This document shows, one piece after another, positions 1 to 64,000 of a stretch of DNA of 64,000 nucleotides. The stretch lies in sequence record MN022785.1; one strand, given 5' to 3'. Source of the DNA: Escherichia phage VEc20. The notes under the pieces are model-generated. The model searched no databases and was not told the origin of the DNA. It saw only the letters and a program-made list of their open reading frames with translations. Numbering within the stretch: position 1 is the stretch's first letter; the number at the start of each line of letters is the position of its first letter. A program made the translations under genes and the position numbers.

Positions 1-61
1 GACCCATAAATAAATCTTTATCTTCTGTCATGAAGATAATACCAGCTGATAATGTTTTCAT
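1..61 (-). CDS. 5'-partial ORF (N-terminus MKTLSAGIIFMTEDKDLFMG..., runs off window start); possibly Nudix/NudE-like
   Basis: ATG at 61-59 overlaps the TGA stop of ORF 58..546 (ATGA coupling); position matches T4 nudE next to the e.x genes. Confidence 0.3.
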   Translation of the reverse strand, partial: MKTLSAGIIFMTEDKDLFMG

Positions 62-546
62 TTTAATTTCCTGCATTCAGTGATAAAGTTATTTAAATTT
101 TGAGCATATTTCTTTTCATCAAAAATCTTTTGTTGTCTGCGTAAACGCCATGGCATTTCAATGAACATACGCCATATTCCTGATAATACTGCTGCTGTAA
201 AAATATTAACAAGTATAGTTAAAAGAACCCAATCTCCTATTCTGTCCATTGGATTTTTTATAAAAAAGTAAAATACGAACGATGATATAGGAAGACTAAT
301 GATATACCACAGAAGAACCTTCTTATCTGTGAACCAATCAGCATTCGTTAACTTAGCGCGACCGTTTTGAATACATACGAACTTATCATCTGTTACAGTA
401 AATGGCTTAGCTGCTTGATATCCCATTCTAAACTCCCTAATCAACAAATTTTTCATATCTTCGGAACAACCATTCCAGTCAACTCTATCAACTGAAATGC
501 CATCATCCCCATCATCTAAATCATACCAGCGAGTTTTTAAAATCAT
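58..546 (-). CDS. small membrane protein (T4 e-region-like), C-terminal TM helix
   Basis: ORF track 162 aa; hydrophobic segment; ends ...FITECRKLK with ATGA overlap to next gene. Confidence 0.6.
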   Translation of the reverse strand: MILKTRWYDLDDGDDGISVDRVDWNGCSEDMKNLLIREFRMGYQAAKPFTVTDDKFVCIQNGRAKLTNADWFTDKKVLLWYIISLPISSFVFYFFIKNPMDRIGDWVLLTILVNIFTAAVLSGIWRMFIEMPWRLRRQQKIFDEKKYAQNLNNFITECRKLK

Positions 547-905
547 TTAATTTTCCTACAATCACTCACAAACTCTTTCATTGACTCATTTTCAATATAA
601 GACATGTAGCTATTATATTCTTTTAATTGTATTTTGTAATCTTTTTTTCTTTGCCAATTTATTTTAAAATTATCATAATGAAAATATAAAATGATACCAA
701 AGAATGAAAACAATGAAATAATTTTAGTATAACAAAGCTCACTCCAAACTTCTGTTATATTTACTGTGCCGTCGATGTTTAAAATAAGACAGTCAATTAA
801 CAATCCAAAAAGACTACCCGCAAGAGCTGCAGCCAACGCTACAGCAAAAATTAAAAATGACTCAGGAAGCGAATATTTGACTTTATTTAGTTTTGGCTTT
901 TGCAT
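543..905 (-). CDS. small membrane protein, two predicted TM helices
   Basis: ORF track 120 aa; hydrophobic segments; ends ...EFVSDCRKIK; ATGA overlap with downstream ORF. Confidence 0.6.
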   Translation of the reverse strand: MQKPKLNKVKYSLPESFLIFAVALAAALAGSLFGLLIDCLILNIDGTVNITEVWSELCYTKIISLFSFFGIILYFHYDNFKINWQRKKDYKIQLKEYNSYMSYIENESMKEFVSDCRKIK

Positions 906-1279
906 CGTGATTCCTTAACAAATTTCATAATTTCATCAAATTCATACATATCTAGCTTAAGCTGGTGTTCCTTTTTAATCTTTTTACACTGAGCTTTCCA
1001 ATCACGTACACGTTTACGATAATGTCTTCCTTGATACCAGTATCCTACCCAATTTACGGGTACTAATAAAAGTGGAACTATTAATGGAAGAATTAGCATT
1101 AACACAAGTATTTCGCCAGAATCAATATCAGTCATAACATCTAAAACACCTCCAATAATCAATAGAATTACAAATGATATGAGTATAACAGGACCTATTA
1201 ACACATCAGTAGAAATTATCTGACGCTTTGGTTCATACTTCACAGGTTTACTTGGAAGGTATAGTGATGGTTTTGACAT
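887..1279 (-). CDS. small membrane protein, two predicted TM helices
   Basis: ORF track 887..1300 trimmed to MSKPSLYL start with RBS AAGGAAT inside upstream gene tail; ends ...KFVKESRCKSQN. Confidence 0.55.
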   Translation of the reverse strand: MSKPSLYLPSKPVKYEPKRQIISTDVLIGPVILISFVILLIIGGVLDVMTDIDSGEILVLMLILPLIVPLLLVPVNWVGYWYQGRHYRKRVRDWKAQCKKIKKEHQLKLDMYEFDEIMKFVKESRCKSQN

Positions 1280-1850
1280 ATTCTCTACATTCCTTAACAA
1301 ATTTTTCTAGTAATAAATCACTTTCAAAATTGGGATTTTCTACAAATTTATCAAAAAGATCATCAACAATAGTTAAGATATTCTTTTTACTAAGAATACG
1401 TTTATTTTCATGCTTCGTTTCAGAATCAACTATAAGAGTAAAGAAATATTTCTTGCCCTGAAATTTTACAGTAGTATCAATATAAAATAAATTTGACTTT
1501 TGTAAATTACGTTTAAACCATGCGTCACTTAAACTATAAACACCGAGATAATCAAAATCGTCGTTTAAATAACAAACCGTCCATTCAGGAGAAATGAAAT
1601 CAGTAAATTCAACATCAAAATCACACGTCAATGAATGAATTGATTCAATACTGTTAATGAGTATTCCAGGACGTATTAAAGACTTTTTACCTCTAGAAAA
1701 TCTTCCGGAAAGGCTTTCATCAGTTTCATATGAAGACCCCCAATAGTAATTACGTCCTTCTGCCATGCGTTTAAGAGCATTTAGTAATTGGTCTGGAACA
1801 TCAACCTGTCTTTGGAACTCTTCAAACATTGAATTGAAATCACTTTGCAT
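1248..1850 (-). CDS. hypothetical protein
   Basis: ORF track 202 aa; second ATG has AGGA RBS; C-terminal ...KFVKECREY junction motif. Confidence 0.6.
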   Translation of the reverse strand: MQSDFNSMFEEFQRQVDVPDQLLNALKRMAEGRNYYWGSSYETDESLSGRFSRGKKSLIRPGILINSIESIHSLTCDFDVEFTDFISPEWTVCYLNDDFDYLGVYSLSDAWFKRNLQKSNLFYIDTTVKFQGKKYFFTLIVDSETKHENKRILSKKNILTIVDDLFDKFVENPNFESDLLLEKFVKECREYVKTITIPSK

Positions 1851-1897
1851 TTTCATTCCTATTTACTCCAAGTATAAGGGGCCGAAGCCCCTTATCA

Positions 1898-2491
1898 TTA
1901 TTTCAGAGAATTAATGTATTCCTGAACATCGGCAGAGGTAGTTTCAACCCCAGAAATATTACCGTTAAAGGTTTCAACTCGAGCAAGGGTATCTTCAATA
2001 TCAACCTTAGTCAGTGCTGCAATTTCAACTACATCATCAGCAGTACTAATTCCAAGGGCATTTGCTGCACGAGTTTCACGGATATATTCCAATTTAACCG
2101 CAAGTTCTTGACGAGCATCATCTAACTCAACTACTTTCTTGGCGATTTCAATTCGCATTTCAGCATAACCGTCAGCCTTAGTAGTCAACTGCTCAGCTGT
2201 TCGACGATATAGTAAACCGAGTTTAGCATGCATTGTTACATCTTGGCCTTCGGAAAGAAGTTTACGAATTTCACGCTCTTTTGATTCGGCCTGTCGATTC
2301 TTTTCGATAACAAGTTCACGAATACGTTTTTCTTCGTTAATAGATTTAACAGAAGCAGTTTTTAGATCTTTAATTTTATCAAGTAGTTTTGCTGCTGCAG
2401 CAGTATACTGTTCTTCGACAGATAGATTTTTAGCCATAGCAGAACCAAGTTTAGTGCGAATAAACTCAACAATTTTCTTCAGTGTGTTCAT
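1898..2491 (-). CDS. coiled-coil protein (possible PspA/IM30-like pattern, unverified)
   Basis: 197 aa, strongly charged heptad-rich sequence; followed by GGGGC-UUCG-GCCCC hairpin. Confidence 0.6.
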
Positions 2492-2593
2492 AGTATTTCC
2501 TTAGGTTAATTGAGATTTAAAATCCGTAGGAGTTATAATACTCTATCGTCAAATTATAGGCTCATAATATCTCAATCATGAGCCTGCGTAAAC

Positions 2594-2857
2594 TTATTTC
2601 ATATTATTGAAATATTCTTCTGCGATTTCGTCGTTATCATGGTAAACTTTAGAAGACAGTTTAACATAACCTTCTGCTGTGAACATATTAATCACAACTT
2701 TTACAGTATACCACTGACCGTCTTCATTACCCATTACTGCGTAAGTTTCAAACATCGGATGATCAGGACCGATAACTTTAATATCATTCACTGTACGACC
2801 GAAATCTTCTGAAACGCATTTCATAAAGAAGTTGAACAGTTCGCCGTAATTATCCAT
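2594..2857 (-). CDS. hypothetical protein (87 aa)
   Basis: ORF track 2594..2911 trimmed: start MDNYGELF at 2857 lies downstream of promoter 2902-2930 and has GGAG RBS. Confidence 0.55.
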   Translation of the reverse strand: MDNYGELFNFFMKCVSEDFGRTVNDIKVIGPDHPMFETYAVMGNEDGQWYTVKVVINMFTAEGYVKLSSKVYHDNDEIAEEYFNNMK

Positions 2858-2901
2858 TTCATTCTCCAAGTTGTTTTTCTGTATCAGTAGTTGATAGTTG
2901 T

Positions 2902-2930
2902 ATAGTACCATGGAAGAACAGGGATGTAAA
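2902..2930 (-). promoter_or_regulatory. sigma70-like early promoter candidate (-35 TTTACA, 17-nt spacer, -10 TACTAT)
   Basis: plus-strand tgtaaa ... atagta upstream of ORF 2594..2857. Confidence 0.5.
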
Positions 2931-3062
2931 CAGTTTTGTGAAAAAATTTTTAAAAAGTTTTAGGGAATTCTAGGGTCAGGAGGGACAATTAAAAGGTAGG
3001 ATAATATATTATAAAGGGTATAAACTAAATGATGCCTAGAGAGACAAGGAAAGGCCTAGATA

Positions 3063-3091
3063 CCAAAAAGCCCCAACCTTTTGGTCGGGGC
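3063..3091 (-). terminator. rho-independent terminator after the internal-protein-like gene
   Basis: minus-strand hairpin AGCCCCGACC-AAAA-GGTTGGGGCT followed by TTTTTGG. Confidence 0.65.
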
Positions 3092-3099
3092 TAAGAATG

Positions 3100-3561
3100 T
3101 TATTTGATTTGTTTAGCAGACCAAATGCGGTCTTTGATGATTTTTTGGAGGTCTTCAACATACTCTAGGTCATGAGCATGTGGATTATCTTTGAAACTAT
3201 GAGCTCGCGCAAGTTTCTGGCCTTCGGTCTTAATTATCAAAAGTTCTTTAAGAATTGCTTCATACCTAGAGATAATTCCTTTAGCAATATTTTTTTCTTG
3301 TGCTGCTTTAGGGTCAGCCTTAGGAGCAGGTTTACCAGAAGGTTTTTCGAAAGCCGCGCCAGTAGCAACCAGGCTTTTCCAGGCGGTGGTAACATAGTTA
3401 CCCACAAAGCCTTCAGCTCTCATATCGTCGTAGAACTTGTACCGAGATTCGTCAGAAGCATCTTTATAAGAATATTTACCAGCTTTAATAGCAGCAGTTG
3501 CTACAGCGCGAACATCTGAAGCGGATGCTTCGGTCATTAAAAATTGAGCATAAGTTTTCAT
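3100..3561 (-). CDS. internal-protein-like late protein with capsid-targeting-type N-terminus (MKTYAQFLMTE)
   Basis: 153 aa; AGGAAA RBS; own late promoter TATAAATA upstream and rho-independent terminator downstream; N-terminus resembles T4 IP leader MKTYQEFIAE. Confidence 0.65.
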   Translation of the reverse strand: MKTYAQFLMTEASASDVRAVATAAIKAGKYSYKDASDESRYKFYDDMRAEGFVGNYVTTAWKSLVATGAAFEKPSGKPAPKADPKAAQEKNIAKGIISRYEAILKELLIIKTEGQKLARAHSFKDNPHAHDLEYVEDLQKIIKDRIWSAKQIK

Positions 3562-3589
3562 TGTTATTTCCTGTGTTAATTAACTCATC

Positions 3590-3597
3590 TATTTATA
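3590..3597 (-). promoter_or_regulatory. T4 late promoter TATAAATA (gene 3100..3561)
   Basis: plus-strand tatttata; AGGAAA RBS and ATG 29 nt downstream on minus. Confidence 0.6.
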
Positions 3598-3598
3598 C

Positions 3599-3627
3599 TA
3601 AAAAGCCCCAACCTTTCGATCGGGGCT
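3599..3627 (-). terminator. rho-independent terminator ending the tRNA/stable-RNA transcription unit
   Basis: minus-strand hairpin GCCCC...GGGGC followed by TTTTT, then the late promoter. Confidence 0.6.
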
Positions 3628-3674
3628 AAGCCTTGCGGCAACCTTGTCGGGGTTCCACCTGCTAAGGCAAGTGT

Positions 3675-3840
3675 TTGTACGAAACGCCGGGATTCGAACC
3701 CGGTTATTAAGTAGTTGACGCTACTCAATATTTTTAAAAGGCCATATCTCGACCATATCCGAACGTTCCGTCAAAAACGCTACTCGGCTTACGGCAAAGA
3801 TATTTCCTCGAATCGATAATTCGGTGCGCCGTTTCTGCTG
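3675..3840 (-). ncRNA. tRNA-like stable RNA (T4 species 1/2-like); boundaries approximate
   Basis: minus-strand T-arm CCGGG-TTCGAAT-CCCGG followed by acceptor-like CGTTTCG; complementary GAAACG about 150 nt upstream; no ORF. Confidence 0.35.
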
Positions 3841-3934
3841 TGATAGTAAAGAGCCAGAACACAGTAAAACTGTGGGAGGAAACTATACTCCAGGGAACAT
3901 CAGTCCGACGACTTACCGGTAGCGACCCGGTTTC

Positions 3935-4285
3935 TTAATATTCTTTTAAAGAATCAATATATTCACGGCGTTTACGCCACAAATCAATTGCTTCATACGC
4001 GGATTCAGCATTTCGAATTAGCCGGCATTTATGTAAAGACTTATGATTTTGATATTGTGTAGATAACGGAATTGTATCTAAAAGGTCTTTACGATCAAAA
4101 TATTCGTAACCATCTAAACCAAATGAACGATTTTTGAGAAATTGCCAATGACCATATTCGTTTTCGACATAAACATAATCTGCATGCTGATAAAGCAAAT
4201 TAATTACACGTTCAGAAATAACAGTATCATTATGATTAAAATAGAATGTTAAATCATGAACTACTAAATAAACATTACCTTTCAT
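3935..4285 (-). CDS. hypothetical protein (116 aa) embedded between tRNA-Arg and the stable RNA
   Basis: ORF with GAGGAAAAT RBS directly before ATG; no recognisable motif. Confidence 0.6.
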   Translation of the reverse strand: MKGNVYLVVHDLTFYFNHNDTVISERVINLLYQHADYVYVENEYGHWQFLKNRSFGLDGYEYFDRKDLLDTIPLSTQYQNHKSLHKCRLIRNAESAYEAIDLWRKRREYIDSLKEY

Positions 4286-4303
4286 ATTTTCCTCACTTAT
4301 AAT

Positions 4304-4379
4304 TGGTCGAGGCAGTAGGGATCGAACCTACGACCTAGGACTTAGAAGGTCCTTGCTCTTCCTTCTGAGCTATGCCCCG
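4304..4379 (-). tRNA. tRNA-Arg (anticodon TCT)
   Basis: hand-folded cloverleaf: acceptor CGGGGCA/TGCCTCG, anticodon loop CTTCTAA, T-arm GTAGG-TTCGATC-CCTAC, CCA encoded. Confidence 0.85.
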
Positions 4380-4383
4380 TAAT

Positions 4384-4459
4384 TGGGGTGACCGATGGGA
4401 GTCGAACCCATGACTACGAGAATCACAATCTCGAGTTCTACCAACTGAACTACGGCCAC
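4384..4459 (-). tRNA. tRNA-His (anticodon GTG)
   Basis: acceptor GTGGCCG/CGGTCAC, anticodon stem CGAGA/TCTCG loop TTGTGAT, T-arm ATGGG-TTCGACT-CCCAT, CCA encoded; no encoded G-1. Confidence 0.7.
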
Positions 4460-4573
4460 ATTAATACCTACTCCAACAATCAAGATGTCTTCACACGAAA
4501 TTAAGAGAAGAGTGATCAGTTCAACCCCTATAATCGCGTCAAGTAGATATTAATGTGACAGTTGTCACAAATT

Positions 4574-4648
4574 TGGCGGACGTGATAGGATTCGAACCTA
4601 TAACCAATCGCTTAACAGGCGATCGCTCTGCCATTGAGCTACACATCC
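4574..4648 (-). tRNA. tRNA-Asn (anticodon GTT)
   Basis: acceptor GGATGTG/CACGTCC, anticodon stem ATCGC/GCGAT loop CTGTTAA, T-arm ATAGG-TTCGAAT-CCTAT, CCA encoded. Confidence 0.8.
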
Positions 4649-4652
4649 AAAT

Positions 4653-4739
4653 TGGTGGGGAGTGGTGGAGTCGAACCACCCGAGTCGCAATGACAATGAA
4701 TTTACAGTCCACACCGCTACATCTACGGGATAACTCCCC
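4653..4739 (-). tRNA. tRNA-Tyr (anticodon GTA), class II with long variable arm; D-arm fold uncertain
   Basis: acceptor GGGGAGT/ACTCCCC perfect, T-arm GGTGG-TTCGACT-CCACC, anticodon loop CTGTAAA with G-U-containing stem, 87 nt. Confidence 0.55.
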
Positions 4740-4748
4740 AAATTAATT

Positions 4749-4823
4749 TGGTGGCCCTGGGTGGAATTGAACCACCATCTGGCGATTATGAGTCGCTTGC
4801 TTGAACCTTCCAGCTACAGGGCC
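4749..4823 (-). tRNA. tRNA with anticodon CAT (Met-type; probably the T4-like lysidine-modified tRNA-Ile)
   Basis: acceptor GGCCCTG/CAGGGCC, anticodon loop CTCATAA, T-arm GGTGG-TTCAATT-CCACC, CCA encoded. Confidence 0.8.
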
Positions 4824-4824
4824 T

Positions 4825-4900
4825 TGGTGCTGATTGACGGAATCGAACCGCCGACCTTCTCATTACAAGTGAGTTGCTCTACCTACTGAGCTAAATCAGC
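4825..4900 (-). tRNA. tRNA-Thr (anticodon TGT)
   Basis: acceptor GCTGATT/AATCAGC, D-arm GCTC-AGTAGGTA-GAGC, anticodon loop CTTGTAA, T-arm GGCGG-TTCGATT-CCGTC. Confidence 0.85.
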
Positions 4901-4905
4901 AAAAC

Positions 4906-4995
4906 TGGCGGAGGCGATAGGATTTGAACCTATGAGTCGCCGGAGCGACTGCCGGTTTTCAAGACCGGTGCATTAAACCACTCTGCCACGCCTCC
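4906..4995 (-). tRNA. tRNA-Ser (anticodon TGA), class II
   Basis: acceptor GGAGGCG/CGCCTCC, anticodon stem CCGGT/ACCGG loop CTTGAAA, long variable arm, T-arm ATAGG-TTCAAAT-CCTAT. Confidence 0.85.
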
Positions 4996-4997
4996 AG

Positions 4998-5071
4998 TCT
5001 CCGTGGCAGGATTTGAACCTACGACATTCTGCTCCCAAAGCAGACGCTCTACCAAACTGAGCTACACGGAG
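4998..5071 (-). tRNA. tRNA-Pro (anticodon TGG); CCA not encoded
   Basis: acceptor CTCCGTG/CACGGAG, anticodon stem TCTGC/GCAGA loop TTTGGGA, T-arm GTAGG-TTCAAAT-CCTGC. Confidence 0.8.
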
Positions 5072-5081
5072 TAAATTAAAT

Positions 5082-5155
<74 letters not shown>

Positions 5156-5160
5156 AAATT

Positions 5161-5247
5161 TGGTGCGAGAAGTGGGACTCGAACCCACAAGGAAATCATT
5201 CCGCAGCATTTTAAGTGCTGTGCCTTTACCAATTTGACCATTCTCGC
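5161..5247 (-). tRNA. tRNA-Leu (anticodon TAA), class II
   Basis: acceptor GCGAGAA/TTCTCGC, anticodon stem CAGCA/TGCTG loop CTTAAAA, T-arm GTGGG-TTCGAGT-CCCAC, 87 nt. Confidence 0.85.
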
Positions 5248-5248
5248 G

Positions 5249-5321
5249 CTGGGAATAAAGGACTCGAACCTTTGCATCTAGCAGTCAAAGTGCTATGCCT
5301 TACCAACTTGGCTAATTCCCA
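5249..5321 (-). tRNA. tRNA-Gln (anticodon TTG); CCA not encoded
   Basis: acceptor TGGGAAT/ATTCCCA (U1-A72), anticodon stem TAGCA/TGCTA loop CTTTGAC, T-arm AAAGG-TTCGAGT-CCTTT. Confidence 0.8.
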
Positions 5322-5390
5322 ATTATTAACAAAGGCTCTCTAACAAGAACCCTTGATGATAGAGGGTATTAATCAGTGCGGTATGAGTTA

Positions 5391-5416
5391 ATAATAACAA
5401 ATAATTCTTAAAGCAT
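5391..5416 (-). promoter_or_regulatory. candidate T4 middle-type promoter (MotA box ATGCTTTA, 12-nt spacer, -10 TATTAT) upstream of the tRNA array
   Basis: minus-strand TATGCTTTAAGAATTATTTGTTATTAT about 65 nt upstream of tRNA-Gln 5' end. Confidence 0.35.
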
Positions 5417-5418
5417 AT

Positions 5419-5706
5419 TTACCATTTATGATAATACGTATTTACGATACATTCAAGACCCAAAGGATTCTTGAAAATATTATATTCAAGAGGACCTTTT
5501 TCCGTTTCAATAAAGAAATCAAAGTTAACTGTGTTAAATTTACGGTCTTCCTTCACTAATTTAACTTGAGAAGATGAACGGTCAATGTAAACCTTTTCAA
5601 CTTCAAAACAGGTTAAAATGCCATAATCATCAATCAAGGCTTTAGCTGCTTCTTGATCATATTTATATCCATTTTCAATGGATGATACTTTAGCATAAAG
5701 AATCAT
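5419..5706 (-). CDS. hypothetical protein (95 aa)
   Basis: ORF track; start overlaps stop of upstream ORF (coupled); no recognisable motif, no capsid-targeting leader. Confidence 0.55.
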   Translation of the reverse strand: MILYAKVSSIENGYKYDQEAAKALIDDYGILTCFEVEKVYIDRSSSQVKLVKEDRKFNTVNFDFFIETEKGPLEYNIFKNPLGLECIVNTYYHKW

Positions 5707-5708
5707 TA

Positions 5709-6107
5709 TCAGCCTTCATCAACAATAGTATGAGTATTGGCATTTACGATTTGCCACCAGTCAAAGCGATTAGAACCCATCGGTTTGTTTTCATTTTCTT
5801 TGATAATGTCACGGAGTTCATCTTCAGAGAATGCTTTAGCGATTAAATCGGTATACCCACCACGTGGATAATAATTATCACCTGCAAACAAAAGGAAATT
5901 TACCTTCCCGGAAGGAACATATGCTTCCTTAGGATACTTGTTTCCTGCGTGGTCAACCACTTCAATATAACGGTAAGGAATATCGGTTCTTTCAACCCAT
6001 TGCCATGCCGCCGCAGGGGAATCGAAAGCATCTACACCTAAACGATTATCTTCATCTTTAGACGGATTATTTTCGTAATCCGCATATACATAATATTCAA
6101 CGTTCAT
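5709..6107 (-). CDS. hypothetical protein (132 aa)
   Basis: ORF track; start overlaps stop of the 61-aa ORF. Confidence 0.55.
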   Translation of the reverse strand: MNVEYYVYADYENNPSKDEDNRLGVDAFDSPAAAWQWVERTDIPYRYIEVVDHAGNKYPKEAYVPSGKVNFLLFAGDNYYPRGGYTDLIAKAFSEDELRDIIKENENKPMGSNRFDWWQIVNANTHTIVDEG

Positions 6108-6292
6108 TATTCACCTTTAGAAATTTTATCCATAACGATAGCAATTAAACCAATTAAAAATGCTACTACAAGTGAAAAAACATTTTCTGCCGTAGTCAAT
6201 AATCCGCATATAAATCCAACAAACATTGAAAAACTGAAAGCGGAAGCAGAAATTGCAATAGCAACATTTCGAATTAATTCACAACGTTTCAT
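6107..6292 (-). CDS. small hydrophobic (membrane) protein, 61 aa
   Basis: ORF track 6107..6433 trimmed to MKRCELIRN with GAGGAG RBS, downstream of promoter copy at 6321-6349. Confidence 0.55.
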   Translation of the reverse strand: MKRCELIRNVAIAISASAFSFSMFVGFICGLLTTAENVFSLVVAFLIGLIAIVMDKISKGE

Positions 6293-6320
6293 TTTATTCT
6301 CCTCAGTAGTTGATAGGGTA

Positions 6321-6349
6321 ATAGTATCACTACCCCATCTAAAAGTAAA
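6321..6349 (-). promoter_or_regulatory. sigma70-like early promoter candidate (-35 TTTACT, 17-nt spacer, -10 TACTAT), module copy 1
   Basis: plus-strand agtaaa ... atagta with imperfect inverted repeat GATAGGGTA/TACCCCATC flanking the -10. Confidence 0.5.
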
Positions 6350-6350
6350 C

Positions 6351-6584
6351 TTATTTTTTACGAAAAATTGATTTATTTTCTGCTGCCCATTTTTCAATAA
6401 CTGCAGCAGGACCAGTAACAACAATTTTATCACCGTAATCTTCTGCGGCGAGTTGACCGAAATTATCTAATGCATCACGAAGAACTCCATGAGGCATTTC
6501 ACCCATTTTATCTTTCTTGCCGGTGTAAATAAACTCAACTTTTACATCAGAAGATTCAGCGATAAACTCTTTGAAAGTTTTCAT
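6351..6584 (-). CDS. internal-protein-like small protein with capsid-targeting leader MKTFKEFIAE (77 aa)
   Basis: N-terminus matches T4 IP leader pattern with I-A-E cleavage-type site; ORF-track start 6596 is an alternative in-frame ATG. Confidence 0.6.
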   Translation of the reverse strand: MKTFKEFIAESSDVKVEFIYTGKKDKMGEMPHGVLRDALDNFGQLAAEDYGDKIVVTGPAAVIEKWAAENKSIFRKK

Positions 6585-6621
6585 TTTAGTTTCCATTCGA
6601 TTGTTTTGTTTTGATAGGGTA

Positions 6622-6650
6622 ATAGTATCACAACTAAAACCCTATGTAAA
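6622..6650 (-). promoter_or_regulatory. sigma70-like early promoter candidate (-35 TTTACA, 17-nt spacer, -10 TACTAT), module copy 2
   Basis: plus-strand tgtaaa ... atagta; inverted repeat ATAGGGT/ACCCTAT. Confidence 0.5.
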
Positions 6651-6663
6651 CAACTTTGTGAAA

Positions 6664-6921
6664 TTATTTTAAATCTTCTAATCGTTTCTTCATCTTAGAA
6701 CCATTTTTAGCAATTTCTCCTGCATCGGAGCATAATGCTAAAAGTGCTTTAACTTTCGTTTGGTCTCCTTTAAAAGATGAAGGATCTACTGCAGCAGCAA
6801 GTTCTTTAATACGAGAGAAAAGACGCTCAGCTTCAGCTAAAGCCATTCCAAGCTTTACTTCCATACCGTGGGAAGATTCAGTGATAGTAGTTTTTGCAGC
6901 AAACTCTTTGAAAGTTTTCAT
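6664..6921 (-). CDS. internal-protein-like small protein with leader MKTFKEFAAKTTITE (85 aa)
   Basis: AGGAAAATAAAA RBS; N-terminus paralogous to 6351..6584, mature part unrelated. Confidence 0.65.
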   Translation of the reverse strand: MKTFKEFAAKTTITESSHGMEVKLGMALAEAERLFSRIKELAAAVDPSSFKGDQTKVKALLALCSDAGEIAKNGSKMKKRLEDLK

Positions 6922-6952
6922 TTTTATTTTCCTAATTAATTTTGATGAGGTA

Positions 6953-6981
6953 ATAGTATCACTACCTCATCAGTATGTAAA
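6953..6981 (-). promoter_or_regulatory. sigma70-like early promoter candidate (-35 TTTACA, 17-nt spacer, -10 TACTAT), module copy 3
   Basis: plus-strand tgtaaa ... atagta; perfect 9-bp inverted repeat GATGAGGTA/TACCTCATC flanking the -10. Confidence 0.5.
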
Positions 6982-6994
6982 CAACTTTGTGAAA

Positions 6995-7679
<685 letters not shown>

Positions 7680-7680
<1 letters not shown>

Positions 7681-8405
7681 TATAGTACCTTTAGTGTATT
7701 TTTAATTTTAGAAAAAAGTTCTTCAAGAGAACCATCGTTTGTAATTACTAAATCGCCATCACGAATTGGCAATCCAGCTTCTGTAATATGTGTATCATTG
7801 GATTTTTGACCAGGACGAACTACATGAATTACTGTAGCACCCATCGCCCTAGCCGCATCCATTTCATGATCTTGACGGGTATCAGGAACGATATAATAAT
7901 CATAACCTGAGTTAAATTTATCAAGATAATCTAAAGCAAATAATTTTACCCAGTACATGCGGTCGAAGTTATTAACAATCAAATCCGTACCTAGGGCTTG
8001 CATCAGACGACGGACTGACCATTGATCTTCAATATTATTTATAACGTCAATAATCTTGTTAAATGCTACGGAATTAACTGATTCTTGTCCTTCGTCATCA
8101 AAAACAAACACACCTTTAATTGGGCTTTTACCATTAAGATAGCAAAATGCTTGTTCCATAATCGTGATTACTTCTAATTTAGTCAGATTTAAATTAGTCT
8201 CACGATCATAGTCAATTCCTTCAAACTCTTTACGAGTTAAGCAAGGATAATCGGTGTTTGCTGCAAATACTCCCCATGCATAAGCCAATGCATCCTTAAT
8301 AGGACCAGCAAGTTGGTATTTAACTGCAGAATAATTGCTCATGATAAAATCAGCAGTAGTATCTTTTCCACTACGCTTTACACCGCTTAAAAAGATTAGT
8401 TTCAT
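7680..8405 (-). CDS. 1: deoxynucleoside monophosphate kinase
   Basis: P-loop GVKRSGKDT; start MKLIFLSG with GAGGAG RBS gives 241 aa as T4 gp1 (ORF track start 8444 is an extension). Confidence 0.85.
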
Positions 8406-8454
8406 GTGTTTCTCCTCAAATTTAATTAAGATTATAACACACAAAACTGAAGCA

Positions 8455-8985
8455 TTAAACTTCCGCTATAATTTTTCCATCTTTTTCTACTTGAAAATAC
8501 GTATAAGGAATCGTTGCTGTACATACTAAAGCCGGGTCTGAATCTTCTGTGTAGCTAAATTCTACTTCAGATAGGTCAGAAACCCAAGGCTTATAAAAAT
8601 TTATTGACATCACGATTTCAGTTTTGCTATTATCTAAAATGTAAAGCGTAATGTATTCAGGACCTGTTTTTTGGGCAGTATTTTCACCTGTAAGATAGTT
8701 GCTAGTTCCTAGCATCCATTCATACATTCCTATCCATGACTTAAGTTCTTCATCAACTATAAATCTCACGATGAGTGGATCGTACTCAAATGTAGCACCT
8801 GGACGTTGTGCTCGGCCCAGTCCAAACGGCCCAGTCACGGTATCGGTAACAGGTATCCTAATTCCAGGAATAGGAACTGACTGAGCATTTAAAGTAAAAG
8901 CAGATGTAGTATTACTATGTGGTATTGATACTACAAAGTTAGTTGTATTTGCTTGGTTAAAAATTTGTTGCAGTGCTTGCGACAT
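8455..8985 (-). CDS. 3: gp3 tail tube terminator / sheath stabiliser
   Basis: 176 aa from internal ATG with GAGGAAT RBS (T4 gp3 length); gene order 1-3-2-4. Confidence 0.75.
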   Translation of the reverse strand: MSQALQQIFNQANTTNFVVSIPHSNTTSAFTLNAQSVPIPGIRIPVTDTVTGPFGLGRAQRPGATFEYDPLIVRFIVDEELKSWIGMYEWMLGTSNYLTGENTAQKTGPEYITLYILDNSKTEIVMSINFYKPWVSDLSEVEFSYTEDSDPALVCTATIPYTYFQVEKDGKIIAEV

Positions 8986-9091
8986 ATATTCCTCATAATG
9001 CTTTATAACTGTTGGTGGTATAATGGGTCTAAGTCCCTTCCATTCAATTCCATTTAGAACAAACAACAGAAAAGAATGGAAGATAATAGAA

Positions 9092-9916
9092 TTAGATATT
9101 TGACCAGACTTTGTTTGCAGAGAAACGTTTTCCTTTTGAAACGAACTGCTGAAGTGGCATTAACACAACGTTCGCCCAGTCTTTCGGGGCGATTTCAACA
9201 AGGCTACCCATAATATTACCAGGTATATATGCCTTAATCATTTGGTCTGCACCCCTAAATCCTTTCACTTGACTCCAATCAATTTTTAATTTCGTTTTAT
9301 TAGTAATAGTAGGTGTATTTGCATATTGCTTTAAAAGCTCTTCTAGAAACTGTTGACGAGCTTTAGGTGGAATATAGTGCAAGTTTAATCCATACATTAA
9401 ATTATGCTTACCTAAACCAAGGTAAATTATCAAAGGAAATTTATCCCAGTAAGGAAGAGTTTCCTTGTGTTTAGCATCATAAGCAAAAGCATATATTCGT
9501 CCCGGCTGCGGGCGAACAACTTTATGTCCTTTTACTTGCTTAATAGTTTCAGCAAACCATTTTCTGGTTTTATTATTAATTGCTGCGCCTTCATTACGAA
9601 TTTTATCACGCAATGTTTGTCTGAATGAATTTATCATAAGCAGTTGTCTTTCTTGCTTATTGAGTTTATTCATTGGTTTTGATTCAAGCTTTTGAATCTT
9701 TTCAGCCGTTTTAATTCCTGAAGCATATTTTGACATTGCTGAAGTAAACGTAGAGTATTTGATTCCTCTTTCTTCAGCAAATTGCTTTCCTGTCATTCCT
9801 TTTGCTTTGGCCTTTTTATATTCAAGACCTATCTGAATCCATTTCTTTTCGTTTAATGATTGCTTAACCTTTGGAATTTGGGGAGTGCTTTCATTAATTA
9901 TTTGAAAAATAGCCAT
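9092..9916 (-). CDS. 2: gp2 DNA end protector protein
   Basis: 274 aa as T4 gp2; basic; gene order. Confidence 0.8.
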
Positions 9917-10368
9917 TATGCCCCCTTAAAGCCAAGAGCTCGTAATCCATCTTCTGTTAAAATTCTAAATTTTATTCCACGCTTTTCAGCTAAAGATTGT
10001 GCTGCTTTCCATTTGTCGGTATTAACAGAATATGTATAAATTTCATTCATAAATCTTTTCTTCGCTGCTGTTGTTAGATGTGCTGGTTTAACTGGTGGTT
10101 GTGTTTCTTTTTTAGGTTTTATTTCAATAAAAAATTCTTGTCCAGAAGAATCTTTCATCCAAATATCCATGAAGTATCTACGTTTTTTCCCTTCTGCATT
10201 ACAAAAATAAGGAATTACTGCTGTTTCACTACCCCATGCAATAATTTCTGGATTTTTATCTAACCATTCAAAAAAGAATTTTTCCCAATTTGATCTATAC
10301 GTAATTTTTTTAGGGTCACCTCTATACTTTGATATATTTTTAGGAACCCATTTTCCAGAATATGCCAT
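9916..10368 (-). CDS. 4: gp4 head completion protein
   Basis: 150 aa as T4 gp4; late promoter upstream. Confidence 0.8.
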
Positions 10369-10379
10369 TGGATTCTCCT

Positions 10380-10387
10380 TATAAATA
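10380..10387 (+). promoter_or_regulatory. T4 late promoter TATAAATA (gene 53)
   Basis: exact TATAAATA 29 nt upstream of gp53 ATG. Confidence 0.65.
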
Positions 10388-10394
10388 GATAATA

Positions 10395-10402
10395 TATTTA
10401 TA
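10395..10402 (-). promoter_or_regulatory. T4 late promoter TATAAATA (gene 4), divergent partner
   Basis: plus-strand tatttata; gp4 ATG about 27 nt downstream on minus strand. Confidence 0.6.
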
Positions 10403-10415
10403 AACAGGAGGGCCC

Positions 10416-11006
10416 ATGCTCTTTACATTTTTTGATCCGATTGAATATGCGGCCAAAACGGTGAATAAAAACGCGCCGACTATTCCTATGACAGATATTT
10501 TTAGAAACTATAAAGACTATTTTAAACGCGCTCTTGCGGGATACCGCTTACGTACTTATTATATCAAAGGTTCACCCCGCCCGGAAGAATTAGCAAATAC
10601 TATATATGGAAATCCACAATTGTATTGGGTTTTATTGATGTGTAATGATAATTATGACCCGTATTATGGATGGATTACTTCACAAGAAGCAGCTTATCAA
10701 GCATCTATACAAAAATACAAAAATGTAGGTGGAGACCAAATAGTATATCATGTGAATGAGAACGGCGAAAAATTTTATAATTTAATATCATACGATGATA
10801 ATCCATATGTTTGGTATGACAAAGGCGATAAAGCTAGAAAATATCCTCAATATGAAGGAGCACTTGCTGCTGTTAATACGTATGAAGATGCTGTTCTTGA
10901 AAATGAAAAACTTCGTCAAATAAAAATAATAGCAAAATCAGACATCAATTCATTTATGAACGACCTTATACGTATAATGGAGAAATCTTATGGAAATGAT
11001 AAGTAA
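10416..11006 (+). CDS. 53: gp53 baseplate wedge subunit
   Basis: 196 aa as T4 gp53; precedes gene 5. Confidence 0.85.
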   Translation: MLFTFFDPIEYAAKTVNKNAPTIPMTDIFRNYKDYFKRALAGYRLRTYYIKGSPRPEELANTIYGNPQLYWVLLMCNDNYDPYYGWITSQEAAYQASIQKYKNVGGDQIVYHVNENGEKFYNLISYDDNPYVWYDKGDKARKYPQYEGALAAVNTYEDAVLENEKLRQIKIIAKSDINSFMNDLIRIMEKSYGNDK

Positions 11007-12717
11007 TAACCTTAATTGGTTTGTTGGTGTTGTTGAAGATAGAATGGACCCATTAAAATTAGGTCGTGTTCGTGTTCGTGTGGTTGGTCTGCATCCACCT
11101 CAAAGAGCACAAGGCGATGTAATGGGTATTCCAACTGAAAAATTACCATGGATGTCAGTTATTCAACCTATAACTTCTGCAGCAATGTCTGGAATTGGAG
11201 GTTCTGTTACTGGACCGGTAGAAGGAACTAGAGTTTATGGTCATTTTTTAGACAAATGGAAAACTAACGGAATTGTCCTTGGCACGTATGGTGGAATAGT
11301 TCGCGAAAAACCGAATAGACTTGAAGGATTTTCTGACCCAACTGGGCAATATCCTAGACGTTTAGGAAATGATACTAATGTATTAAACCAAGGCGGAGAA
11401 GTAGGATATGATTCGTCTTCTAATATTATCCAAGATAGCAATCTAGACACTGCGATAAATCCTGATGATAGACCGCTATCAGAGATTCCAACTGATGATA
11501 ATCCAAATATGTCAATGGCTGAAATGCTTCGCCGTGATGAAGGATTAAGACTAAAAGTCTATTGGGATACAGAAGGATATCCGACAATTGGTATTGGTCA
11601 TCTTATCATGAAGCAGCCAGTTCGTGATATGGCTCAAATTAATAAAGTTTTATCGAAACAAGTTGGTCGTGAAATTACTGGAAACCCAGGTTCTATTACA
11701 ATGGAAGAAGCGACGACTTTATTTGAACGTGATTTGGCTGATATGCAAAGGGATATTAAATCACATTCTAAAGTAGGACCAGTCTGGCAAGCTGTCAACC
11801 GTTCTCGTCAAATGGCATTAGAAAATATGGCGTTTCAGATGGGTGTTGGCGGTGTAGCTAAATTTAACACAATGTTAACTGCTATGTTAGCAGGAGATTG
11901 GGAAAAAGCATATAAAGCCGGTCGTGATTCATTGTGGTATCAACAAACAAAAGGCCGTGCATCCCGTGTTACCATGATTATTCTTACAGGTAATTTGGAA
12001 TCATATGGTGTTGAAGTGAAAACCCCAGCTAGGTCTCTATCAGCAATGGCTGCTACTGTAGCTAAATCTTCTGACCCTGCTGACCCTCCTATTCCAAATG
12101 ACTCGAGAATTTTATTCAAAGAGCCAGTTTCTTCATATAAAGGCGAATATCCTTATGTGCATACAATGGAAACTGAAAGCGGACATATCCAAGAATTTGA
12201 TGATACCCCTGGGCAAGAACGATATAGATTAGTTCATCCAACTGGAACTTATGAAGAAGTATCACCGTCAGGAAGAAGAACAAGAAAAACTGTTGATAAT
12301 TTGTATGATATAACCAACGCTGATGGTAATTTTTTGGTAGCCGGTGATAAAAAGACTAACGTCGGTGGATCAGAAATTTATTACAACATGGATAATCGTC
12401 TTCACCAAATAGATGGAAGCAATACAATATTTGTACGTGGCGATGAAACTAAGACGGTTGAAGGTAATGGAACTATCCTAGTTAAAGGTAATGTTACTAT
12501 TGTAGTTGAAGGTAATGCTGACATCACAGTTAAAGGAGATGCTACCACTTTAGTTGAAGGTAATCAAACTAATACAGTAAATGGAAATCTTTCTTGGAAA
12601 GTTGCTGGGACAGTTGATTGGGACGTTGGTGGTGATTGGACAGAAAAAATGGCATCTATGAGTTCTATTTCATCCGGTCAATACACAATTGATGGATCGA
12701 GGATTGACATTGGCTAA
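10990..12717 (+). CDS. 5: gp5 baseplate hub / cell-puncturing spike with lysozyme domain
   Basis: 575 aa; N-terminus MEMISNNLNWFVGVVED; lysozyme-like TIGIGH region; C-terminal beta-helix repeats (VEGN...). Confidence 0.95.
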   Translation: MEMISNNLNWFVGVVEDRMDPLKLGRVRVRVVGLHPPQRAQGDVMGIPTEKLPWMSVIQPITSAAMSGIGGSVTGPVEGTRVYGHFLDKWKTNGIVLGTYGGIVREKPNRLEGFSDPTGQYPRRLGNDTNVLNQGGEVGYDSSSNIIQDSNLDTAINPDDRPLSEIPTDDNPNMSMAEMLRRDEGLRLKVYWDTEGYPTIGIGHLIMKQPVRDMAQINKVLSKQVGREITGNPGSITMEEATTLFERDLADMQRDIKSHSKVGPVWQAVNRSRQMALENMAFQMGVGGVAKFNTMLTAMLAGDWEKAYKAGRDSLWYQQTKGRASRVTMIILTGNLESYGVEVKTPARSLSAMAATVAKSSDPADPPIPNDSRILFKEPVSSYKGEYPYVHTMETESGHIQEFDDTPGQERYRLVHPTGTYEEVSPSGRRTRKTVDNLYDITNADGNFLVAGDKKTNVGGSEIYYNMDNRLHQIDGSNTIFVRGDETKTVEGNGTILVKGNVTIVVEGNADITVKGDATTLVEGNQTNTVNGNLSWKVAGTVDWDVGGDWTEKMASMSSISSGQYTIDGSRIDIG

Positions 12718-12751
12718 TATACTTCCAATGAGCGCTGATTTAGGAGAATCC

Positions 12752-13246
12752 ATGGAAGGTTCTTCTATCGACGTCACCTTTACCGCTCAATTAGAAACAG
12801 GTGAAACGTTAGTATCTATAAATATAACTAGTTACGAAGAAACTCCTGGGGTTTTAGTAGAAGAAAATCGCTTATATGGAACATATGAATCTGTGTTTGG
12901 ATTTGGAAATGACGCGTTGAAATATCGTTTAGGCGATGAATTTAAAACTGCTGCTTCATGGGAAGAACTTCCTACTGATTCTGATACTCAGCTGTATTTG
13001 TGGAAAGCTCCTCAAAATCTCCAGAAGACATTCACTTACGAAGTAACATTAATATATGACTACCAAGAACAAAGTGAATCTGGAGGTTCTGGTAGTAATT
13101 CTAGGTCATCTTCTGATACTACTGAACCGACGGATCCTCCTGCTCCAGTAAGAAAAACACTTGTTAAAAATTATACTAAAACTATAGTTGGAAATTGGAG
13201 TCGTTGGGCTAATAAACTGAGAAGCTATGTATATGAGAGGCCATAA
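12752..13246 (+). CDS. 5.1: gp5.1-like hypothetical protein (start uncertain; ORF track starts 12689 with TTG)
   Basis: ATG at 12752 has GGAG RBS; position between 5 and 5.4. Confidence 0.5.
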
Positions 13247-13540
13247 ATGTCAGGATTAAGTTATGATAAGTGTGTTACTGCTGGCCATGAAGCGTGGCCT
13301 CCAACAGTTGTGAATGCTACGCAAAGTAAAGTATTCACTGGAGGAATTGCTGTTCTAGTAGCAGGCGATCCAATTACAGAACATACAGAAATTAAAAAGC
13401 CATATGAAACACATGGCGGAGTGACACAACCTAGAACTTCTAAGGTATATGTCACTGGAAAGAAAGCTGTTCAAATGGCTGATCCAATATCATGCGGTGA
13501 TACTGTGGCTCAGGCATCATCTAAAGTATTCATTAAATAG
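13247..13540 (+). CDS. 5.4: gp5.4 PAAR-repeat spike tip protein
   Basis: 97 aa as T4 gp5.4; PAAR-like sequence. Confidence 0.85.
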
Positions 13541-13548
13541 GATTTAAA

Positions 13549-15531
13549 ATGGCAAATACCCCTGTAAATTATCAATTAACAAGAACAGCAAATGCTATTC
13601 CCGAGATATTCGTCGGGGGTACGTTTGCTGAAATAAAACAAAACCTCATTGAATGGCTTAATGGCCAAAATGAATTTTTGGATTATGATTTTGAAGGCTC
13701 AAGATTAAACGTTCTGTGTGACCTTTTGGCTTATAATACGCTGTACATTCAGCAGTTTGGTAATGCTGCTGTATATGAAAGCTTTATGCGTACTGCTAAC
13801 TTACGAAGCTCAGTTGTTCAAGCTGCACAAGATAACGGATATTTACCTACTTCAAAATCCGCTGCGCAAACCGAAATTATGTTAACATGCACCGACGCAT
13901 TGAATAGGAATTACATTACAATTCCTCGCGGAACTCGCTTTTTAGCATATGCAAAAGATACTTCTGTTAATCCATATAACTTCGTTTCTACCGAAGACGT
14001 TATTGCTATTCGTGATAAAAATAACCAATATTTTCCACGTTTAAAATTGGCCCAGGGACGTATAGTAAGAACTGAAATCATTTATGATAAATTAACACCT
14101 ATTATCATTTATGACAAAAATATAGATAGAAACCAAGTTAAGCTGTATGTTGATGGAGCAGAATGGATTAACTGGACAAGAAAGTCAATGGTTCATGCTG
14201 GTTCTACATCAACAATTTACTACATGCGTGAAACTATTGATGGAAATACTGAATTTTATTTTGGTGAAGGTGAGATTTCCGTTAATGCGGCAGAAGGAGC
14301 ATTGACTGCTAATTATATTGGAGGTCTTAAACCTACTCAGAACTCTACGATTGTTATTGAGTACATCAGTACTAACGGTGCAGATGCGAATGGCGCAGTC
14401 GGATTTTCATATGCAGATACATTGACAAATATAACTGTCATCAACATTAATGAAAACCCAAATGATGACCCAGATTTTGTTGGAGCAGACGGCGGCGGTG
14501 ACCCAGAAGATATTGAGCGTATTCGCGAATTGGGTACTATTAAACGCGAAACCCAGCAACGCTGCGTAACTGCGACTGACTATGATACATTCGTTTCAGA
14601 GAGATTTGGTTCTATTATTCAGGCAGTTCAGACTTTCACTGATTCTACTAAACCTGGGTATGCATTTATTGCTGCTAAACCTAAATCAGGTCTGTATTTA
14701 ACTACCGTACAGCGTGAAGATATTAAAAATTATCTCAAAGACTATAATTTAGCTCCTATTACACCATCAATTATTTCTCCTAATTACCTTTTTATTAAGA
14801 CTAATTTAAAAGTCACATATGCTTTAAATAAGCTGCAAGAATCCGAACAGTGGCTCGAAGGTCAAATAATTGATAAAATTGATCGTTATTATACCGAAGA
14901 TGTAGAAATTTTTAACTCATCTTTCGCTAAATCTAAGATGTTGACTTACGTAGATGATGCAGATCATTCTATCATTGGCTCATCAGCGACAATTCAAATT
15001 GTTCGTGAAGTACAAAACTTCTATAAAACACCTGAAGCAGGTATTAAATACAATAATCAAATAAAAGACCGTTCTATGGAATCTAATACGTTTTCATTTA
15101 ATTCTGGACGAAAGGTTGTAAATCCTGATACTGGTTTAGAAGAAGATGTATTATATGACGTTCGTATAGTATCAACAGACCGAGATTCTAAAGGAATTGG
15201 TAAAGTTATTATTGGTCCATTTGCTTCTGGCGATGTTACAGAAAATGAAAACATTCAGCCGTATACGGGCAACGATTTTAACAAATTAGCAAATTCTGAT
15301 GGACGCGACAAATACTATGTTATCGGTGAAATAAATTATCCAGCTGACATGATTTATTGGAATATCGCTAAAATTAATTTAACATCTGAAAAATTTGAAG
15401 TTCAGACTATTGAATTATATTCTGACCCAACCGATGATGTTATCTTTACTCGCGATGGTTCACTGATTGTATTTGAAAATGACTTACGTCCACAATACTT
15501 AACTATCGATTTGGAGCCTATATCACAATGA
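13549..15531 (+). CDS. 6: gp6 baseplate wedge subunit
   Basis: 660 aa as T4 gp6; gene order. Confidence 0.9.
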   Translation: MANTPVNYQLTRTANAIPEIFVGGTFAEIKQNLIEWLNGQNEFLDYDFEGSRLNVLCDLLAYNTLYIQQFGNAAVYESFMRTANLRSSVVQAAQDNGYLPTSKSAAQTEIMLTCTDALNRNYITIPRGTRFLAYAKDTSVNPYNFVSTEDVIAIRDKNNQYFPRLKLAQGRIVRTEIIYDKLTPIIIYDKNIDRNQVKLYVDGAEWINWTRKSMVHAGSTSTIYYMRETIDGNTEFYFGEGEISVNAAEGALTANYIGGLKPTQNSTIVIEYISTNGADANGAVGFSYADTLTNITVININENPNDDPDFVGADGGGDPEDIERIRELGTIKRETQQRCVTATDYDTFVSERFGSIIQAVQTFTDSTKPGYAFIAAKPKSGLYLTTVQREDIKNYLKDYNLAPITPSIISPNYLFIKTNLKVTYALNKLQESEQWLEGQIIDKIDRYYTEDVEIFNSSFAKSKMLTYVDDADHSIIGSSATIQIVREVQNFYKTPEAGIKYNNQIKDRSMESNTFSFNSGRKVVNPDTGLEEDVLYDVRIVSTDRDSKGIGKVIIGPFASGDVTENENIQPYTGNDFNKLANSDGRDKYYVIGEINYPADMIYWNIAKINLTSEKFEVQTIELYSDPTDDVIFTRDGSLIVFENDLRPQYLTIDLEPISQ

Positions 15532-18500
15532 CAGTAAAAGCACCTTCAGTCACTAGTCTCAGAATTTCCAAGTTATCCGCAAATCAGGTGCAAGTACGCT
15601 GGGATGACGTTGGTGCTAATTTCTACTATTTTGTAGAAATCGCTGAGACAAAAACAAACTCGGGGGAAAATCTCCCGAGTAATCAATACAGATGGATTAA
15701 CTTAGGATATACTGCAAATAACAGCTTCTTTTTTGATGATGCTAATCCATTGACATCATACATTATCAGAGTAGCTACAGCTGCGCAAGATTTTGAGCAG
15801 TCTGATTGGATTTATACCGAAGAGTTTGAAACTTTTGCTACAAATGCTTATACATTTCAAAACATGATTGAAATGCAATTAGCCAATAAATTCATTCAGG
15901 AAAAATTTACTCTTAATAATTCTGATTATGTTAATTTTAATAATGACACTATAATGGCTGCATTGATGAATGAATCATTTCAATTCAGCCCATCGTATGT
16001 TGATGTTTCATCAATAAGTAATTTTATTATTGGTGAAAACGAGTATCATGAAATACAAGGTTCTATTCAGCAAGTATGTAAGGATATTAACCGAGTTTAT
16101 TTGATGGAATCAGAAGGGATTCTATATCTTTTTGAGCGTTATCAACCCGTAGTTAAAGTATCAAATGATAAAGGACAAACTTGGAAAGCTGTAAAGCTCT
16201 TCAATGACCGTGTAGGATATCCTTTATCTAAGACTGTATATTACCAATCTGCAAACACAACATACGTTCTAGGATACGATAAGATTTTCTATGGCCGTAA
16301 ATCGACTGACGTTAGATGGTCAGCAGATGATGTCAGATTCAGTTCGCAGGATATAACATTTGCTAAATTAGGAGACCAACTTCATTTAGGATTTGATGTT
16401 GAAATCTTTGGTACTTATGCTACATTACCTGCAAATGTGTATCGTATAGCTGAAGCTATTACTTGCACCGATGATTACATTTACGTTGTCGCCAGAGACA
16501 AAGTTAGATACATAAAAACGAGTAATGCACCTATAGATTCTGATCCATTATCTCCAACATATTCGGAAAGACTTTTTGAACCTGATACAATGACTATAAC
16601 CGGAAATCCTAAAGCAGTATGCTATAAAATGGATTCTATCGGTGATAAAGTTTTTGCTCTTATTATTGGTGAAGTTGAAACATTAAATGCTAATCCTAGA
16701 ACATCAAAAATAATTGATTCTGCTGATAAAGGAATATATGTTTTGAATCAAGACACGAAAACATGGAAAAGAGTTTTCGGTAATACCGAAGAAGAAAGAA
16801 GACGTATTCAACCTGGATACGCAAACATGTCAACTGACGGTAAATTAGTTTCTCTGTCTTCGAGTAATTTTAAATTTTTAAGTGATAATGTTGTTAATGA
16901 CCCTGAAACTGCGGTGAAATATCAGTTAATCGGTGCTGTTAAATATGAATTTCCTCGTGAATGGCTAGCCGATAAGCATTATCATATGATGGCATTTATA
17001 GCGGATGAAAAATCTGATTGGGAAACTTTTACGCCTCAACCGATGAAATATTATGCAGAACCATTCTTTAACTGGTCTAAAAAATCTAACACACGTTGTT
17101 GGATAAACAACTCTGACATAGCTGTAGTAGTTTATGCTGATTTAAAATACACTAAAGTTATAGAAAATATTCCGGAAACATCGCCAGATAGATTAGTTCA
17201 TGAATACTGGGATGATGGTGATTGTACGATAGTAATGCCAAATGTTAAATTCACAGGATTTAAAAAATATGCGTCTGGGATGCTTTTTTATAAATCTTCT
17301 GGTGAAATAATTTCTTACTATGATTTTAACTATCGAGTGAGAGACACAGTTGAAATAATTTGGAAGCCAACTGGAATATTTTTAAAAGCATTTTTACAAA
17401 ACCAAGAGCGTGAAACTCCTTGGTCACCGGAAGAAGAGCATGGATTAGCTGATCCTGATTTAAGACCATTAATTGGCACAATGATGCCTGATTCTTATTT
17501 ACTACAAGATTCGAATTTTGAGGCATTTTGCGAAGCATATATTCAATATCTTTCTGATGGATATGGAACTCAGTATAACAATTTACGAAATTTAATTCGT
17601 AACAAATATCCACGAGAAGAGCATGCATGGGAATATTTGTGGTCAGAGATATATAAAAGAAACATTTATTTAAATGCTGACAAACGTGATGCTGTTGCAA
17701 GATTTTTTGAATCACGTAGTTATGATTTTTATTCTACTAAAGGAATTGAAGCATCATACAAGTTTCTTTTTAAAGTTCTTTATAATGAAGAAGTTGAAAT
17801 TGAAATTGAATCTGGGGCTGGTACTGAATATGACATAATCGTTCAATCTGATTCTTTGACTGAAGATTTAGTAGGACAAACGATTTATACAGCCACAGGA
17901 AGATGTAATGTTACTTATATAGAAAGAAGTTATTCTAACGGTAAATTGCAATGGACCGTAACTATTCATAATCTTTTGGGAAGATTAATTGCTGGTCAAG
18001 AAGTTAAAGCAGAAAGACTCCCTAGTTTTGAAGGCGAAATTATTCGTGGAGTTAAAGGAAAGGATTTGCTTCAAAACAATATAGACTATATTAATAGAAG
18101 TAGATCATACTATGTAATGAAAATTAAATCCAATTTACCTTCTTCCCGCTGGAAATCTGACGTTATTCGTTTTGTTCATCCAGTAGGATTTGGATTTATA
18201 GCAATTACCCTTTTAACGATGTTTATTAATGTTGGTTTAACTCTTAAACATACAGAGACTATAATTAATAAATACAAAAACTATAAATGGGATTCTGGAT
18301 TGCCTACTGAATATGCTGATAGAGTAGCTAAATTAACTCCAACCGGTGAAATTGAGTATGATTCAGTAACAGGCGAAGCAATTTATGAACCTGGCCCAAT
18401 GGCTGGTGTAAAATATCCTCTTCCTGATGACTATAATGCTGAAAATAATAATTCAATATTTCAAGGTCAATTGCCATCTGAACGACGTAAATTAATGAGT

Positions 18501-18626
18501 CCTCTATTTGATGCATCTGGAACAACATTTGCACAATTTAGGGATTTAGTTAATAAACGTCTAAAAGATAATATAGGAAATCCAAGAGACCCTGAAAATC
18601 CAACACAGGTTAAAATAGATGAATGA
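15528..18626 (+). CDS. 7: gp7 baseplate wedge initiator
   Basis: 1032 aa as T4 gp7. Confidence 0.9.
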   Translation: MTVKAPSVTSLRISKLSANQVQVRWDDVGANFYYFVEIAETKTNSGENLPSNQYRWINLGYTANNSFFFDDANPLTSYIIRVATAAQDFEQSDWIYTEEFETFATNAYTFQNMIEMQLANKFIQEKFTLNNSDYVNFNNDTIMAALMNESFQFSPSYVDVSSISNFIIGENEYHEIQGSIQQVCKDINRVYLMESEGILYLFERYQPVVKVSNDKGQTWKAVKLFNDRVGYPLSKTVYYQSANTTYVLGYDKIFYGRKSTDVRWSADDVRFSSQDITFAKLGDQLHLGFDVEIFGTYATLPANVYRIAEAITCTDDYIYVVARDKVRYIKTSNAPIDSDPLSPTYSERLFEPDTMTITGNPKAVCYKMDSIGDKVFALIIGEVETLNANPRTSKIIDSADKGIYVLNQDTKTWKRVFGNTEEERRRIQPGYANMSTDGKLVSLSSSNFKFLSDNVVNDPETAVKYQLIGAVKYEFPREWLADKHYHMMAFIADEKSDWETFTPQPMKYYAEPFFNWSKKSNTRCWINNSDIAVVVYADLKYTKVIENIPETSPDRLVHEYWDDGDCTIVMPNVKFTGFKKYASGMLFYKSSGEIISYYDFNYRVRDTVEIIWKPTGIFLKAFLQNQERETPWSPEEEHGLADPDLRPLIGTMMPDSYLLQDSNFEAFCEAYIQYLSDGYGTQYNNLRNLIRNKYPREEHAWEYLWSEIYKRNIYLNADKRDAVARFFESRSYDFYSTKGIEASYKFLFKVLYNEEVEIEIESGAGTEYDIIVQSDSLTEDLVGQTIYTATGRCNVTYIERSYSNGKLQWTVTIHNLLGRLIAGQEVKAERLPSFEGEIIRGVKGKDLLQNNIDYINRSRSYYVMKIKSNLPSSRWKSDVIRFVHPVGFGFIAITLLTMFINVGLTLKHTETIINKYKNYKWDSGLPTEYADRVAKLTPTGEIEYDSVTGEAIYEPGPMAGVKYPLPDDYNAENNNSIFQGQLPSERRKLMSPLFDASGTTFAQFRDLVNKRLKDNIGNPRDPENPTQVKIDE

Positions 18627-19623
18627 TTCAAGTGTTATCTATCGTGCGATAGTTACTTCAAAATTTAGAACAGAAAAAATGTTGAATTTTTATAATTCAA
18701 TTGGAAGTGGTCCGGATAAAAACACTATCTTTATTACATTTGGAAGATCAGAACCATGGTCATCAAACGAAAATGAGGTGGGATTTGCCCCACCTTATCC
18801 CACCGATTCTGTGTTAGGTGTAACTGACATGTGGACGCATATGATGGGAACAGTAAAGGTTCTTCCATCAATGCTTGATGCAGTTATTCCTCGTCGAGAT
18901 TGGGGAGATACTAGATATCCGGATCCGTATACATTTAGAATTAACGATATTGTAGTGTGTAACTCAGCTCCTTACAACGCTACTGAATCAGGCGCAGGCT
19001 GGTTAGTATATCGTTGTTTAGATGTTCCTGATACCGGAATGTGTTCAATCGCATCTTTAACTGATAAGGATGAATGCCTTAAATTAGGCGGAAAATGGAC
19101 ACCTTCTGTTAGGTCAATGACTCCTCCTGAAGGTCGAGGAGATGCTGAAGGAACAATTGAACCTGGGGACGGGTATGTATGGGAATATCTTTTTGAGATT
19201 CCACCCGATGTATCTATAAATAGATGCACGAATGAATATATCGTGGTTCCTTGGCCTGAGGAATTAAAAGAAGACCCGACTAGATGGGGATATGAAGATA
19301 ATCTCACTTGGCAGCAAGATGATTTTGGATTAATTTACCGGGTTAAGGCAAATACTATCCGTTTTAAAGCATATTTAGATTCAGTTTACTTTCCTGATGC
19401 TGCATTGCCAGGAAATAAAGGATTTAGACAAATATCAATAATTACGAATCCTCTTGAAGCTAAAGCTCATCCAAATGACCCAAACGTTAAAGCTGAAAAG
19501 GATTATTATGATCCAGAAGATTTAATGAGGCATTCGGGCGAAATGATTTATATGGAAAATAGGCCACCTATTATCATGGCAATGGATCAAACAGAAGAAA
19601 TCAATATTCTGTTTACATTTTAA
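18619..19623 (+). CDS. 8: gp8 baseplate wedge subunit
   Basis: 334 aa as T4 gp8. Confidence 0.9.
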   Translation: MNDSSVIYRAIVTSKFRTEKMLNFYNSIGSGPDKNTIFITFGRSEPWSSNENEVGFAPPYPTDSVLGVTDMWTHMMGTVKVLPSMLDAVIPRRDWGDTRYPDPYTFRINDIVVCNSAPYNATESGAGWLVYRCLDVPDTGMCSIASLTDKDECLKLGGKWTPSVRSMTPPEGRGDAEGTIEPGDGYVWEYLFEIPPDVSINRCTNEYIVVPWPEELKEDPTRWGYEDNLTWQQDDFGLIYRVKANTIRFKAYLDSVYFPDAALPGNKGFRQISIITNPLEAKAHPNDPNVKAEKDYYDPEDLMRHSGEMIYMENRPPIIMAMDQTEEINILFTF

Positions 19624-19628
19624 ATTAA

Positions 19629-19654
19629 GGGAGCCCATGGGCTCCCTTTTTCTT
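19629..19654 (+). terminator. rho-independent terminator after gene 8
   Basis: hairpin GGGAGCCCATGGGCTCCC followed by TTTTTCTTT. Confidence 0.6.
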
Positions 19655-19662
19655 TATAAATA
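19655..19662 (+). promoter_or_regulatory. T4 late promoter TATAAATA (gene 9)
   Basis: exact TATAAATA 25 nt upstream of gp9 ATG. Confidence 0.65.
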
Positions 19663-19686
19663 CTATAAACTCATAAGGAAACCGCT

Positions 19687-20553
19687 ATGTTCATTCAAGA
19701 ACCAAAGAAATTGATTGATACCGGCGAAATTGGTAACGCTTCTACTGGTGATATCTTATTCGACGGTGGTAATAAAATTAATAGTGATTTTAACGCAATT
19801 TATAATGCGTTTGGCGATCAGCGTAAAATGGCAGTAGCAAATGGCACTGGAGCAGATGGTCAAATTATCCATGCTACTGGGTATTATCAAAAACACTCTA
19901 TTGCAGAGTATGCAACTCCAGTAAAAGTTGGCACTAGACATGATATTGATACCTCTACTGTAGGTGTTAAAGTTATCATTGAAAGAGGCGAACTCGGCGA
20001 TTGTGTTGAATTCATTAACTCTAATGGATCAATATCAGTTACTAATCCTTTAACAATTCAAGCTATTGATTCAATTAAAGGTGTTTCAGGTAATTTAGTA
20101 GTAACTAGCCCATATAGTAAAGTAACTTTACGCTGTATTTCATCTGATAATTCTACATCGGTTTGGAATTATTCTATTGAAAGTATGTTTGGACAAAAGG
20201 AATCACCAGCTGAAGGTACATGGAATATTTCTACATCCGGATCAGTTGATATTCCACTATTTCATCGCACTGAATACAATATGGCTAAATTGTTAGTTAC
20301 GTGCCAATCGGTAGATGGAAGAAAAATTAAAACGGCAGAAATAAATATTCTTGTAGATACTGTTAATTCAGAGGTTATTTCTTCTGAATATGCTGTCATG
20401 CGGGTTGGGAATGAAACCGAAGAAGACGAAATCGCTAATATTGCATTCAGTATTAAAGAAAATTATGTAACGGCGACTATAAGTTCTTCAACTGTCGGTA
20501 TGAGAGCAGCAGTTAAAGTTATCGCTACGCAGAAAATCGGGGTGGCTCAATAA
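19687..20553 (+). CDS. 9: gp9 baseplate wedge / long tail fibre socket
   Basis: 288 aa as T4 gp9. Confidence 0.9.
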   Translation: MFIQEPKKLIDTGEIGNASTGDILFDGGNKINSDFNAIYNAFGDQRKMAVANGTGADGQIIHATGYYQKHSIAEYATPVKVGTRHDIDTSTVGVKVIIERGELGDCVEFINSNGSISVTNPLTIQAIDSIKGVSGNLVVTSPYSKVTLRCISSDNSTSVWNYSIESMFGQKESPAEGTWNISTSGSVDIPLFHRTEYNMAKLLVTCQSVDGRKIKTAEINILVDTVNSEVISSEYAVMRVGNETEEDEIANIAFSIKENYVTATISSSTVGMRAAVKVIATQKIGVAQ

Positions 20554-22358
20554 TGAAACAAAATATTAATATCGGTAATGTTGTAGATGATGGTACCGGT
20601 GACTACCTGCGTAAAGGTGGTATAAAAATAAATGAAAACTTTGATGAGCTTTATTACGAGCTTGGTGACGGTGATGTTCCATATTCAGCTGGTGCCTGGA
20701 AAACTTATAATGCTTCATCAGGACAAACACTAACAGCAGAATGGGGAAAATCATATGCCATTAACACTTCATCTGGAAGAGTAACTCTACAACTTCCTAA
20801 AGGAACCGTTAATGATTATAATAAAGTAATTAAAGCTAGGGATGTATTTGCAACATGGAATGTTAATCCAGTTACTTTAGTAGCCGCTTCTGGTGATACT
20901 ATCAAAGGATCATCGTCATCGGTTGAAATTAACGTTCAATTTAGTGATTTAGAGCTAGTTTATTGCGCTCCGGGCCGTTGGGAATATGTCAAAAATAAAC
21001 AAATTGACAAAATTATTAGTTCAGACATTAGCAATGTAGCTCGTAAAGAATTTTTAGTCGAAGTTCAAGGACAAACAGACTTTTTAGATATTTTCCGTGG
21101 AACTAGTTATAATGTTAATAACATCCGAGTAAAACACCGCGGTAATGAATTGTATTACGGCGATGTTTTTAGCGAAAACAGTGACTTTGGCTCTCCAGGG
21201 GAAAATGAAGGAGAATTGGTTCCTCTTGATGGATTTAATATTAGATTAAGACAGCCTTGTAATGTCGGTGACACTGTTCAAATTGAAACATTTATGGATG
21301 GTGTATCACAATGGAGAAGTTCATATACAAGACGCCAAATAAAAGTATTAGATTCAAAATTAACGTCAAAAACTTCTTTAGAAGGAAGTATTTACGTTAC
21401 TGATTTATCAACAATGAAATCAATTCCATTCTCTGCATTTGGATTAATTCCTGGAGAACCTATTAATCCTAATTCTCTTGAAGTTCGTTTTAATGGAATT
21501 TTACAACAACAAGCTGGAACAGCAGGATATCCTCTGTTTTTGTGTGAAGGAGCTAGTTCAGATACACAAGAAGGTTGTATATCTCTTGGTGGTGAATGGA
21601 AAGAATCAAACACAGATTATTCTATAGAATATGAAGATGGAAAACCTACCAGTCTTTTATTTGATAGAAAATTTGAATCAGGCGATATAATCGTTATAAC
21701 GTGGTTCAATAATGATTTAGGAACTCTTTTAGAAAAAGATGACATTATTGAATTAACGGATGACCGTTATGTTAGCAAAGGATCATCTACCGAAGTTACT
21801 GGTGATGTAGCCTTAACGGATTTTGATAAAATCGGTTGGCCAAATGTTGAAAAAGTTGATTCTTATACTAGAACGTATAATTCAATATCATCTATTTTCG
21901 ATAGCATTTATCCTGTAGGTTCAATTTATGAAAATGCTATAAATCCAAATAATCCGGCGACTTATATGGGATTTGGTTCATGGAAATTATTTGGTAAAGG
22001 ACAGGTTTTAGTAGGATGGAATGATGATGTTACGGATCCAAACTTTGCTTTAAACAATAATGATTTAGATTCTAGCGGAAATCCTTCACATACTGCCGGT
22101 GGAACAGTTGGAACAACAACAGTGACACTTGAGAATGCAAATCTTCCTGCAACTAAAACCGACGAAAGAGTTTTAATTGAAGACGAAAACGGATCAGTTA
22201 TTATTGGAGGTTGCCAATATGACCCAGATGAAACTGGTCCTATATATACAAAATATCGTGAAGACTACGCAACAACAAACTCTTCACATACTCCTCCTGC
22301 TAATATTAGTAATATTCAACCGTCTATTACTGTATACCGTTGGATAAGGATTGCATAA
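20553..22358 (+). CDS. 10: gp10 baseplate wedge subunit and tail pin
   Basis: 601 aa (T4 602). Confidence 0.9.
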
Positions 22359-23017
22359 TGAGTTTACTTAATAATAAAGCGGGAGTTATTTCCCGCTTAG
22401 CAGATTTTCTTGGTTTTAGAACTAAGAAAAATGATATTTCGGTTATGAATAATCAGCCAGTAGGCGCTGTAACAATTTCACAAATAGCAAAAGGTTTTTA
22501 TGACCCAAATGTAGAATCTGCTATCAATGATGTTAGAAATATGGCAGAGCAACAGGTTGGAGCTGTATTAGTTAATATAAGCGGCGTATCTCCTACTGGC
22601 GTGCAACAAACAGACTATTGGTCATTTGAAGGAACCGTTACTGATACTTCAGCCAAACCAGGTGATCCAGTTATTGTTAACATGTTTGGTATTCCAGTTA
22701 AAGCTACTAATGGAATGACTTCAATTGAATTTACTAGTGCTGTTAGAACAGCTCTACAGGAAATGGTTGTAAAATTTATTGCAATTGATTCATTTGAAGA
22801 CCATCCTACTATAGGGAATAAAATACAAGTTAAGTATTTAGATAACCAAGAACATATCTTAGAGCAATACTCTGATAAAGGAATTACTTTCAAACAAGAA
22901 ATAATTTCTCCTTCTAAACCCGGGTATGGAACTTGGCAATTATTAGGTGCGCAAACTGTTACGCTAGATAGTCACACACAACCTACAGTATTTTATTATT
23001 TTGAGAGAATAGCATGA
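22358..23017 (+). CDS. 11: gp11 baseplate wedge / short tail fibre attachment
   Basis: 219 aa from ATG overlapping gp10 stop (ORF track start 22340 is an extension). Confidence 0.85.
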
Positions 23018-24564
23018 GTAACAATACATATCAGCACGTATCAAATGAATCAAAATATGTTAAATTCGATCCCACTGGATCGAATTTTCCTGGCACTGTT
23101 ACGACAGTACAGTCTGCATTATCAAAAATAAGTAATATCGGCGTAAATGGTATTCCTGATGCAACTATGGAAGTTAAAGGAATAGCAATGATTGCATCAG
23201 AGCAAGAGGTTTTAGATGGAACAAATAATTCTAAAATCGTTACACCAGCTACATTAGCAACAAGATTATTGTATCCAAATGCTACTGAAACTAAATATGG
23301 TTTAACGCGCTATTCAACAAATGAAGAAACATTAGAAGGCTTAGATAATAATTCATCAATAACGCCGCAAAAACTGAAATACCATACTGATGATGTGTTC
23401 CAAAATAGATATTCGTCTGAGTCATCAAACGGGGTTATTAAAATATCATCTACGCCTGCAGCTTTGGCTGGTGTCGATGATACTACGGCGATGACTCCGT
23501 TGAAAACCCAAAAACTTGCAATAAAATTAATTTCACAAATAGCTCCTTCCGAAGATACTGCATCAGAATCTGTGAGAGGTGTGGTTCAATTATCAACTGT
23601 TGCGCAAACTCGTCAAGGAACTCTCCGCGAAGGATATGCAATTTCTCCGTATACCTTTATGAATTCTGTTGCAACACAAGAATATAAGGGTGTTATACGT
23701 TTAGGAACACAATCGGAAATTAACAGTAATTTAGGAGATGTTGCAGTAACAGGTGAAACACTAAATGGTCGAGGAGCTACTGGTTCTATGCGTGGAGTAG
23801 TTAAATTAACGACGCAAGCCGGTATTGCCCCTGAAGGTGATAGTTCTGGAGCATTAGCGTGGAACGCAGATGTAATTAATACGCGTGGTGGACAAACTAT
23901 TAATGGTTCTTTAAATTTAGACCATCTTACAGCAAACGGAATTTGGTCGCGCGGCGGAATGTGGAAAAATGGCGATCAACCTGTTGCCACTGAAAGATAT
24001 GCGTCCGAACGAGTTCCGGTTGGAACTATTATGATGTTTGCGGGTGATTCAGCACCTCCAGGTTGGATTATGTGTCATGGTGGAACCGTGTCAGGTGACC
24101 AATTTCCTGATTATAGAAACGTAGTTGGAACAAGATTTGGTGGTGATTGGAATAATCCTGGTATTCCTGATATGCGAGGTCTTTTCGTCAGAGGAGCCGG
24201 CACAGGCGGTCATATTTTAAATCAACGGGGACAAGATGGTTATGGGAAGGATAGACTTGGCGTAGGATGTGACGGAATGCATGTTGGTGGTGTTCAAGCA
24301 CAACAAATGTCATACCATAAACACGCCGGTGGTTGGGGGGAATATAACAGAAGTGAAGGCCCATTTGGCGCGTCTGTTTATCAAGGATATCTTGGAACTA
24401 GAAAATATTCCGACTGGGATAACGCTTCATACTTCACCAATGATGGATTTGAATTAGGTGGACCAAGAGATGCTCATGGTACACTTAATCGTGAAGGATT
24501 AATTGGTTATGAAACTAGACCATGGAATATATCATTAAACTATATTATTAAAGTTCATTACTAA
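23014..24564 (+). CDS. 12: gp12 short tail fibre
   Basis: 516 aa; N-terminus [13 protein letters not shown] as T4 gp12; divergent middle. Confidence 0.9.
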
Positions 24565-26031
<1,467 letters not shown>

Positions 26032-26062
26032 CATGGGGCCGCAAGGCCCCAAAGGATTTTAA

Positions 26063-27764
<1,702 letters not shown>

Positions 27765-27805
27765 TAAATATTATAAACTAATTAAAGCCCAGATTAGGAG
27801 AAATC

Positions 27806-30946
<3,141 letters not shown>

Positions 30947-30974
30947 TATTAAAGCATATTAAAGAGGATTAAAA

Positions 30975-32954
30975 ATGACTTTATTATCTCCGGGCATTGA
31001 GCTCAAAGAAACTACGGTTCAAAGCACCGTGGTTAATAACTCTACTGGTACAGCAGCTTTGGCCGGTAAATTCCAGTGGGGTCCTGCTTTTCAGATTAAA
31101 CAGGTTACAAACGAAGTAGATTTAGTTAATACTTTTGGTCAACCTACAGCTGAAACTGCTGACTATTTTATGTCTGCAATGAATTTCTTACAATATGGAA
31201 ATGATTTGCGAGTTGTGCGCGCTGTCGATAGAGATACCGCTAAAAACTCATCTCCGATTGCTGGTAATATTGAATACACAATTTCTACCCCAGGTAGTAA
31301 CTACGCGGTTGGAGATAAAATCACGGTCAAATATGTTTCAGAAGATGTTGAAACAGAAGGTAAAATTACCGAAGTAGATGCTGATGGAAAAATTAAGAAA
31401 ATTAATATTCCTACTGCAAAAATTATTGCTAAAGCTAAAGAAGTTGGCGAATACCCAACATTAGGTTCTAACTGGACTGCAGAAATTTCTTCATCTTCTT
31501 CCGGTTTAGCTGCAGTAATAACTCTTGGAAAAATTATTACTGATTCTGGTATTTTATTAGCTGAAATTGAAAATGCTGAAGCTGCTATGACAGCGGTTGA
31601 CTTTCAAGCAAATCTTGAAAAATATGGAATTCCAGGAGTAGTAGCTCTCTATCCAGGCGAATTAGGCGATAAAATTGAAATTGAAATCGTATCTAAAGCT
31701 GACTATGCGAAAGGAGCTTCTGCATTACTCCCAATTTATCCAGGTGGTGGTACTCGTGCATCTACTGCTAAAGCGGTGTTTGGATATGGACCACAAACTG
31801 ATTCACAGTACGCTATTATAGTTCGTCGAAATGATGCTATTGTTCAAAGCGTTGTTCTTTCAACTAAGCGTGGTGAAAAAGATATTTACGATAGTAACAT
31901 CTATATCGATGACTTTTTCGCAAAAGGTGGTTCAGAATATATTTTTGCAACTGCACAAAACTGGCCAGAAGGCTTCTCTGGAATTTTAACTCTGTCTGGT
32001 GGATTATCATCAAATGCTGAAGTAACAGCAGGAGATTTGATGGAAGCTTGGGACTTCTTTGCTGACCGTGAATCTGTTGACGTTCAACTGTTTATTGCGG
32101 GTTCTTGTGCTGGTGAATCTTTAGAAACAGCATCTACTGTCCAAAAACACGTCGTTTCAATTGGTGATGCTCGTCAAGATTGCTTAGTATTGTGCTCACC
32201 ACCGCGTGAAACTGTAGTTGGAATTCCTGTAACCCGTGCTGTTGATAACTTAGTCAATTGGAGAACTGCAGCAGGTTCATACACTGATAATAACTTTAAT
32301 ATCAGTTCAACCTACGCAGCAATTGATGGTAACTACAAATATCAGTATGACAAATATAATGATGTGAATCGTTGGGTCCCATTAGCAGCTGATATTGCTG
32401 GATTGTGTGCAAGAACTGATAACGTATCTCAGACTTGGATGTCTCCAGCTGGTTATAATCGTGGCCAGATTCTTAACGTTATTAAACTTGCTATTGAAAC
32501 TCGCCAGGCTCAGCGCGACCGTTTATACCAAGAAGCTATCAACCCAGTAACTGGTACAGGTGGTGATGGTTACGTATTGTATGGTGATAAAACAGCTACT
32601 TCTGTTCCTTCTCCATTTGATCGTATTAACGTTCGTCGTCTGTTTAATATGTTGAAAACGAATATCGGACGTAGTTCAAAATATCGTTTGTTCGAATTAA
32701 ACAACGCGTTTACTCGTTCATCATTCCGCACAGAAACTGCCCAATACTTACAGGGAATTAAAGCTCTCGGTGGAATTTATGAATATCGTGTAGTTTGCGA
32801 TACAACAAATAACACTCCGTCAGTAATTGATAGAAATGAGTTTGTTGCAACATTCTACATCCAACCGGCTCGTAGTATAAATTATATCCAACTTAATTTC
32901 GTCGCAACTGCTACTGGTGCAGATTTTGATGAGTTAACTGGTCTTGCAGGTTAA
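30975..32954 (+). CDS. 18: tail sheath protein
   Basis: 659 aa as T4 gp18. Confidence 0.95.
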   Translation: MTLLSPGIELKETTVQSTVVNNSTGTAALAGKFQWGPAFQIKQVTNEVDLVNTFGQPTAETADYFMSAMNFLQYGNDLRVVRAVDRDTAKNSSPIAGNIEYTISTPGSNYAVGDKITVKYVSEDVETEGKITEVDADGKIKKINIPTAKIIAKAKEVGEYPTLGSNWTAEISSSSSGLAAVITLGKIITDSGILLAEIENAEAAMTAVDFQANLEKYGIPGVVALYPGELGDKIEIEIVSKADYAKGASALLPIYPGGGTRASTAKAVFGYGPQTDSQYAIIVRRNDAIVQSVVLSTKRGEKDIYDSNIYIDDFFAKGGSEYIFATAQNWPEGFSGILTLSGGLSSNAEVTAGDLMEAWDFFADRESVDVQLFIAGSCAGESLETASTVQKHVVSIGDARQDCLVLCSPPRETVVGIPVTRAVDNLVNWRTAAGSYTDNNFNISSTYAAIDGNYKYQYDKYNDVNRWVPLAADIAGLCARTDNVSQTWMSPAGYNRGQILNVIKLAIETRQAQRDRLYQEAINPVTGTGGDGYVLYGDKTATSVPSPFDRINVRRLFNMLKTNIGRSSKYRLFELNNAFTRSSFRTETAQYLQGIKALGGIYEYRVVCDTTNNTPSVIDRNEFVATFYIQPARSINYIQLNFVATATGADFDELTGLAG

Positions 32955-32962
32955 TTGATTAT

Positions 32963-32976
32963 GGGGCTTCGGCCCC
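32963..32976 (+). terminator. stable hairpin GGGGC-UUCG-GCCCC after gene 18 (terminator/processing element; no strong U-tract)
   Basis: perfect 5-bp GC stem with UUCG tetraloop directly after gp18 stop. Confidence 0.4.
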
Positions 32977-32993
32977 TATTCTCGAGGAAACAA

Positions 32994-33599
32994 GTGATTA
33001 TTTCTAAGTTTGTTACAATAAAACCAAGAAATCATTCAAAAATGTGGTCGACAATTCTGGGATATAAAGTATCATATCATGATACAGTATCTGTTCCAAT
33101 AGAATTAATGCCAAAGAATAGTAATAAAATAGTTGACGCTAAATGTGATTTGTGTGGTATTAAATTTAGTAGAAGCATTCAGCTTTTAAATAGAACACCC
33201 ACACATGCATGTAGAAAATGTAGCATTAAACAAGTTGCTATTAAAAATTCGGAAGTTCAATCTGGAATAAGTAGACCATGGCAAAGAGGTGATAAACATC
33301 CTCGATGGACTGGTAAAAGAAAAGAGTTTGCATTATATGCTAGTAGAGTTCATTCTATAACTAAGTCAGCTAAAATAAGAAAAATTTGGTCAAAATGGCC
33401 GAATGCTGATAAAATAGGAGTGTGTGGCGTAGAAGGTGCTTACCAACTCGATCATAAAGTATCTATCAAATATGGATTTGATAATTTAATTCCGCCGGAA
33501 ATTATAGCAAGCGTAAAAAATTTAGAAATAATCACTTGGGAATCTAACCGAGAAAAGTCAAAAAGAAATAGCGTAGATCTTTGGGATTTACTAGAATGA
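32994..33599 (+). CDS. HNH homing endonuclease (free-standing), start uncertain
   Basis: C-terminal HNH motif QLDHKVSIKYG...NLEIITWESNREK plus Cys pairs CDLC and CRKC; GTG at 32994 has AGGAAA RBS; ORF-track TTG start 32955 lies in the hairpin. Confidence 0.7.
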   Translation: MIISKFVTIKPRNHSKMWSTILGYKVSYHDTVSVPIELMPKNSNKIVDAKCDLCGIKFSRSIQLLNRTPTHACRKCSIKQVAIKNSEVQSGISRPWQRGDKHPRWTGKRKEFALYASRVHSITKSAKIRKIWSKWPNADKIGVCGVEGAYQLDHKVSIKYGFDNLIPPEIIASVKNLEIITWESNREKSKRNSVDLWDLLE

Positions 33600-33684
33600 T
33601 TCTAAAGGCCTGTTTCGGCAGGCCATATAAATACACTATATCCTTAATTCTTTAATTCTATATGCCCTAGGTTAAACATAGGGA

Positions 33685-33692
33685 TATAAATA
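33685..33692 (+). promoter_or_regulatory. T4 late promoter TATAAATA (gene 19)
   Basis: exact TATAAATA 15 nt upstream of gp19 ATG. Confidence 0.65.
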
Positions 33693-33706
33693 CTACAGAG
33701 GCTAAT

Positions 33707-34198
33707 ATGTTTGTAGATGATGTAACACGAGCGTTTGAATCTGGTGATTTTGCTCGACCTAACTTATTCCAAGTAGAAATTTCTTATCTTGGACAAAATT
33801 TTACATTCCAATGTAAAGCCACTGCTTTACCAGCTGGTATTGTAGAAAAAATTCCAGTCGGATTTATGAACCGTAAAATTAACGTAGCAGGCGATCGTAC
33901 ATTCGATGACTGGACTGTTACAGTAATGAACGATGAAGCTCATGATGCTCGCCAGAAGTTTGTTGATTGGCAAAGCATTGCTGCTGGTCAAGGAAACGAA
34001 ATTACTGGTGGAAAACCTGCAGAGTATAAAAAGAGCGCTATTGTTCGTCAATATGCTCGTGATGCTAAAACAGTAACAAAAGAAATTGAAATTAAAGGTC
34101 TGTGGCCTACTAACGTGGGTGAACTTCAATTAGATTGGGATTCAAACAATGAAATCCAAACCTTTGAAGTAACTCTTGCTCTCGATTATTGGGAATAA
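33707..34198 (+). CDS. 19: tail tube protein
   Basis: 163 aa as T4 gp19. Confidence 0.9.
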   Translation: MFVDDVTRAFESGDFARPNLFQVEISYLGQNFTFQCKATALPAGIVEKIPVGFMNRKINVAGDRTFDDWTVTVMNDEAHDARQKFVDWQSIAAGQGNEITGGKPAEYKKSAIVRQYARDAKTVTKEIEIKGLWPTNVGELQLDWDSNNEIQTFEVTLALDYWE

Positions 34199-34230
34199 AA
34201 TGAATGGGGAGAAATCCCCATCCTGCTTAA

Positions 34231-35855
<1,625 letters not shown>

Positions 35856-35856
<1 letters not shown>

Positions 35857-36095
35857 TGGAAGGTTTAATTGAAGCTATTAAATCAAACGACCTCGTAGCC
35901 GCTCGTAAATTATTTGCTGAAGCCATGGCTGCAAGAACGACTGATTTAATTAAAGAAGAAAAAATCGCTATCGCTCGTAATTTCTTAATCGAAGGTGAAG
36001 AACCTGATGACGAGGATGATGACGAAGACGAAGATAGTGATGATAAAGACGACAAAAAAGACAAAGACTCTGACGAAGACGAGGATGATGAATAA
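35856..36095 (+). CDS. 67: gp67 prohead core protein (acidic C-terminus)
   Basis: 79 aa; poly-Asp/Glu tail; position after gene 20. Confidence 0.85.
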
Positions 36096-36520
36096 TGCTT
36101 CTGATCCCTGAAACTCATGAATTAGTTCTCGAGAATGTCGAAGCACTTATTCCTGAAGCACAGGGTCGCTTTGACGAATTGTCTTCTGCTTTAAATAAAG
36201 ACGATATAAATACAATTGTCGAGAATATGCTTGATGATGAAACTGATTTAGCGGTTGCATTAGCTTCTATTAATGAAAATATGCCGTTAAATGAATTTAT
36301 CGTTAAACATGTTTCCGCCCGTGGTGAAATTACTCGCACTAAAGACCGCAAAACGCGTGAACGTAATGCATTTCAAACCACTGGGCTGTCTAAAGCAAAA
36401 CGTAGACAAATTGCTCGTAAAGCTACCAAAACGAAGATTGCCAATCCAGCAGGTCAATCTCGTGCTCAGCGTAAGCGTAAAAAAGCTCTTAAACGCCGTA
36501 AAGCATTAGGATTAAGCTAA
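36095..36520 (+). CDS. 68: gp68 prohead core protein
   Basis: 141 aa as T4 gp68; basic C-terminus. Confidence 0.85.
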
Positions 36521-37158
36521 TGAATGAACCCCAATTACTAATTGAAACTTGGGGTCAACCTGGCGAAATTATTGATGGCGTACCAATGCTTGAATCTCAC
36601 GATGGAAAAGACTTAGGTTTAAAACCGGGTTTATACATCGAAGGAATATTCATGCAAGCGGAAGTCGTCAATAGAAATAAACGTCTTTATCCAAAACGTA
36701 TATTAGAAAAAGCGGTAAAAGACTATATTAATGAGCAAGTTTTAACTAAACAAGCTCTCGGAGAATTAAATCATCCTCCACGCGCTAATGTTGACCCGAT
36801 GCAAGCCGCTATCATTATAGAAGATATGTGGTGGAAAGGAAATGACGTATACGGACGAGCTCGTGTTATTGAAGGTGACCATGGTCCTGGAGATAAATTA
36901 GCAGCTAATATTCGTGCCGGATGGATTCCAGGAGTTTCTTCTCGTGGATTAGGTTCATTGACTGACACGAATAAAGGTTATCGTATCGTAAACGAAGGAT
37001 TCAAATTAACTGTAGGTGTTGATGCAGTATGGGGTCCAAGTGCTCCAGATGCATGGGTAACTCCTAAGGAAATTACCGAATCACAGACGGCGGAAGCCGA
37101 TACAAGTGCCGATGACGCCTATATGGCTCTCGCAGAGGCCATGAAAAAAGCGTTATAA
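36520..37158 (+). CDS. 21: prohead core protease
   Basis: 212 aa as T4 gp21. Confidence 0.9.
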   Translation: MNEPQLLIETWGQPGEIIDGVPMLESHDGKDLGLKPGLYIEGIFMQAEVVNRNKRLYPKRILEKAVKDYINEQVLTKQALGELNHPPRANVDPMQAAIIIEDMWWKGNDVYGRARVIEGDHGPGDKLAANIRAGWIPGVSSRGLGSLTDTNKGYRIVNEGFKLTVGVDAVWGPSAPDAWVTPKEITESQTAEADTSADDAYMALAEAMKKAL

Positions 37159-37161
37159 ATA
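37154..37161 (+). promoter_or_regulatory. T4 late promoter TATAAATA (gene 22)
   Basis: exact TATAAATA 28 nt upstream of gp22 ATG. Confidence 0.65.
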
Positions 37162-37188
37162 TTATTATCTAAACAACAGGACTACAAA

Positions 37189-37998
37189 ATGCTTAAAGAA
37201 CAACTGATTGCCGAAGCGCAGAAAATTGATGCTTCCGTTGCTCTTGATAGTATTTTCGAATCAGTTAATATTTCTCCGGAAGCAAAAGAAACTTTCGGCA
37301 CTGTATTCGAAGCTACCGTCAAGCAGCACGCCGTTAAATTAGCTGAATCTCATATCGCTAAAATTGCTGAAAAAGCAGAAGAAGAAGTAGAAAAAAATAA
37401 AGAAGAAGCAGAAGAAAAAGCTGAGAAGAAAATCGCTGAGCAAGCTTCTAAATTCCTTGACCATCTTGCAAAAGAATGGCTCACTGAAAATAAATTAGCA
37501 GTTGATAAAGGCATCAAAGCCGAACTGTTTGAATCCATGCTTGGTGGATTAAAAGAGCTCTTTGTTGAACACAACGTTGTTGTTCCAGAAGAATCAGTTG
37601 ATGTTGTAGCTGAAATGGAAGAAGAGCTGCAAGAACATAAAGAAGAATCAGCTCGTCTGTTCGAAGAACTCAATAAGCGTGACGCATATATCAATTATGT
37701 GCAGCGTGAAGTGGCATTGAGCGAAAGTACTAAAGATCTGACTGAGTCTCAAAAAGAAAAAGTCTCTGCTCTGGTCGAAGGTATGGATTATTCAGATGCA
37801 TTCTCAAGTAAATTGAGTGCAATCGTAGAAATGGTGAAGAAATCTAATAAAGATGAAAGCACTATTACTGAGAGTATAAATACTCCTGATACTGAAGCAG
37901 CCGGACTGAATTTCGTCACTGAAGCTGTAGAAGATAAAGCTGCACCTGGTGCAGAAGATATTGTAAGTGTATATGCGAAAGTCGCATCTCGTTTCTAA
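37189..37998 (+). CDS. 22: prohead core scaffold protein
   Basis: 269 aa as T4 gp22; helical/acidic. Confidence 0.9.
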   Translation: MLKEQLIAEAQKIDASVALDSIFESVNISPEAKETFGTVFEATVKQHAVKLAESHIAKIAEKAEEEVEKNKEEAEEKAEKKIAEQASKFLDHLAKEWLTENKLAVDKGIKAELFESMLGGLKELFVEHNVVVPEESVDVVAEMEEELQEHKEESARLFEELNKRDAYINYVQREVALSESTKDLTESQKEKVSALVEGMDYSDAFSSKLSAIVEMVKKSNKDESTITESINTPDTEAAGLNFVTEAVEDKAAPGAEDIVSVYAKVASRF

Positions 37999-38016
37999 TT
38001 TTAAAGGTTAACACAA

Positions 38017-39582
38017 ATGACTATCAAAACTAAAGCTGAACTTTTGAACAAATGGAAGCCATTACTGGAAGGTGAAGGTTTACCGGAAATTGCTAATAGC
38101 AAACAAGCGATTATCGCTAAAATCTTTGAAAACCAGGAAAAAGATTTCCAGACAGCTCCGGAATATAAAGACGAAAAAATTGCTCAGGCATTTGGTTCTT
38201 TCTTAACAGAAGCTGAAATCGGTGGTGACCACGGTTACAATGCTACCAACATCGCTGCAGGTCAGACTTCTGGCGCAGTAACTCAGATTGGCCCAGCTGT
38301 TATGGGTATGGTACGTCGTGCTATTCCTAACCTGATTGCTTTCGATATTTGTGGTGTTCAGCCGATGAACAGCCCAACCGGTCAGGTATTCGCACTCCGC
38401 GCGGTATATGGTAAAGACCCAATCGCTGCCGATGCTAAAGAAGCATTCCACCCAATGTATGGTCCAGATGCAATGTTCTCTGGTCAGGGTGCTGCTAAGA
38501 AATTCCCAGCTCTGGCTGCTAGCACACAAACCACAGTAGGTGATATCTATACTCACTTCTTCCAGGACACTGGTACTGTGTATCTGCAAGCTTCTGCTCA
38601 AGTAACAATCGATGCTGGTGCGACTGATGCTGCTAAATTAGATGCTGAAATTAAGAAACAAATGGAAGCTGGTGCACTGGTAGAAATCGCTGAAGGTATG
38701 GCTACTTCTATCGCTGAACTTCAGGAAGGTTTCAATGGTTCTACCGATAACCCATGGAATGAAATGGGCTTCCGTATCGATAAGCAAGTTATCGAAGCTA
38801 AATCTCGTCAGCTGAAAGCTGCTTACTCTATTGAATTAGCACAAGACCTCCGCGCTGTTCACGGTATGGATGCTGATGCTGAACTGTCTGGTATTCTGGC
38901 TACCGAAATCATGCTGGAAATCAACCGTGAAGTTGTTGATTGGATTAACTACTCCGCACAGGTTGGTAAATCTGGTATGACCCTGACTCCGGGTTCTAAA
39001 GCTGGTGTATTTGACTTCCAGGACCCAATCGATATTCGTGGTGCTCGCTGGGCAGGTGAATCCTTTAAAGCTCTGTTGTTCCAGATTGACAAAGAAGCAG
39101 TTGAAATTGCTCGTCAAACCGGTCGCGGCGAAGGTAACTTCATTATCGCTTCTCGTAACGTAGTTAACGTACTGGCTTCTGTTGATACTGGCATTTCTTA
39201 TGCTGCTCAAGGTTTGGCAACCGGTTTTAATACTGATACTACTAAGTCAGTATTTGCAGGTGTTCTGGGTGGTAAATACCGTGTATATATCGACCAGTAT
39301 GCTAAACAGGATTATTTCACTGTAGGTTATAAAGGTCCGAACGAAATGGATGCTGGTATTTACTATGCTCCATATGTAGCTCTGACTCCGCTGCGTGGTT
39401 CCGATCCGAAGAACTTCCAACCGGTAATGGGATTCAAAACTCGTTACGGTATCGGTATCAACCCATTTGCAGAATCCGCTGTTCAGGCTCCGGCTTCTCG
39501 CATCCAGAGCGGTATGCCTTCTATTCTGAATAGCCTTGGTAAAAACGCTTACTTCCGCCGTGTATATGTTAAAGGTATCTAA
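38017..39582 (+). CDS. 23: major capsid protein
   Basis: 521 aa; sequence recognisably T4 gp23 (MTIKTKAELLNKWKPLLEGEG...). Confidence 0.97.
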   Translation: MTIKTKAELLNKWKPLLEGEGLPEIANSKQAIIAKIFENQEKDFQTAPEYKDEKIAQAFGSFLTEAEIGGDHGYNATNIAAGQTSGAVTQIGPAVMGMVRRAIPNLIAFDICGVQPMNSPTGQVFALRAVYGKDPIAADAKEAFHPMYGPDAMFSGQGAAKKFPALAASTQTTVGDIYTHFFQDTGTVYLQASAQVTIDAGATDAAKLDAEIKKQMEAGALVEIAEGMATSIAELQEGFNGSTDNPWNEMGFRIDKQVIEAKSRQLKAAYSIELAQDLRAVHGMDADAELSGILATEIMLEINREVVDWINYSAQVGKSGMTLTPGSKAGVFDFQDPIDIRGARWAGESFKALLFQIDKEAVEIARQTGRGEGNFIIASRNVVNVLASVDTGISYAAQGLATGFNTDTTKSVFAGVLGGKYRVYIDQYAKQDYFTVGYKGPNEMDAGIYYAPYVALTPLRGSDPKNFQPVMGFKTRYGIGINPFAESAVQAPASRIQSGMPSILNSLGKNAYFRRVYVKGI

Positions 39583-39597
39583 TCTTTGACGATTTAA

Positions 39598-39626
39598 GGG
39601 ACCTTCGGGTCCCTTTAGTTGTTTTT
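39598..39626 (+). terminator. rho-independent terminator after gene 23
   Basis: hairpin GGGACCTTCGGGTCCC followed by TTTAGTTGTTTTT. Confidence 0.65.
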
Positions 39627-39630
39627 ATGG

Positions 39631-39638
39631 TATAAATA
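39631..39638 (+). promoter_or_regulatory. T4 late promoter TATAAATA (gene 24)
   Basis: exact TATAAATA 28 nt upstream of gp24 ATG. Confidence 0.65.
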
Positions 39639-39665
39639 AATCATATAAACCAAAAGGAAAGCGCA

Positions 39666-40949
39666 ATGGCTAAAATCAACGAACTTCTGCGCGAATCAAC
39701 CACAACGAATAGCAACTCAATCGGTCGCCCAAATCTCGTTGCTTTGACTCGCGCTACCACTAAATTAATATATTCTGACATTGTAGCAACGCAAAGAACT
39801 AATCAACCTGTTGCTGCTTTTTATGGTATCAAATACCTTAACCCAGACAATGAATTTACATTTAAAACTGGTGCTACTTACGCTGGCGAAGCTGGATATG
39901 TAGACCGAGAACAAATCACAGAATTAACAGAAGAGTCTAAATTAACTCTCAATAAAGGCGATTTATTCAAATATAATAATATCGTTTATAAAGTATTAGA
40001 AGATACTCCATTTGCTGATATTGAAGAAAGCGACTTAGAGTTAGCTCTTCAGATTGCAATTGTTCTTTTAAAGGTTCGTCTATTTTCTGACGCAGCGTCA
40101 ACAAGCAAATTTGAAAGCTCTGATAGTGAAATTGCGGATGCTAGATTCCAGATTAATAAATGGCAAACCGCAGTTAAATCTCGTAAACTTAAAACTGGCA
40201 TCACAGTTGAATTAGCGCAAGATTTAGAAGCAAATGGATTCGATGCTCCTAATTTCTTGGAAGATTTGCTTGCAACTGAAATGGCGGATGAAATAAATAA
40301 AGATATTTTACAGTCTTTGATTACAGTGTCAAAACGCTATAAAGTTACAGGAATTACTGATAATGGATTCATCGATTTGAGTTATGCATCTGCACCTGAA
40401 GCTGGTCGTTCATTATATCGAATGGTATGTGAAATGGTTTCACATATCCAAAAAGAATCAACTTATACAGCAACATTTTGTGTAGCTTCAGCTCGTGCTG
40501 CTGCGATTCTTGCTGCATCAGGTTGGTTAAAACATAAACCGGAAGATGATAAATATCTTTCACAAAATGCCTACGGGTTCTTAGCTAATGGTTTACCGCT
40601 TTATTGCGATACTAACAGCCCATTAGATTATGTAATCGTTGGTGTAGTAGAAAATATCGGTGAAAAAGAAATTGTTGGTTCAATTTTCTATGCTCCGTAT
40701 ACAGAAGGTCTTGACTTAGATGACCCTGAACATGTAGGTGCATTTAAAGTTGTTGTTGATCCAGAAAGCTTACAACCGTCTATCGGTTTATTAGTTAGAT
40801 ATGCTTTATCAGCAAATCCTTATACCGTAGCAAAAGATGAAAAAGAAGCAAGAATAATTGATGGTGGAGACATGGATAAAATGGCGGGTCGTTCAGATTT
40901 GTCTGTTTTATTAGGTGTTAAATTACCAAAAATTATTATTGATGAATAA
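39666..40949 (+). CDS. 24: capsid vertex protein
   Basis: 427 aa as T4 gp24; gp23 paralog. Confidence 0.95.
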   Translation: MAKINELLRESTTTNSNSIGRPNLVALTRATTKLIYSDIVATQRTNQPVAAFYGIKYLNPDNEFTFKTGATYAGEAGYVDREQITELTEESKLTLNKGDLFKYNNIVYKVLEDTPFADIEESDLELALQIAIVLLKVRLFSDAASTSKFESSDSEIADARFQINKWQTAVKSRKLKTGITVELAQDLEANGFDAPNFLEDLLATEMADEINKDILQSLITVSKRYKVTGITDNGFIDLSYASAPEAGRSLYRMVCEMVSHIQKESTYTATFCVASARAAAILAASGWLKHKPEDDKYLSQNAYGFLANGLPLYCDTNSPLDYVIVGVVENIGEKEIVGSIFYAPYTEGLDLDDPEHVGAFKVVVDPESLQPSIGLLVRYALSANPYTVAKDEKEARIIDGGDMDKMAGRSDLSVLLGVKLPKIIIDE

Positions 40950-40955
40950 AACAAA

Positions 40956-40980
40956 GGGACCGAAAGGTCCCTTTTTATTT
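40956..40980 (+). terminator. rho-independent terminator between genes 24 (+) and rnlB (-)
   Basis: hairpin GGGACCGAAAGGTCCC followed by TTTTTATTT. Confidence 0.65.
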
Positions 40981-41986
40981 AGCTCACCAACTCAATCCAA
41001 GCTGGACGAAGTACATCTTGTACCATTTTAACTAATTCCTTTTTAATCAAAGAAGGATTATCTGCTTGAGTTAGAGTAATACCTTCACGAGAAGTTTCTT
41101 CCAAAATATCTTGAACAGTTAGCCCCATCACCTTTCCAAAATCCTTTGGACCAATTTCGCCAATTTTAGAAATAACGTTATTTACGCGGTTTAGTGTAAC
41201 GTAACAAGCTAAAATTCCAACCAATTTGTTATCAGCTTCTGATAGTTCAACTTTAGCTTTAATAGGCTTATCAGACTTTTTCTTTTCACTAAATTTAGAG
41301 TTCTTGCATTTAATCGCTACACGAGCACCGTTTGGCAGCCATTTAGGGAAACAAGGCTTCAGAACATAACCTTCTGCAGTATTATCACCAATAACATTAG
41401 CATCAAATACACAATTATTTGCTTCGACAAGGTCTTCCGATGCCGTAACGTTATAAGCGGCTAAGACGGAATCAAGGTCGTTTGGAATCATGATAAGAGC
41501 ATCAAATGTTCCACGTCCAAGCATTGGTGCCATTTTAAAACCAAACGTATTACAGAAATCTTGCATTTCGTAATCACTCATGTAATAAGTATCACCGCTT
41601 TCCGTGTTTATGATGATATCGAATACATAGAAATCTTTTTCACCGTAGTCAACACCTTTCTGAATTCCACCACCAGCGAATTCACCAAAGACTTGATATG
41701 TCACCGGCATTGAAGTTGAAATACTGTCCATGACTTCTTGAACGCCTTTAATAGCTTTATCATACTTTTTGAGTACTATTTCATAGCCATAAAAATCTTC
41801 TGCTGGAAGAATAGGGCCAGTACGTTTAGCGCAAGTTACTTTATCACGCTCAATAATCAATGAGAAATTTGTACCATGAATCTTTTCACGAGCTACCCAC
41901 TCCCCACCAGTCAATCCCAAGCTATAAAGTTTTTCAATGAATTTAGAATTGTAATGATTTTCAAGACTGCTATATTTTTTAAACAT
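40979..41986 (-). CDS. rnlB: RNA ligase 2
   Basis: 335 aa; nucleotidyltransferase lysine motif [10 protein letters not shown]; position after gene 24 as in T4. Confidence 0.9.
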
Positions 41987-41995
41987 AATTAATCC

Positions 41996-42274
41996 TCAAA
42001 ATGTAATTTCTAACCAATCACCATCACGCTGATCACTATTGACTTTAAAGCTGAATCCTTCTTTTCTCAGCCAATCACCAATTTCTTCAGTAATCAATTT
42101 ATCACGAGCAATACAATAATAATTAAAATGTGTTTTACCTTGTTCAGCTGCTTTATTAGCAAGTTCCGAAAAATCTTTAATAAAACATTCTAGCTTAAAC
42201 TGTTTACTTTTGAATGCTTTTTCGCGTAATTGATTAGCAAAAGATTCATTTTCATAAAGATCATACTGTTCCAT
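41996..42274 (-). CDS. hypothetical protein (T4 24.2 position)
   Basis: 92 aa; overlaps upstream ORF by 14 nt. Confidence 0.6.
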   Translation of the reverse strand: MEQYDLYENESFANQLREKAFKSKQFKLECFIKDFSELANKAAEQGKTHFNYYCIARDKLITEEIGDWLRKEGFSFKVNSDQRDGDWLEITF

Positions 42275-42476
42275 TTTTCACCTTTTTATTGATATGTCTT
42301 TTTCTATAGACAACTTTTTCTCGAGTTTCAAATTTATTCTTAGCAGTCATAGCTCGAGCCCATAATACAGCCACTTCTTTTGCCTGTAAGTTTAATTCAC
42401 GAGCAATTTCAATGAATGACTTTCCAGACTCATGAAGAGTAAACACCACAACCTCAGTTCTCATAATCAATCTCAT
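42261..42476 (-). CDS. small helix-turn-helix protein (T4 24.3 position)
   Basis: 71 aa; HTH-like segment GKSFIEIARELNLQAKEV. Confidence 0.6.
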   Translation of the reverse strand: MRLIMRTEVVVFTLHESGKSFIEIARELNLQAKEVAVLWARAMTAKNKFETREKVVYRKRHINKKVKNGTV

Positions 42477-42540
42477 GTTATCGAGTTGGTGCCATTATAT
42501 ACATCATTTTCTGATTGTGTTTTGTGTGCTTTCAAAATGA

Positions 42541-42560
42541 AGAAAGGGGCCGAAGCCCCT
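42541..42560 (-). terminator. rho-independent terminator after hoc
   Basis: minus-strand hairpin GGGGC-TTCG-GCCCC followed by TTTCTTCATTTTG. Confidence 0.55.
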
Positions 42561-42565
42561 TATGA

Positions 42566-43984
42566 TTATGGATAGGTATAGATGATACCAGTTTCTAAAG
42601 CAGTTTTATGAATGATATATCCATTACGCGATTCTTGGACATCAACTTCTGGATAGTCTTTCATCATCTTCTGAAGAGTGTAACGATGCAGGTAGTATTT
42701 ACTATCTGGATCTTCAGTTTTCCAATCTTTACCTTCTTCAGTCATTTTTTGAATTTCATCCATAACCCACCAACCGCACCAGATGTAAGCTGAGCTACGG
42801 TGTGGAAGAGGATGAACATAAGGTAATTCACCTTCTGGTTCTGGAGCAACTTTATCAGTTACCTGAACTTGACCTTCTGCCGTAATAGTTTTGCTATCAT
42901 AATCAGCAGCAGTAACAGTTGCAGTAACTTCAATAGTTTGACTTCCAATAGATGAGGTATCAACAGTATATACGTTAGTTGACCCTTCCACAGGAGAAGA
43001 ATCTTTCTTCCATGAGTAAGTAATTTGTGCTGCTTCAGGTGCGCCATTAACATTAGCAGTAAATGTAGCCGAAGCATCTTGCTGAACATTAATAGAAGGA
43101 GGAGTCAATGTAACCTGTGGATTCATTGTCTTCTTATTAACTGTCAATGATACTTCATTGGAAGTAACTTCCTTTTCATTATAATTTTCTGCAGTTACTT
43201 GGGCTACGCATTTAATTCTTTTTACTCCACTTGTAGTTGGAGTATAGTTAAATGTAGAGTTAGTTTCTCCACCAACTTGTGAATCATCTACATACCACTG
43301 ATACGTAGCAGACGCTCCGTCAGGTTGAGAAGCTAATGCAGCAGTAAATTGAACCGGGGTTCCAATTACTCCAGCAGCAGGACTAGCAGGAGTTACTGCC
43401 AAGGTAGTTGTCTGTGTCTTTTTATTAACTGTCAATGATACTTCATTGGAAGTAACGCTCAGTGCATCATAATCTGTCGCAGTTACTTGAGCTACACACT
43501 TAATTTTTTTAACTCCGCTTGTAGTAGGAGTATAATTGAATGTAGCAGAAGTTGCTTCGCTCACAGGAGAACCGTCAACGTACCATTGATACGTAGCAGA
43601 TGCGCCCGATGGCTGTGAAGCTAAGGCAGCAGTAAATTCAACGGCTGTTCCGATTACTCCTTCTGGAGGACTATTAGGAGTTACAGCTAAGGTAGTTGTT
43701 TGTGTCTTATTTTGAACTGTGATAGTTGTACTAATTTCAGCTGTTTCAGCTTCAGAATCAGGAATAGTATTTGTTGCAACTACCTTAATAGTCTTTTGAC
43801 CAGCAGGTCCTTTTAATACATAATCAAAAGTTGCTGCTGATCCTTCTTGGGGAGCATTATCTACGCTCCAAGCATAGGTAATAGTTCCACCTCCAGTTTC
43901 ACCACTGGGTGTAGCAGTAAACTGCTTGGTTTCATCAATAACCCCTGTCGGTGTTTTAGGAGTTATATCAACTGTAAAAGTCAT
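42566..43984 (-). CDS. hoc: Hoc outer capsid decoration protein with four Ig-like domains
   Basis: 472 aa; Ig-like repeats incl. two near-identical 96-aa copies; C-terminal capsid-binding-like region; position before inh. Confidence 0.85.
   Translation of the reverse strand: MTFTVDITPKTPTGVIDETKQFTATPSGETGGGTITYAWSVDNAPQEGSAATFDYVLKGPAGQKTIKVVATNTIPDSEAETAEISTTITVQNKTQTTTLAVTPNSPPEGVIGTAVEFTAALASQPSGASATYQWYVDGSPVSEATSATFNYTPTTSGVKKIKCVAQVTATDYDALSVTSNEVSLTVNKKTQTTTLAVTPASPAAGVIGTPVQFTAALASQPDGASATYQWYVDDSQVGGETNSTFNYTPTTSGVKRIKCVAQVTAENYNEKEVTSNEVSLTVNKKTMNPQVTLTPPSINVQQDASATFTANVNGAPEAAQITYSWKKDSSPVEGSTNVYTVDTSSIGSQTIEVTATVTAADYDSKTITAEGQVQVTDKVAPEPEGELPYVHPLPHRSSAYIWCGWWVMDEIQKMTEEGKDWKTEDPDSKYYLHRYTLQKMMKDYPEVDVQESRNGYIIHKTALETGIIYTYP
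43133..43708 (-). repeat. tandem direct duplication (2 x 288 bp) inside hoc encoding two near-identical Ig-like domains
   Basis: plus-strand ttattaactgtcaatgatacttcattggaagtaac recurs with 288-bp offset; protein residues 93-188 and 189-284 align with few changes. Confidence 0.85.
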
Positions 43985-43993
43985 AAGTTATCC

Positions 43994-44674
43994 TTATTTT
44001 AATGTTACGAAAGAAGAATTACGTGTTTCACGAATTAGAACTGATCCGTCACGATTAATGTAGTAAATTAAGCTAAATAAAGTTTGGTGTGCCGACGCAT
44101 GTTCAAAACTAGTTGGATGAGATTTCCAATCAGGAGTTTCAGCGATCCATTGATAAATCCACCAAGGAACCGTACAGAATCCTGGATTTTTCCCCAATAA
44201 TTGAAGATTCGGGCTAAAGTTTTCCGGAAGAGTAAATACAGACGGCTTTTCAGATTCAATAATCTCAGCTACAGCTTGTTCGAATTTTTCTTCAACAAAA
44301 GGAGTATCTTCAATCAAAACATCAGTATTTTCAGGAATTTTATCCGTTTCTACCACTTCAATTTTAATATCAGATTTAACTGGAGAATCAATCAGAAGTG
44401 CTGCTTCTGGATTAACTTCTTCATCGTCATATTTTAACCCCTCTGCAGCATCAGCAGCATCAATTAAGTCTTTAATAGATAACCCATCAGTCTCTGGCAT
44501 AGGTTCACTAGCGAGCTTCTGGAGGGCTTCTTCAATATCAGCAACGATATTATCAAAAGATTTATTCTTTTTGACCTTTATACCAAACTGTTCAGCATAT
44601 TCAGCTAATTTAGCTTTAGCTTCTTTATTATCATCAAGAGCCTTCAGCTCTGCAATATAATCTTTATCTATCAT
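43994..44674 (-). CDS. inh: inhibitor of prohead protease
   Basis: 226 aa as T4 Inh; gene order. Confidence 0.85.
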   Translation of the reverse strand: MIDKDYIAELKALDDNKEAKAKLAEYAEQFGIKVKKNKSFDNIVADIEEALQKLASEPMPETDGLSIKDLIDAADAAEGLKYDDEEVNPEAALLIDSPVKSDIKIEVVETDKIPENTDVLIEDTPFVEEKFEQAVAEIIESEKPSVFTLPENFSPNLQLLGKNPGFCTVPWWIYQWIAETPDWKSHPTSFEHASAHQTLFSLIYYINRDGSVLIRETRNSSFVTLK

Positions 44675-44687
44675 AATATTTCCTCAG

Positions 44688-44695
44688 TATAAATA
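44688..44695 (+). promoter_or_regulatory. T4 late promoter-like TATAAATA upstream of segE
   Basis: exact TATAAATA 28 nt upstream of segE ATG. Confidence 0.45.
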
Positions 44696-44723
44696 TAGAT
44701 ATATTTATTACTCGGAAAATAGT

Positions 44724-45341
44724 ATGTACCACTTTGTATATGAAACAACAAATCTAATAAATGGTAAAAAGTATATAGGAAAACACTCTACTGATGACTT
44801 GAATGATGGTTACCTTGGTTCCGGTAAGGCAATTCAGCAGGCTATAAAGAAATATGGTGAAAACAATTTCTCTAGAACAATACTAAAAGAGTTTAAAACT
44901 TCCGAAGAAGCGTACATGTATGAAGAAGAAATTATAACTCCTGAACTAATAAAAAGCAAAAATTATTATAATATGAAACCTGGTGGAATTGGTGGAATTG
45001 TTATGACTACAGAGGTTATAGCAAAGATGAAAGAATCTTCCGCTAAAAGATTTGAAAACTCACCAGGCACGGTATTAGGTAAAACTTGTTACACCAATGG
45101 AACTAAAAATATTTTTATTAAACCTGGAGAACTTGTTCCAGAAGGATTTGTAAAAGGGATGGTTCATCCTAATAGAAAGTCCAGAAAAGGATGTAAAGTC
45201 AAACCGACTACCACAGGAACTTTTTGGGTCAATAATGGCGCAATAAATAAATTAATACAACCAGACGGTATTATTCCCGACGGATTTATTAAAGGTCGTC
45301 TCATGAAAAGAGATTCTAAAGGCAAATTTAGTAAGGCATAA
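44724..45341 (+). CDS. segE: GIY-YIG homing endonuclease
   Basis: 205 aa; GIY-YIG-type N-terminus (YIGKHS ... GYLGSG); position between inh and uvsW as T4 segE. Confidence 0.85.
   Translation: MYHFVYETTNLINGKKYIGKHSTDDLNDGYLGSGKAIQQAIKKYGENNFSRTILKEFKTSEEAYMYEEEIITPELIKSKNYYNMKPGGIGGIVMTTEVIAKMKESSAKRFENSPGTVLGKTCYTNGTKNIFIKPGELVPEGFVKGMVHPNRKSRKGCKVKPTTTGTFWVNNGAINKLIQPDGIIPDGFIKGRLMKRDSKGKFSKA
44724..45341 (+). mobile_element. segE: free-standing GIY-YIG homing endonuclease gene
   Basis: see CDS. Confidence 0.6.
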
Positions 45342-45343
45342 TT

Positions 45344-46852
45344 ATGGATATTAAAGTACATTTTCACGACTTCAGTCATGTACGCATCGATTGTGAAGAG
45401 AGCACGTTCCACGAATTAAGAGATTTCTTTTCGTTTGAGGCCGATGGATATAGATTTAACCCTCGCTTCAGATATGGCAACTGGGATGGGCGAATCCGTC
45501 TTTTAGATTATAATCGTCTTCTTCCATTCGGCTTAGTCGGGCAAATTAAAAAGTTCTGCGATAACTTTGGCTATAAAGCCTGGATTGACCCACAGATTAA
45601 CGAAAAAGAAGAATTATCAAGAAAAGATTTTGATGAATGGCTTTCTAAATTAGAAATCTATTCAGGAAATAAAAGAATTGAACCGCATTGGTATCAAAAA
45701 GATGCAGTGTTCGAAGGATTAGTTAATCGTCGTAGAATTCTTAATCTTCCAACATCCGCTGGTAAATCGTTAATTCAAGCTTTGCTTGCGCGATATTATT
45801 TGGAAAATTATGAAGGTAAAATTCTTATCATTGTTCCAACAACTGCTCTAACAACTCAGATGGCTGATGACTTCGTTGACTATCGTTTATTCAGTCATGC
45901 AATGATAAAGAAAATTGGTGGCGGAGCATCAAAAGATGATAAATATAAAAATGATGCACCAGTCGTTGTTGGTACATGGCAAACTGTAGTAAAACAACCG
46001 AAAGAATGGTTCTCACAGTTTGGAATGATGATGAATGATGAATGCCATCTTGCTACAGGAAAAAGTATTTCATCTATCATATCAGGTTTAAATAACTGCA
46101 TGTTCAAATTTGGTCTATCTGGTTCATTACGTGATGGCAAAGCCAATATCATGCAGTATGTTGGAATGTTTGGTGAAATATTTAAGCCAGTAACGACTTC
46201 TAAGTTAATGGAAGATGGACAAGTAACTGAGCTAAAAATTAATAGTATTTTTCTTCGCTATCCCGATGAGTTCACTACTAAATTAAAGGGAAAAACTTAT
46301 CAAGAAGAAATAAAAATTATTACGGGGCTTAGTAAAAGAAATAAATGGATCGCTAAATTGGCTATTAAGCTTGCACAAAAAGATGAAAACGCTTTTGTCA
46401 TGTTTAAACATGTATCACATGGTAAAGCTATTTTCGATTTAATTAAAAATGAATACGATAAAGTTTATTACGTATCAGGGGAAGTTGATACCGAAACCCG
46501 CAATATAATGAAAACCTTAGCTGAAAATGGTAAAGGAATAATTATAGTAGCTAGTTATGGTGTATTTTCTACTGGTATTTCAGTTAAAAATCTGCATCAC
46601 GTTGTTTTAGCGCACGGTGTTAAATCAAAAATCATTGTATTACAAACAATCGGTCGTGTATTACGTAAGCATGGTTCTAAAACAATCGCAACAGTCTGGG
46701 ACCTCATAGATGACTGTGGTGTCAAGCCAAAATCTGCTAATACTAAAAAGAAATATGTTCACTTGAACTATCTTTTAAAACACGGCATTGATCGTATTCA
46801 GCGCTACGCAGATGAAAAATTTAATTACGTAATGAAAACAGTTAATTTATAA
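45344..46852 (+). CDS. uvsW: UvsW SF2 DNA/RNA helicase
   Basis: 502 aa; Walker A PTSAGKS; helicase motifs. Confidence 0.9.
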   Translation: MDIKVHFHDFSHVRIDCEESTFHELRDFFSFEADGYRFNPRFRYGNWDGRIRLLDYNRLLPFGLVGQIKKFCDNFGYKAWIDPQINEKEELSRKDFDEWLSKLEIYSGNKRIEPHWYQKDAVFEGLVNRRRILNLPTSAGKSLIQALLARYYLENYEGKILIIVPTTALTTQMADDFVDYRLFSHAMIKKIGGGASKDDKYKNDAPVVVGTWQTVVKQPKEWFSQFGMMMNDECHLATGKSISSIISGLNNCMFKFGLSGSLRDGKANIMQYVGMFGEIFKPVTTSKLMEDGQVTELKINSIFLRYPDEFTTKLKGKTYQEEIKIITGLSKRNKWIAKLAIKLAQKDENAFVMFKHVSHGKAIFDLIKNEYDKVYYVSGEVDTETRNIMKTLAENGKGIIIVASYGVFSTGISVKNLHHVVLAHGVKSKIIVLQTIGRVLRKHGSKTIATVWDLIDDCGVKPKSANTKKKYVHLNYLLKHGIDRIQRYADEKFNYVMKTVNL

Positions 46853-46864
46853 GGGCTTCGGCCC
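46853..46864 (+). terminator. hairpin GGGC-UUCG-GCCC after uvsW (weak terminator or processing element)
   Basis: inverted repeat directly after stop codon. Confidence 0.3.
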
Positions 46865-46877
46865 TTTGGAGAAAAAG

Positions 46878-47108
46878 ATGTTACTAGAATTTAAACAATT
46901 TCTTTATGAAGCTTCTATTGATGAATTTATGGGTAAAATTGCCTCTTGTCAAACATTAGAAGGTTTAGAAGAACTTGAAGCTTATTATAAGAAAAGAGTT
47001 AAAGAAACTGAATTAAAAGATACTGATGACATCTCAGTCAGAGATGCTTTGGCAGGAAAAAGAGCTGAATTAGAAGATTCAGACGATGAAGTAGAAGAAA
47101 GCTTTTAA
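46878..47108 (+). CDS. uvsW.1: UvsW.1 small protein
   Basis: 76 aa from ATG with GGAGAAAAAG RBS (ORF track TTG start 46866 rejected). Confidence 0.7.
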   Translation: MLLEFKQFLYEASIDEFMGKIASCQTLEGLEELEAYYKKRVKETELKDTDDISVRDALAGKRAELEDSDDEVEESF

Positions 47109-47109
47109 A

Positions 47110-47140
47110 TTAAAAAAGGCCCAACCAAAAAGGAAGGGCC
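47110..47140 (-). terminator. rho-independent terminator (minus strand) after small ORF; hairpin shared with uvsW.1 on plus
   Basis: hairpin GGCCC...GGGCC followed on minus strand by TTTTTTTAATTT. Confidence 0.55.
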
Positions 47141-47163
47141 AAAACTATAGACTAAAGGTCACA

Positions 47164-47331
47164 CTATAGCAAAAGTTGCGTTTCATTTAATTGTTCTTCC
47201 GAACTTTCTGAAACTGGTAGTTCTTTAATGTAATTATAGCAAGGCCCAGGATGTACAGGACCTTTGTCTGTTTCAACAACCAATGCAGAATCGATTGGAG
47301 TTTTACAGACAACACAAATCTTATCTGACAT
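47164..47331 (-). CDS. small Cys-containing protein (55 aa; CxxC plus one Cys), not in ORF track
   Basis: ATG with GAGGAG RBS 26 nt downstream of a TATAAATA late promoter; hand translation MSDKICVVCKTPIDS... Confidence 0.5.
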   Translation of the reverse strand: MSDKICVVCKTPIDSALVVETDKGPVHPGPCYNYIKELPVSESSEEQLNETQLLL

Positions 47332-47356
47332 GATTGTCTCCTCTGAATTATATATC

Positions 47357-47364
47357 TATTTATA
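47357..47364 (-). promoter_or_regulatory. T4 late promoter TATAAATA (small ORF 47164..47331)
   Basis: plus-strand tatttata overlapping the stop of uvsY.-2. Confidence 0.55.
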
Positions 47365-47584
47365 CAACTCTCATATGCATATCAATGCCCATATCTTTAG
47401 AATAAAAATATTCATCAAGATATCCGGCAAATTTTCCTTTAATATAAAGAACATCTTCACCGCACGGGTGGTCAGCCAGGATACGAATATCCTGACGCTT
47501 GAGATTATACTTTTTCATTAAGAATTGAATTTCCGTTTCAAATTCTTCTTCATAATTAAAAGCATCATCAATGCTATATCTCAT
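47360..47584 (-). CDS. hypothetical protein (uvsY.-2 position)
   Basis: 74 aa; coupled to uvsY stop. Confidence 0.65.
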   Translation of the reverse strand: MRYSIDDAFNYEEEFETEIQFLMKKYNLKRQDIRILADHPCGEDVLYIKGKFAGYLDEYFYSKDMGIDMHMRVV

Positions 47585-47997
47585 TATTTTCCAGCCTCAA
47601 ATGCTCGCATGTCTTGAATATGCTTAATAGCAAATCCACGTGATTTAATAGCATCAAGAGCTCCGCTACAGAAATCTAATAAAATCCCCCAATACTGTAA
47701 CGAGGTATCAACCTTTAAAACATCCTTATCAGCTGATAGAACTGTCTTCATTTCTGATTTCTCGTAACGATCCATACTAAATTCATCACCATCTCCTCGT
47801 CCCGAGTAGTAGTCTAATTTAGCTTTAAGAGCAACTTTTTTCTGTGCTTCAATTCTAAGCATTTCCTTTTTAATACTTGAATGCTTATTAAGCCATTTAC
47901 TATATAACATCACATTATTAGCTGCTTCATATTGTAATTTAGTCGAATCTATAAACACATCTTTCTTCAATTCTTCTTGAAGATCTTCTAATTTCAT
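47584..47997 (-). CDS. uvsY: UvsY recombination mediator
   Basis: 137 aa as T4 UvsY; gene order. Confidence 0.85.
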   Translation of the reverse strand: MKLEDLQEELKKDVFIDSTKLQYEAANNVMLYSKWLNKHSSIKKEMLRIEAQKKVALKAKLDYYSGRGDGDEFSMDRYEKSEMKTVLSADKDVLKVDTSLQYWGILLDFCSGALDAIKSRGFAIKHIQDMRAFEAGK

Positions 47998-48037
47998 ACT
48001 GTTCTCTATTCAATTGTTATTGGATGGACTTAGATTC

Positions 48038-48065
48038 ATTATACCACGTTTATACGTGAAGCATT
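48038..48065 (-). promoter_or_regulatory. candidate T4 middle promoter for uvsY (MotA box AATGCTTCA, 13-nt spacer, -10 TATAAT)
   Basis: minus-strand AATGCTTCACGTATAAACGTGGTATAAT about 40 nt upstream of uvsY ATG. Confidence 0.4.
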
Positions 48066-48462
48066 ATACTCTATTACTGGAAGCCAGTTGCAGTTTTATC
48101 TGCTCAATATCATCAGGGTTATCAATGACCGAAAAGCGTATTTCTACTATCAGAGTATAATCATCATAAACCGGTATTACATTAACTGCTAATTTATCAA
48201 TACGTGGCTCATAGTTTCTTACTGCGCTTTCGATGTTACGCTCAACCGTATCAGCAGTAAGAGGAGTCATATTTTCAAAAAGCTGATCTGATAAATCACA
48301 TCCAAATTCAGGGTCAAAAGGTCTCGACCCCTTTCTGGTTGTAATAATTCCTAAAAGACTGTTTTTAATTGACCTTAATCCAAGAGATCTGGAAACGTCT
48401 TTGTCCCAATCCATTTTCATTTCTGGGTCAATGTCAGAATAAAGCTTATTAATATTTGCCAT
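48064..48462 (-). CDS. 25: gp25 baseplate wedge / sheath initiator (LysM-like fold)
   Basis: 132 aa as T4 gp25. Confidence 0.9.
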   Translation of the reverse strand: MANINKLYSDIDPEMKMDWDKDVSRSLGLRSIKNSLLGIITTRKGSRPFDPEFGCDLSDQLFENMTPLTADTVERNIESAVRNYEPRIDKLAVNVIPVYDDYTLIVEIRFSVIDNPDDIEQIKLQLASSNRV

Positions 48463-49088
48463 TACAATAGCTCAAAGAATTCTTTGAGTCCTCTTATTAC
48501 ATGAGCGTGAGATTTTCCACACTCTGGACACTTAATTGGAACAGCCAAATAAACAGTAGGCTTTAAAAGCATATCTTTTATAGCTACAATATCTGACTCT
48601 GTGATGATAGAATATAAATCTTCCAACTCTTTTTCATTCAAGTCTTCAATTGGAATGCTTTCCCCGTTAGCATGAATCGTTTCTATGCATGATACTATCA
48701 TGTGGGCTATATTTTTATCATCAAAAATTTTAGGGTAATGGAACTTAATTTTGATGTCACCCAGTGTATACCAGAGGTCTTCTGGTGCATCTATTTGTGT
48801 ATGTAATAGATTTATATGGGTTGGTATTTCAGTTCCACAGGTGCACTTCCAGGAGTTTTCGTGATTAACTTCGCCGAGAGAATGTGCCCATAAATGAATC
48901 AACAATAGTTCTGATTCTTGGCGGTTTAAATCTTTTGCATTTGTGCAGTCTTTGATTAGCTTTTTAACAATTACTTCTACGGAACCATTATTTTTGGCAG
49001 TAATAAGTTCTAGATATTCTTTAAGCGTGAATGCGCGACAATTGATTATTTTAGAACCAACTCTCACATCAAATTTGTATTCATACAT
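48462..49088 (-). CDS. 26: gp26 baseplate hub subunit
   Basis: 208 aa as T4 gp26. Confidence 0.85.
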
Positions 49089-49109
49089 ATTTAGCTCCTT
49101 TATTTATCA

Positions 49110-49117
49110 TATTTATA
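49110..49117 (-). promoter_or_regulatory. T4 late promoter TATAAATA (gene 26)
   Basis: plus-strand tatttata; AAGGAG RBS and gp26 ATG downstream on minus. Confidence 0.6.
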
Positions 49118-49121
49118 AATA
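49114..49121 (+). promoter_or_regulatory. T4 late promoter TATAAATA (gene 51)
   Basis: exact TATAAATA 18 nt upstream of gp51 ATG; overlaps the minus-strand promoter. Confidence 0.6.
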
Positions 49122-49138
49122 GAATAAAAGGAGCATCT

Positions 49139-49888
49139 ATGGCAAACATTATTCGTTGTAAATTACCAGATGGTGTTCATCGTTTTAAACCATTTACGGT
49201 AGAAGATTATCGAGATTTTTTGTTAGTTCGAAACGATATAGAACATCGGTCACCACAAGAACAAAAAGAAATAATTACTGATTTAATTGATGATTATTTT
49301 GGAGACTATCCGAAGACTTGGCAACCATTTATATTTTTGCAGGTATTTGTAGGGTCAATAGGTAAAACTAAAGTACCAGTCACATTCGTATGTCCAAAAT
49401 GTAAAAAAGAAAAGACAGTTCCATTTGAAATATATCAAAAAGAATTAAAGGAACCTGTTTTTGATGTAGCTAATGTTAAAATTAAATTAAAGTTTCCTTC
49501 TGAGTTTTATGAAAATAAAGCAAAGATGATTACTGAAAATATTCATTCCGTCCAAGTAGATGAAATTTGGTATGATTGGAAGGAAATTAGCGAGTCCAGT
49601 CAAATAGAACTAGTTGACGCCATCGAGATAGAAACATTAGAAAAAATTCTCGATGCAATGAATCCTATTAATTTAACTCTACATATGTCATGCTGTAATA
49701 AGTACATTAAAAAATACACTGATATAGTAGACGTGTTTAAGCTATTAGTTAACCCAGATGAGATATTTACTTTTTATCAAATTAATCACACACTCGTAAA
49801 AAGTAATTATAGCTTAAATTCAATAATGAAAATGATTCCTGCCGAGCGCGGATTCGTATTAAAACTGATTGAGAAGGATAAACAATAA
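49139..49888 (+). CDS. 51: gp51 baseplate hub assembly catalyst
   Basis: 249 aa as T4 gp51. Confidence 0.85.
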
Positions 49889-51063
49889 TGAGTATGTTGC
49901 AACGCCCCGGATATCCAAATCTCAGCGTTAAATTATTTGATAGCTACGACGCTTGGAGTAATAATAGATTTGTTGAATTAGCTGCTACTATTACCACATT
50001 AACTATGCGGGATTCTCTTTATGGCCGAAATGAAGGAATGCTGCAGTTTTATGATTCTAAAAACATCCATACAAAAATGGATGGAAATGAAATAATTCAG
50101 ATTTCTGTAGCTAATGCAAATGATATTAATAATGTTAAAACACGAATTTATGGATGTAAGCATTTTTCCGTGTCAGTAGATTCAAAAGGTGATAACATCA
50201 TTGCTATTGAATTGGGAACTATTCATTCTATAGAAAATCTTAAATTTGGTAGACCATTTTTCCCTGATGCGGGTGAATCTATAAAAGAAATGCTTGGCGT
50301 CATTTATCAAGACCGTACATTATTAACTCCAGCGATAAATGCTATAAATGCTTATGTTCCTGATATTCCATGGACTAGCACATTTGAAAACTATTTGTCA
50401 TATGTCAGAGAAGTTGCTCTAGCTGTAGGAAGCGACAAATTTGTATTTGTGTGGCAAGACATCATGGGAGTTAACATGATGGACTATGATATGATGATAA
50501 ATCAAGAACCATATCCAATGATTGTCGGTGAGCCATCTTTAATAGGTCAATTTGTCCAAGAATTAAAATATCCATTAGCATATGATTTTGTTTGGTTGAC
50601 TAAATCGAATCCTCACAAACGTGACCCAATGAAAAACGCTACTATCTATGCGCATTCATTTTTAGATTCTTCATTGCCAATGATTACTACAGGAAAGGGT
50701 GAAAACTCTATTGTAGTGTCAAGGTCAGGTGCTTATTCTGAAATGACTTATAGGAATGGATATGAAGAAGCTATTCGTCTTCAAACTATGGCACAATATG
50801 ACGGCTATGCTAAATGTTCTACTGTCGGTAATTTTAACTTGACTCCTGGTGTTAAAATTATTTTTAATGATAGTAAAAACCAATTTAAAACAGAATTTTA
50901 CGTTGATGAAGTTATCCATGAATTATCCAATAATAATTCAGTAACTCATCTATATATGTTCACTAATGCAACGAAACTGGAAACAATAGACCCAGTTAAG
51001 GTTAAAAATGAATTTAAATCTGATACTACCACTGAAGAAAGTAGTTCTTCCAATAAGCAATAA
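49888..51063 (+). CDS. 27: gp27 baseplate hub subunit
   Basis: 391 aa as T4 gp27. Confidence 0.9.
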
Positions 51064-51541
51064 AGAAGTTTCTATTCCTAAAATGGGTCTTAAACATTAT
51101 AACATTTTAAAAGATGTTAAAGGTCCTGATGAAAATTTAAAACTTCTTATTGATTCTATTTGTCCGAATTTATCGCCGGCAGAAGTTGATTTCGTTTCTA
51201 TTCATTTATTGGAATTTAATGGAAAGATTAAATCTCGTAAAGAAATAGATGGCTATACTTATGACATTAATGATGTCTATGTATGCCAAAGATTGGAATT
51301 TCAATACCAAGGAAATACATTTTATTTTAGACCTCCTGGAAAATTTGAACAATTTTTAACGGTGAGCGATATGTTATCTAAATGCTTGCTTAAGGTCAAC
51401 GATGAAGTTAAAGAAATTAATTTTCTTGAGATGCCAGCATTCGTTTTAAAATGGGCAAATGATATTTTTACAACTTTAGCAATTCCTGGCCCTAATGGTC
51501 CAATAACTGGAATTGGCAATATTATTGGATTATTTGAATGA
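51008..51541 (+). CDS. 28: gp28 baseplate hub distal subunit
   Basis: 177 aa as T4 gp28; overlaps gp27 end by 56 nt in another frame. Confidence 0.8.
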
Positions 51542-53310
51542 AAAAGCCACAAGAAATGCAAACGATGCGTAGAAAAGTTATTTCAGATAATAAACCAACA
51601 CAGGAAGCGGCTAAATCCGCTTCCAACACTTTATCTGGGCTTAATGACATTTCTACAAAATTGGATGATGCTCAAGCTGCTTCTGAATTAATTGCTCAAA
51701 CTGTCGAAGAAAAATCGAATGAAATAATTGGAGCAATTGACAATGTAGAAAGTGCAGTGAGTGATACTACTGCTGGTTCTGAGTTAATTGCTGAAACTGT
51801 CGAAATTGGCAACAATATTAATAAAGAAATCGGTGAATCACTCGGAAGCAAATTAGATAAATTAACAAGTTTACTAGAGCAAAAAATCCAGACAGCTGGA
51901 ATTCAACAGACTGGAACTAGTTTAGCCACTGTTGAAAGCGCTATTCCTGTTAAAGTCGTTGAGGATGATACTGCCGAATCTGTGGGTCCTTTATTACCAG
52001 CTCCCGAAGCAGTTAATAATGATCCTGACGCTGATTTTTTCCCTACCCCTCAACCAGTTGAACCCAAACAAGAATCGCCAGAAGAAAAACAGAAAAAAGA
52101 AGCATTTAACTTAAAATTATCTCAAGCTTTAGATAAATTAACAAAGACTGTTGATTTTGGATTTAAGAAATCCATTTCAATTAGTGATAAAATATCAAGC
52201 ATGTTATTTAAGTACACCATAAGTGCTGCTATTGAAGCTGCTAAAATGACTGCAATGATATTGGCTGTTGTTGTTGGAATAGACCTTTTGATGGTTCATT
52301 TTAAATACTGGTCAGATAAATTTTCAAAAGCCTGGGATTTATTTAATACTGACTTTACTAAATTCTCTAGCGAAACCGGAACATGGGGTCCTTTATTACA
52401 GAGCATCTTTAGTTCTATTGATGAAATTAAAAAGTTTTGGGAAGCCGGAGATTGGGGTGGATTGACAGTAGCTATTGTTGAAGGGCTTGGAAGTGTTCTT
52501 TATAATTTAGGAGAGCTTATTCAATTAGGTATGGCTAAATTATCTGCAGCAATTCTTCGAGTCATTCCTGGCATGAAGGATACTGCTGATGAAGTAGAAG
52601 GAAGAGCATTAGAAAATTTCCAAAATTCTACTGGAGCATCTCTTAATAAAGAAGACCAAGAAAAAGTAGCAAATTATCAAGATAAACGAATGAATGATGA
52701 TCTTGGCCCAATAGCAAAAGGATTAGACAAAATTGCGAACTGGAAAACTCGTGCATCTAACTGGATTCGTGGTGTAGATAATAAAGAAGCATTGACTACT
52801 GACGAAGAACGTGCAGCAGAAGAAGAAAAATTAAAACAACTTTCACCGGAAGAAAGAAAAAATGCTTTAATGAAAGCTAATGAAGCTCGTGCTGCGATGA
52901 TTCGTTTTGAAAAATATGCTGATTCAGCTGATATGAGCAAAGACTCGACAGTTAAATCAATTGAAGCTGCTCATGAAGACCTTAAAAAACGAATGAATGA
53001 TCCGGATTTAAATAATTCACCAGCAGTTAAAAAAGAACTTGCTTCTAGATTTGCTAAAATTGATGCCACTTATCAAGAGCTCAAGAAAAATCAACCTGAA
53101 GCAAAACCTGAAACTTCTGCTAAATCACCAGAAGCAAAACAGGTCCAGGTGATTGAAAAGAACAAAGCACAGCAAGCTCCTGTTCAACAAGCATCTCCTT
53201 CAATCAATAATACTAATAATGTTATTAAGAAAAATACTGTCGTTCATAATATGACACCCGTAACGAGCACGACTGCTCCTGGTGTATTTGATGCGACTGG
53301 AGTTAATTAA
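51538..53310 (+). CDS. 29: gp29 tail tape measure / baseplate hub protein
   Basis: 590 aa as T4 gp29. Confidence 0.9.
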   Translation: MKKPQEMQTMRRKVISDNKPTQEAAKSASNTLSGLNDISTKLDDAQAASELIAQTVEEKSNEIIGAIDNVESAVSDTTAGSELIAETVEIGNNINKEIGESLGSKLDKLTSLLEQKIQTAGIQQTGTSLATVESAIPVKVVEDDTAESVGPLLPAPEAVNNDPDADFFPTPQPVEPKQESPEEKQKKEAFNLKLSQALDKLTKTVDFGFKKSISISDKISSMLFKYTISAAIEAAKMTAMILAVVVGIDLLMVHFKYWSDKFSKAWDLFNTDFTKFSSETGTWGPLLQSIFSSIDEIKKFWEAGDWGGLTVAIVEGLGSVLYNLGELIQLGMAKLSAAILRVIPGMKDTADEVEGRALENFQNSTGASLNKEDQEKVANYQDKRMNDDLGPIAKGLDKIANWKTRASNWIRGVDNKEALTTDEERAAEEEKLKQLSPEERKNALMKANEARAAMIRFEKYADSADMSKDSTVKSIEAAHEDLKKRMNDPDLNNSPAVKKELASRFAKIDATYQELKKNQPEAKPETSAKSPEAKQVQVIEKNKAQQAPVQQASPSINNTNNVIKKNTVVHNMTPVTSTTAPGVFDATGVN

Positions 53311-53318
53311 GGAATAAT

Positions 53319-54413
53319 ATGGCAATTGTTAAAGAAATAACTGCTGATTTAATTAAAAAGTCCGGTGAGAAAATTTCAGCCGGACAGAGTACTAAATCAG
53401 AAGTAGGAACTAAAACATACACTGCCCAGTTTCCAACTGGGCGTGCTAGTGGTAATGACACTACAGGGGACTTCCAGGTAACAGATCTATATAAGAATGG
53501 ATTATTATTTACTGCATACAATATGTCATCTAGGGATTCTGGAAGTCTTAGATCGATGAGATCTAACTACTCTTCTTCATCTTCGAGTATTTTACGTACA
53601 ACAAGAAACACTATTAGTAGTACAGTATCAAAACTATCAAATGGATTAATATCAAATAATAATTCAGGAACAATAAGTAAAGCTCCTATCGCAAACATTC
53701 TTTTACCGAGATCTAAATCTGATGTTGATACATCATCACATAGATTTAATGATGTTCAAGAAAGCCTTATCAGTAGAGGTGGAGGTACTGCTACTGGAGT
53801 GCTAAGTAATATTGCTTCAACTGCAGTATTTGGGGCGTTGGAAAGTATAACACAAGGTATAATGGCTGATAATAATGAACAGATTTATACGACAGCCAGA
53901 AGTATGTATGGTGGTGCTGAAAATAGAACTAAAGTGTTTACATGGGATTTGACTCCACGTTCAACAGAAGATTTAATGGCTATTATTAATATCTATCAAT
54001 ATTTTAACTATTTTTCTTATGGTGAAACGGGTAAATCTCAATATGCTGCTGAAATAAAGGGGTATTTAGATGATTGGTATCGTTCTACGTTAATTGAACC
54101 TTTATCTCCGGAAGACGCAGCTAAAAATAAAACACTATTTGAGAAAATGACATCGAGTTTAACTAACGTTCTAGTGGTTTCAAACCCGACAATTTGGATG
54201 GTGAAAAACTTTGGTGCAACATCTAAGTTTGATGGAAAAACGGAAATATTTGGCCCATGCCAAATACAGAGCATCAGATTTGATAAAACACCTAATGGTA
54301 ACTTTAACGGATTAGCTATTGCTCCAAACCTCCCTAGTACATTTACTCTCGAGATTACTATGAGAGAAATTATCACGTTAAACCGTGCTTCTTTATATGC
54401 GGGGACTTTTTAA
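53319..54413 (+). CDS. 48: gp48 baseplate tail-tube cap
   Basis: 364 aa as T4 gp48. Confidence 0.9.
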   Translation: MAIVKEITADLIKKSGEKISAGQSTKSEVGTKTYTAQFPTGRASGNDTTGDFQVTDLYKNGLLFTAYNMSSRDSGSLRSMRSNYSSSSSSILRTTRNTISSTVSKLSNGLISNNNSGTISKAPIANILLPRSKSDVDTSSHRFNDVQESLISRGGGTATGVLSNIASTAVFGALESITQGIMADNNEQIYTTARSMYGGAENRTKVFTWDLTPRSTEDLMAIINIYQYFNYFSYGETGKSQYAAEIKGYLDDWYRSTLIEPLSPEDAAKNKTLFEKMTSSLTNVLVVSNPTIWMVKNFGATSKFDGKTEIFGPCQIQSIRFDKTPNGNFNGLAIAPNLPSTFTLEITMREIITLNRASLYAGTF

Positions 54414-55378
54414 TGTATTCTTTAGAGGAATTTAATAATCAAGCAATAAACGCAGATTTCCAACGTAATAATATGTTTAGCTGCGTTTTTGCAACAACTC
54501 CATCAACTAAAAGCTCTTCGTTGATAAGTTCAATTAGCAACTTTTCTTATAATAACTTGGGCCTAAATTCAGATTGGTTAGGATTAACTCAAGGTGATAT
54601 TAATCAGGGAATTACCACGCTAATTACAGCTGGCACACAAAAACTGATAAGAAAATCAGGGGTTAGTAAATATCTTATTGGTGCCATGAGTCAACGTACA
54701 GTTCAAAGTTTATTAGGCTCATTTACAGTTGGTACATATTTAATTGACTTCTTTAACATGGCATATAACTCATCTGGATTGATGATATATTCTGTAAAAA
54801 TGCCAGAGAACAGATTATCCTATGAAACTGACTGGAACTATAATTCTCCTAATATTCGTATAACCGGAAGAGAATTAGACCCTTTGGTTATTTCATTTAG
54901 AATGGATTCAGAAGCTTGTAACTATCGTGCAATGCAAGACTGGGTTAACTCTGTTCAAGACCCAGTAACTGGACTGCGTGCTTTGCCGCAAGATGTCGAG
55001 GCAGATATTCAGGTTAATCTTCATTCTCGCAATGGATTACCACATACTGCGGTGATGTTCACTGGATGCATTCCAGTGTCCGTAAGCGCTCCTGAGTTAT
55101 CATATGATGGAGATAACCAAATAACTACATTTGATGTTACTTTTGCGTATAGAGTGATGCAGGCTGGAGCAGTTGATAGACAAGCTGCCCTTGAATGGCT
55201 TGAATCTGCTACTATAAATGGTATTCAAAGCGTTCTCGGAAATAGTGGAGGTGTTACTGGACTATCTAATTCGCTTTCACGACTTAGTAGATTAGGGGGA
55301 ACTGCAGGAAGCATTTCAAACATTAATACTATGACAGGAATTGTCAATTCGCAAAGTAAAATATTAGGAGCAATATAA
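54413..55378 (+). CDS. 54: gp54 baseplate tail-tube initiator
   Basis: 321 aa (T4 320). Confidence 0.9.
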   Translation: MYSLEEFNNQAINADFQRNNMFSCVFATTPSTKSSSLISSISNFSYNNLGLNSDWLGLTQGDINQGITTLITAGTQKLIRKSGVSKYLIGAMSQRTVQSLLGSFTVGTYLIDFFNMAYNSSGLMIYSVKMPENRLSYETDWNYNSPNIRITGRELDPLVISFRMDSEACNYRAMQDWVNSVQDPVTGLRALPQDVEADIQVNLHSRNGLPHTAVMFTGCIPVSVSAPELSYDGDNQITTFDVTFAYRVMQAGAVDRQAALEWLESATINGIQSVLGNSGGVTGLSNSLSRLSRLGGTAGSISNINTMTGIVNSQSKILGAI

Positions 55379-55382
55379 CAAC

Positions 55383-55412
55383 GGGGACCTTTCGGTCCCC
55401 ATATTTTTATTT
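55383..55412 (+). terminator. rho-independent terminator after gene 54
   Basis: hairpin GGGGACCTTTCGGTCCCC followed by ATATTTTTATTT. Confidence 0.65.
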
Positions 55413-55697
55413 GCGGAATGAAATGAAAGCAGAAACTGAAGCAACTAAACTGTCTTCAATATAAACTTCAATTTTTACCGGAGCTTCTGACTCAAATTTA
55501 CCTGTTACTACACCCTGAAAAATACTTTCAGTCTGTTCTGGCTTTGAAAAATTTTCAGAAGGAAAAATTCCGAACTTTTTATCTGTTCCAAAAATTTTAA
55601 TAAATTCATCGTAAACCGCTTCGTTAAAAGCATTATCAGCAGGAATAACGCCTTCAACTACAAGTTCTTGACCTAAAAAGCGTAAAGAAGATTTCAT
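55407..55697 (-). CDS. hypothetical protein (96 aa)
   Basis: ORF track; downstream of alt-like fragments. Confidence 0.55.
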   Translation of the reverse strand: MKSSLRFLGQELVVEGVIPADNAFNEAVYDEFIKIFGTDKKFGIFPSENFSKPEQTESIFQGVVTGKFESEAPVKIEVYIEDSLVASVSAFISFRK

Positions 55698-55729
55698 TTT
55701 GTGTTCCTCATGTTATGTCAGTAAGACTA

Positions 55730-56115
55730 CTATAACACAACACGAGGGACTTGTAAACTACATTTTGAACTTTTTAGTACGCGGAATAGGCATGCGTCGA
55801 TTTTATACTGTTTCATTGTTTGAAGAGCAGTATCAAAAACAGCATTAATGACACCAATTGGATTTCCACTCAAGTTTTTAAGCTTAACTAATGATAGTTT
55901 CTCATTAACACCTATCATTACGATATGCATCATTTTATCGCCTGGTTTAACGTTTTATTTGTATCACCGTCAGAGGTGTATGTACAAAATCTAAATCCAG
56001 GAAGTACGCTTTCTTCACCGGCTTGAATAGCAAAAATTTGAGGTATTTTATGCTTAGGATTTAAGTTAACAACCGGCGCCGAAGCGCCGTCAAATAATTC
56101 TGTAATAAGTTCCAT
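55730..56115 (-). pseudogene. truncated, frameshifted duplicate of the alt N-terminal region (two ORFs, 61 and 67 aa)
   Basis: ORF 55930..56115 aligns to Alt residues 2-56 and ORF 55730..55933 to Alt residues about 64-125, in different frames. Confidence 0.7.
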
Positions 56116-56118
56116 GAT

Positions 56119-58215
56119 TTATCCTTGAACGAACTTGTAAGGCATGTTTGTAATATCTATGCAAGACGCAATAATTCCAAGAGATGATTCGACTTTCTGT
56201 TTAACATTTGATGAAACAAATGATGCAAAATCAACTCTATCTTCTATTTCAATATCACCAGTCATTGCAACTACTTCACCAGTTTCCATTAGACGGTCAC
56301 CGTCATAAATTACTGATTCGGTGAGTTCTTCCGTAGTCATAACTTCAGCTTGAATGAGTTTTGTATTATTAGATGTTGTTCCGTCGTTATTAGAAGCATC
56401 AGTTATTTTATTGACTTTGACCATCAATCCACGCGGTAGAATAACTTCAGCTTCTGTTGCTATTCCGAGACTTCCTGGATATACAACATTAACTTTATGA
56501 GCTCCATCAATTGCCCATCCTATTTGAACTTTAACGTATTCAGGATTTTCTTTATACGCTCTTATTTCGTTTGGATTAATAGTTATTCCTTCTTCATTTT
56601 TATCAACTGTTAATTCATTGCGAGCTTCTGGTTCTAAAAGACCAATACCAGCATGTGTAATTCCAAAACGTCCAAAAATGATAGGAGTTAAAGAAGTAGA
56701 TACAAAATTTCTGAAATAGAATACTTTATTTTTAACTAGTGCTTCGTATATAGGAGCAGTCATACTTTGAGCACGATAAACTGTAATGCCTTCTGGTATA
56801 CGATCACCATTTTCAAAAGCAGAATCTAAATTAGTTATAGCAGCTTCAATTTCTTTTTCACTCATTACTTCATAACGTTCTGGATCATAACGACCCAAAA
56901 GAAGATTATTGATGTCAGTATATCCTGAACCGCAATACTCTCTAATGCCACGCTTTTGTGATGGAGTATATTTAGAACCATCACGGGCAATAGTAATATC
57001 AATCATTGGACCTGCACCAATTCCAGAGAAACTATAAATCATTCTTTTGAGGAATTTAGTTTTTGTCGCGTTCCAGGAATTTTTAGTTATTTCTTCCCAG
57101 ACTTCATCTGGCTGTCCTTTACGGGTTTTATTATGTTTATCAAGCCAAGTATCTTTATATTCTTCAAATAATTGATTAACAGCTGCTGCGTATTTCTCTA
57201 AACATTTTATTGAAGTAGTCGGTTCATTTTTAATCGCATTAAGAATTACATCTTTAATTTTTTCAGAAACTTCATTAACCTCACTTTTTGAAAAGAATTT
57301 ATAGTCATAATGAAGTTCATCTGCAGTTCCTTCGGCAATGATTTTTGCTGCCTTAGTTTTAGAAGCTAATGAATTAATTCCAATTTTCATTTCTTCTGCT
57401 TCGGGAATTAAAGGTGCAGTAGCTGGTTTATTAAAATTAGCTGCTGTAGATTCATACTTCTGGAATAATTCACTTTCAAATCTAGAAGACTCTAATGATT
57501 GACTTTGTGCAATTGCTCTACGGGAAATTTTAACTTTAACGATTACAGCTTGGTCAGAACGTTTATCATTTTCTTGTGCAATAGATGCTGCAATTGCCTC
57601 ATTTTTAGTTACTTGAGCTCCAGTATCTTTATTGATATAAACATCACCGACCTTCGATTCAACTTTAGTAAAGAGCTCGGTACTAATTTCCGGAACCCCT
57701 GGAATGTCTTCTAGTGATACATTTTTGCGATGTATAAGAATATATGCATACTTTTTATCATAATCCCAGAGTTCCTTAAGAAGGACGTATCTGCCACCTG
57801 AACGACTACGGATAAGTCTATCAGCAATAACTTGAATTTGTCGAGCTTGACCAGCAGTTTTAGACTTAAGAATACGGAGCATACAGGCATCAATTTTATA
57901 CTGACGCATTGTTTGCATTGCAACAGTAAAAACCGAATTGATATAATTAATTGGGCTTGGACCAAGACCTTTCAATTTAGCAATTGAACCTTTAGCGGTT
58001 AATGTAAAAGGAACAATATGCATCATTTTATCGCCCATCTTTAAATCACGATTAGTATCACCTCCAGATGTATAGGTACATAAACGAAAGCCTGGTTGTT
58101 CAATTGCATCATCAACATGAACTGAAAAAATTTGTGGTATTTTCTTCTTTGGATTTAAGTTTGTAATCGGAAGAGTAGTATCTTCGTCAAATAATTCTGT
58201 AATTAGTTCCATCAT
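56119..58215 (-). CDS. alt: Alt ADP-ribosyltransferase (virion-packaged, injected)
   Basis: 698 aa (T4 682); R-S-E ART motif elements (YRAQS, FVSTS, ATEAEVILP); late promoter upstream. Confidence 0.9.
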   Translation of the reverse strand: MMELITELFDEDTTLPITNLNPKKKIPQIFSVHVDDAIEQPGFRLCTYTSGGDTNRDLKMGDKMMHIVPFTLTAKGSIAKLKGLGPSPINYINSVFTVAMQTMRQYKIDACMLRILKSKTAGQARQIQVIADRLIRSRSGGRYVLLKELWDYDKKYAYILIHRKNVSLEDIPGVPEISTELFTKVESKVGDVYINKDTGAQVTKNEAIAASIAQENDKRSDQAVIVKVKISRRAIAQSQSLESSRFESELFQKYESTAANFNKPATAPLIPEAEEMKIGINSLASKTKAAKIIAEGTADELHYDYKFFSKSEVNEVSEKIKDVILNAIKNEPTTSIKCLEKYAAAVNQLFEEYKDTWLDKHNKTRKGQPDEVWEEITKNSWNATKTKFLKRMIYSFSGIGAGPMIDITIARDGSKYTPSQKRGIREYCGSGYTDINNLLLGRYDPERYEVMSEKEIEAAITNLDSAFENGDRIPEGITVYRAQSMTAPIYEALVKNKVFYFRNFVSTSLTPIIFGRFGITHAGIGLLEPEARNELTVDKNEEGITINPNEIRAYKENPEYVKVQIGWAIDGAHKVNVVYPGSLGIATEAEVILPRGLMVKVNKITDASNNDGTTSNNTKLIQAEVMTTEELTESVIYDGDRLMETGEVVAMTGDIEIEDRVDFASFVSSNVKQKVESSLGIIASCIDITNMPYKFVQG

Positions 58216-58235
58216 ATCCTCTCTAGTGTTTATTC

Positions 58236-58243
58236 TATTTATA
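58236..58243 (-). promoter_or_regulatory. T4 late promoter TATAAATA (alt)
   Basis: plus-strand tatttata; GAGAGGAT RBS and alt ATG about 20 nt downstream on minus. Confidence 0.6.
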
Positions 58244-58263
58244 AAATTAAAGGCCCGAAGGCC
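58241..58263 (-). terminator. rho-independent terminator upstream of alt
   Basis: minus-strand hairpin GGCC-TTCG-GGCC followed by TTTAATTTTAT. Confidence 0.5.
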
Positions 58264-58264
58264 T

Positions 58265-58453
58265 TTAGTAATCTAGTGGTAAGAGAGTACGATATATTTC
58301 AAACTTTGGTCCTTTTTCATAGGCATCAAATGTTTCTGTAAATTTATTATAAGCGTATGCATCTACAAATTCGAGAATGACTTGTGATACAGAAGTAGAA
58401 ACATCTCCACCTTCTTTTTGAGCAATGACAATTGTTTCTAAGTAAGCTTTCAT
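58265..58453 (-). CDS. hypothetical protein (62 aa)
   Basis: ORF track; coupled to gene 30 stop. Confidence 0.55.
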   Translation of the reverse strand: MKAYLETIVIAQKEGGDVSTSVSQVILEFVDAYAYNKFTETFDAYEKGPKFEIYRTLLPLDY

Positions 58454-59913
58454 AGACCAGTTACCTCATGAAAATCACCAAATACATCCTCGAATGTATT
58501 AGCTTTAGTTTTATCTTCACGTAAACGAATCGCAATCGGAAGAAATAATTTAACGTAATCAGTGCGGCCATCAGATTTTAACCAACCGTTGCATTCGCAC
58601 TCTAGAATTTTTCCAATATAATAATTTTGGTTTTCCATAATGCGAGTACGGTCAAGTTCATGTGATTTTACACCGGCTTTATCTTTTAAGCCTGAACCAG
58701 CATTTACCTTAATTTTTCCACACTCTGACTCAAGAATAAATCCACCCGCTTTAGTAGGGTCTTTACGGTGAGGATAAATTCCTACAATTTTTAAATCAAC
58801 ATCAATTACTTCTTTAAATTTATAGAGATTTTTTGAACGAGCATTTTCCCATAATCCATCGATATTTTTGAGAATAATACCTTCAAGACCTTGGTCAATA
58901 TACTTTTTATAAATTACCTTAGCTTCATCTAGGTTATTTACTACCTGGTTTTCAATTAAAATTACTTTATCATAGCCTGATGTCATTTGTTCTAGTTTAG
59001 AAAAACGTACATCATATTTTAAACGAAACGCCGGAAGACCGTATATTTCTACCAACGGGACATAATCCCAGACCTGAAACTTCATGCATTGAGCTTCTTT
59101 TTCGGAAATGGTTCCCTTTAAAGATTTATTAGCGATTCCATTAGAAGTAGTACGTGATTCAGCTACTTCGGCGAATTCTTTGGCTTTACTAATTTCAGGA
59201 TAAGCATCAAAAAGAAAATCTAGGCCTTCTGGCTCCTTTTTAACTTGCTCATGGTATACCAATTCGCCATCAATTAACACGCCTTCTGGATGAATCTGGC
59301 GGGCTTCAGCGGTCATTTTGATTAATTCTTCCTTAAGAAGATCTAATCCTAGATATTCATTACCGGCTCGTGATAAAAGACGAACATCATCTAATTCATC
59401 ACCTCTGACTTCGGCAAAGCACCGAGCCCCATCAGCTTTTAACTGGGCAAAGGCTGGAAATTTGATATTCTTATTAATGCCTTTTTCATCATAAGAACTT
59501 GCCAGCATTTGAGGTTGTTCAGGAATTAAACCTGGCCAAACTTTGTTTGCAATAGATACTGAAGCACCACATTCAAGGTCTCGCATCATCACTCGACGCA
59601 AAACTTCAACATCATCTTTTTTACCATCGGTGATATATCCAGTTAATTCCTCAATTGCTGCATTTCCAGTCAATTTCCGAGTAGCTAATGTGAATTCAAT
59701 GAAGTCAAGCATATCGGTAAGAGTCAACATTCCAAAACTCTGGGTAGCAATACCAGGTTTAGGCCATTTCTTGATATAATACTGCAGCCCACGAGAATAA
59801 GTCAGACGATATACTCGTTTAAGCAATTCATTATCTTTATTCTTTTCAAGAATTGCTTGCTTCTGCTTAGTTGAACCAATAGATGCTATTTCGTTCAGAA
59901 TTTTAAGAATCAT
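58450..59913 (-). CDS. 30: ATP-dependent DNA ligase
   Basis: 487 aa as T4 DNA ligase; adenylation motif KADGAR. Confidence 0.95.
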   Translation of the reverse strand: MILKILNEIASIGSTKQKQAILEKNKDNELLKRVYRLTYSRGLQYYIKKWPKPGIATQSFGMLTLTDMLDFIEFTLATRKLTGNAAIEELTGYITDGKKDDVEVLRRVMMRDLECGASVSIANKVWPGLIPEQPQMLASSYDEKGINKNIKFPAFAQLKADGARCFAEVRGDELDDVRLLSRAGNEYLGLDLLKEELIKMTAEARQIHPEGVLIDGELVYHEQVKKEPEGLDFLFDAYPEISKAKEFAEVAESRTTSNGIANKSLKGTISEKEAQCMKFQVWDYVPLVEIYGLPAFRLKYDVRFSKLEQMTSGYDKVILIENQVVNNLDEAKVIYKKYIDQGLEGIILKNIDGLWENARSKNLYKFKEVIDVDLKIVGIYPHRKDPTKAGGFILESECGKIKVNAGSGLKDKAGVKSHELDRTRIMENQNYYIGKILECECNGWLKSDGRTDYVKLFLPIAIRLREDKTKANTFEDVFGDFHEVTGL

Positions 59914-60179
59914 TGTTCATCCTTCAGAGTTTGGTTTACAGCTCTATTATAAATCAATTCATCATTAAGCTCAGTCAAAGACTTATGATATGTGGTTCTA
60001 ACTTTATTTCCTTGCATCCAGTGCTTGATATAAATGAAACCTTGCTCTACGCATTTTTTAAAAATTCGTTCGTCTTTTTGAGCTCGGAATTCTGGATTGC
60101 ATCTAAAAAATTGATTTACGTGACCGTAATCACGTGTAGTATTACCTTCATTTTCATAAATAGTGTGAACAACAAACAT
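59910..60179 (-). CDS. hypothetical protein (T4 30.1 position)
   Basis: 89 aa; coupled. Confidence 0.6.
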   Translation of the reverse strand: MFVVHTIYENEGNTTRDYGHVNQFFRCNPEFRAQKDERIFKKCVEQGFIYIKHWMQGNKVRTTYHKSLTELNDELIYNRAVNQTLKDEQ

Positions 60180-61018
60180 TAGAATGCTCCTTGGAAAATA
60201 TTATCACCACAAGTAGGTCTATTATACAAATACTCTATACCGCCGGGTTTAATATAGTTCCATGTCTGAAACGGATGTGTCTGATATGGATGATATAGAT
60301 GATTATAAGGATTAAATCCAGGAGTTCTCCAGGTAGTGTTCCAACGAAAAGAATCGTTTTTAATCATCTTTTCAATTACATCTTTTATAGCTTTTTCACT
60401 ATCAAAACTTTCTTTATTTTCCTTTGGTGAAAAAAGCTTATTCTCTACATCGTTCCATGTATAAACTCGCTGAGCAGTTTTTGGAATACTGTCACGTTCC
60501 CCTCGAGCCATCCAATAAACAGGAACACTTAATATTTCACTCGCGTGATCGCAGTGGTGAGCGAGATCGTCAATATAACAAATTACGTTATATTTCTCTT
60601 TTGCCTTTTTGAACAACTCTTCTTTTGAAGAATCATGACCACACATCAGTACTTCTGAGAAGGCACCAGGAAAAAGAGCATTCAAATTAAATTGACGATT
60701 CAGCAGAGCGTCAATAGAATCACCCAGCGCTGTAACAGCTACAAAATTATAATCTTCTTTTAATTTGTTAATTACACACAGAGCATCTTTATATGGAGAC
60801 AAGTAACGAATAAAATCTGAACGATTGTATTTTTCAATTAACTTGACACCAAGTTCTTCATCACAATTAAAAAGTTTACCAGGAGAAATAAATTTTTCAT
60901 CTTGGATCATTTTTAAAATATGTTCCAACGGAAGATTATATTTCTGAGCAAAATAAGGAAGGCCTGATTGCCAGCTTAAACACACTCCATCAATATCAGT
61001 TAAAATAGTAGGCTTCAT
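60179..61018 (-). CDS. HAD-superfamily phosphatase-like protein (T4 30.2 position)
   Basis: 279 aa; motif I DIDGV near N-terminus, later YIDD acidic motif. Confidence 0.65.
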   Translation of the reverse strand: MKPTILTDIDGVCLSWQSGLPYFAQKYNLPLEHILKMIQDEKFISPGKLFNCDEELGVKLIEKYNRSDFIRYLSPYKDALCVINKLKEDYNFVAVTALGDSIDALLNRQFNLNALFPGAFSEVLMCGHDSSKEELFKKAKEKYNVICYIDDLAHHCDHASEILSVPVYWMARGERDSIPKTAQRVYTWNDVENKLFSPKENKESFDSEKAIKDVIEKMIKNDSFRWNTTWRTPGFNPYNHLYHPYQTHPFQTWNYIKPGGIEYLYNRPTCGDNIFQGAF

Positions 61019-61479
61019 AGAGAGTCTCTTAATAGGTTTAACACATCAATAAATTCAGCTTCGGTTAGTATTGTATCATCTTTTGTTAGACCACTAGCCA
61101 TGCTGTGCTTCAAAACTTTTCCTTTCGAGGCTTGTAACGCATCACGAAAGCCCTTGTTTTGGATCGCTGCTTCAAAATATGCATTTGTGTATAATTCTTT
61201 CCACGCCGGGGAGTATCTTGAAAATGGAACTCCAAGCCAGAAGAGGGTTCCACGGTCTTGAGCTCTTGCATAAGACCTTCCAGCTTGTTGGGCGGCAAGC
61301 CCGGATAACCCAAATATACGACGTTGTTGTTCAACGTTTTTCACCTTGCATCCTTGGAGGAATCCTTCAAGACCTCCAAATTGAATACCATCCATAACGA
61401 AAGGCCAATGGGCGAAATTACTTAATGCACATGATGGCCACCTAAAATTGCTTCTAATCTCTAACTCAGACATTTTCAA
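61015..61479 (-). CDS. NADAR/YbiA-like domain protein (T4 30.3 position)
   Basis: 154 aa; SNFAHWP ... DG matches E. coli YbiA SNFAAWP ... DG. Confidence 0.65.
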   Translation of the reverse strand: MKMSELEIRSNFRWPSCALSNFAHWPFVMDGIQFGGLEGFLQGCKVKNVEQQRRIFGLSGLAAQQAGRSYARAQDRGTLFWLGVPFSRYSPAWKELYTNAYFEAAIQNKGFRDALQASKGKVLKHSMASGLTKDDTILTEAEFIDVLNLLRDSL

Positions 61480-61672
61480 TGCTTATAATTTCAACATCAG
61501 CCCAATGACCATAGCAAGGAAGACGAAATTCAACTGGCCAGTTAGGGTCCTTTTCTAATATAATAGACTCAACTCGTGGTTCTTCACGTTCATCAGTATA
61601 TGGATTTTTATCTGTTACTTTATATGTGACCTTAATGTACTGAATTCCAAAAATCTTATTAATTATATTCAT
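61466..61672 (-). CDS. hypothetical protein
   Basis: 68 aa; coupled overlapping ORF. Confidence 0.5.
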   Translation of the reverse strand: MNIINKIFGIQYIKVTYKVTDKNPYTDEREEPRVESIILEKDPNWPVEFRLPCYGHWADVEIISIENV

Positions 61673-61866
61673 ACTAATTCCTTTAATCCGTAGATAGGAG
61701 ATAATTCATCACCCATACGAAGGTCTTCATTTCCATCTACCCAGGAAACAATATAAGCCTCTTTTATTTGAATACCACTCCATTTAAATGGAGGTAGAAC
61801 CTTAGAAATTAATCCAGGTATACCAACTCCCTTTAATTCAACAGTTTGACCTAAAAAGAATTTCAT
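61669..61866 (-). CDS. hypothetical protein
   Basis: 65 aa; coupled. Confidence 0.5.
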   Translation of the reverse strand: MKFFLGQTVELKGVGIPGLISKVLPPFKWSGIQIKEAYIVSWVDGNEDLRMGDELSPIYGLKELV

Positions 61867-62153
61867 TAGAACCTCATCTGAAAACCGTGCGATTTAACAT
61901 TACCGCCGCCAATATCAGAGATATTAATTTCGCGCGCAATTGAAGGGTCAATGTCAATTTCACGATTGAGTTTAGTGATAGCTAAAGTATCGCGCCCATT
62001 TACAGTACGAAACTCTAAAGGACAAACCACATCAACGTAGTTTTTAATCGATTCACTGGTAGGCTGCAAATGAGCAGGAAGGTCTTTAGGCGCCTTTGAG
62101 AAAACCACTTCACAGAAATTTTTGCGGGTATCAAAATAAGTAGTCATAAACAT
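61866..62153 (-). CDS. hypothetical protein
   Basis: 95 aa. Confidence 0.55.
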   Translation of the reverse strand: MFMTTYFDTRKNFCEVVFSKAPKDLPAHLQPTSESIKNYVDVVCPLEFRTVNGRDTLAITKLNREIDIDPSIAREINISDIGGGNVKSHGFQMRF

Positions 62154-62194
62154 AGTATTTTCCTCAGTAAGGGGCCGAAGCCCCTCATTTTATT

Positions 62195-62572
62195 TTAAAT
62201 ATCAAATTCGTTAAGAACTACATCAAAGATTGCTTCAAGATGCTCAGGTTTAGCTCTGTTACTCAGAATATGACGAATCCAAGTTTTAACCAGAAGCTTG
62301 CGATTAACGCCATTCCAGCAAGGATGAGTCCCTAAATCGCGTTGACGAAAATCATCATCCAAAGCAATTTTGAAGTTGGAACCTTCCATTGTGATTGAAA
62401 CCGTGATGCCATTTTCAAATCGCATATAAACGTAGTTAGGAGTCATATACTGTTCAATTTCGCATACTGATCCATTTTGATGTTTCCAAAGGCAGATGGT
62501 ATCAATAGAACCTGCAATACCATTAGAAACATATTTACGTTCAAAGTTAATGTAGTTCATTTTATTCTCCAA
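62195..62572 (-). CDS. hypothetical protein
   Basis: 125 aa; followed by GGGGC-UUCG-GCCCC hairpin. Confidence 0.55.
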   Translation of the reverse strand: MENKMNYINFERKYVSNGIAGSIDTICLWKHQNGSVCEIEQYMTPNYVYMRFENGITVSITMEGSNFKIALDDDFRQRDLGTHPCWNGVNRKLLVKTWIRHILSNRAKPEHLEAIFDVVLNEFDI

Positions 62573-62627
62573 GATGTTTAATTGCGGTACAGGTATATAA
62601 TATCATGTCCTGTACCAAAGTAAACAA

Positions 62628-62960
62628 TTATTTTACTACTTTCCAATGCTGCATGTCAAGTTTACCAACTTTTTTCATCTTCTCAATTAAGCGTTCGGCA
62701 CGTTGGCGAGCTGTAACATAATACCATTCACCTAATTCATTTTGTTCAATTTTTCCAACGATTACTGTATTCAATTCATAAATCCAACCAGTAAAGAAAT
62801 TATGAACTTGAATTGTAAAGGTGAAATCTGTTCCCATACCTTCTGTTGTTTCTACTTCAATAATATCACCTTCAACTGCCATTAAGAACCACATAGTTTC
62901 ATCATATTTACCATTGAAGCATTTAGTTTTAACTGCAGCGTTCAGATTAATCGTTTTCAT
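62628..62960 (-). CDS. hypothetical protein
   Basis: 110 aa; AAGGAG RBS; early promoter candidate upstream. Confidence 0.6.
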   Translation of the reverse strand: MKTINLNAAVKTKCFNGKYDETMWFLMAVEGDIIEVETTEGMGTDFTFTIQVHNFFTGWIYELNTVIVGKIEQNELGEWYYVTARQRAERLIEKMKKVGKLDMQHWKVVK

Positions 62961-62987
62961 TTTATTCTCCTTTGTTTGTGTAAGATA

Positions 62988-63016
62988 ATACTATCACAAA
63001 GGAACCATACTGTAAA
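62988..63016 (-). promoter_or_regulatory. sigma70-like early promoter candidate (-35 TTTACA, 17-nt spacer, -10 TAGTAT)
   Basis: same architecture as the ip-locus modules. Confidence 0.5.
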
Positions 63017-63037
63017 CAACTTTATGCAATCTTTGGA

Positions 63038-63065
63038 AAATAAAAAAGGACTCCCGAAGGAGTCC
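63038..63065 (-). terminator. rho-independent terminator
   Basis: minus-strand hairpin GGACTCC-TTCG-GGAGTCC followed by TTTTTTATTTT. Confidence 0.65.
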
Positions 63066-63070
63066 TCAAC

Positions 63071-63247
63071 TTATGCTTTCTGCTTACCAAAACGAGAAGC
63101 ATCATCTCGAAGAACCGCACGTGCTCGGCGCATGATCTTCTCAACAGTTTGATTGATACGAGAGTTCGACCCACGCTTGTAGCCAGCGCGTTTAGAATCA
63201 CCAACTTTCTTTTCAACTGCTTTCTTTGCTTTAGCTTGTTTTGCCAT
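63071..63247 (-). CDS. small basic protein (58 aa; T4 30.9 position)
   Basis: start MAKQAKAKK with AAGAGAA RBS (ORF track start 63289 is an extension). Confidence 0.5.
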   Translation of the reverse strand: MAKQAKAKKAVEKKVGDSKRAGYKRGSNSRINQTVEKIMRRARAVLRDDASRFGKQKA

Positions 63248-63645
63248 TATAAATTCTCTTTTAAATGAAAATGCAGGACTTATTGGCATTGCCTGCGCAA
63301 GCCCTCAAGGGGAACATAGGTTTTTGGATATTTAACGACCAGGATAACCATAAACCCGTCATCATACCTTATAGCTCTTATCTGTTGCACACCGTTAGCT
63401 TAAAGGTTCCGGGTTCGATTTCTCGAGGATAAGATATATACTGATGGATATATAGGCCTTGAGGCGTACTCCCGATTGGCCATCACCTCGGGGTAGCATG
63501 CACTTGCCGCTATAAGAATAACATTCAAGAGGTACACCGTAAAACTGCCGGGGTCTTAAAACTATAATGATTCGCAAATCATTAATCAGACAGTTCGACG
63601 GCTCCTCGATTTTAGCTCACACTAAGGCAGTGAATCTCCAGTAAA

Positions 63646-63894
63646 TTACTTCAGTGTTACCACAAAGTGACGAACTGCTTTTCGTGCAGCAGAAGCCAAA
63701 GGCTTAGCATATTTAAGTTCATCTTTTTCCTGAAGCTCAGCAGCTAATGCAGTTTGAGCAGGATTCAGATGTTTGAAATAACGCAGGATTTCAAGAGCTT
63801 CGGCTTCAACATCAATAGATGCGCCATAGTTTTCGTGACCATTATTCCATGCGTTTCGTTGCAGTTCAAGAGCGTGTTGTAATTGTTTAATCAT
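63646..63894 (-). CDS. rIII: rIII-like lysis-inhibition accessory protein
   Basis: 82 aa, the length of T4 rIII, upstream of the 30.x cluster. Confidence 0.5.
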   Translation of the reverse strand: MIKQLQHALELQRNAWNNGHENYGASIDVEAEALEILRYFKHLNPAQTALAAELQEKDELKYAKPLASAARKAVRHFVVTLK

Positions 63895-64000
63895 TTAAAA
63901 ATTCTCGTTAGAGATTAAAACTCGGTAGTCACGTTCTTCTGAATTTCATCTTCTTTCGACAGATCTCTCAGTTGTAGACTACCACATAGAATTGTTCGGT

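Follow-up and report, generated by a model that had tools for sequence, protein, structure and literature searches.

The window, that is, the whole 64-kb stretch of Escherichia phage VEc20 DNA (MN022785.1) that was analysed, was 98-99% identical to Tequatrovirus genomes over positions 1-3000. The gene order e.6-e.5-e.4-e.3-e.2-nudE was the same in the window and in T4. On the minus strand, e.6 (1898-2491), encoding a conserved all-helical protein of 197 aa, is separated from e.5 by a GC-rich hairpin with the core GGGGCTTCGGCCCC (1874-1895, minus strand), the coding strand of which has no U-tract. The genes that follow on the minus strand are e.5 (1248-1856, 202 aa, phrog_2607, 1e-109), e.4 (887-1279, 130 aa, with its ATG at 1279, phrog_2604, 1.4e-70), e.3 (543-905, 120 aa, phrog_2330, 2.4e-59), e.2 (58-546, 162 aa, phrog_2203, 5e-78) and the 5' end of the Nudix hydrolase gene nudE (1-61), whose start codon at 59-61 overlaps the e.2 stop. 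In profile searches the PHROG matches of the four e.x proteins spanned the whole protein length. By these matches and by synteny the genes are orthologues of T4 e.5, e.4, e.3 and e.2, a stronger result than the original prediction, which had placed them in the position of T4 e.2-e.8. The e.4 protein was 89.2% identical to that of T4. The e.2 gene is intact here, and the T4 reference copy carries a -1 and a +1 frameshift that leave an ORF of 102 aa. A precomputed Pfam PF26876 tag was attached to each of the 14 e.5 relatives that the database search gave; e.5 gave no match in our local Pfam copy, which is probably older than the PF26876 model.

The genes e.5, e.4, e.3 and e.2 and the start of nudE form one gap-free chain. 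Neighbouring genes overlap by 32 nt (e.5/e.4), 19 nt (e.4/e.3), 4 nt (e.3/e.2) and 4 nt (e.2/nudE). The ATGA stop/start overlap that had been predicted for the junctions was present only at e.3/e.2 and e.2/nudE, the other two junctions having the longer overlaps. AGGA was located 6-7 nt before the starts of e.3, e.2 and nudE and 11 nt before that of e.4 (ATG at 1277-1279). An exact 16-nt repeat, AAATTTGTTAAGGAAT, was found at both e.5/e.4 and e.4/e.3 on the minus strand; the copy at 1289-1304 encodes part of the e.5 tail with the e.4 ribosome-binding site, and the copy at 910-925 part of the e.4 tail with that of e.3, which starts at 903-905. The junctions TGTAGGAAAATTAAATGA (543-560, minus strand) and TGCAGGAAATTAAAATGA (58-75, minus strand) each combine the tail of the upstream protein, e.3 or e.2, its stop codon, and the Shine-Dalgarno site and start codon of e.2 or nudE, with AGGA lying inside the C-R-K codons. 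With this gap-free packing, the codons of each tail also hold the Shine-Dalgarno site of the gene that follows and its start, and the idea that one short module supplies the upstream tail, AGGA and the next start was supported. A Shine-Dalgarno core was present in 104 of 132 related junctions. Its position relative to the tail motif varied, falling on different motif codons or after the motif. In a crude count, 31 of 71 same-strand neighbouring ORF pairs of the window overlapped. Judged from these sequences, the embedded Shine-Dalgarno sites would represent ordinary translational coupling.

The four proteins have a common tail. The pattern F[VIL].[ED][CS]R matched exactly four times among the 130 ORFs of 50 aa or more that the 64-kb window contains, once in the tail of each of e.5, e.4, e.3 and e.2. 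On the minus strand the motif reads F-V-K-E-C-R in e.5 (1284-1301), F-V-K-E-S-R in e.4 (905-922), where Cys follows one residue later, F-V-S-D-C-R in e.3 (555-572) and F-I-T-E-C-R in e.2 (70-87). The corresponding proteins end in LLEKFVKECREYVKTITIPSK, EIMKFVKESRCKSQN, MKEFVSDCRKIK and LNNFITECRKLK. Every match lay within the last 17 residues of its protein. Composition alone would give 0.075 matches anywhere and 0.006 in tails, based on about 20,200 aa in 84 non-overlapping ORFs of the window. Chance is thus excluded for the four-fold tail motif, and the claim that four consecutive minus-strand genes have a common tail was borne out (4/4 against 0.075 expected). Two of the endings quoted in the original prediction were too short. 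The e.5 protein does not end at CREY but continues for nine residues (VKTITIPSK) in the stretch overlapping e.4, and e.4 does not end at SRCK but continues for three (SQN) in the stretch overlapping e.3. The six-residue core from F to R is therefore followed by 11 residues in e.5 and by 5 in e.4. With a loosened tail pattern (aromatic, hydrophobic, x, x, hydrophobic, K/R), 7 of the 84 tails matched against about 1 expected, including those of e.6 and e.8; this wider signal is only suggestive because three of the seven matches are the strict cases.

To T4-like phages at large the motif can be written as hydrophobic-x-x-F-[IV]-x-x-C-R, followed by 0-15 mostly basic residues. It always lay 6-26 residues from the stop codon. 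About 28 BLAST-level families of three body types, all encoded downstream of e.6, carry it as their ending, and they represent at least seven groups (Tequatro-, Mosig-, Dhaka-, Kanagawa-, Karam- and Klebsiella-type phages and the Aeromonas Biquartavirus). This spread does not fit a local duplication relic. The families were gathered with a regular expression for the motif, so that the logo and the conservation within families are partly circular; only the chance count in the window and the two following counts are motif-blind or controlled. At 41 e.6-anchored loci the tail motif was present in none of 293 ORFs upstream of e.6 and in 116 of the 337 downstream of it; only 3 matches were internal. 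When the first gene after e.6 was taken by position, irrespective of the motif, F[IV]xxC was found in the tail in 34 of 36 distinct cases, and the two exceptions were frameshifted e.5 genes. At every related locus e.6 preceded the motif-bearing genes. Some family members have S, V, I or M in place of Cys, or K or I in place of Arg, and therefore no single residue is absolutely required. These comparisons indicate that the motif is a lineage-wide signature of small accessory proteins downstream of e.6 in T4-like phages.

The nucleotides of the junctions were compared with the residues they encode. In 133 distinct junction DNAs, Arg was encoded by AGR in 62 and by CGN in 60, Cys by TGT in 55 and TGC in 52, and Phe by TTT in 96 and TTC in 37. 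The motif was also kept where the next gene was 29-98 nt away. The e.5-like protein of Aeromonas phage 44RR ends in LFVDYCRRTASKK and the next annotated gene is at 68 nt; in the FLEYCR family the gaps to the next gene were 30-64 nt. About 15% of the motif carriers had no nearby downstream gene. Selection keeps the amino acids of the motif and not its nucleotides, because Arg uses AGR and CGN codons about equally and the motif is retained without a close next gene. Within families the core residues were conserved at 0.73-1.00 against 0.36-0.84 for the rest of the protein, a comparison that is biased because the members were chosen by the motif. It is the peptide that is conserved, and not the coupling signal.

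Two natural cassette indels, each of which may be a gain or a loss, were analysed at these junctions. Tequatroviruses of the PST/PP01/ZN18 type have no e.2 and carry a hybrid e.3 tail (CRKLK). The crossover of the e.2 cassette lies inside TGCAGGAAA, and in PST/PP01-type phages the repeats bounding the deletion are the junctions at 543-560 and 58-75. At least 12 records matched the hybrid e.3 junction in one piece with 99.4-100% identity. Dhakaviruses of the dhabil type likewise have no counterpart of the e.4-like gene of VR-type phages and carry a hybrid e.5 tail; here the crossover was at the Shine-Dalgarno/start region. In phage moha about 240 bp were lost from inside e.3, and the 3' tail with ATGA was kept. 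Because the crossovers of both cassette indels fall inside the junction, it also serves as a recombination joint. The same 15-20-nt junction recurs, and recombination therefore adds or removes whole genes in frame with neither function broken.

Hydropathy analysis predicted two TM segments each in e.4, e.3 and e.2, in agreement with the prediction that three of the proteins have TM helices. The e.4 hairpin (1055-1189, minus strand; aa 31-49 and 57-75) had Kyte-Doolittle values of 2.85 and 3.04 in 19-residue windows, and its flanks fit the positive-inside rule with both termini predicted inside. The e.3 hairpin (681-851, minus strand; aa 19-37 and 57-75) had values of 2.47 and 1.78. That of e.2 (175-315, minus strand; aa 78-96 and 106-124) had values of 1.96 and 2.14 and is preceded by an N-terminal domain of about 75 aa. 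The layout common to the three begins with a basic N-terminus (or an N-terminal domain), continues with the 2-TM hairpin and a basic stretch, and closes with a helix of 30-45 aa and the motif. No TM segment was detected in e.5 by hydropathy. It is a soluble protein with an unrelated body, and the description of all four as membrane-protein genes does not apply to it.

We consider that the tail is a conserved motif selected as a peptide, with an embedded Shine-Dalgarno site, a recombination joint and, by inference, a docking or oligomerisation helix, and give this combined reading a probability of about 60%. Our best guess for the peptide itself is a cytoplasmic docking or oligomerisation helix. 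The motif would be the end of a predicted amphipathic helix, since its hydrophobic residues, at -3, 0, +1 and +4, would fall on the same side of a helix. In the AlphaFold2 model of e.5, residues 181-196 were helical with low confidence (pLDDT of the model 57), and a fold search with this model gave no match. In e.4, e.3 and e.2 the helix would lie on the cytoplasmic side of the two-helix membrane hairpin. At the cytoplasmic face, the tail may thus hold the soluble e.5 together with the hairpin proteins of the inner membrane, or it may attach all of them to a single partner of phage or host origin. Tails may have reached new gene bodies by duplication or recombination that included the junction.

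The original prediction explained the junctions by tandem duplication of a membrane-protein gene together with its coupling signal; taken literally, the tail would be inherited and kept as a ribosome-binding site with no function of the peptide. The genes are adjacent and e.4, e.3 and e.2 have the 2-TM-plus-tail layout in common, e.4 and e.3 have the same N-terminal M-x-K-P-x-L, and two junctions have an identical stretch of 16 nt. The e.3 protein also cross-matched the e.4 PHROG (phrog_2604, E = 1.5e-3), and full-length hhalign probabilities were 83.6% for e.3-e.4 and 89.4% for e.3-e.2. The location of the cassette indels at the junctions and the moha e.3 remnant, in which only the junction is retained, would also be expected. 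However, when the tails were removed the hhalign probabilities fell to 4.3% (e.3-e.4) and 0.6% (e.3-e.2). The raw scores of the tail-trimmed e.2, e.3 and e.4 profiles against reversed-sequence controls were 19.9 vs 14.0, 15.6 vs 19.6 and 15.7 vs 17.2, that is, barely above the controls or no better. The likeness of e.5 to the TM families in profile comparison came from the tail alone. Outside the tail, e.2, e.3 and e.4 cannot be shown to be homologous, and tandem duplication of these three genes is therefore plausible but unproven; layout, adjacency and the 16 identical nt speak for it, the trimmed matches against it. The unrelated e.5 body also speaks against the original model. The absence of likeness outside the tail was part of the refuting condition set in the original prediction; the motif is conserved in relatives. 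For a ribosome-binding site no more than 4-6 nt are needed, but in the motif F, I/V, C and R stay the same under changing codons, the Shine-Dalgarno site takes varying places relative to the motif, and the motif persists in the carriers with no close downstream gene and in about 28 families out to Aeromonas phages. A tail that is only a relic of duplication is for these reasons unlikely.

We hold it very improbable that the tail, as a portable functional tag and not a family relic, acts in the exit tunnel as an arrest or pausing nascent peptide that sets how efficiently terminating ribosomes reinitiate at the overlapping start of the next gene. Conservation at the amino acid level on unrelated bodies would be expected of such a peptide, and so would the confinement of the motif to 6-26 residues from the stop codon. 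The next start was usually 11-46 nt past the F codon (median 26). The RNAs of the four junctions folded no better than shuffles (z = 0.67, 1.17, -1.74 and 0.53), leaving no RNA structure to explain coupling otherwise. But neither the stop codon nor the next start is at a fixed distance from the motif, about 15% of the carriers have no gene nearby to be reinitiated, the tail is unlike known arrest motifs, and the amphipathic-helix pattern is what is expected of a folded interaction helix. If true, it would mean a peptide-encoded translational-coupling device common to about 28 otherwise unrelated phage gene families. In a less radical form of this improbable reading, the tail would be an address at the C-terminus that directs diverse bodies to one inner-membrane machine, possibly the conserved helical protein e.6. 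Least probable of all is an RNA signal at the junction (a translational-repressor operator, a nuclease site or a structured coupling element) with the peptide likeness as a by-product: the 16-nt and ~18-nt junction repeats in the window and an apparent resemblance of AAAUUUGUUAAGGAAU to the RegA SELEX consensus AAAAUUGUUAUGUAA would agree with it, but between genera the nucleotides differ and the amino acids stay, which also disfavours a RegA-like operator, Arg alternates between the AGR and CGN codon families, and the junction RNAs lack structure beyond that of shuffles.

Searches for a function of these proteins gave little. When e.2-e.6 and 10 representatives of other families with the motif were scanned against Pfam, NCBIfam and PADLOC, no match exceeded the threshold, and sequence searches of the PDB with e.5 and e.6 profiles returned no match. 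An hmmsearch with the e.5 profile against 1.84 billion representative proteins found five close relatives or fragments and no remote ones; word-indexed searches with e.3 and e.5 found Tequatrovirus sequences only, plus one from a Mosigvirus. The fold matches of e.6 to PspA/ESCRT-III or BAR-like proteins were not specific. No function of T4 e.2-e.5, and no motif shared by them, was described in the literature searched. T4 is among the best-studied viruses and, to our knowledge, e.2-e.8 and most genes of its plastic regions are without known function. The common motif suggests that these ORFans form one functional set. Its presence on a soluble and on several membrane proteins per genome gives a concrete handle, a bait peptide and three residues. 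As a natural breakpoint for gain or loss, a junction that carries a ribosome-binding site would let dense operons add and drop genes with reading frames and expression intact.

ATGA and longer stop/start overlaps with coupling are frequent in T4 and other dense phage operons. The e.x genes resemble these operons in that the Shine-Dalgarno site of each gene and its start are embedded in the 3' end of the gene before it. They differ in that the region of overlap also encodes a conserved peptide motif common to successive genes, which ordinary coupling does not need. Ribosome arrest peptides of the SecM, MifM and ErmCL class are similar in that a peptide-conserved segment lies near the end of an upstream ORF beside a downstream start, but there is no sequence resemblance and the e.x spacing is variable.

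On T4 internal proteins, which are virion proteins, the capsid-targeting sequence stands at the N-terminus and is cleaved by the prohead protease. Like the e.x motif, it is a short terminal peptide on otherwise unrelated small proteins of the same genome region, and by analogy a common destination or partner may be suggested. The e.x motif differs in being C-terminal, on membrane or cytoplasmic accessory proteins, and with no known processing. A prohead-protease site (I/V-x-E) was rejected as a conserved feature of the motif, position +3 being E in only about 37% of the families.

PeSLs are intergenic units of a promoter and a terminator (PMC2839356; Comeau et al. 2014, PMC4122927). They too are short repeats at the gene boundaries of a plastic region, at which recombination inserts or deletes whole ORFs (PMC2839356; PMC4122927), and the e.2 and Dhakavirus e.4-like indels are likewise bounded by repeats. 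The e.x junctions differ from PeSLs in consisting of coding sequence and a ribosome-binding site; they lack a promoter and any significant hairpin. Promoter-like matches inside the e.x chain were weak (9-10 of 12) and none was at a junction, and no terminator-like site was found at the four junctions. Recombination at the e.x junctions, unlike that at PeSLs, leaves an in-frame hybrid protein tail. Within coding sequence, the e.x junction may thus be seen as the equivalent of what PeSL shuffling cassettes are between genes.

The left end of the window (1-3000) was 98-99% identical to many Tequatrovirus genomes, e.g. SfPhi01 and HP3, and collinear with the T4 interval e.8-e.6-e.5-e.4-e.3-e.2-nudE, except that T4 e.7 is missing here. 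Four consecutive minus-strand genes, e.5 (1248..1856, 202 aa), e.4 (887..1279, 130 aa), e.3 (543..905, 120 aa) and e.2 (58..546, 162 aa), are followed by nudE on the same strand, starting at 61. In profile searches the four matched their respective PHROGs end to end, and the local Pfam, NCBIfam and PADLOC libraries gave no above-threshold match for any of them; the relatives of e.5 returned by the protein database carry a precomputed Pfam tag (PF26876). In line with the original prediction, three of the four proteins have putative TM helices: hydropathy placed a pair of segments in each of e.4, e.3 and e.2, but no such segment in e.5. The hairpin proteins have a basic N-terminus, an acidic loop and a strongly basic stretch after TM2. 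According to the positive-inside rule, both of their ends are probably cytoplasmic, so the C-terminal tail would be cytoplasmic too. GenBank product names for e.3, e.5, e.2 and nudE contradict each other among public records: e.3 is labelled 'sulfurtransferase' or 'DNA primase' and e.5 'site-specific RNA endonuclease', and similarity notes of e.2 and nudE in the T6 record name 'DNA primase' and 'glutaredoxin'. None of these names was supported by our profile searches.

The tails of e.5, e.4, e.3 and e.2 end in LLEKFVKECREYVKTITIPSK, EIMKFVKESRCKSQN, MKEFVSDCRKIK and LNNFITECRKLK, respectively. Among the 130 ORFs of the 64 kb that reach 50 aa, the pattern F[VIL].[ED][CS]R was matched four times, always in these genes and at most 17 residues from the C-terminal end, against a composition expectation of 0.075 anywhere and 0.006 in tails. 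The common motif of the original prediction was thus recovered, and a chance origin is excluded. The protein ends given for e.5 and e.4 were misplaced: e.5 runs 9 residues past ...CREY (11 past the F..R core) within a 32-nt overlap with e.4, and e.4 runs 3 residues past ...SRCK (5 past the core) within a 19-nt overlap with e.3. ATGA stop/start overlaps, proposed for the whole chain, occur at e.3/e.2 and e.2/nudE only. The 16-mer AAATTTGTTAAGGAAT has exact copies at 1289-1304 and 910-925, and the remaining two junctions contain TGTAGGAAAATTAAATGA and TGCAGGAAATTAAAATGA. A looser tail (aromatic, hydrophobic, x, x, hydrophobic, K/R) ends e.6 (EYINSLK, 1898-1915), e.8 (EYFNNMK, 2594-2611), a 116-aa ORF at 3935-4285 (EYIDSLKEY, 3935-3958) and a distant ORF (HFVVTLK, 63646-63663); it fits 7 of 84 tails where about 1 would be expected, but with the strict cases making up 3 of the 7 the excess is only suggestive.

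Other features were seen nearby. A perfect GC-rich hairpin (ATAAGGGGCTTCGGCCCCTTAT) between e.6 and e.5 (1874-1895), without a U-run on the coding strand and conserved in T4, T6 and HY01, might act in RNA stability or processing, or as a weak terminator. Near-identical terminator-like hairpins at 3069-3092 and 3604-3627 (AGCCCCGAyCrAAAGGTTGGGGCT, then TTTT) flank a 153-aa ORF (3100-3561) whose start, MKTYAQFLMTE, is reminiscent of the capsid-targeting sequence on T4 internal proteins; the layout is like that of a cassette with a regulatory hairpin repeated at each border. The minus strand carries eleven tRNA genes at 4304-5321 (Arg, His, Asn, Tyr, Met, Thr, Ser, Pro, Gly, Leu and Gln), versus eight in the T4 reference, with no segB-like ORF between them.

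To follow the motif in relatives, annotated loci were fetched from several genera with the conserved neighbour e.6 as anchor. The motif ending was also found in Mosigvirus (e.5 ...EQFIMECREY..., e.4 ...EFVKEIRCK..., e.3 terminal ...NFIKECRK), Dhakavirus (...RFIAECREY..., terminal ...TFIKECKS, e.2 terminal ...SFIEECRK), Kanagawavirus (...DFVDQCRA..., ...SFIKGCRN...), Karamvirus, Klebsiella-infecting Straboviridae and Aeromonas Biquartavirus (44RR, terminal ...LFVDYCRRTASKK). The carriers cluster into about 28 BLAST-level families of three body types: soluble e.5-like proteins of 180-290 aa, 2-TM hairpins of 84-195 aa and soluble proteins of 92-117 aa. Three checks were free of motif-based selection. 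Of 36 distinct genes picked by position alone as the first after e.6, 34 had F[IV]xxC in the tail and the other two were frameshifted e.5 genes; across 41 loci the motif occurred in 0/293 ORFs within 4 kb upstream of e.6 versus 116/337 downstream; and only 3 protein-internal matches were seen in these loci. The motif is confined to one region and to C-termini. Copies in decay were seen in relatives (L009 3394-3491; L019 4636-5251; L017 4656-5179): phage moha (L009) has an e.3 remnant, and a frameshift divides e.5 into two ORFs both in an IMG/VR Tequatrovirus genome (L019) and in Enterobacter phage PG7. Another tandem family, of 2-6 small acidic proteins, lies just downstream of the motif-bearing genes in Mosig-, Dhaka-, Kanagawa-, Karam- and Klebsiella-type phages (L008 3731-4525; L015 5522-6987; L014 4278-5327; L016 5710-6305; L017 5302-5828). 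Its members end in G-W-V-S-S-S-x-x-C (variants WYTSSC and WFNSSMSC), usually followed by TAAGGAAAnnnATG; none was found in the 64-kb window.

Codons were counted over 133 distinct junction DNAs. Arg was encoded by AGR in 62 and CGN in 60, Cys by TGT in 55 and TGC in 52, and Phe by TTT in 96 and TTC in 37. Switching between two disjoint Arg codon families is attributed to selection on the amino acid, not the RNA sequence. The next start lies 11-46 nt past the F codon in most junctions, and a Shine-Dalgarno core was present in 104/132, but at varying places: at the K-E, C-R, R-G, E-E or K-G codons or wholly past the motif. About 15% of carriers, including 44RR and the FLEYCR family, keep the motif although the next gene starts at least 29 nt past the stop. 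The four junction RNAs of the window folded no better than shuffled controls. Together these observations identify the peptide as the conserved entity. The embedded ribosome-binding site is explained by head-to-tail packing of genes (by a crude count, 31/71 same-strand neighbouring ORF pairs in the window overlap). The junction nonetheless has a real role at the RNA level, where it overlaps the translation-initiation region of the gene that follows: in moha, an internal deletion of about 240 bp in e.3 has spared its last 98 nt with the tail, Shine-Dalgarno site and ATGA.

In the family-weighted profile, position -3 is hydrophobic as well and the Arg is followed by K, R or G, a spacing that matches one face of an amphipathic helix; residues 181-196 were helical in a low-confidence AlphaFold2 model of e.5. 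The tail may form the end of a cytoplasmic amphipathic helix through which all carriers could dock or oligomerise. Per genome there is a single soluble e.5-like carrier alongside two to five in the membrane, which fits tail-mediated assembly or a common partner.

A rival explanation is a pure duplication relic constrained by the ribosome-binding site alone. The adjacent e.4, e.3 and e.2 do share a common architecture, e.4 and e.3 share an M-x-K-P-x-L N-terminus, the KFVKE codons are identical within the 16-nt e.5/e.4 repeat, and e.3 matched the e.4 PHROG (E = 1.5e-3). Full-length profile-profile comparison gave 83.6% for e.3-e.4 (87 columns) and 89.4% for e.3-e.2, but these fell to 4.3% and 0.6% once the tail was removed. 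Tail-trimmed e.3-e.4 scored only slightly above reversed-sequence controls (19.9 vs 14.0), and the two e.2-containing pairs did not exceed them; taken over all 66 pairs of TM families the excess was small (paired Wilcoxon p = 0.006), with three pairs exceeding every reversed control. By the refutation criterion of the original prediction, homology of the bodies was therefore not demonstrable. Tandem duplication, as originally proposed, is plausible for e.4 and e.3, which may derive from a duplicated hairpin gene, but cannot account for the tail on soluble bodies, e.5-like or other; e.5 shared only the tail with the TM families in profile comparison. Two further rivals are less likely: a nascent-peptide pausing device, which would also place selection on the peptide, and an RNA operator, which fits poorly with the Arg codon switching and the unremarkable folding.

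The motif also sits at the breakpoints of cassette indels, with the crossover inside the junction in two natural cases. Yersinia phage PST, ZN18, PP01 and others lack e.2. Their hybrid e.3/nudE junction was matched in a single piece by at least 12 records (99.4-100% identity): sequence left of TGCAGGAAA is the e.3 tail and sequence right of it the e.2/nudE junction, e.3 ends in ...FVIDCRKLK, and both its reading frame and the coupling to nudE are preserved. Dhabil-type Dhakaviruses lack the VR-type e.4-like gene, and the tail of their e.5 (...ECREYAKEVQNGTA) joins part of the VR e.5 tail to part of the VR e.4-like tail, with the crossover at AAAGGGGTTCAAAATG / AAGGAGGTTCGTAATG. Within single genomes, tail DNA was identical at 16/16 nt between e.5 and e.4 in Tequatrovirus and at 17/18 nt between e.5 and e.3 in Mosigvirus; such near-identity between tails of different genes suggests exchange between junctions. 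Junction recombination is a possible route for transfer of the tail onto a new body. In the T4 reference (L003, NC_000866, 560-1061), e.2, intact at 58-546 of the window, is split: the run ATAAAAAATCC is one A short and one base is extra further on (TCTAGGGATATGG vs TCAGGAATATGG), producing the annotated 102-aa e.2 and a 160-nt 'gap'. The e.2 match was likewise in two pieces in a second T4 record (KJ477684) and phage CM8. T4 nudE is annotated 5 codons longer, from the ATG that spans the Glu and Cys codons (E-C, GAATGC) in the tail of e.2.

The finding is solid, testable and useful for tackling T4 ORFan function, and overturns nothing: the ORFs are already known from T4, and neither translational coupling nor boundary-repeat shuffling is new. 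A lineage-wide C-terminal motif on unrelated bodies, and the way it serves at once as peptide, ribosome-binding site and recombination joint, appear undescribed in the literature searched. The junction indels are conceptually near PeSL-mediated modular shuffling in the hyperplastic regions of T4-type phages (PMC2839356, PMC4122927), but the PeSL repeat is a promoter/terminator cassette, whereas the junction repeat combines coding sequence with a ribosome-binding site.

Follow-up and report, generated by a model that had tools for sequence, protein, structure and literature searches.

A probable internal head protein of the T4 type, unnamed so far, encoded in a late cassette between rnaC and e.8 of Escherichia phage VEc20

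Between the stable RNA genes and the e.x genes of Escherichia phage VEc20 lies a solitary open reading frame, enclosed by two hairpins, and this position raises the question of what the frame encodes, when it is expressed and where its product acts. The window analysed here is a stretch of 64,000 nucleotides (sequence record MN022785.1) from this Tequatrovirus (T4-like) genome. In the order of transcription, its minus strand starts with gene 1, 57A, 57B, two internal-protein genes and tRNA.4/.3/.2, and continues with eleven tRNAs, an ORF of 116 amino acids, rnaD, rnaC, the ORF under study, e.8 and the genes from e.6 onward. The two stable RNAs span 3678-3936 on the minus strand and were positioned by alignment to the annotation of RB27 and T4: rnaC (3678-3816), upstream of the ORF, is 99% identical to that of T4, and rnaD lies at about 3822-3936. 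Rfam contains no model for either of them. The next unit downstream is e.8 (2594-2857, minus strand), 96% identical to its T4 counterpart and equipped with an early-type promoter (2902-2930). We consider it probable that the ORF encodes an unnamed T4-type internal head protein, carried in a late cassette at a third internal-protein locus, for which an injected anti-defence role can be proposed.

The ORF is complete and occupies positions 3100-3561 of the minus strand (153 amino acids plus stop), as in the original prediction. Its product starts with MKTYAQFLMTEASA (MKTYAQFLMTEASASDV at a longer reading) and is 100% identical to RB27_136, annotated as "hypothetical protein". The same label is attached to the family in about 510 GenBank records of T4-like phages, and PHROGs, where phrog_2280 is the sole match, lists it under "unknown function". 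The lack of any annotation beyond "hypothetical protein" would suit a chance frame in the spacer between two terminators. Against this, tblastn detected homologues in 511 phage records, at full length in 469, and a comparison of the window with Yersinia phage fD1 and Mosigvirus SHSML-52-1 (Nei-Gojobori) gave a dN/dS of 0.07-0.13 at a dS of at least 1. In addition, the ORF is preceded by a promoter and, 6 nt before the ATG, by a Shine-Dalgarno sequence read directly from the DNA (AGGAA, 3568-3572, minus strand), its product has a confident fold prediction, and peptides of the fD1 homologue have been detected. The pattern of conservation already refutes the chance frame, the probability of which is virtually nil. 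We conclude that the ORF encodes a protein and is subject to purifying selection.

The mature protein, predicted to comprise residues 12-153, is small and basic, with a mass of 15.7 kDa, a pI of 9.4 and 19 lysines. An AlphaFold2 model based on an alignment of 19 sequences reached a mean pLDDT of 80.4. In this model, residues 1-10 are disordered and precede the folded part, in which an N-domain of three helices (14-67) is connected through a Lys/Pro/Ala linker (71-83) containing KPSGKPAPKADPKAAQEK to a C-terminal helical hairpin (84-150). The Pfam and NCBIfam libraries gave no match above noise, and a profile search of the PDB sequences with the family returned nothing below E = 0.17. Foldseek comparison of the model reached E values of 0.6 or worse in the PDB, and the matches in BFVD were confined to the protein's own family. 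Two protein collections, of 5.8 billion and 1.8 billion entries, yielded solely relatives from T4-like phages, none of them functionally named, and literature searches by locus tag gave nothing relevant. The homology and structure searches called for in the original prediction consequently brought up relatives, all in T4-like phages, but no functional relative, whether by sequence, by library or by fold.

The sequence supports the view that the ORF is a self-contained late transcription unit. A T4-type late promoter, an exact TATAAATA, is located at 3590-3597 on the minus strand, 28 nt upstream of the ATG. Immediately before it, the tRNA/rnaD/rnaC transcription unit is closed by an intrinsic terminator (3599-3630, minus strand; stem 3604-3627, T-run 3599-3603; dG -17.7 kcal/mol, z -3.3), a GC-rich hairpin of 10 bp followed by a T-run. 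A second intrinsic terminator follows the gene (3064-3095, minus strand; stem 3069-3092, T-run 3064-3068; dG -19.5 kcal/mol, z -4.2). The octamer alone occurs at chance frequency on the minus strand of the window (eight copies, compared with about 6.7 expected by base composition), so that its recurrence across loci is what matters. Of 15 homologous loci, 11 have an exact TATAAATA at a distance of 27-40 nt before the start codon, the flanks being unrelated in some of them; two of the other four loci have one mismatch to the octamer, and two have nothing within 110 nt. The order terminator, late promoter, gene, terminator recurs in fD1, RB27, five IMG/VR Tequatrovirus contigs, Nami, Mineola and MHG19, and the hairpins of Klebsiella phage Mineola (Jiaodavirus) and Yersinia phage MHG19 are unrelated in sequence to those of the window.

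The exact octamer behind a terminator, conserved in this way, points to late expression at the level of sequence. With the rnaC terminator directly upstream and a late TATAAATA as the sole promoter, the gene would be transcribed only late: it is expected to be silent early in infection and to be switched on as proheads form. The sequence elements of the stand-alone late unit originally proposed, the exact octamer and the two flanking hairpins, are confirmed, and their layout recurs across genera. A late promoter is nevertheless no hallmark shared by internal-protein genes, since the two recognised ones at the ipI locus of the window (6664-6921 and 6351-6584) carry early-type promoters of their own.

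The N-terminus links the protein to the internal head proteins. Codons 1-11 (3529-3561, minus strand) read MKTYAQFLMTE, with Y4, F7 and L8, and the proposed cleavage site lies between E11 and A12 (MKTYAQFLMTE/ASA..., the slash marking the junction). In comparison, the leaders translated from the T4 record are MKTYQEFIAE/ARV... in IPII, MKTYQEFIAE/ASV... in IPIII and MKTFKEFTSTTTPVSTITE/AT... in IPI. For capsid targeting, the initial 10 residues of IPIII are sufficient; within the leader, residues 4 and 7 govern targeting and residues 8 and 10 processing, and the gp21 protease cleaves after L/I-x-E (PMC9026906). Both targeting determinants of IPIII, an aromatic residue at position 4 (Y4) and Phe at position 7 (F7), are present here. 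When every Met-started ORF of at least 40 amino acids in the six frames of the whole 64-kb window was scanned for M[KLI]x[YF]x[EQD][FILV][LIA], exactly three matched, namely the ORF at 3100-3561 and the genes at 6664-6921 and 6351-6584. The latter two encode IpV and IpVI of Yersinia phage PST, with 84/85 and 77/77 residues identical; they belong to the ipI locus and are named internal head protein and internal virion protein in PHROGs.

This leader is a constant feature of the family. All 19 aligned members of phrog_2280 start with M-x-x-[YF]-x-[EQD]-[FILV]-L at identities down to 20%, Leu8 being invariant, and the leader is kept in each full-length relative recovered from Tequatrovirus, Mosigvirus, Jiaodavirus and the T4-like phages of Yersinia, Enterobacter and Serratia. 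It had been set down beforehand that the resemblance to the T4 internal proteins should be judged by its presence in homologues; close and distant ones all retain the leader, and the likeness is thus not due to chance.

The machinery on which such a leader acts is encoded in the same genome. The scaffolding core and the prohead protease gp21 (36520-37158, plus strand) lie within 34270-37998, where gp20 (34270-35856), gp67 (35856-36095), gp68 (36095-36520) and gp22 (37189-37998) flank the protease gene. These assignments are based on the order of the genes and, for gp21, on the N-terminal LIE motif given in PMC9026906. Since the leader carries the residues that send T4 IPIII into the core, MKTYAQFLMTE, with its aromatic residue 4 and Phe7, would direct the protein into the scaffolding core and bring about its incorporation into the prohead.

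A homologue has been seen in virions of phage fD1. This protein, g140 (67942-68415, 157 amino acids), is about 80% identical to the window protein and was scored as particle-associated at a strict threshold in the LC-MS/MS study of purified fD1 virions by Skurnik and colleagues (PMC8309999 Table S3). The same list flags 113-137 of the 277 phage proteins, with DenV, lysozyme e and NudE among them, and 672 host proteins were co-purified (PMC8309999). The preparation was thus not clean, and the detection of g140 points to packaging only weakly. The proteome of the Jiaodavirus phages ValerieMcCarty03/04 (PMC13119998) neither supports nor refutes packaging, because ValerieMcCarty03 lacks the gene, and the paper on fPS-65 reports no proteomics. 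As regards the virion proteomics suggested originally, the fD1 homologue is listed as particle-associated alongside cytoplasmic enzymes; a late, internal-protein-like and packaged product is well supported by sequence and comparison and weakly by this one proteome.

The contamination of the fD1 list by cytoplasmic enzymes also bears on a different explanation, in which the protein is made late, stays in the cytoplasm and is not packaged, its leader being left over from recombination between cassettes of the internal-protein type and targeting nothing. The non-canonical processing site of the window allele (M-T-E) would fit such a relic as well. However, a relic without function would decay, and the leader is retained in all aligned members while the rest of the protein has diverged to about 20% identity; what is retained, Y4, F7 and L8, corresponds exactly to the residues that matter in IPIII (PMC9026906). 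We regard a cytoplasmic protein as very unlikely. That the ORF product is a packaged internal protein is, on balance, probable.

Processing of the leader is less straightforward in this allele. In most relatives a canonical L-x-E protease site is found (FLNE, VLNE, LNE, LTE, LAE), for example in MKSYAQFLNE/AVLNE/ASS, MKFKEFLAE/ASS, MKPFSEFLNE/GVF and MKSYAEFLTE/QSS. The window allele, a variant shorter by four residues, reads L8-M9-T10-E11; with its Glu at position 11, M-T-E deviates from the published L/I-x-E. Cleavage after Glu11 is plausible at this non-canonical site. In the proposed course of events, gp21 would remove the leader, most likely after Glu11 despite the atypical M-T-E, and leave a basic, two-domain helical protein of 15.7 kDa that remains with the DNA. 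Alternatively, the protein may be packaged uncleaved, as a leader blocked in processing still allows packaging (PMC9026906). Cleavage after Glu11 would leave ASASDVR at the N-terminus, TYAQFLMTEASASDVR would mark a protein packaged uncleaved, and the precursor would exceed the processed protein by 1.3 kDa. For fD1 g140, the corresponding peptides would be ASSTEIQAVAK after a cut at LNE-15 and AVLNEASSTEIQAVAK after one at LNE-10.

A comparison with IPI, IPII and IPIII of T4 shows where the protein joins this class and where it departs from it. The leader follows the same plan, MKTY..F(L/I), down to the junction (MKTYAQFLMTE/AS here, MKTYQEFIAE/AS in IPIII). The pI of 9.4 falls among those of the T4 internal proteins (8.9-9.5), all of them small basic proteins. 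Like them, the gene is non-essential, polymorphic and variably present, missing from T4, PST and most Jiaodavirus, and it is found in a phage with a gp21/gp22 core. In contrast, it resides at another locus, is preceded by its own exact late promoter, and carries Glu at position 11 and Met at P3 in place of I-A-E. Similarity to IpI-III of T4 and to IpIV-VI of PST is limited to the leader. The predicted architecture, with a Lys/Pro linker between two helical domains, also differs from the compact alpha/beta fold of IPI* (PMC3012670). IpIV, IpV and IpVI of PST and Bas37_0260 are comparable as alternative leader-bearing proteins that replace IpI-III or add to them. IpV and IpVI are both present in the window (6664-6921 and 6351-6584); unlike the rnaC-e.8 gene, the PST and Bas37 proteins are encoded at the classical loci beside 57B and gene e.

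The position of the gene led to the original suggestion of a relocated or novel internal protein. The T4 map on which this was based is correct: ipII and ipIII are found past gene e and ipI next to 57B, and between e.8 and rnaC T4 has no gene, only one terminator hairpin after rnaC. A relocated ipII or ipIII is ruled out, as the homology ends at the leader. Relocation in general is contradicted too, the mature part being without similarity to IpI-IpVI and the slot being the same across genera. In Tequatrovirus, Mosigvirus, Jiaodavirus and a Yersinia phage, the rnaC-e.8 slot is syntenic, placed after the tRNA/stable-RNA cluster and before the e.x genes. Because this holds in each genus examined, the ORF is an old resident of its own locus that was lost from T4 and no relocated copy. 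As for novelty, the recognition of the protein as an internal protein is new, the Ip label being absent from all database records examined for the family, but its sequence is not, present as it is in about 510 GenBank phage records. The internal-protein class, its leader and its polymorphism have been known since the 1990s, and the polymorphic internal proteins were reportedly first described by Repoila and colleagues in 1994. The novelty is limited to the family, which had not been recognised as part of this class, and to its locus, a third one that T4 does not have.

The boundaries of the insertion are precise. The window and RB27 contain 535 bp more than T4 between e.8 and rnaC, and this insertion/deletion unit (3060-3594) consists of the ORF, its late promoter and one copy of a 36-nt direct repeat, which is the terminator itself. 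Copy 1 (3595-3630) includes the upstream terminator, copy 2 (3060-3095) the downstream one, and the two are identical at 33 of 36 positions. Deletion of 3060-3594 in silico yields an ungapped 236-bp match to the empty site of T4 at 93.2% identity. The slot is empty in T4, PST, ValerieMcCarty03 and Roth77. Most Jiaodavirus genomes lack a homologue, and 112 of 135 records matching the Mineola locus, nearly all from Klebsiella phages, are without the gene. Homologous recombination between the two terminator copies could excise the cassette, which would explain both its patchy presence and the empty site of T4.

Gain and loss of this kind recall the PeSL (promoter-early stem-loop) cassettes, in which repeats made of a terminator plus a promoter flank accessory ORFs and recombine (Arbiol 2010; Comeau 2014, PMC4122927). 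The same logic is suggested by the 36-nt terminator repeat, which exactly bounds the insertion/deletion. The promoter of the stem-loop is here a late TATAAATA, whereas that of PeSL is of the early sigma-70 type, and the stem-loop part alone is repeated. The 535-bp cassette works like a PeSL and stands outside the PeSL family as it is defined. It provides a clean example of accessory-gene turnover by way of repeated regulatory hairpins.

The slot can also hold more than one gene. A second phrog_2280 gene with the leader (of the Nami/EcNP1/RB14 type) follows in tandem, directly downstream in the same slot, in 165 genomes of Tequatrovirus. It encodes 187 amino acids beginning with the leader MKTYAEFLTE/AAK... 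and is served by a separate late promoter close to the consensus, AATAAATA, and by a separate terminator. In contrast to the ORF studied here, this second gene is absent from the window; the family profile aligns its leader only. It is nearly invariant in its 165 carriers, and the alleles of ORF 3100-3561 are 72-100% identical. These alleles come in lengths of 153, 154 and 157 amino acids, with frameshifted ones in addition, and the flanks of the slot are common to roughly 760 genomes. With a variable number of leader-bearing genes and repeated regulatory motifs, the slot thus behaves like the two classical internal-protein loci. Strong purifying selection in a fixed slot, as observed here, would be expected of housekeeping components of the head more than of proteins engaged in an arms race.

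The function of the protein can be approached by analogy. IPI, IPII and IPIII of T4 are leader-targeted, gp21-processed and injected inhibitors of GmrSD type IV restriction enzymes, and Ip1, Ip2 and Ip3 each inhibit a different one (PMC12373910). The leader-bearing protein Bas37_0260, encoded at the ipI locus of Bas37, inhibits McrBC (bioRxiv 10.1101/2025.11.20.689424). All four internal proteins with an established target are type IV restriction inhibitors of narrow specificity (PMC12373910; bioRxiv 10.1101/2025.11.20.689424). By analogy, the ORF product would most likely be injected to inhibit a host defence that acts early and is directed at DNA; a specific anti-defence function we propose only tentatively. 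After entering the cell together with the DNA, the protein would act ahead of phage gene expression, most likely by inhibiting a nuclease-type host defence, on the model of Ip1/Ip2/Ip3 and Bas37_0260. Past the leader, comparison with IpI-III, IpIV-VI, the PDB and BFVD brought no homology to a characterised type IV inhibitor. The HIDEN-SEQ preprint gives no phenotype for a gene in the rnaC-e.8 slot.

The main rival to this anti-defence role is a physical one, in which the packaged protein serves inside the head to neutralise the charge of the DNA, to organise the genome or to assist its ejection. It is the role long assumed for IPII and IPIII. The basic mature protein (pI 9.4) with its 19 lysines and its KPSGKPAPKADPKAAQEK linker would be suited to it, and contacts between internal-protein lysines and the phosphates of DNA have been reported (PMC3012670). 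The low dN/dS (0.07-0.13) and the slot held unchanged across several genera also fit a physical role, somewhat better than they fit anti-defence. It is less well compatible with the natural dispensability of the gene, which T4, PST and most Jiaodavirus do without, and with the history of IPII and IPIII, which were once explained in this way and are now specific GmrSD inhibitors (PMC12373910). A physical role is, in our estimate, unlikely.

The anti-defence role can be taken further. In its boldest form, which we regard as doubtful, rnaC-e.8 is the third internal-protein locus of Tevenvirinae, the phrog_2280 protein disarms a defence that T4 cannot counter, and the presence of the cassette is a determinant of host range. 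The defence in question might be one other than the type IV restriction enzymes tied to internal proteins so far, and the locus would hold one or two late-promoter cassettes, toggled by recombination between the terminator repeats. If a third locus directed against a new defence target is indeed present, the cassette would separate the host ranges of near-identical T4-like phages. Its presence could help to explain differences in host range within phage-therapy collections of such phages. The family combines a head-loading tag with an occurrence in about 510 genomes of several genera and with absence from the model phage T4, and is a ready candidate for the discovery of a new inhibitor-defence pair. 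A simple gain-of-function test is possible, because T4 lacks the gene.

One annotation at this slot deserves a remark. The empty slot of Roth77 contains a CDS of 50 amino acids labelled "acb1", which might be taken as the sign of an anti-defence hotspot. This label is rejected as a likely mis-annotation, since Acb1 of T4 is the 152-amino-acid product of 57B.

The family of the candidate internal head protein (phrog_2280; minus strand, 3100-3561) includes a second leader-bearing gene. This 187-aa gene, located at 499-1062 of the phage Nami locus (L010), starts with MKTYAEFLTE/AAK..., where the slash marks the proposed gp21 cut, and has its own near-consensus late promoter as well as its own terminator. 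It lies immediately downstream of the homologue of the main ORF in 165 Tequatrovirus genomes and is absent from the window. Its identity among those carriers is 95-99% in 156 genomes, at least 99% in eight and 80-90% in one.

The main ORF itself contains a homopolymer, an A7 run in the sense of the gene (T7 on the plus strand), at 3286-3292. Among the family's alleles in the databases, several stop soon after ...AAQEK, as read in P0006, P0008 and P0053, with an out-of-frame tail of either a few or about 20 residues; the cluster also has members of 93-97 aa (P0015, P0017 and P0028). The short alleles that were read are consistent with frameshifts at the A7 run, in Tequatrovirus and Mosigvirus alike. 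The product would then fit a protein with only the N-terminal three-helix domain. These frameshifts could be either genuine variation or sequencing errors at the homopolymer.

Parts of the main ORF were also found in two chimeric ORFs from metagenome and run assemblies. In P0009, the tRNA.3 protein is fused to the final 30 residues of the main ORF, which implies the loss of the entire tRNA/rnaD/rnaC cluster. P0010 consists of main-ORF residues 9-39, from Met9 (MTEASASDV...), fused to NudE, implying the loss of e.8 through e.2. Together, these fusions suggest that large deletions occur in nature, with one endpoint within the main ORF gene.

Gene e.7, present in T4 and RB27, is absent from the VEc20 genome (region 2491-2594). 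Between rnaD and tRNA-Arg, the window has a 116-aa ORF (3935-4285; phrog_3355, no assigned function), whereas RB27 has no gene at this position. Rfam contains no family for rnaC or rnaD. The former (3678-3816) is 99% identical to T4, while the adjoining rnaD (about 3822-3936) shows only ~79% identity, its central part having diverged; for neighboring stable RNAs, this contrast is unusually sharp.

At the ipI locus, the window carries two genes on the minus strand (6351-6921), which correspond to IpV and IpVI of Yersinia phage PST, with 84/85 and 77/77 residues identical, respectively. Each has a copy of the same ~45-nt early-type promoter cassette (aaaataatttcacaaagttgtttacata...gtgatactatta) in front of it. 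The ipI locus of Bas37 is reported to have two genes as well, one of which, bas37_0260, inhibits McrBC (2025 preprint, bioRxiv 10.1101/2025.11.20.689424).

Roth77, a Klebsiella phage with an empty slot between rnaC and e.8, carries a 50-aa CDS there (2403-2555 of its locus, L007) that is labelled “anti-CBASS protein acb1”. The label is apparently an automated mis-annotation, because T4 Acb1 is the 152-aa product of 57B.

Follow-up and report, generated by a model that had tools for sequence, protein, structure and literature searches.

A tRNA-like fold with complementary arm loops in rnaC, the T4 species 1 RNA homolog of Escherichia phage VEc20

Results

Two Stable RNA Genes Lie between the tRNA Array and a Terminator

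What lies downstream of the tRNA genes of Escherichia phage VEc20? The DNA analyzed here is a 64,000-nt stretch of its genome (sequence record MN022785.1), hereafter the window, and all coordinates refer to it. On the minus strand, the order is the tRNA array (5321-4304), rnaD (3938-3823), rnaC (3816-3678), and then an intrinsic terminator, with a late-promoter motif at 5667-5660, upstream of the array. The preliminary description of this DNA had placed its feature after the tRNA array, and both RNAs do lie between the 11-tRNA array and the terminator. The features, with RNA ends carried over from the T4 annotation, are as follows:

4304..5321, minus strand: upstream array of 11 tRNA genes (ARAGORN; 10 confirmed by Rfam)
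3823..3938, minus strand: rnaD, T4 species 2 RNA homolog, placed by alignment to T4 rnaD (conserved ends, diverged middle)
3817..3822, minus strand: 6-nt spacer GAAUUA between rnaD and rnaC, from the T4 annotation and the alignment
3678..3816, minus strand: rnaC, T4 species 1 RNA homolog, 139 nt, with the T4-annotated ends
3628..3673, minus strand: conserved 3' trailer from rnaC to the terminator, kept in T4 and, directly after rnaD, in IME08
about 3598..3627, minus strand: intrinsic terminator (10-bp GC-rich stem and a U run) ending the tRNA-rnaD-rnaC unit

The species 1 and species 2 stable RNAs of T4 have been on record since the 1970s, and species 1 RNA is reported to be an RNase III substrate in vitro. 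In the T4 record NC_000866 they are annotated right after tRNA-Arg as rnaC ("species 1 RNA," 70908-71046) and rnaD ("species 2 RNA," 71053-71171); the matching loci of the RB27 record are also annotated rnaC and rnaD. T4 rnaC aligned over its full length to 3816-3678 on the minus strand, with 138 of 139 identities. Over its first 46 nt and its last 25 nt, rnaD nearly matches that of T4, and the middle has diverged, being of the T2 type rather than the T4 type. Judged by these alignments, 3816-3678 is the ortholog of T4 rnaC and 3938-3823 that of T4 rnaD. The earlier reading of the locus as the counterpart of the species 1 and 2 RNAs was thus correct, because both T4 genes align here; its suggestion that a single RNA might extend to about 3930 was not, as that segment belongs to the separate second RNA. 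Like VEc20, T4 has rnaD, a 6-nt spacer, rnaC, the trailer, and the terminator after its tRNA genes, but T4 rnaD comes directly after tRNA-Arg, whereas in VEc20 a 116-aa open reading frame (ORF; 3935-4285) lies in between. PHROG and Pfam searches with the flanking ORFs returned only families of unknown function.

The rnaC locus is far from what chance would produce, and it functions as an RNA made from the minus strand. For the minus strand, a covariance model derived from rnaC homologs gave 160.6 bits (E about 1e-35), and for the plus strand 11.9 bits; the pair tables contain many G.U pairs; and the only ORFs that overlap the stretch encode 24-47 aa from TTG or GTG starts, none of them credible, which is why we assign the RNA to this strand and why the earlier statement that no ORF is present holds. 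The folding energy is -50.2 kcal/mol (z = -4.6). In T4, RNAC and RNAD were detected by Northern blot as late RNAs (PMC9697503), and their function is given as unknown (PMC3014915; PMC12685909). The two genes are therefore features already known and annotated in T4; what we add is a corrected acceptor stem, a covarying fold with a kissing contact, and the range of the family.

Covariation Supports the Fold of an Oversized tRNA

The fold predicted for rnaC from comparative data resembles that of an oversized tRNA, and covariation shows this likeness. RNAalifold and explicit pair counts give a four-way junction composed of an acceptor stem (7 pairs), a long arm (~22 pairs), an A-rich linker, a 10-bp arm (arm 2), and a T-arm. 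Its parts, in 5' to 3' order of the RNA, are:

3809..3815, minus strand: 5' strand of the acceptor stem, CGAUUCG, with compensatory changes in other genera
3739..3808, minus strand: long arm, an irregular ~22-bp hairpin interrupted by internal loops and by a conserved 3-nt bulge, supported by covariation
3769..3774, minus strand: loop 1, UUGACG, which caps the long arm and supplies the 5' side of the putative kiss
3731..3738, minus strand: single-stranded, A-rich linker UUUAAAAA that joins the long arm to arm 2
3705..3730, minus strand: arm 2, a 10-bp hairpin with double changes at 8-10 of its 10 pairs
3715..3720, minus strand: loop 2, CGUCAA, the loop of arm 2; 3' partner of the putative kiss
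3687..3703, minus strand: T-arm, CCGGG-UUCGAAU-CCCGG, read directly, its stem covarying at two of five pairs
3680..3686, minus strand: 3' strand of the acceptor stem, CGUUUCG, from sequence and pairing data
3674..3679, minus strand: 3' tail or trailer UACAAA, in the slot of the discriminator and CCA, conserved as U-NCA-A

Pairing across the whole fold was counted in three alignments:

MAFFT (not fitted to structure), 16 sequences: 90.7% of cells paired, against 39-49% in slid controls; double changes at 28 of 50 pairs; level reached by 0 of 500 shuffles
Model-based (biased towards the model's structure), 38 distinct sequences: 91.9% of cells paired, against 36-45% in slid controls; double changes at 31 of 50 pairs; level reached by 0 of 500 shuffles
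Model-based (same bias), 21 sequences including JD18: 91.4% of cells paired, against 35-45% in slid controls; double changes at 37 of 50 pairs; level reached by 0 of 500 shuffles

Because the MAFFT alignment alone gives 90.7% of cells paired, the covariation signal is independent of model fitting. The long arm occurs as two very different sequence types with one common fold. Its subhelices above the 3-bp base carry double changes at 18 of 19 pairs, and the base itself is invariant in 38 sequences, two-sided changes appearing at two of its pairs only in JD18. In the linker, the A run and the next U are invariant or nearly so in the MAFFT alignments.

The T-arm on the minus strand (3703-3687) and the acceptor-like CGUUUCG that follows it (3686-3680) are both present as the preliminary description had them. 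The VEc20 acceptor stem joins 3815-3809 to 3686-3680; five of its seven pairs are Watson-Crick, and the other two are U.U mismatches. Pair 3:70 alternates between A-U, the T4 type, and G-C, found in many genera. Tegunavirus replaces the mismatches at 4:69 and 5:68 by U-A/C-G, and Jiaodavirus, whose stem is a perfect 7-bp helix, replaces them by U-A/A-U. Every rnaC homolog found by BLAST walking keeps the local 5' strand, CG[A/G]U[U/C]CG, immediately 5' of the long arm. The T-arm is canonical in most copies, with a noncanonical T-loop in some from Kanagawavirus and Winklervirus. As for the 3' end, the T4-annotated mature RNA stops after the UA of the tail (..GUA); the tail reads U-ACA in VEc20 and U-ACA or U-UCA in most genera, and an encoded U-CCA is present in Marfavirus and Jiaodavirus.

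The Apical Loops of Two Non-tRNA Arms Are Complementary

Are the two arms that have no counterpart in tRNA connected to each other? Loops 1 and 2 are exact reverse complements in 39 of 39 distinct rnaC sequences, and both have changed in step in three lineages. The loop haplotypes are:

UUGACG/CGUCAA: most genera, VEc20 included
UUGGCG/CGCCAA: Marfavirus
UUGAUG/CAUCAA: Tegunavirus
UUGCAG/CUGCAA: Jiaodavirus

This comparative pattern indicates that the apical loops of the two arms form a 6-bp kissing contact. Since each hairpin stem covaries separately, we read the complementarity of the loops as such a contact and not as an alternative helix. Kissing complexes with fully paired 6-7-nt loops are sterically feasible. 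The kiss may form either within one molecule or between two, as the covariation fits both. An intramolecular kiss would require the ~22-bp arm to fold back onto the 10-bp arm, and the conserved 3-nt bulge and the internal loops are candidate hinges. Searches of the accessible literature found no description of rnaC kissing loops, and of its function none beyond "unknown function."

rnaC Usually Accompanies tRNA Genes in T4-Like Phages

How far does the family extend? The 371 nt downstream of the tRNA array (3960-3590, minus strand) match ~760 phage records at 80-99.7% identity, nearly all of them Tequatrovirus and close relatives, which marks VEc20 as a T4-like phage, a Tequatrovirus; rnaC itself is matched in ~750 phage records. 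By covariance model, rnaC occurs in at least 13 genera of T4-like enterobacterial phages, usually within or beside tRNA arrays. BLAST walking recovered it in Gaprivervirus, Mosigvirus, Dhakavirus (VR25), Tegunavirus, Kanagawavirus, Karamvirus, Moonvirus, Winklervirus, Gelderlandvirus, Marfavirus, and unclassified relatives, and most of the homologs in these genera have no rnaD upstream. A divergent copy in Jiaodavirus JD18, missed by BLAST and by the pattern scan, was found with covariance model R1 at 81.7 bits, and copies of its type are present in 138 records. A pattern scan combined with model R1 gave 20 homologs in IMG/VR, and metagenomes yielded 12 further ones, with no new loop haplotype.

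Searches elsewhere were negative. The rnaC DNA pattern had no match in 185,579 bacterial and archaeal genomes, and the covariance model, run with filters off on the tRNA arrays of two T4-like phages of other hosts, Aeromonas phage AS4 and Morganella phage Rgz1, found no rnaC, tRNAs alone matching at 20 bits or less. At the gathering threshold, Rfam searched over the whole window has no family for the rnaC/rnaD locus; at E up to 10, over 3500-4350 and the JD18 copy, it again returned no family, and the sole match was a subthreshold tRNA-Sec (17 bits, E 2.2).

The neighbors of rnaC differ between genera, as follows:

tRNA-Trp, rnaC, tRNA-Gly: Karamvirus, Gelderlandvirus, and Erwinia phage COW86c
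tRNA-Met, rnaC, tRNA-Gly: Moonvirus
tRNA-Phe, rnaC, tRNA-Trp: Winklervirus
tRNA-Pro, rnaC: Jiaodavirus
rnaC, tRNA-Trp: Tegunavirus

Spacers of 4-8 nt separate rnaC from the flanking tRNA genes in Karamvirus, Gelderlandvirus, Moonvirus, Winklervirus, Jiaodavirus, and Tegunavirus; the Kanagawavirus copy is flanked by two ORFs. In the Dhakavirus IME08, rnaC is precisely absent and rnaD directly abuts the trailer that in T4 comes after rnaC; VR25, of the same genus, has rnaC. Because rnaC sits between tRNA genes at spacers of a few nucleotides, it behaves as a tRNA-sized cassette, present or absent as a unit and probably processed along with the tRNAs.

rnaD Folds Differently

The second RNA has an architecture of its own. 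Its 5' hairpin (3931-3915, minus strand) has 5 bp, a 7-nt loop, and one covarying pair. The long hairpin that comes next has an invariant base, GUCGUCG with CGGCGCAC, and a tip that varies strongly in sequence yet stays paired. Paired cells make up 93.8% of the whole structure (30-52% in slid controls), and double changes occur at 9 pairs. We considered rnaD as a degenerate tRNA, given its tRNA-like slot and ..CACC(A) end, and rejected this, since it lacks a T-arm and is built of a short hairpin and a long one. When a T4-like phage adapted to a semipermissive E. coli, one convergent rnaD SNP arose in all lines (PMC12685909), which hints that the locus affects host-specific fitness.

Discussion

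Relation of rnaC to Known RNAs

Where does rnaC stand among known RNAs? With canonical tRNA (RF00005) it shares a 7-bp acceptor on a 5-bp T-stem, the UUCGAAU loop, a four-way junction, a position inside tRNA arrays at tRNA-like spacing, and, in some genera, a U-CCA end. It differs in having neither a D-arm nor an anticodon arm of 5 bp with a 7-nt loop, and carries instead arms of ~70 nt and 26 nt that would kiss; it is also 139 nt long, with two U.U acceptor mismatches in most copies. ARAGORN called no tRNA or tmRNA at 3678-3816, and RF00005 had no match there at E up to 10. The transfer-messenger RNA, tmRNA (SsrA), is likewise a stable RNA with an acceptor and T-arm minihelix, a big insertion that replaces the anticodon arm, and tertiary pairing of the pseudoknot type. 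tmRNA is processed by RNase P, a further likeness if, as we presume, rnaC is too. Unlike tmRNA, rnaC has no tag reading frame and no G3.U70 (3:70 being A-U or G-C), and in VEc20 no encoded CCA.

The bacterial Y RNAs, including YrlA, are tRNA mimics that tether Rsr/Ro60, and resemble rnaC in the concept of joining a tRNA-like module to long helical ones; YrlA, as Chen et al. are said to have described in 2014, is a noncoding RNA whose tRNA-like module is handled by tRNA enzymes. The kissing-loop module sets the architecture of rnaC apart from YrlA, and the Rfam Y RNA and YrlA models had no rnaC match at E up to 10. As in HIV TAR-TAR* and ColE1 RNA I-RNA II, the hairpin loops are complementary over their whole length, which in rnaC is 6 nt; the difference is that both rnaC loops belong to one RNA and lie beside a tRNA-like minihelix.

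A Proposed Route from Transcript to tRNA Mimic

We propose that rnaD and rnaC are cotranscribed with the tRNA array in a transcript that would stop at the terminator, at 3627-3604. Because rnaC has a tRNA-type minihelix, a 7-bp acceptor stacked on a canonical T-arm, it would be excised by the tRNA-processing machinery. RNase P would make the 5' end, as suggested by the minihelix, the 4-8-nt tRNA spacing, and the known processing of T4 tRNAs; the 3' end would arise from a cut at the next tRNA or in the trailer, followed by exonuclease trimming. In the predicted mature RNA, the ~70-nt irregular hairpin and the 10-bp hairpin take the place of the D and anticodon arms. The minihelix may provide processing and stability, and the kissing-loop module, with the invariant A-rich linker, may offer a specific surface.

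What might that surface do? Our conjecture, which is tentative and which we consider possible rather than probable, is that rnaC acts in trans as a tRNA mimic, binding or titrating a host or phage tRNA-binding factor, for example as a decoy in a tRNA-centred conflict. Several features weaken a strict tRNA-mimic reading: the noncanonical T-loops of some Kanagawavirus and Winklervirus copies, the two U.U mismatches, and the UACA end. Should arm 2 be the equivalent of the anticodon arm, the kiss would take up its loop, which also argues against mimicry of an anticodon-loop target. T4 remains viable in laboratory strains when the tRNA region is deleted, so whatever rnaC does would be conditional. 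Considered jointly, the account set out here (orthology of both RNAs with T4 rnaC and rnaD, biogenesis with the tRNAs, a four-way fold with a kiss, and, as its conjectural part, action in trans) is the one that we regard as highly probable; the data themselves show the identity, the strand, the fold, the covariation of the loops, and the linkage to tRNA genes.

Alternative Readings of the Locus

Could the two RNAs be one? The preliminary description had noted a complement of the acceptor 3' strand about 150 nt upstream, and GAAACG does exist at 3835-3830, ~145-150 nt away. Its pairing with CGUUUC (3686-3681) would close a single tRNA-like RNA of ~160-260 nt spanning rnaD and rnaC; folding all 351 nt of the region by energy minimization yields this pairing, and it might form transiently in a dimeric precursor. 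The chance that it is the mature structure seems to us very slight. T4 annotates two separate RNAs with the boundary between the two segments; rnaC of most genera has no upstream rnaD or GAAACG, yet has the local 5' strand with its compensatory changes; and a 6-mer complement within ~200 nt is expected by chance in roughly 5% of cases. GAAACG lies within rnaD and is invariant even in IME08, which has rnaD and no rnaC, so it is kept for the sake of rnaD itself. GAAACG as the acceptor partner is thus favored by an energy-only fold and rejected by the comparative data, which point to two RNAs, not one, with rnaC closing on its own 5' end. The earlier observation is therefore partly confirmed and its interpretation supported: structure prediction with covariation across relatives bears out a tRNA-like fold, and the structural detail alone needs revising, the acceptor 5' strand being the local CGAUUCG and not GAAACG. 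To a protein-coding reading, as implied by "hypothetical protein" annotations in several GenBank records, we give practically no credence. Overlapping ORFs that start at GTG or TTG do exist, 42 and 47 aa long, and many records carry such CDS annotations; substitutions, however, compensate one another across the RNA helices, where G.U pairs are frequent, the T4 RNAs have been mapped and seen on Northern blots, and the 47-aa ORF crosses the terminator.

If the locus makes two RNAs, rnaC might still lack any function in trans, being a degenerate tRNA relic or a cis element for processing or stability of the tRNA operon that accumulates through its likeness to tRNA. Consistent with this, rnaC is always linked to tRNA genes and comes last in the operon of T4-type phages, its absence from IME08 is precise, and it is dispensable in the laboratory. 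We nonetheless judge this reading decidedly unlikely: compensatory change has kept the structure over at least 13 genera, and the tertiary contact covaries too; the invariant loop and linker sequences play no part in RNase P recognition; the Kanagawavirus copy lies between two ORFs; and 70 nt of covarying extra arm would be unexpected in a relic. A chargeable or CCA-bearing tRNA-like RNA that takes part in a noncanonical reaction (aminoacylation, ribosome binding, or tmRNA-like action) would account for the perfect 7-bp acceptor and encoded U-CCA of Jiaodavirus, the U-CCA of Marfavirus, and the canonical T-arm of most copies. It is highly improbable, given that VEc20 and most genera have U-ACA or U-UCA and that the annotated T4 end is ..GUA; there is also no G3.U70, no tag ORF, no tmRNA call by ARAGORN, and no tRNA or tmRNA match in Rfam.

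Implications for T4-Like Phages

Many phage records leave rnaC and rnaD unannotated or place them under spurious "hypothetical protein" genes. As Rfam has no family for either RNA, a covariance model would improve the annotation of hundreds of genomes. The minihelix, the two covarying arms, the compensated 6-bp kiss, the A-rich linker, and the tRNA-array cassettes provide testable handles on species 1 RNA, while the tRNA clusters of phages are coming to be seen as counter-defence loci. In its broadest form, which we regard as doubtful, our proposal is that rnaC represents a widespread, phage-only class of tRNA mimics, found in T4-like enterobacterial phages, in which the kiss locks the arms or dimerizes the RNA into a fold that inhibits or decoys some host factor that binds tRNA, such as a defence nuclease that targets tRNA or a factor of processing or translation. 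If true, the CCA-ended forms of Jiaodavirus and Marfavirus might even enter tRNA pathways, and the 50-year-old species 1 RNA would gain a function in counter-defence.

Flanking tRNA array and open reading frame

Several features upstream of rnaD and rnaC, the homologs of the T4 species 2 and species 1 RNAs, characterize this region:

4749-4823, minus strand: tRNA labelled tRNA-Met(CAU) by ARAGORN
4653-4739, minus strand: tRNA-Tyr(GUA), predicted by ARAGORN
4460-4573, minus strand: 114-nt gap splitting the tRNA array, from tRNA-Asn to tRNA-His
3935-4285, minus strand: 116-aa ORF of PHROG 3355, a family of unknown function

The tRNA labelled Met(CAU) is probably an AUA-reading tRNA-Ile, because it occupies the position of the tRNA-Ile gene of T4, which carries a CAU anticodon as well. 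The tRNA-Tyr(GUA) is absent among the Rfam tRNA matches at the gathering score; its anticodon is shared with the GTA-anticodon tRNA that opens the Pet-CM3-4 array, where it is annotated as “tRNA-Pseudo-GTA.” The tRNA-Tyr of phage T6 is reported to counter the Septu defence (2026 paper). The gap opens with a perfect hairpin (GUGACA-AC-UGUCAC), contains no tRNA, and gives no match to the rnaC covariance model.

The 116-aa ORF, for which a Pfam search returned no match, lies between tRNA-Arg and rnaD and has a stop codon that extends into the first bases of rnaD. EcNP1, ACG-C40, and ST0 share this arrangement; T4 and RB27 have nothing at that place.

Trailer, terminator-like site, and late-promoter motif

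3628-3673, minus strand: trailer from rnaC to the terminator, conserved in T4
3590-3597, minus strand: T4 late-promoter motif TATAAATA, directly after the terminator U-run

The late-promoter motif precedes the next ORF (3561-3100, PHROG 2280). On the plus strand, the sequence of the rnaD 5' hairpin (3915-3931) precedes a T-rich run; the terminator scan reports an intrinsic-terminator-like site there.

Variation and annotation of rnaC

How variable is rnaC among related phages? The T-loop is noncanonical (UGCAUGC or UGCAUCC) in some Kanagawavirus and Winklervirus copies—those of the compared sequences L002 (CIP9), L009 (LC53), L050, L062, and L064—with the T-arm otherwise conserved. A divergent form was found by the covariance model only:

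4154-4300 of Klebsiella phage JD18 (L078): divergent rnaC

This copy, which starts 5 nt after tRNA-Pro, encodes a U-CCA end and has an acceptor stem that is perfect over 7 bp; its kissing-loop pair (UUGCAG/CUGCAA) is new. A total of 138 Jiaodavirus records carry the JD18-type rnaC.

In many phage GenBank records, the region of rnaC and rnaD is unannotated or lies under “hypothetical protein” CDS features (e.g., matching records H1-H40, H161-H181, and H341-H343). Such CDS features are very likely misannotations of both RNAs.

Presence and absence of rnaC

In the Dhakavirus IME08 (L045, 695-930, compared with 3816-3674 of the window), rnaC is precisely absent; the trailer is kept despite this absence, and it follows rnaD directly, together with the terminator. 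The trailer may itself be another element, either structured or involved in processing. VR25 (L055), also a Dhakavirus, has rnaC. Because rnaC is precisely absent from one member of this genus and present in another, it behaves as a cassette that is gained or lost.

Follow-up and report, generated by a model that had tools for sequence, protein, structure and literature searches.

The window considered here, 64,000 nucleotides from Escherichia phage VEc20 (sequence record MN022785.1), is a T2-like Tequatrovirus segment containing gp3, gp1, 57A, 57B, the internal proteins, the T4-type ORFs trna.4, trna.3 and trna.2, and then an array of tRNAs. The array consists of 11 tRNAs on the minus strand, from 5321 to 4304, as identified by ARAGORN and in agreement with Rfam. 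The last of them is tRNA-Arg with anticodon UCU (4304-4379, minus strand; 66.1 bits against the Rfam tRNA family), which is 97-100% identical to its counterparts in T2L, G50, teqhal and Sholem. The encoded CCA end of this tRNA is followed by an 18-nt leader, AUUAUAAGUGAGGAAAAU (4286-4303, minus strand), and then by the ATG start codon of a 116-aa ORF (3935-4285, minus strand), the subject of this work. The ORF list and ARAGORN both agree with the preliminary description, in which this frame was placed downstream of tRNA-Arg and in the same orientation. On the opposite strand of the interval there is no other ORF of at least 40 aa.

The stable RNAs that come after the ORF were placed by aligning the window to the annotated records of T4 and T2L. 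The homologue of rnaD (species 2 stable RNA), whose 5' end reads UUAAGAAACCGGG, lies at approximately 3823-3938, and rnaC (species 1 stable RNA, with a tRNA-like 3' part) at approximately 3678-3816, both on the minus strand. A terminator scan found a single terminator, after rnaC: an intrinsic one with a hairpin and a U-run (3604-3627, minus strand), which closes the tRNA-ORF-rnaD-rnaC unit. A tRNA-like stable RNA had been described at about 3675-3840; there is indeed a stable RNA there, namely rnaC, while rnaD, with its overlap of the ORF stop codon, had been missed.

The ORF occupies the whole gap between tRNA-Arg(UCU) and rnaD, with a 5' untranslated region of 18 nt and no 3' untranslated region. 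In T4, rnaD starts with AUGAGAAACCGGG, and the equivalent position in the window is one base before the TAA of the ORF, so that the stop codon lies within rnaD (3935-3940 against 3938). The T2L record also annotates rnaD as overlapping the end of the CDS. This junction is nucleotide-exact in seven ORF-bearing phages (that of the window, T2L, G50, teqhal, SholemSchwarzbard, HX01 and RB69), and the C-terminal residues of the protein vary among them despite it. The 401 nt that comprise the 3' end of the ORF, rnaD, rnaC and the terminator fold with a z-score of -5.16, and a small hairpin is found at 3961-3984, in the 3' part of the ORF.

Several other features of the region deserve mention. rnaC is 98-99% identical between Tequatrovirus and Mosigvirus, whose neighbouring protein genes differ by 20-30%. 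Serratia phage LC53 (L005:275-415) and Escherichia phage EcS1 (L010:1518-1657) carry a sequence resembling it (85-88% identity) between tRNA-Phe and tRNA-Trp. rnaC has no match among Rfam families, and a literature search on T4 species 1 RNA returned nothing useful. Within the array, the 114-nt spacer between tRNA-Asn and tRNA-His (4460-4573, minus strand) folds at -32.7 kcal/mol (z = -4.36 against shuffled sequence) and matches no Rfam family and no tRNA. G50, teqhal and SholemSchwarzbard have the gap too; T2L and RB3 lack it, with Asn directly next to Arg. The spacer may encode a small structured RNA that has escaped annotation, or it may be what is left of a decayed tRNA. Beyond rnaC, a 36-nt direct repeat (3060-3095 and 3595-3630; 92% identical), with a strong terminator hairpin in each copy, brackets a 153-aa ORF (3100-3561; phrog_2280, of unknown function), and in T4 no gene is annotated between rnaC and e.8. 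The arrangement suggests a gene cassette that was inserted or exchanged between two stem-loop repeats, in the manner of the modular shuffling described for T4-type phages. On the other side of the array, an 81-aa ORF (6351-6596, minus strand) is assigned by PHROGs to an internal virion protein (phrog_8111); the weak match of its product to the IF3 C-terminal domain in Pfam (E = 0.0022; 18 bits, below the cut-off of 34.8) is probably noise.

The 116-aa protein has been described before. It is 94.8% identical over 116 aa to the 'trna.2 protein' of T2L (CAI54242.1, in the tRNA-cluster record AJ880101). The tRNA region of T2L was sequenced by Brok-Volchanskaya et al. [quoted passage not shown] The window protein also gives a full-length match to phrog_3355, of unknown function (E = 7.9e-53; residues 1-115 against positions 1-116 of a profile of 117), proteins 100% identical to it are annotated in many GenBank phages, and the members found in Mosigvirus are approximately 66-70% identical to it. 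The homologue in RB69 is RB69ORF150c, which was reached at 36% identity from a Serratia-type member of the family (P0016). With regard to position, the gene is found directly downstream of tRNA-Arg(UCU) and abuts rnaD. The ORF is thus the same gene as T2L trna.2, RB69ORF150c and PHROG 3355, known in T2L since 2008. Literature searches on RB69ORF150c and phrog_3355 found nothing, and a scan of IMG/VR contributed 7 further loci, mostly from known isolates. Two labels may cause confusion. The 'trna.2' of T4 (NP_049746) is a different protein with no relation to this one; its gene precedes the array, and its homologue in the window is at 5419-5706. In phage ZCEC14, the homologue of the window protein is labelled 'recombinational endonuclease subunit D13' (gp47); the window protein has no Pfam or NCBIfam hit and no calcineurin-like phosphoesterase domain, and the GenBank label is best regarded as a mis-annotation.

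Regarding the expression of the gene, the strong ribosome-binding site that had been attributed to it is well founded: a Shine-Dalgarno sequence, GAGGA, is located at 4290-4294, 4 nt from the AUG, in a leader that is AU-rich and unstructured. T2L, G50, teqhal and Sholem have exactly this leader, and RB69 and HX01 agree with it at 14 of the 18 nt, the Shine-Dalgarno sequence being conserved. Together with the first 50 nt of the ORF it folds at -5 kcal/mol (z = +0.96), that is, it is no more structured than shuffled sequence, and hence the ribosome-binding site is open and not sequestered. No signal of a promoter belonging to the ORF was detected in the two scans that were made, one for sigma-70-like sites and one for the T4 late consensus. 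From the start of the array to the ORF there are 9 sigma-70-like sites where 7.8 are expected, which is background, and the late-promoter consensus TATAAATA does not occur on the minus strand of 3598-5659. Since the orientation is shared, promoters are not in excess and the sole terminator comes after rnaC, co-transcription of the ORF with the tRNAs, already thought probable in the preliminary description, is the simplest reading of the sequence. It is in line with the published account of the T4 cluster, where a middle promoter upstream gives rise to a single transcript whose end lies beyond species 1 RNA (Brok-Volchanskaya et al., 2008; PMC2330249).

The question of whether the frame encodes a protein can be approached through its pattern of substitution. 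The ORF was found by tblastn in 425 phage records; 57 of these are at least 99% identical, 139 are in the range of 60-80% and 12 do not reach 60%. Values of dN/dS were obtained by the Nei-Gojobori method for non-saturated pairs only, within and between Tequatrovirus and Mosigvirus. They are 0.12-0.32 for pairs with a dS of 0.06-1.8, and 0.07-0.32 over all non-saturated pairs within the two genera. For the ORF of the window, dN/dS is 0.20 against T2L, 0.24-0.32 against G50 and teqhal, 0.21 against SholemSchwarzbard and 0.12 against HX01. Nucleotide identity goes down to 75-88% and amino-acid identity to 67-85% with the frame intact throughout, and in the same pairs of phages the flanking rnaC is 98-99% and tRNA-Arg 83-100% identical; rnaC maintains this 98-99% against T4, T2L, RB69 and HX01. 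Equal rates of synonymous and nonsynonymous change, which would have spoken against a protein-coding gene, are not what is seen; because dN/dS is well below 1, the reading frame is judged from its substitutions to be a genuine protein-coding gene under purifying selection. It could be argued that the frame arose by chance or is non-functional, and that the DNA is kept for a reason at the RNA level, as a spacer or a structured part of the tRNA/rnaD precursor, given that the ORF lies entirely within the stable-RNA precursor and has the hairpin at 3961-3984 in its 3' part. However, such an explanation is effectively refuted by dN/dS values of 0.12-0.32 with many synonymous changes, by a frame that remains unbroken while nucleotide identity falls to 75-88% next to an rnaC at 98-99%, by homology that is still detectable in the protein at 28% identity, and by the conservation of the Shine-Dalgarno sequence.

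The distribution of the gene in the tRNA regions of T-even phages, a comparison proposed in the preliminary description, is informative. Out of 769 phage records that have the same DNA neighbourhood, those 425 carry the ORF, and the phages that do not are of at least two types. In the T4 type, segB, a divergent tRNA-Arg and then rnaD follow each other, with this junction in approximately 101 records. In the type represented by RB3, GiZh and SHFML-26, a T2-type tRNA-Arg (flanks 92-98% identical) is joined to rnaD by three nucleotides. The difference between the window and this second type is a clean indel of approximately 366-369 nt: after the CCA, the window has AUUAUAAGUGAGGAAAAU, the ORF, a U and AAGAAACC, while the other phages have AAC and then AAGAAACC. 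The natural absence of the gene from T4, RB3, GiZh and SHFML-26 is clean, and therefore the gene is not needed for viability or for tRNA-Arg, rnaD or rnaC; it is dispensable in nature.

A polymorphism of this kind raises the question of whether the gene is a selfish mobile element or the remnant of one, for instance a free-standing gene similar to those of homing endonucleases, as segB is in the T4 tRNA cluster. The 366-369 nt fit exactly between the CCA of tRNA-Arg and the 5' end of rnaD, with flanks that are nearly identical whether the gene is there or not; homing endonucleases are found among the other ORFs of the tRNA region in related phages, and the region is a known target of SegB homing (Brok-Volchanskaya et al., 2008; PMC2330249). 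Nevertheless, in T4 x T2L crosses it is SegB homing that replaces the whole T2L segment, and trna.2 is retained by 0.4% of the progeny, which is inheritance in the opposite direction (PMC2330249). The wider distribution also points away from mobility. In each of the 7 named Tevenvirinae genera examined, among them Mosigvirus, Winklervirus, Mosugukvirus, Kagamiyamavirus and Karamvirus, and in the unclassified Klebsiella phage Roth79, homologues lie within the tRNA island and are encoded on the same strand as the tRNAs. In Mosigvirus RB69 and HX01 the array is cut down to tRNA-Met and tRNA-Arg, and tRNA-Arg, the 18-nt spacer, the ORF and rnaD are all kept. Serratia Winklervirus, Pectobacterium PM2 and Escherichia EcS1 have divergent homologues (28-40% identity), and by hhalign the family extends to Enterobacter AS6 (97.5% probability) and Klebsiella Roth79 (93.6%). 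To judge by these sequences, the gene does not look like a mobile one; what is seen looks like an ancient syntenic position at which losses or allelic exchanges have recurred. The earlier suggestion of mobile cargo has only the clean presence/absence polymorphism in its favour, the position in the tRNA region is constant across genera, and a selfish origin is considered very unlikely.

As for the endonuclease genes of the region, SholemSchwarzbard carries one between tRNA-Gly and tRNA-Ser (L009:132-665) together with the ORF, and SHFML-26 carries a segB-like gene (L023:1919-2584) beside a T2-type tRNA-Arg and has no ORF. Homing-endonuclease genes are therefore found at differing positions, which makes the tRNA region a mosaic of at least four haplotypes.

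The protein itself offers few clues. An alignment of 13 members, down to 28% identity, contains 16 invariant positions (M1, Y6, L31, N42, W47, F49, K51, R53, Y62, F63, L68, L69, L84, I90, W103 and R107), and T13, D36, H46, D67, I72, P73 and L74 are nearly invariant. The conserved positions belong mostly to an aromatic and hydrophobic core with a few polar residues, and no metal-binding, nuclease-like or catalytic-type motif is recognisable in the alignment. The family is soluble (GRAVY of approximately -0.7), rich in aromatic residues (12-19%) and near neutral (pI 5.8-8.6), and for these reasons it would be neither a classic basic RNA-binding protein nor an acidic DNA mimic. The stretch WRKRRE, for which Pfam gives a weak match to REV, was considered as a possible arginine-rich helix for RNA binding; this was discarded, given that only W103 and R107 are conserved and the pI of the family is near neutral. 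The AlphaFold2 model built from the 13-sequence alignment (pLDDT 72.7, pTM 0.68) has a beta-hairpin at 4-17, a helix at 25-34, a second hairpin at 37-52, a poorly defined stretch at 55-83 (residues 55-60 and 73-83 are below 50) and a confident long C-terminal helix at 93-114. The predicted domain is thus compact, of alpha/beta type and extended by a long helix at the C terminus; with a model of moderate quality, a fold relationship could have been missed.

Searches for relatives lead to a similar picture. The absence of a recognised motif and the dissimilarity to GIY-YIG enzymes, both reported from a first inspection, hold up in profile searches: the window protein matches no Pfam family at E <= 1, nothing significant in NCBIfam and no PADLOC model at E <= 10, and none of the 13 family members matches a nuclease family in Pfam at E <= 5. 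No GIY-YIG catalytic domain is detectable by profile, nor does the model have the GIY-YIG alpha/beta fold; a supposed degenerate version of the motif ('GNVY...FYFN') was rejected, the Gly of YIG and the helix Arg not being conserved and the fold giving no match. When the 13 members were compared with Pfam, DUF2654 appeared only below threshold (best E = 0.0029, 18 bits against a cut-off of 25, over approximately 25 residues) and was treated as noise; its identification with Frd.3 is wrong, since frd.3 of RB69 is PF05798. The sequence search of the PDB gave non-significant matches only, the best being a cGMP-kinase domain (E = 0.015). An exhaustive HMM search of 1.84 billion representative proteins yielded 8 clusters, 7 of which are full-length or truncated members of the same family, the other being a spurious repetitive protein of 650 aa (P0011), and a word-indexed profile search added a few more phage-type sequences. 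Foldseek matches in BFVD are to uncharacterised proteins only, mostly from phages, and those with a name at E <= 0.005 all come from T4-like phages. As far as sequence comparison reaches, the family is phage-restricted, without a detectable relative outside these T-even-type phages.

The overall view that we favour, with somewhat better than even confidence, is that of a conserved and dispensable accessory gene of T-even-type phages (Tevenvirinae), expressed from the tRNA precursor, whose product is a binder. The protein would act stoichiometrically, by binding a partner and not by catalysis, although the conserved H46, K51, R53, D67 and R107 could form an active or ligand site. Among specific roles, the most probable is an accessory one in host range or counter-defence, which the phage could do without on laboratory hosts; this is a conjecture that stays short of an even chance and is built on guilt by association together with the absence of motifs. 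The association is with 57B (6995-7453), reported to be the anti-CBASS nuclease Acb1 (Hobbs et al. 2022), with the internal-protein genes and with the tRNAs. PHROGs lists 57B only as RNA ligase, and both 57B and the internal-protein genes, which count as known counter-defence genes, are 2-3 kb upstream of the ORF. As to the tRNAs, those of phages have been proposed to serve as counter-measures to tRNA-cleaving defences (PMC10264068).

A second possibility, which we rank behind the host-range or counter-defence factor and consider rather unlikely, links the protein to the tRNA island itself: it would inhibit or act as a decoy for a host nuclease that targets tRNAs (an anticodon nuclease or a colicin-type defence), or it would help as a chaperone or in the processing of the phage tRNAs and stable RNAs. 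The location of the homologues within the tRNA region in every genus examined is consistent with this, as are the retention of tRNA-Arg, the 18-nt spacer and the ORF in RB69, which has only tRNA-Met and tRNA-Arg, and the invariant W47, F49, K51, R53, Y62, F63, W103 and R107, which suit binding to RNA or a protein interface; the published proposal on phage tRNAs and tRNA-targeting defences would fit here as well. A selfish nuclease and a non-coding frame come last, each of them very improbable.

The proposed sequence of events starts at promoters upstream of the array, from which the gene would be transcribed as one part of a long tRNA-rnaD-rnaC precursor. A host endonuclease would cut the 3' trailer of tRNA-Arg in the AU-rich leader and so produce an mRNA with a short leader, and the ORF would be translated before the cut that makes the 5' end of rnaD, or in competition with it. 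With the stop codon inside the 5' end of rnaD, maturation of rnaD at the position homologous to that of T4 would leave the ORF mRNA without a stop; the cut would in this way remove the stop codon and limit expression. A limit of the same kind, at the 5' site of tRNA-Arg, has been proposed for segB (Brok-Volchanskaya et al., 2008; PMC2330249). A bolder version, to which we assign little probability, holds that the exact nesting is functional, translation of the ORF and maturation of rnaD being coupled or mutually exclusive, and also that the protein is a dedicated partner of the tRNA island, such as an inhibitor of a host tRNA-targeting nuclease. With such coupling, either the processing cut would generate non-stop mRNA or terminating ribosomes would gate the maturation of rnaD, and if nesting and partnership were both true, a phage 'tRNA counter-defence module' would here have its first component that is a protein.

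The value of the gene as a candidate lies in its family, an orphan one that is well conserved, restricted to phages and always located in the tRNA island, and for which no fold relative was found. Its natural presence or absence in nearly identical phages provides isogenic-like pairs for the study of host-range or anti-defence effects, and the overlap of the stop codon with rnaD is a tidy system for following mRNA translation alongside stable-RNA processing.

The comparison with known systems begins with T2L trna.2, which has the same length of 116 aa, with a few substitutions, the same site between tRNA-Arg(UCU) and rnaD and a stop codon that overlaps rnaD. The arrays differ, in that T2L lacks tRNA-His and the 114-nt spacer and has an extra ORF, trna.1, between tRNA-Ser and tRNA-Met. 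RB69ORF150c and the other Mosigvirus proteins are full-length (66-70% identity) and encoded 18 nt after tRNA-Arg(UCU), abutting rnaD, but their array consists only of tRNA-Met and tRNA-Arg and their C-terminal residues are different. The distant relatives of Serratia phages CHI14, X20 and LC53, Pectobacterium PM2, Escherichia EcS1, Enterobacter AS6 and Klebsiella Roth79 (112-124 aa) are also encoded in the tRNA island and on the tRNA strand, and they share with the window protein the core motif hADY..(N/D)..GHW.F.K.R...(E/Q)YF..(K/D)DLL; they differ in an identity of 28-40% and in not adjoining tRNA-Arg or rnaD/rnaC, other small ORFs flanking them. Finally, segB of T4 resembles the ORF in its arrangement: it too codes for a protein from within this tRNA operon, it lacks a promoter of its own, and its 3' end falls on the site where the following stable RNA is processed at the 5' side. 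Its product, in contrast, is a protein of 221 aa with a GIY-YIG nuclease domain, and there is no similarity in sequence or fold between the two. The ribosome-binding site of segB is sequestered in a hairpin (PMC2330249), whereas that of the ORF is open, and segB lies upstream of tRNA-Arg, while the ORF lies downstream of it.

Follow-up and report, generated by a model that had tools for sequence, protein, structure and literature searches.

What are the three small genes that lie between the ip genes and the tRNA cluster of Escherichia phage VEc20, and what might they do during infection? The stretch of DNA analysed here, referred to as the window, comprises 64,000 nucleotides of sequence record MN022785.1, and the genes occupy its minus strand from 6292 to 5419. 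An original prediction, made from the letters alone, described them as an operon of unknown function. Sequence comparison indicates that the block is almost certainly trna.4-trna.3-trna.2 of phage T4, carried here by a T4-like coliphage (Tequatrovirus). The operon is not new: all three genes are already known, have long been part of the T4 annotation and are uncharacterised there. The feature was recognised correctly and is an ordinary one, namely a set of early, dispensable accessory genes immediately 5' of the phage tRNA cluster. They are three of the many conserved, early and dispensable T-even genes that have no assigned function. The overall explanation developed below combines the T4 identity, an early transcript, the predicted products and a binding mechanism, and is considered probable as a whole, with some reserve.

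Identity, packing and conservation

The region was matched best, at 99.6%, by DNA of Tequatrovirus records. As in T4, the trio is located between ip genes and tRNA-Gln; the order and strand of the genes, their lengths, the promoter and the sequences between the genes agree as well. The T4 counterparts are Trna.4 (NP_049748; UniProt P13322), Trna.3 (NP_049747; UniProt P13323) and Trna.2 (NP_049746; UniProt P13324), to which the VEc20 proteins are 100% (over 61 amino acids), 65% and 97% identical, respectively. The departure from T4 lies in trna.3, whose N-terminal domain is a different allele, of the JS98/IME08 Dhakavirus type. In VEc20, two ip genes are found upstream of the trio and 11 tRNA genes, without segB, downstream. 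As here, trna.4 is the leading cistron and lies between the ip gene(s) and trna.3 in T4, 101112UKE3-1, IME08 and AV110. A full-text literature search under the gene names returned a SegB paper, a DRT1 paper and supplementary tables only, with no functional study of the trio.

The genes are packed tightly at both junctions, and each has its own ribosome-binding site (Table 1). The original prediction held that both downstream start codons overlap the preceding stop codons. This is true of the trna.4/trna.3 junction, TAATG, where one base belongs both to the stop (6109-6107) and to the start (6107-6105). At the trna.3/trna.2 junction (TGA-TA-ATG), in contrast, two nucleotides separate the true stop (5711-5709) from the ATG, and an overlap with this ATG is created only by a second in-frame TAA.

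Table 1. Coordinates of the features of the locus, numbered as in the window.
Feature	Position	Strand	Description
T4-type early promoter	6321..6350	-	GTTTAC-N14-GTGATACTAT (-35, TGn, -10); start site inferred near 6314
RBS of trna.4	6304-6299	-	GAGGAG, read from sequence
trna.4	6107..6292	-	61 aa, ATG at 6292
RBS of trna.3	6117-6111	-	AAGGTGA, read from sequence
trna.3	5709..6107	-	132 aa
RBS of trna.2	5717-5713	-	GAAGG, read from sequence
trna.2	5419..5706	-	95 aa, ATG at 5706
MotA-dependent middle promoter of tRNA cluster	5391..5417	-	MotA box ATATGCTTTA, 12-nt spacer, -10 TATTAT; start inferred 5384
11 tRNA genes	4304..5321	-	Gln, Leu, Gly, Pro, Ser, Thr, Met, Tyr, Asn, His, Arg (ARAGORN)

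Comparison with relatives gave dN/dS values of about 0.02-0.35 for the trio at dS values of up to more than 1, which indicates purifying selection. The values were 0.09-0.33 for trna.4 and 0.08-0.43 in most comparisons for trna.2, which reached 0.69 against its most distant relative. Since dN/dS is low at such divergence, the trio cannot be regarded as chance ORFs. The distribution across related phages, which had been proposed as a check, turned out to be broad, with trna.4 present in 790 phage records, trna.3 in 762 and trna.2 in 803, against 685 for the core gene 1 (at least 60% identity). The original prediction would have been refuted by ORFs that are absent or disrupted in otherwise near-identical phages with no phenotype. 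Disruption without a laboratory phenotype is indeed documented; absence is not the rule, as the genes are present in about as many records as gene 1. In a T4 transposon library, 23/25, 39/40 and 16/17 TA sites of the three genes carried insertions, and all three genes were classed as 'Non-essential' (bioRxiv 2025.11.20.689424 supplement). When the library was challenged with RexAB, RnlAB, CBASS, DarTG1, DarTG2 or minimal medium, the trio was not among the reported significant hits (bioRxiv 2025.11.20.689424).

Promoters and the boundary with the tRNA genes

A repeated early promoter had been predicted in front of a compact three-gene early unit, and this was borne out. The promoter of trna.4 is one of three exact GTTTAC-N14-GTGATACTAT copies in the window (6321-6350, 6622-6651 and 6953-6982); the chance expectation for the pattern, in a search of the window that allows two mismatches, is 0.03 matches. 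The copy at 6321-6350 aligns with the T4 sequences 5' of trna.4 and ipI, and T4 early promoters of this kind have been described (PMC2988021). A generic sigma-70 scan listed both upstream copies and missed this one, which, with TTTACT as its first hexamer, counts 8 of 12 matches against a cut-off of 9. The early class of the unit is indicated by the T4 early-type promoter copy found here together with RNA kinetics measured in T4, where the RNA of all three genes is classed as early. Trna.2 and Trna.3 protein was likewise found early in T4, and Trna.4 was undetected by mass spectrometry (PMC9697503 supplement for RNA and protein). Judging from the T4 data, the strong promoter at 6350-6321 would give rise to a compact, probably translationally coupled message of three cistrons in the first minutes of infection of VEc20.

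The arrangement resembles the PeSL-type modules of T4-type hyperplastic regions (PMC4122927) in that small variable genes (ip, trna.4) are bordered by near-identical copies of an early promoter, and in that segments the size of a gene or smaller are shuffled. The likeness was assessed for the promoter part. Unlike in PeSL modules, the exchange breakpoints of trna.3 fall inside the gene's coding sequence and away from the promoter copies.

The end of the unit had been placed at 5419, and this boundary had to be abandoned. The transcription unit is open at this position, and the middle promoter PtRNA, as mapped in T4, follows directly after trna.2. Between trna.2 and tRNA-Gln, the scan returned no terminator-like site; the early transcript therefore probably continues into the tRNA genes, and the tRNA cluster is likely to be its distal part. 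These genes would additionally be served by their own MotA-dependent middle promoter. The MotA box consensus and spacing have been described (PMC2988021), and a middle promoter just 5' of the tRNA cluster is stated in the literature (PMC2330249). The intergenic stretch that holds the promoter is identical to that of T4, and the T4 PtRNA start (T4 position 72593) converts to 5384 in the window, where the middle-promoter pattern has 10 matches versus 2.15 expected. Rfam supports 10 of the 11 tRNAs called by ARAGORN and, over positions 3800-7000, returned tRNAs only, with no hidden RNA. In the leader, the fold surrounding a hairpin at 5330-5355 is ordinary (z -1.47).

The three proteins and their relatives

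Searches for relatives of known function were empty. Scans of Trna.4, Trna.3 and Trna.2 against Pfam and NCBIfam gave nothing significant, a PADLOC scan gave no match at E values up to 1, and the trio has no sequence match to known anti-defence or defence families. Searches of PDB sequences with profiles of Trna.4, Trna.3, the Trna.3 C domain and Trna.2 gave nothing below E = 1. Foldseek against viral models retrieved uncharacterised homologues only, and the Trna.2 model (pLDDT 46) was too poor to use. In PHROGs, the proteins fall solely in families annotated as 'unknown function': Trna.4 in 1692 (E 6e-35, positions 1-61 of 61), Trna.3 in 1411 (E 1.2e-55, positions 2-127 of 129) and Trna.2 in 2023 (E 9.2e-48, positions 1-95 of 95). 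Their homologues carry the precomputed Pfam assignments PF26870, PF26894 and PF27001, respectively. The capsid-targeting leader MKT(Y/F)(Q/K)EF is absent from the N termini of Trna.4 (MKRCELIRN), Trna.3 (MNVEYYVYA) and Trna.2 (MILYAKVSS); the two upstream ip ORFs begin with MKTFKEFAAK and METKMKTFKEFIAE. Three statements made in advance, that the proteins lack such a leader, lack a recognisable motif and have no known function, are thus upheld. Of the profile searches and structure predictions recommended at the same time, the former led to the PHROG families and the latter to AlphaFold2 models of Trna.3 and Trna.2, but neither led to a characterised relative.

Trna.4 had been called hydrophobic, which agrees with its GRAVY value of 1.22 and two hydrophobic stretches. 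Two membrane helices are predicted at about residues 9-32 and 38-54, and the 61-residue protein would form a hairpin in the inner membrane. In the alignment, the N-terminal motif MKRxExIRN and Glu36, located in a short loop, are invariant. Among T4-type phages, conservation of the protein is 100%, at dS values of 0.07-0.16.

Trna.3 is an acidic, soluble protein (pI 4.5) in which one small alpha/beta domain occurs twice in diverged form, as a variable N copy (residues 1-66) and as a conserved C copy (residues 68-132). The AlphaFold2 model (pLDDT 86) has the order beta-beta-alpha-beta in both halves. Alignment of the N- and C-domain profiles with hhalign gave a probability of 82% and P = 1.1e-5; the best P of 30 column shuffles was 0.021. 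The C copy, with motifs FLLFAGxxYYPxGGxxDL and DWWQIVN, is nearly identical to that of T4 and evolves under severe constraint (ω 0.01 at dS 1.3). The N half has 92-100% nucleotide identity to a Dhakavirus-type locus and about 55-65% to T4. By these identities, the N domain is a swapped cassette of Dhakavirus type, exchanged between genera, whereas its flanks remained T4-like. Between alleles of this domain ω was about 0.4, with synonymous sites near saturation, and values above 1 that would indicate positive selection were not seen.

The C domain matches 556 cluster representatives (E <=1e-3), most of them standalone phage proteins of 60-75 residues. This family of about 65 residues (YYPxGG ... 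WWQIVD) comprises PHROGs 17649 and 4811 and the C half of PHROG 1411, and compared with it Trna.3 has an additional, degenerate copy in front. In Salmonella phage Melville, the equivalent slot is filled by the 70-residue domain alone. Searches of Pfam and PDB revealed no known function, local Pfam model or solved structure for the family. A narrower alignment of the standalone domain found 45 loci in viruses, whereas 185,579 species genomes of bacteria and archaea yielded a single one. The neighbours are heterogeneous DNA-metabolism genes, among which a constant partner was not found.

Trna.2 has 95 residues, is acidic (pI 5.1) and soluble, and is predicted to have the layout beta-alpha-beta4, a low-confidence assignment at pLDDT 46. 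A further observation comes from a study of the defence system DRT1, in whose pull-down just two T4 proteins, Trna.2 and Inh, showed significant enrichment with wild-type over RT-dead DRT1; the Trna.2 hit was not taken further there (PMC13275509). A kinship of Trna.2 or the Trna.3 C domain with T4 Cef was considered and rejected, as hhalign gave probabilities of 0.18% (Trna.2) and 0.27% (Trna.3 C-domain profile).

Possible roles of the trio

The accessory role proposed for the genes fits what was found: they are non-essential and early in T4, they adjoin 57B/Acb1 and ip genes, trna.3 alleles are swapped and Trna.2 was enriched with DRT1. Host takeover, superinfection exclusion and anti-defence, the forms suggested for this role in the original prediction, are hypothetical. 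The neighbourhood has already given Acb1 (anti-CBASS) and IPI, which share with the trio their early expression and dispensability on laboratory strains. The trio differs from 57B/Acb1 and IPI in having no sequence or fold relation to them, no capsid-targeting leader and no conditional phenotype under CBASS or the other systems tested. In a screen of 45 early proteins of Mosigvirus AV110, the growth-inhibitory ones were gp94, 135, 204, 208, 214 and 263; the homologues of the trio, gp245-247 by accession order, are outside this list, possibly because they were not among the 45, and by this analogy the trio is probably not growth-inhibitory.

By their sequences, the three proteins do not look like enzymes. 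Our tentative preference is that they are non-enzymatic, early binders that act stoichiometrically to adjust components of the host or of its defences, a reading that may well be right and as easily wrong. Through such binding they would serve as accessory or counter-defence factors whose benefit is conditional, being required on some hosts only, and the exchangeable N domain of Trna.3 would set the target specificity. A more specific version is speculative and rather unlikely: the domain of about 65 residues would act as a dimer, T-even Trna.3 would be a fused pseudo-dimer with a conserved half for the common job and an exchangeable half for specificity, the trio would form an unrecognised counter-defence or host-factor module, and Trna.2 would engage the DRT1 DNA adduct or the phage tRNA pathway. 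If this were true, Trna.3 would reveal how an uncharacterised domain found throughout phages works. The handles available for experiments are the tandem domains and orphan family of Trna.3, the swap of its N domain, and for Trna.2 its placement near tRNA or CCA-enzyme genes and the DRT1 pull-down.

The main rival to stoichiometric binding, which we regard as unlikely, is that Trna.2, perhaps with the whole block, acts on the co-transcribed phage tRNAs. Such a protein could take part in precursor processing, CCA-end maturation or protection from host anticodon nucleases, and it might bind nucleic acid. It was found that Trna.2 homologues, in the loci examined, always adjoin tRNA genes or the gene of a CCA-adding enzyme. 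In all Tevenvirinae loci examined, trna.2 precedes same-strand tRNA genes by 90-850 nt, and loci that retain just 2-3 tRNAs are no exception. The homologue in Erwinia phage Cronus sits within the tRNA cluster, 2 nt before tRNA-Lys, and in the unrelated Vequintavirinae-type phages (PVP-SE1, Klebsiella Iguana-like contigs) it is found 10-280 nt 5' of a tRNA nucleotidyltransferase gene. However, synteny is inherited within a subfamily, and the cases from Vequintavirinae belong to a single lineage, so these placements amount to only about two independent observations. The enrichment with DRT1 that synthesises DNA, and not with the RT-dead form, would suit a nucleic-acid binder; the acidic character of Trna.2 would not, nor does the protein resemble Cef or any RNA-binding family. 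Cef, annotated as a modifier of suppressor tRNAs, is a precedent for a small T4 protein in tRNA maturation and would be a functional analogue if Trna.2 had such a role, but its gene is annotated far from the tRNA cluster. Growth of the transposon mutants is normal, in minimal medium too, and tRNAs occur within 3 kb of the standalone Trna.3-type domain in just 6 of 30 diverse loci, which is unconvincing.

The function might instead reside in the membrane and be led by Trna.4, with Trna.3 and Trna.2 as unrelated passengers of the transcript. Trna.4 could then exclude superinfecting phages, regulate membrane potential or the time of lysis, or inhibit a protein of the envelope. The two-helix hairpin with its invariant cytoplasmic and loop residues, its complete conservation in T4-type phages and the place of its gene behind a strong early promoter are consistent with such a role, and the small early membrane proteins Imm and Sp of T4 serve exclusion. 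Yet Trna.4 has no sequence relation to characterised membrane proteins, insertions in its gene are tolerated, and it escaped detection in the T4 proteome, though small hydrophobic proteins are often missed; a Trna.4-led function is very unlikely in our view. It is highly improbable that Trna.2 is a liability which host DRT1 senses or uses for its activation. The enrichment would fit such a trigger, and the route by which DRT1 becomes activated is described as unresolved (PMC13275509). The same study, however, ties DRT1 sensitivity to Dda, reports no trna.2 escape mutants and, within its panel, finds Trna.2 conserved in no phages other than T4's four closest relatives (PMC13275509); in addition, the gene is under purifying selection in about 800 phages.

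There is, finally, the notion that the trio is leader or spacer sequence of the tRNA transcript and has no function, or that the ORFs are annotation artefacts. It draws on the dispensability of the genes in T4 and on the lack of any functional assignment since their first sequencing. Strong purifying selection and the detection of the Trna.2 and Trna.3 proteins refute it and leave it with practically no probability; spurious leader ORFs are ruled out by the same two lines of evidence. The Shine-Dalgarno sites are intact, and conservation of the genes extends to about 760-800 genomes, other genera included.

Identity, layout and transcription of the three genes

The region between the ip genes and the tRNA cluster of VEc20 is trna.4-trna.3-trna.2 of T4, an identity that can be regarded as settled. 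VEc20 belongs to the T4-like coliphages. Matches to the 1051 bases spanning this region occur in 804 phage records, the closest being Tequatrovirus genomes with 99.6% identity. In the T4 reference record, these three genes are annotated under these names and are likewise flanked by ipI and tRNA-Gln. The originally predicted operon of three genes with unknown function thus exists, but its genes have long been named in the T4 annotation. What the original prediction overlooked is that the genes are known; its observation is otherwise correct except for one small error. Both downstream start codons were said to overlap the preceding stops. This is true once rather than twice, since the trna.4/trna.3 junction (TAATG) has a one-base overlap, whereas a two-base gap separates trna.3 from trna.2 (TGA-TA-ATG). 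The reported lack of a capsid-targeting leader was borne out, as the MKTFKEF-type start of the two upstream ip ORFs is missing from all three proteins.

Features of the region in VEc20 (window coordinates)
Feature	Position	Strand	Details
57B homologue	6995-7453	minus	152-aa ORF
Early promoter copies	6953-6982; 6622-6651; 6321-6350		
Two ip-type genes	6664-6921; 6351-6596	minus	85 and 81 aa
Shine-Dalgarno of trna.4	6304-6299	minus	GAGGAG
trna.4	6107..6292	minus	61 aa; 100% protein identity to T4
Shine-Dalgarno of trna.3	6117-6111	minus	AAGGTGA
trna.3	5709..6107	minus	132 aa; 65% protein identity to T4
Shine-Dalgarno of trna.2	5717-5713	minus	GAAGG
trna.2	5419..5706	minus	95 aa; 97% protein identity to T4
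Middle promoter	5417-5391	minus	MotA box ATATGCTTTA, 12 nt, TATTAT
Leader hairpin	5330-5355	minus	11 bp, three G-U pairs, loop GUUA
tRNA cluster	4304-5321	minus	11 genes
116-aa ORF	3935-4285	minus	directly downstream of tRNA-Arg

All three ORFs are genes. Against relatives with synonymous divergence of 0.1 to above 1, dN/dS was 0.09-0.33 for trna.4 and 0.02-0.35 for trna.3; for trna.2, most comparisons gave 0.08-0.43, and the one with the most distant relative gave 0.69. A reading of the ORFs as a non-functional leader was refuted. Using tblastn, trna.4, trna.3 and trna.2 were found in 790, 762 and 803 phage records versus 685 for core gene 1 (dNMP kinase, at least 60% identity); thus, the trio is essentially universal in T4/RB69/JS98-type phages and reaches somewhat beyond them. 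In T4, all three RNAs are classed as early, and the proteins Trna.2 and Trna.3 were detected early, while Trna.4 was undetected (PMC9697503 supplement). Trna.4 is very hydrophobic, as predicted (GRAVY 1.22, two hydrophobic stretches), and across genera neither its N-terminal MKRxExIRN motif nor a glutamate in the loop varies. These features would be expected of a small hairpin in the inner membrane whose two ends are cytoplasmic.

The promoter proposed ahead of the 61-aa ORF was confirmed. The pattern GTTTAC-N14-GTGATACTAT has exactly three copies in the window, and a search allowing two mismatches found 6, where chance would give 0.03. The copies align to the T4 sequences that precede trna.4 and ipI, and their -35, TGn, -10 arrangement is that described for T4 early promoters (PMC2988021). 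The proposed limits of 5419-6292 fit the three genes, but the transcription unit probably runs on past 5419. There is no terminator-like site between trna.2 and tRNA-Gln. This 97-nt spacer, identical in T4, contains a textbook middle promoter by a pattern search with the published consensus (PMC2988021). T4 position 72593, mapped as the middle start PtRNA, corresponds to window position 5384, seven bases past the -10 element. According to PMC2330249, which cites Broida and Abelson 1985, the main product of this middle promoter is the tRNA precursor. It is likely that the early promoter yields a trna.4-trna.3-trna.2 message that continues, by presumed read-through, into the 11 tRNA genes, and that the middle promoter later produces the tRNA precursor alone.

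The leader hairpin, identical in T4, ends 8 nt ahead of tRNA-Gln inside the middle-promoter leader; folding of the 116 nt around it is unremarkable (z -1.47). The cluster lacks the segB homing endonuclease, unlike that of T4, which has 8 tRNAs plus segB. Of the 11 tRNAs, Rfam at its gathering threshold recovered 10, without the ARAGORN tRNA-Tyr at 4653-4739. A 114-nt gap (4460-4573) lies between tRNA-His and tRNA-Asn, and the 116-aa ORF contains a terminator-like hairpin (3984-3961). At the ip locus, T4 has a single ipI, whereas VEc20 has two ip-type genes, with leaders METKMKTFKEFIAE (81 aa) and MKTFKEFAAK (85 aa), each preceded by an exact early-promoter copy; according to a preprint, phage Bas37 likewise has two genes there, one being a McrBC inhibitor.

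Allele exchange and domain structure of Trna.3

What the analysis adds to these known genes is modest and concerns how Trna.3 is built from domains and where Trna.2 homologues sit. Among phages with identical Trna.4, Trna.3 is 100%, 64% or 59% identical to the VEc20 protein. In a sliding comparison, window positions 6120-5860, encoding the N domain (residues 1-66), have 92-100% nucleotide identity with a JS98-type Dhakavirus locus (L019 4599-4860) but only about 55-65% with T4. On either side, trna.4 and trna.2 are closer to T4 (93-100% identity) than to the Dhakavirus locus (50-75%). This is a recombination exchange of the N half, with breakpoints inside the coding sequence. Between allele classes, dN is 0.45-0.78 (ω about 0.4) for the N domain and 0.08-0.13 (ω 0.14) for the C domain (residues 68-132); within one class, ω is 0.01-0.06. 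Judged from these patterns, the alleles are old and individually constrained, and have passed between genera as a sub-gene cassette.

Trna.3 is acidic (pI 4.5), and its predicted structure (pLDDT 86) has a beta-beta-alpha-beta order common to both halves. Searching 1.84 billion cluster representatives with a profile gave 556 matches (E 1e-3 or better), of which nearly all were standalone 60-75-aa proteins aligned to the C-terminal half only, with the motifs FLLFAGxxYYPxGGxxD and DWWQIVD. The family has PHROG entries of unknown function, no model in the Pfam copy searched and no PDB relative; by the sequence pattern used, it occurs at 45 viral-contig loci but at just one locus among 185,579 bacterial and archaeal species. 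In hhalign, the N-terminal half matches the family in register with a probability of 82% and P 1.1e-5, and the best value among reversed, column-shuffled and unrelated controls was P 0.021. Trna.3 is therefore a tandem of one domain whose motifs were lost from the first copy. In Salmonella phage Melville, a single 70-aa domain fills the trna.3 slot.

Copy number of the domain at this locus varies between phages (L024 4374-4610; L022 4198-4389; L004 807-1019; L005 2789-3001): two Karamvirus-like contigs (175-178 kb) have an additional standalone copy just upstream of trna.3, and Erwinia phage Cronus and Melville have a standalone copy only. One metagenome relative (P0090, 158 aa) has an apparent N-terminal XRE-like helix-turn-helix segment, judged by eye; others have unrelated C-terminal extensions.

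Context of Trna.2 and function of the trio

The accessory early functions originally suggested, such as host takeover, superinfection exclusion or anti-defence, are reasonable but unproven. We tentatively favour, at a little short of even confidence, that the trio are non-enzymatic early binders adjusting host or defence components and mattering on some hosts only; the N domain of Trna.3 would be the part setting specificity. This reading is based on early expression, laboratory dispensability together with strong conservation, and on the lack of catalytic signatures in the proteins, which are small and either acidic or of membrane type. All three genes were classed 'Non-essential' when T4 was saturated with transposon insertions (bioRxiv 2025.11.20.689424); challenges with RexAB, RnlAB, CBASS, DarTG1, DarTG2 and minimal medium scored other genes and none of the trio. 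When 45 early proteins of Mosigvirus AV110 were screened for toxicity, six proved to be inhibitors (gp94, 135, 204, 208, 214 and 263). The AV110 homologues of trna.2, trna.3 and trna.4, gp245-247 by accession order, are probably non-toxic, provided that they belonged to the set screened. The conflict-rich neighbourhood also argues for binders: besides the ip genes, it includes 57B, labelled 'RNA ligase' in the T4 record and known from the literature as Acb1, an anti-CBASS nuclease. So do the cassette exchange of trna.3 and a DRT1 study in which Inh and Trna.2 were the sole T4 proteins enriched with wild-type over reverse-transcriptase-dead DRT1 (PMC13275509).

The main rival, a tRNA-linked role of Trna.2, is considered rather unlikely. 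Trna.2 is acidic (pI 5.1) with a poor predicted structure (pLDDT 46), and its homologues adjoin tRNA genes or a tRNA nucleotidyltransferase gene. At every Tevenvirinae locus examined, same-strand tRNA genes follow trna.2 within 90-850 nt, even at loci reduced to two or three tRNAs, and in Cronus the homologue lies inside the tRNA cluster. Outside Tevenvirinae, homologues occur only in PVP-SE1-like and Klebsiella Iguana-like phages, 10-280 nt upstream of the nucleotidyltransferase gene and with no tRNA within 5 kb. This placement is suggestive, but it amounts to only about two independent observations, and Trna.2 has no similarity to T4 Cef, a known small tRNA-maturation factor. Two lesser rivals, that Trna.2 triggers defence and that Trna.4 leads a function at the membrane, are also less probable than the binder reading. 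In the Vequintavirinae-type phages PVP-SE1 and Klebsiella Iguana, the phage's own tRNA nucleotidyltransferase directly follows the Trna.2 homologue (L003 4301-5554; L006 3566-4813), with small membrane proteins and a hydrolase further downstream.
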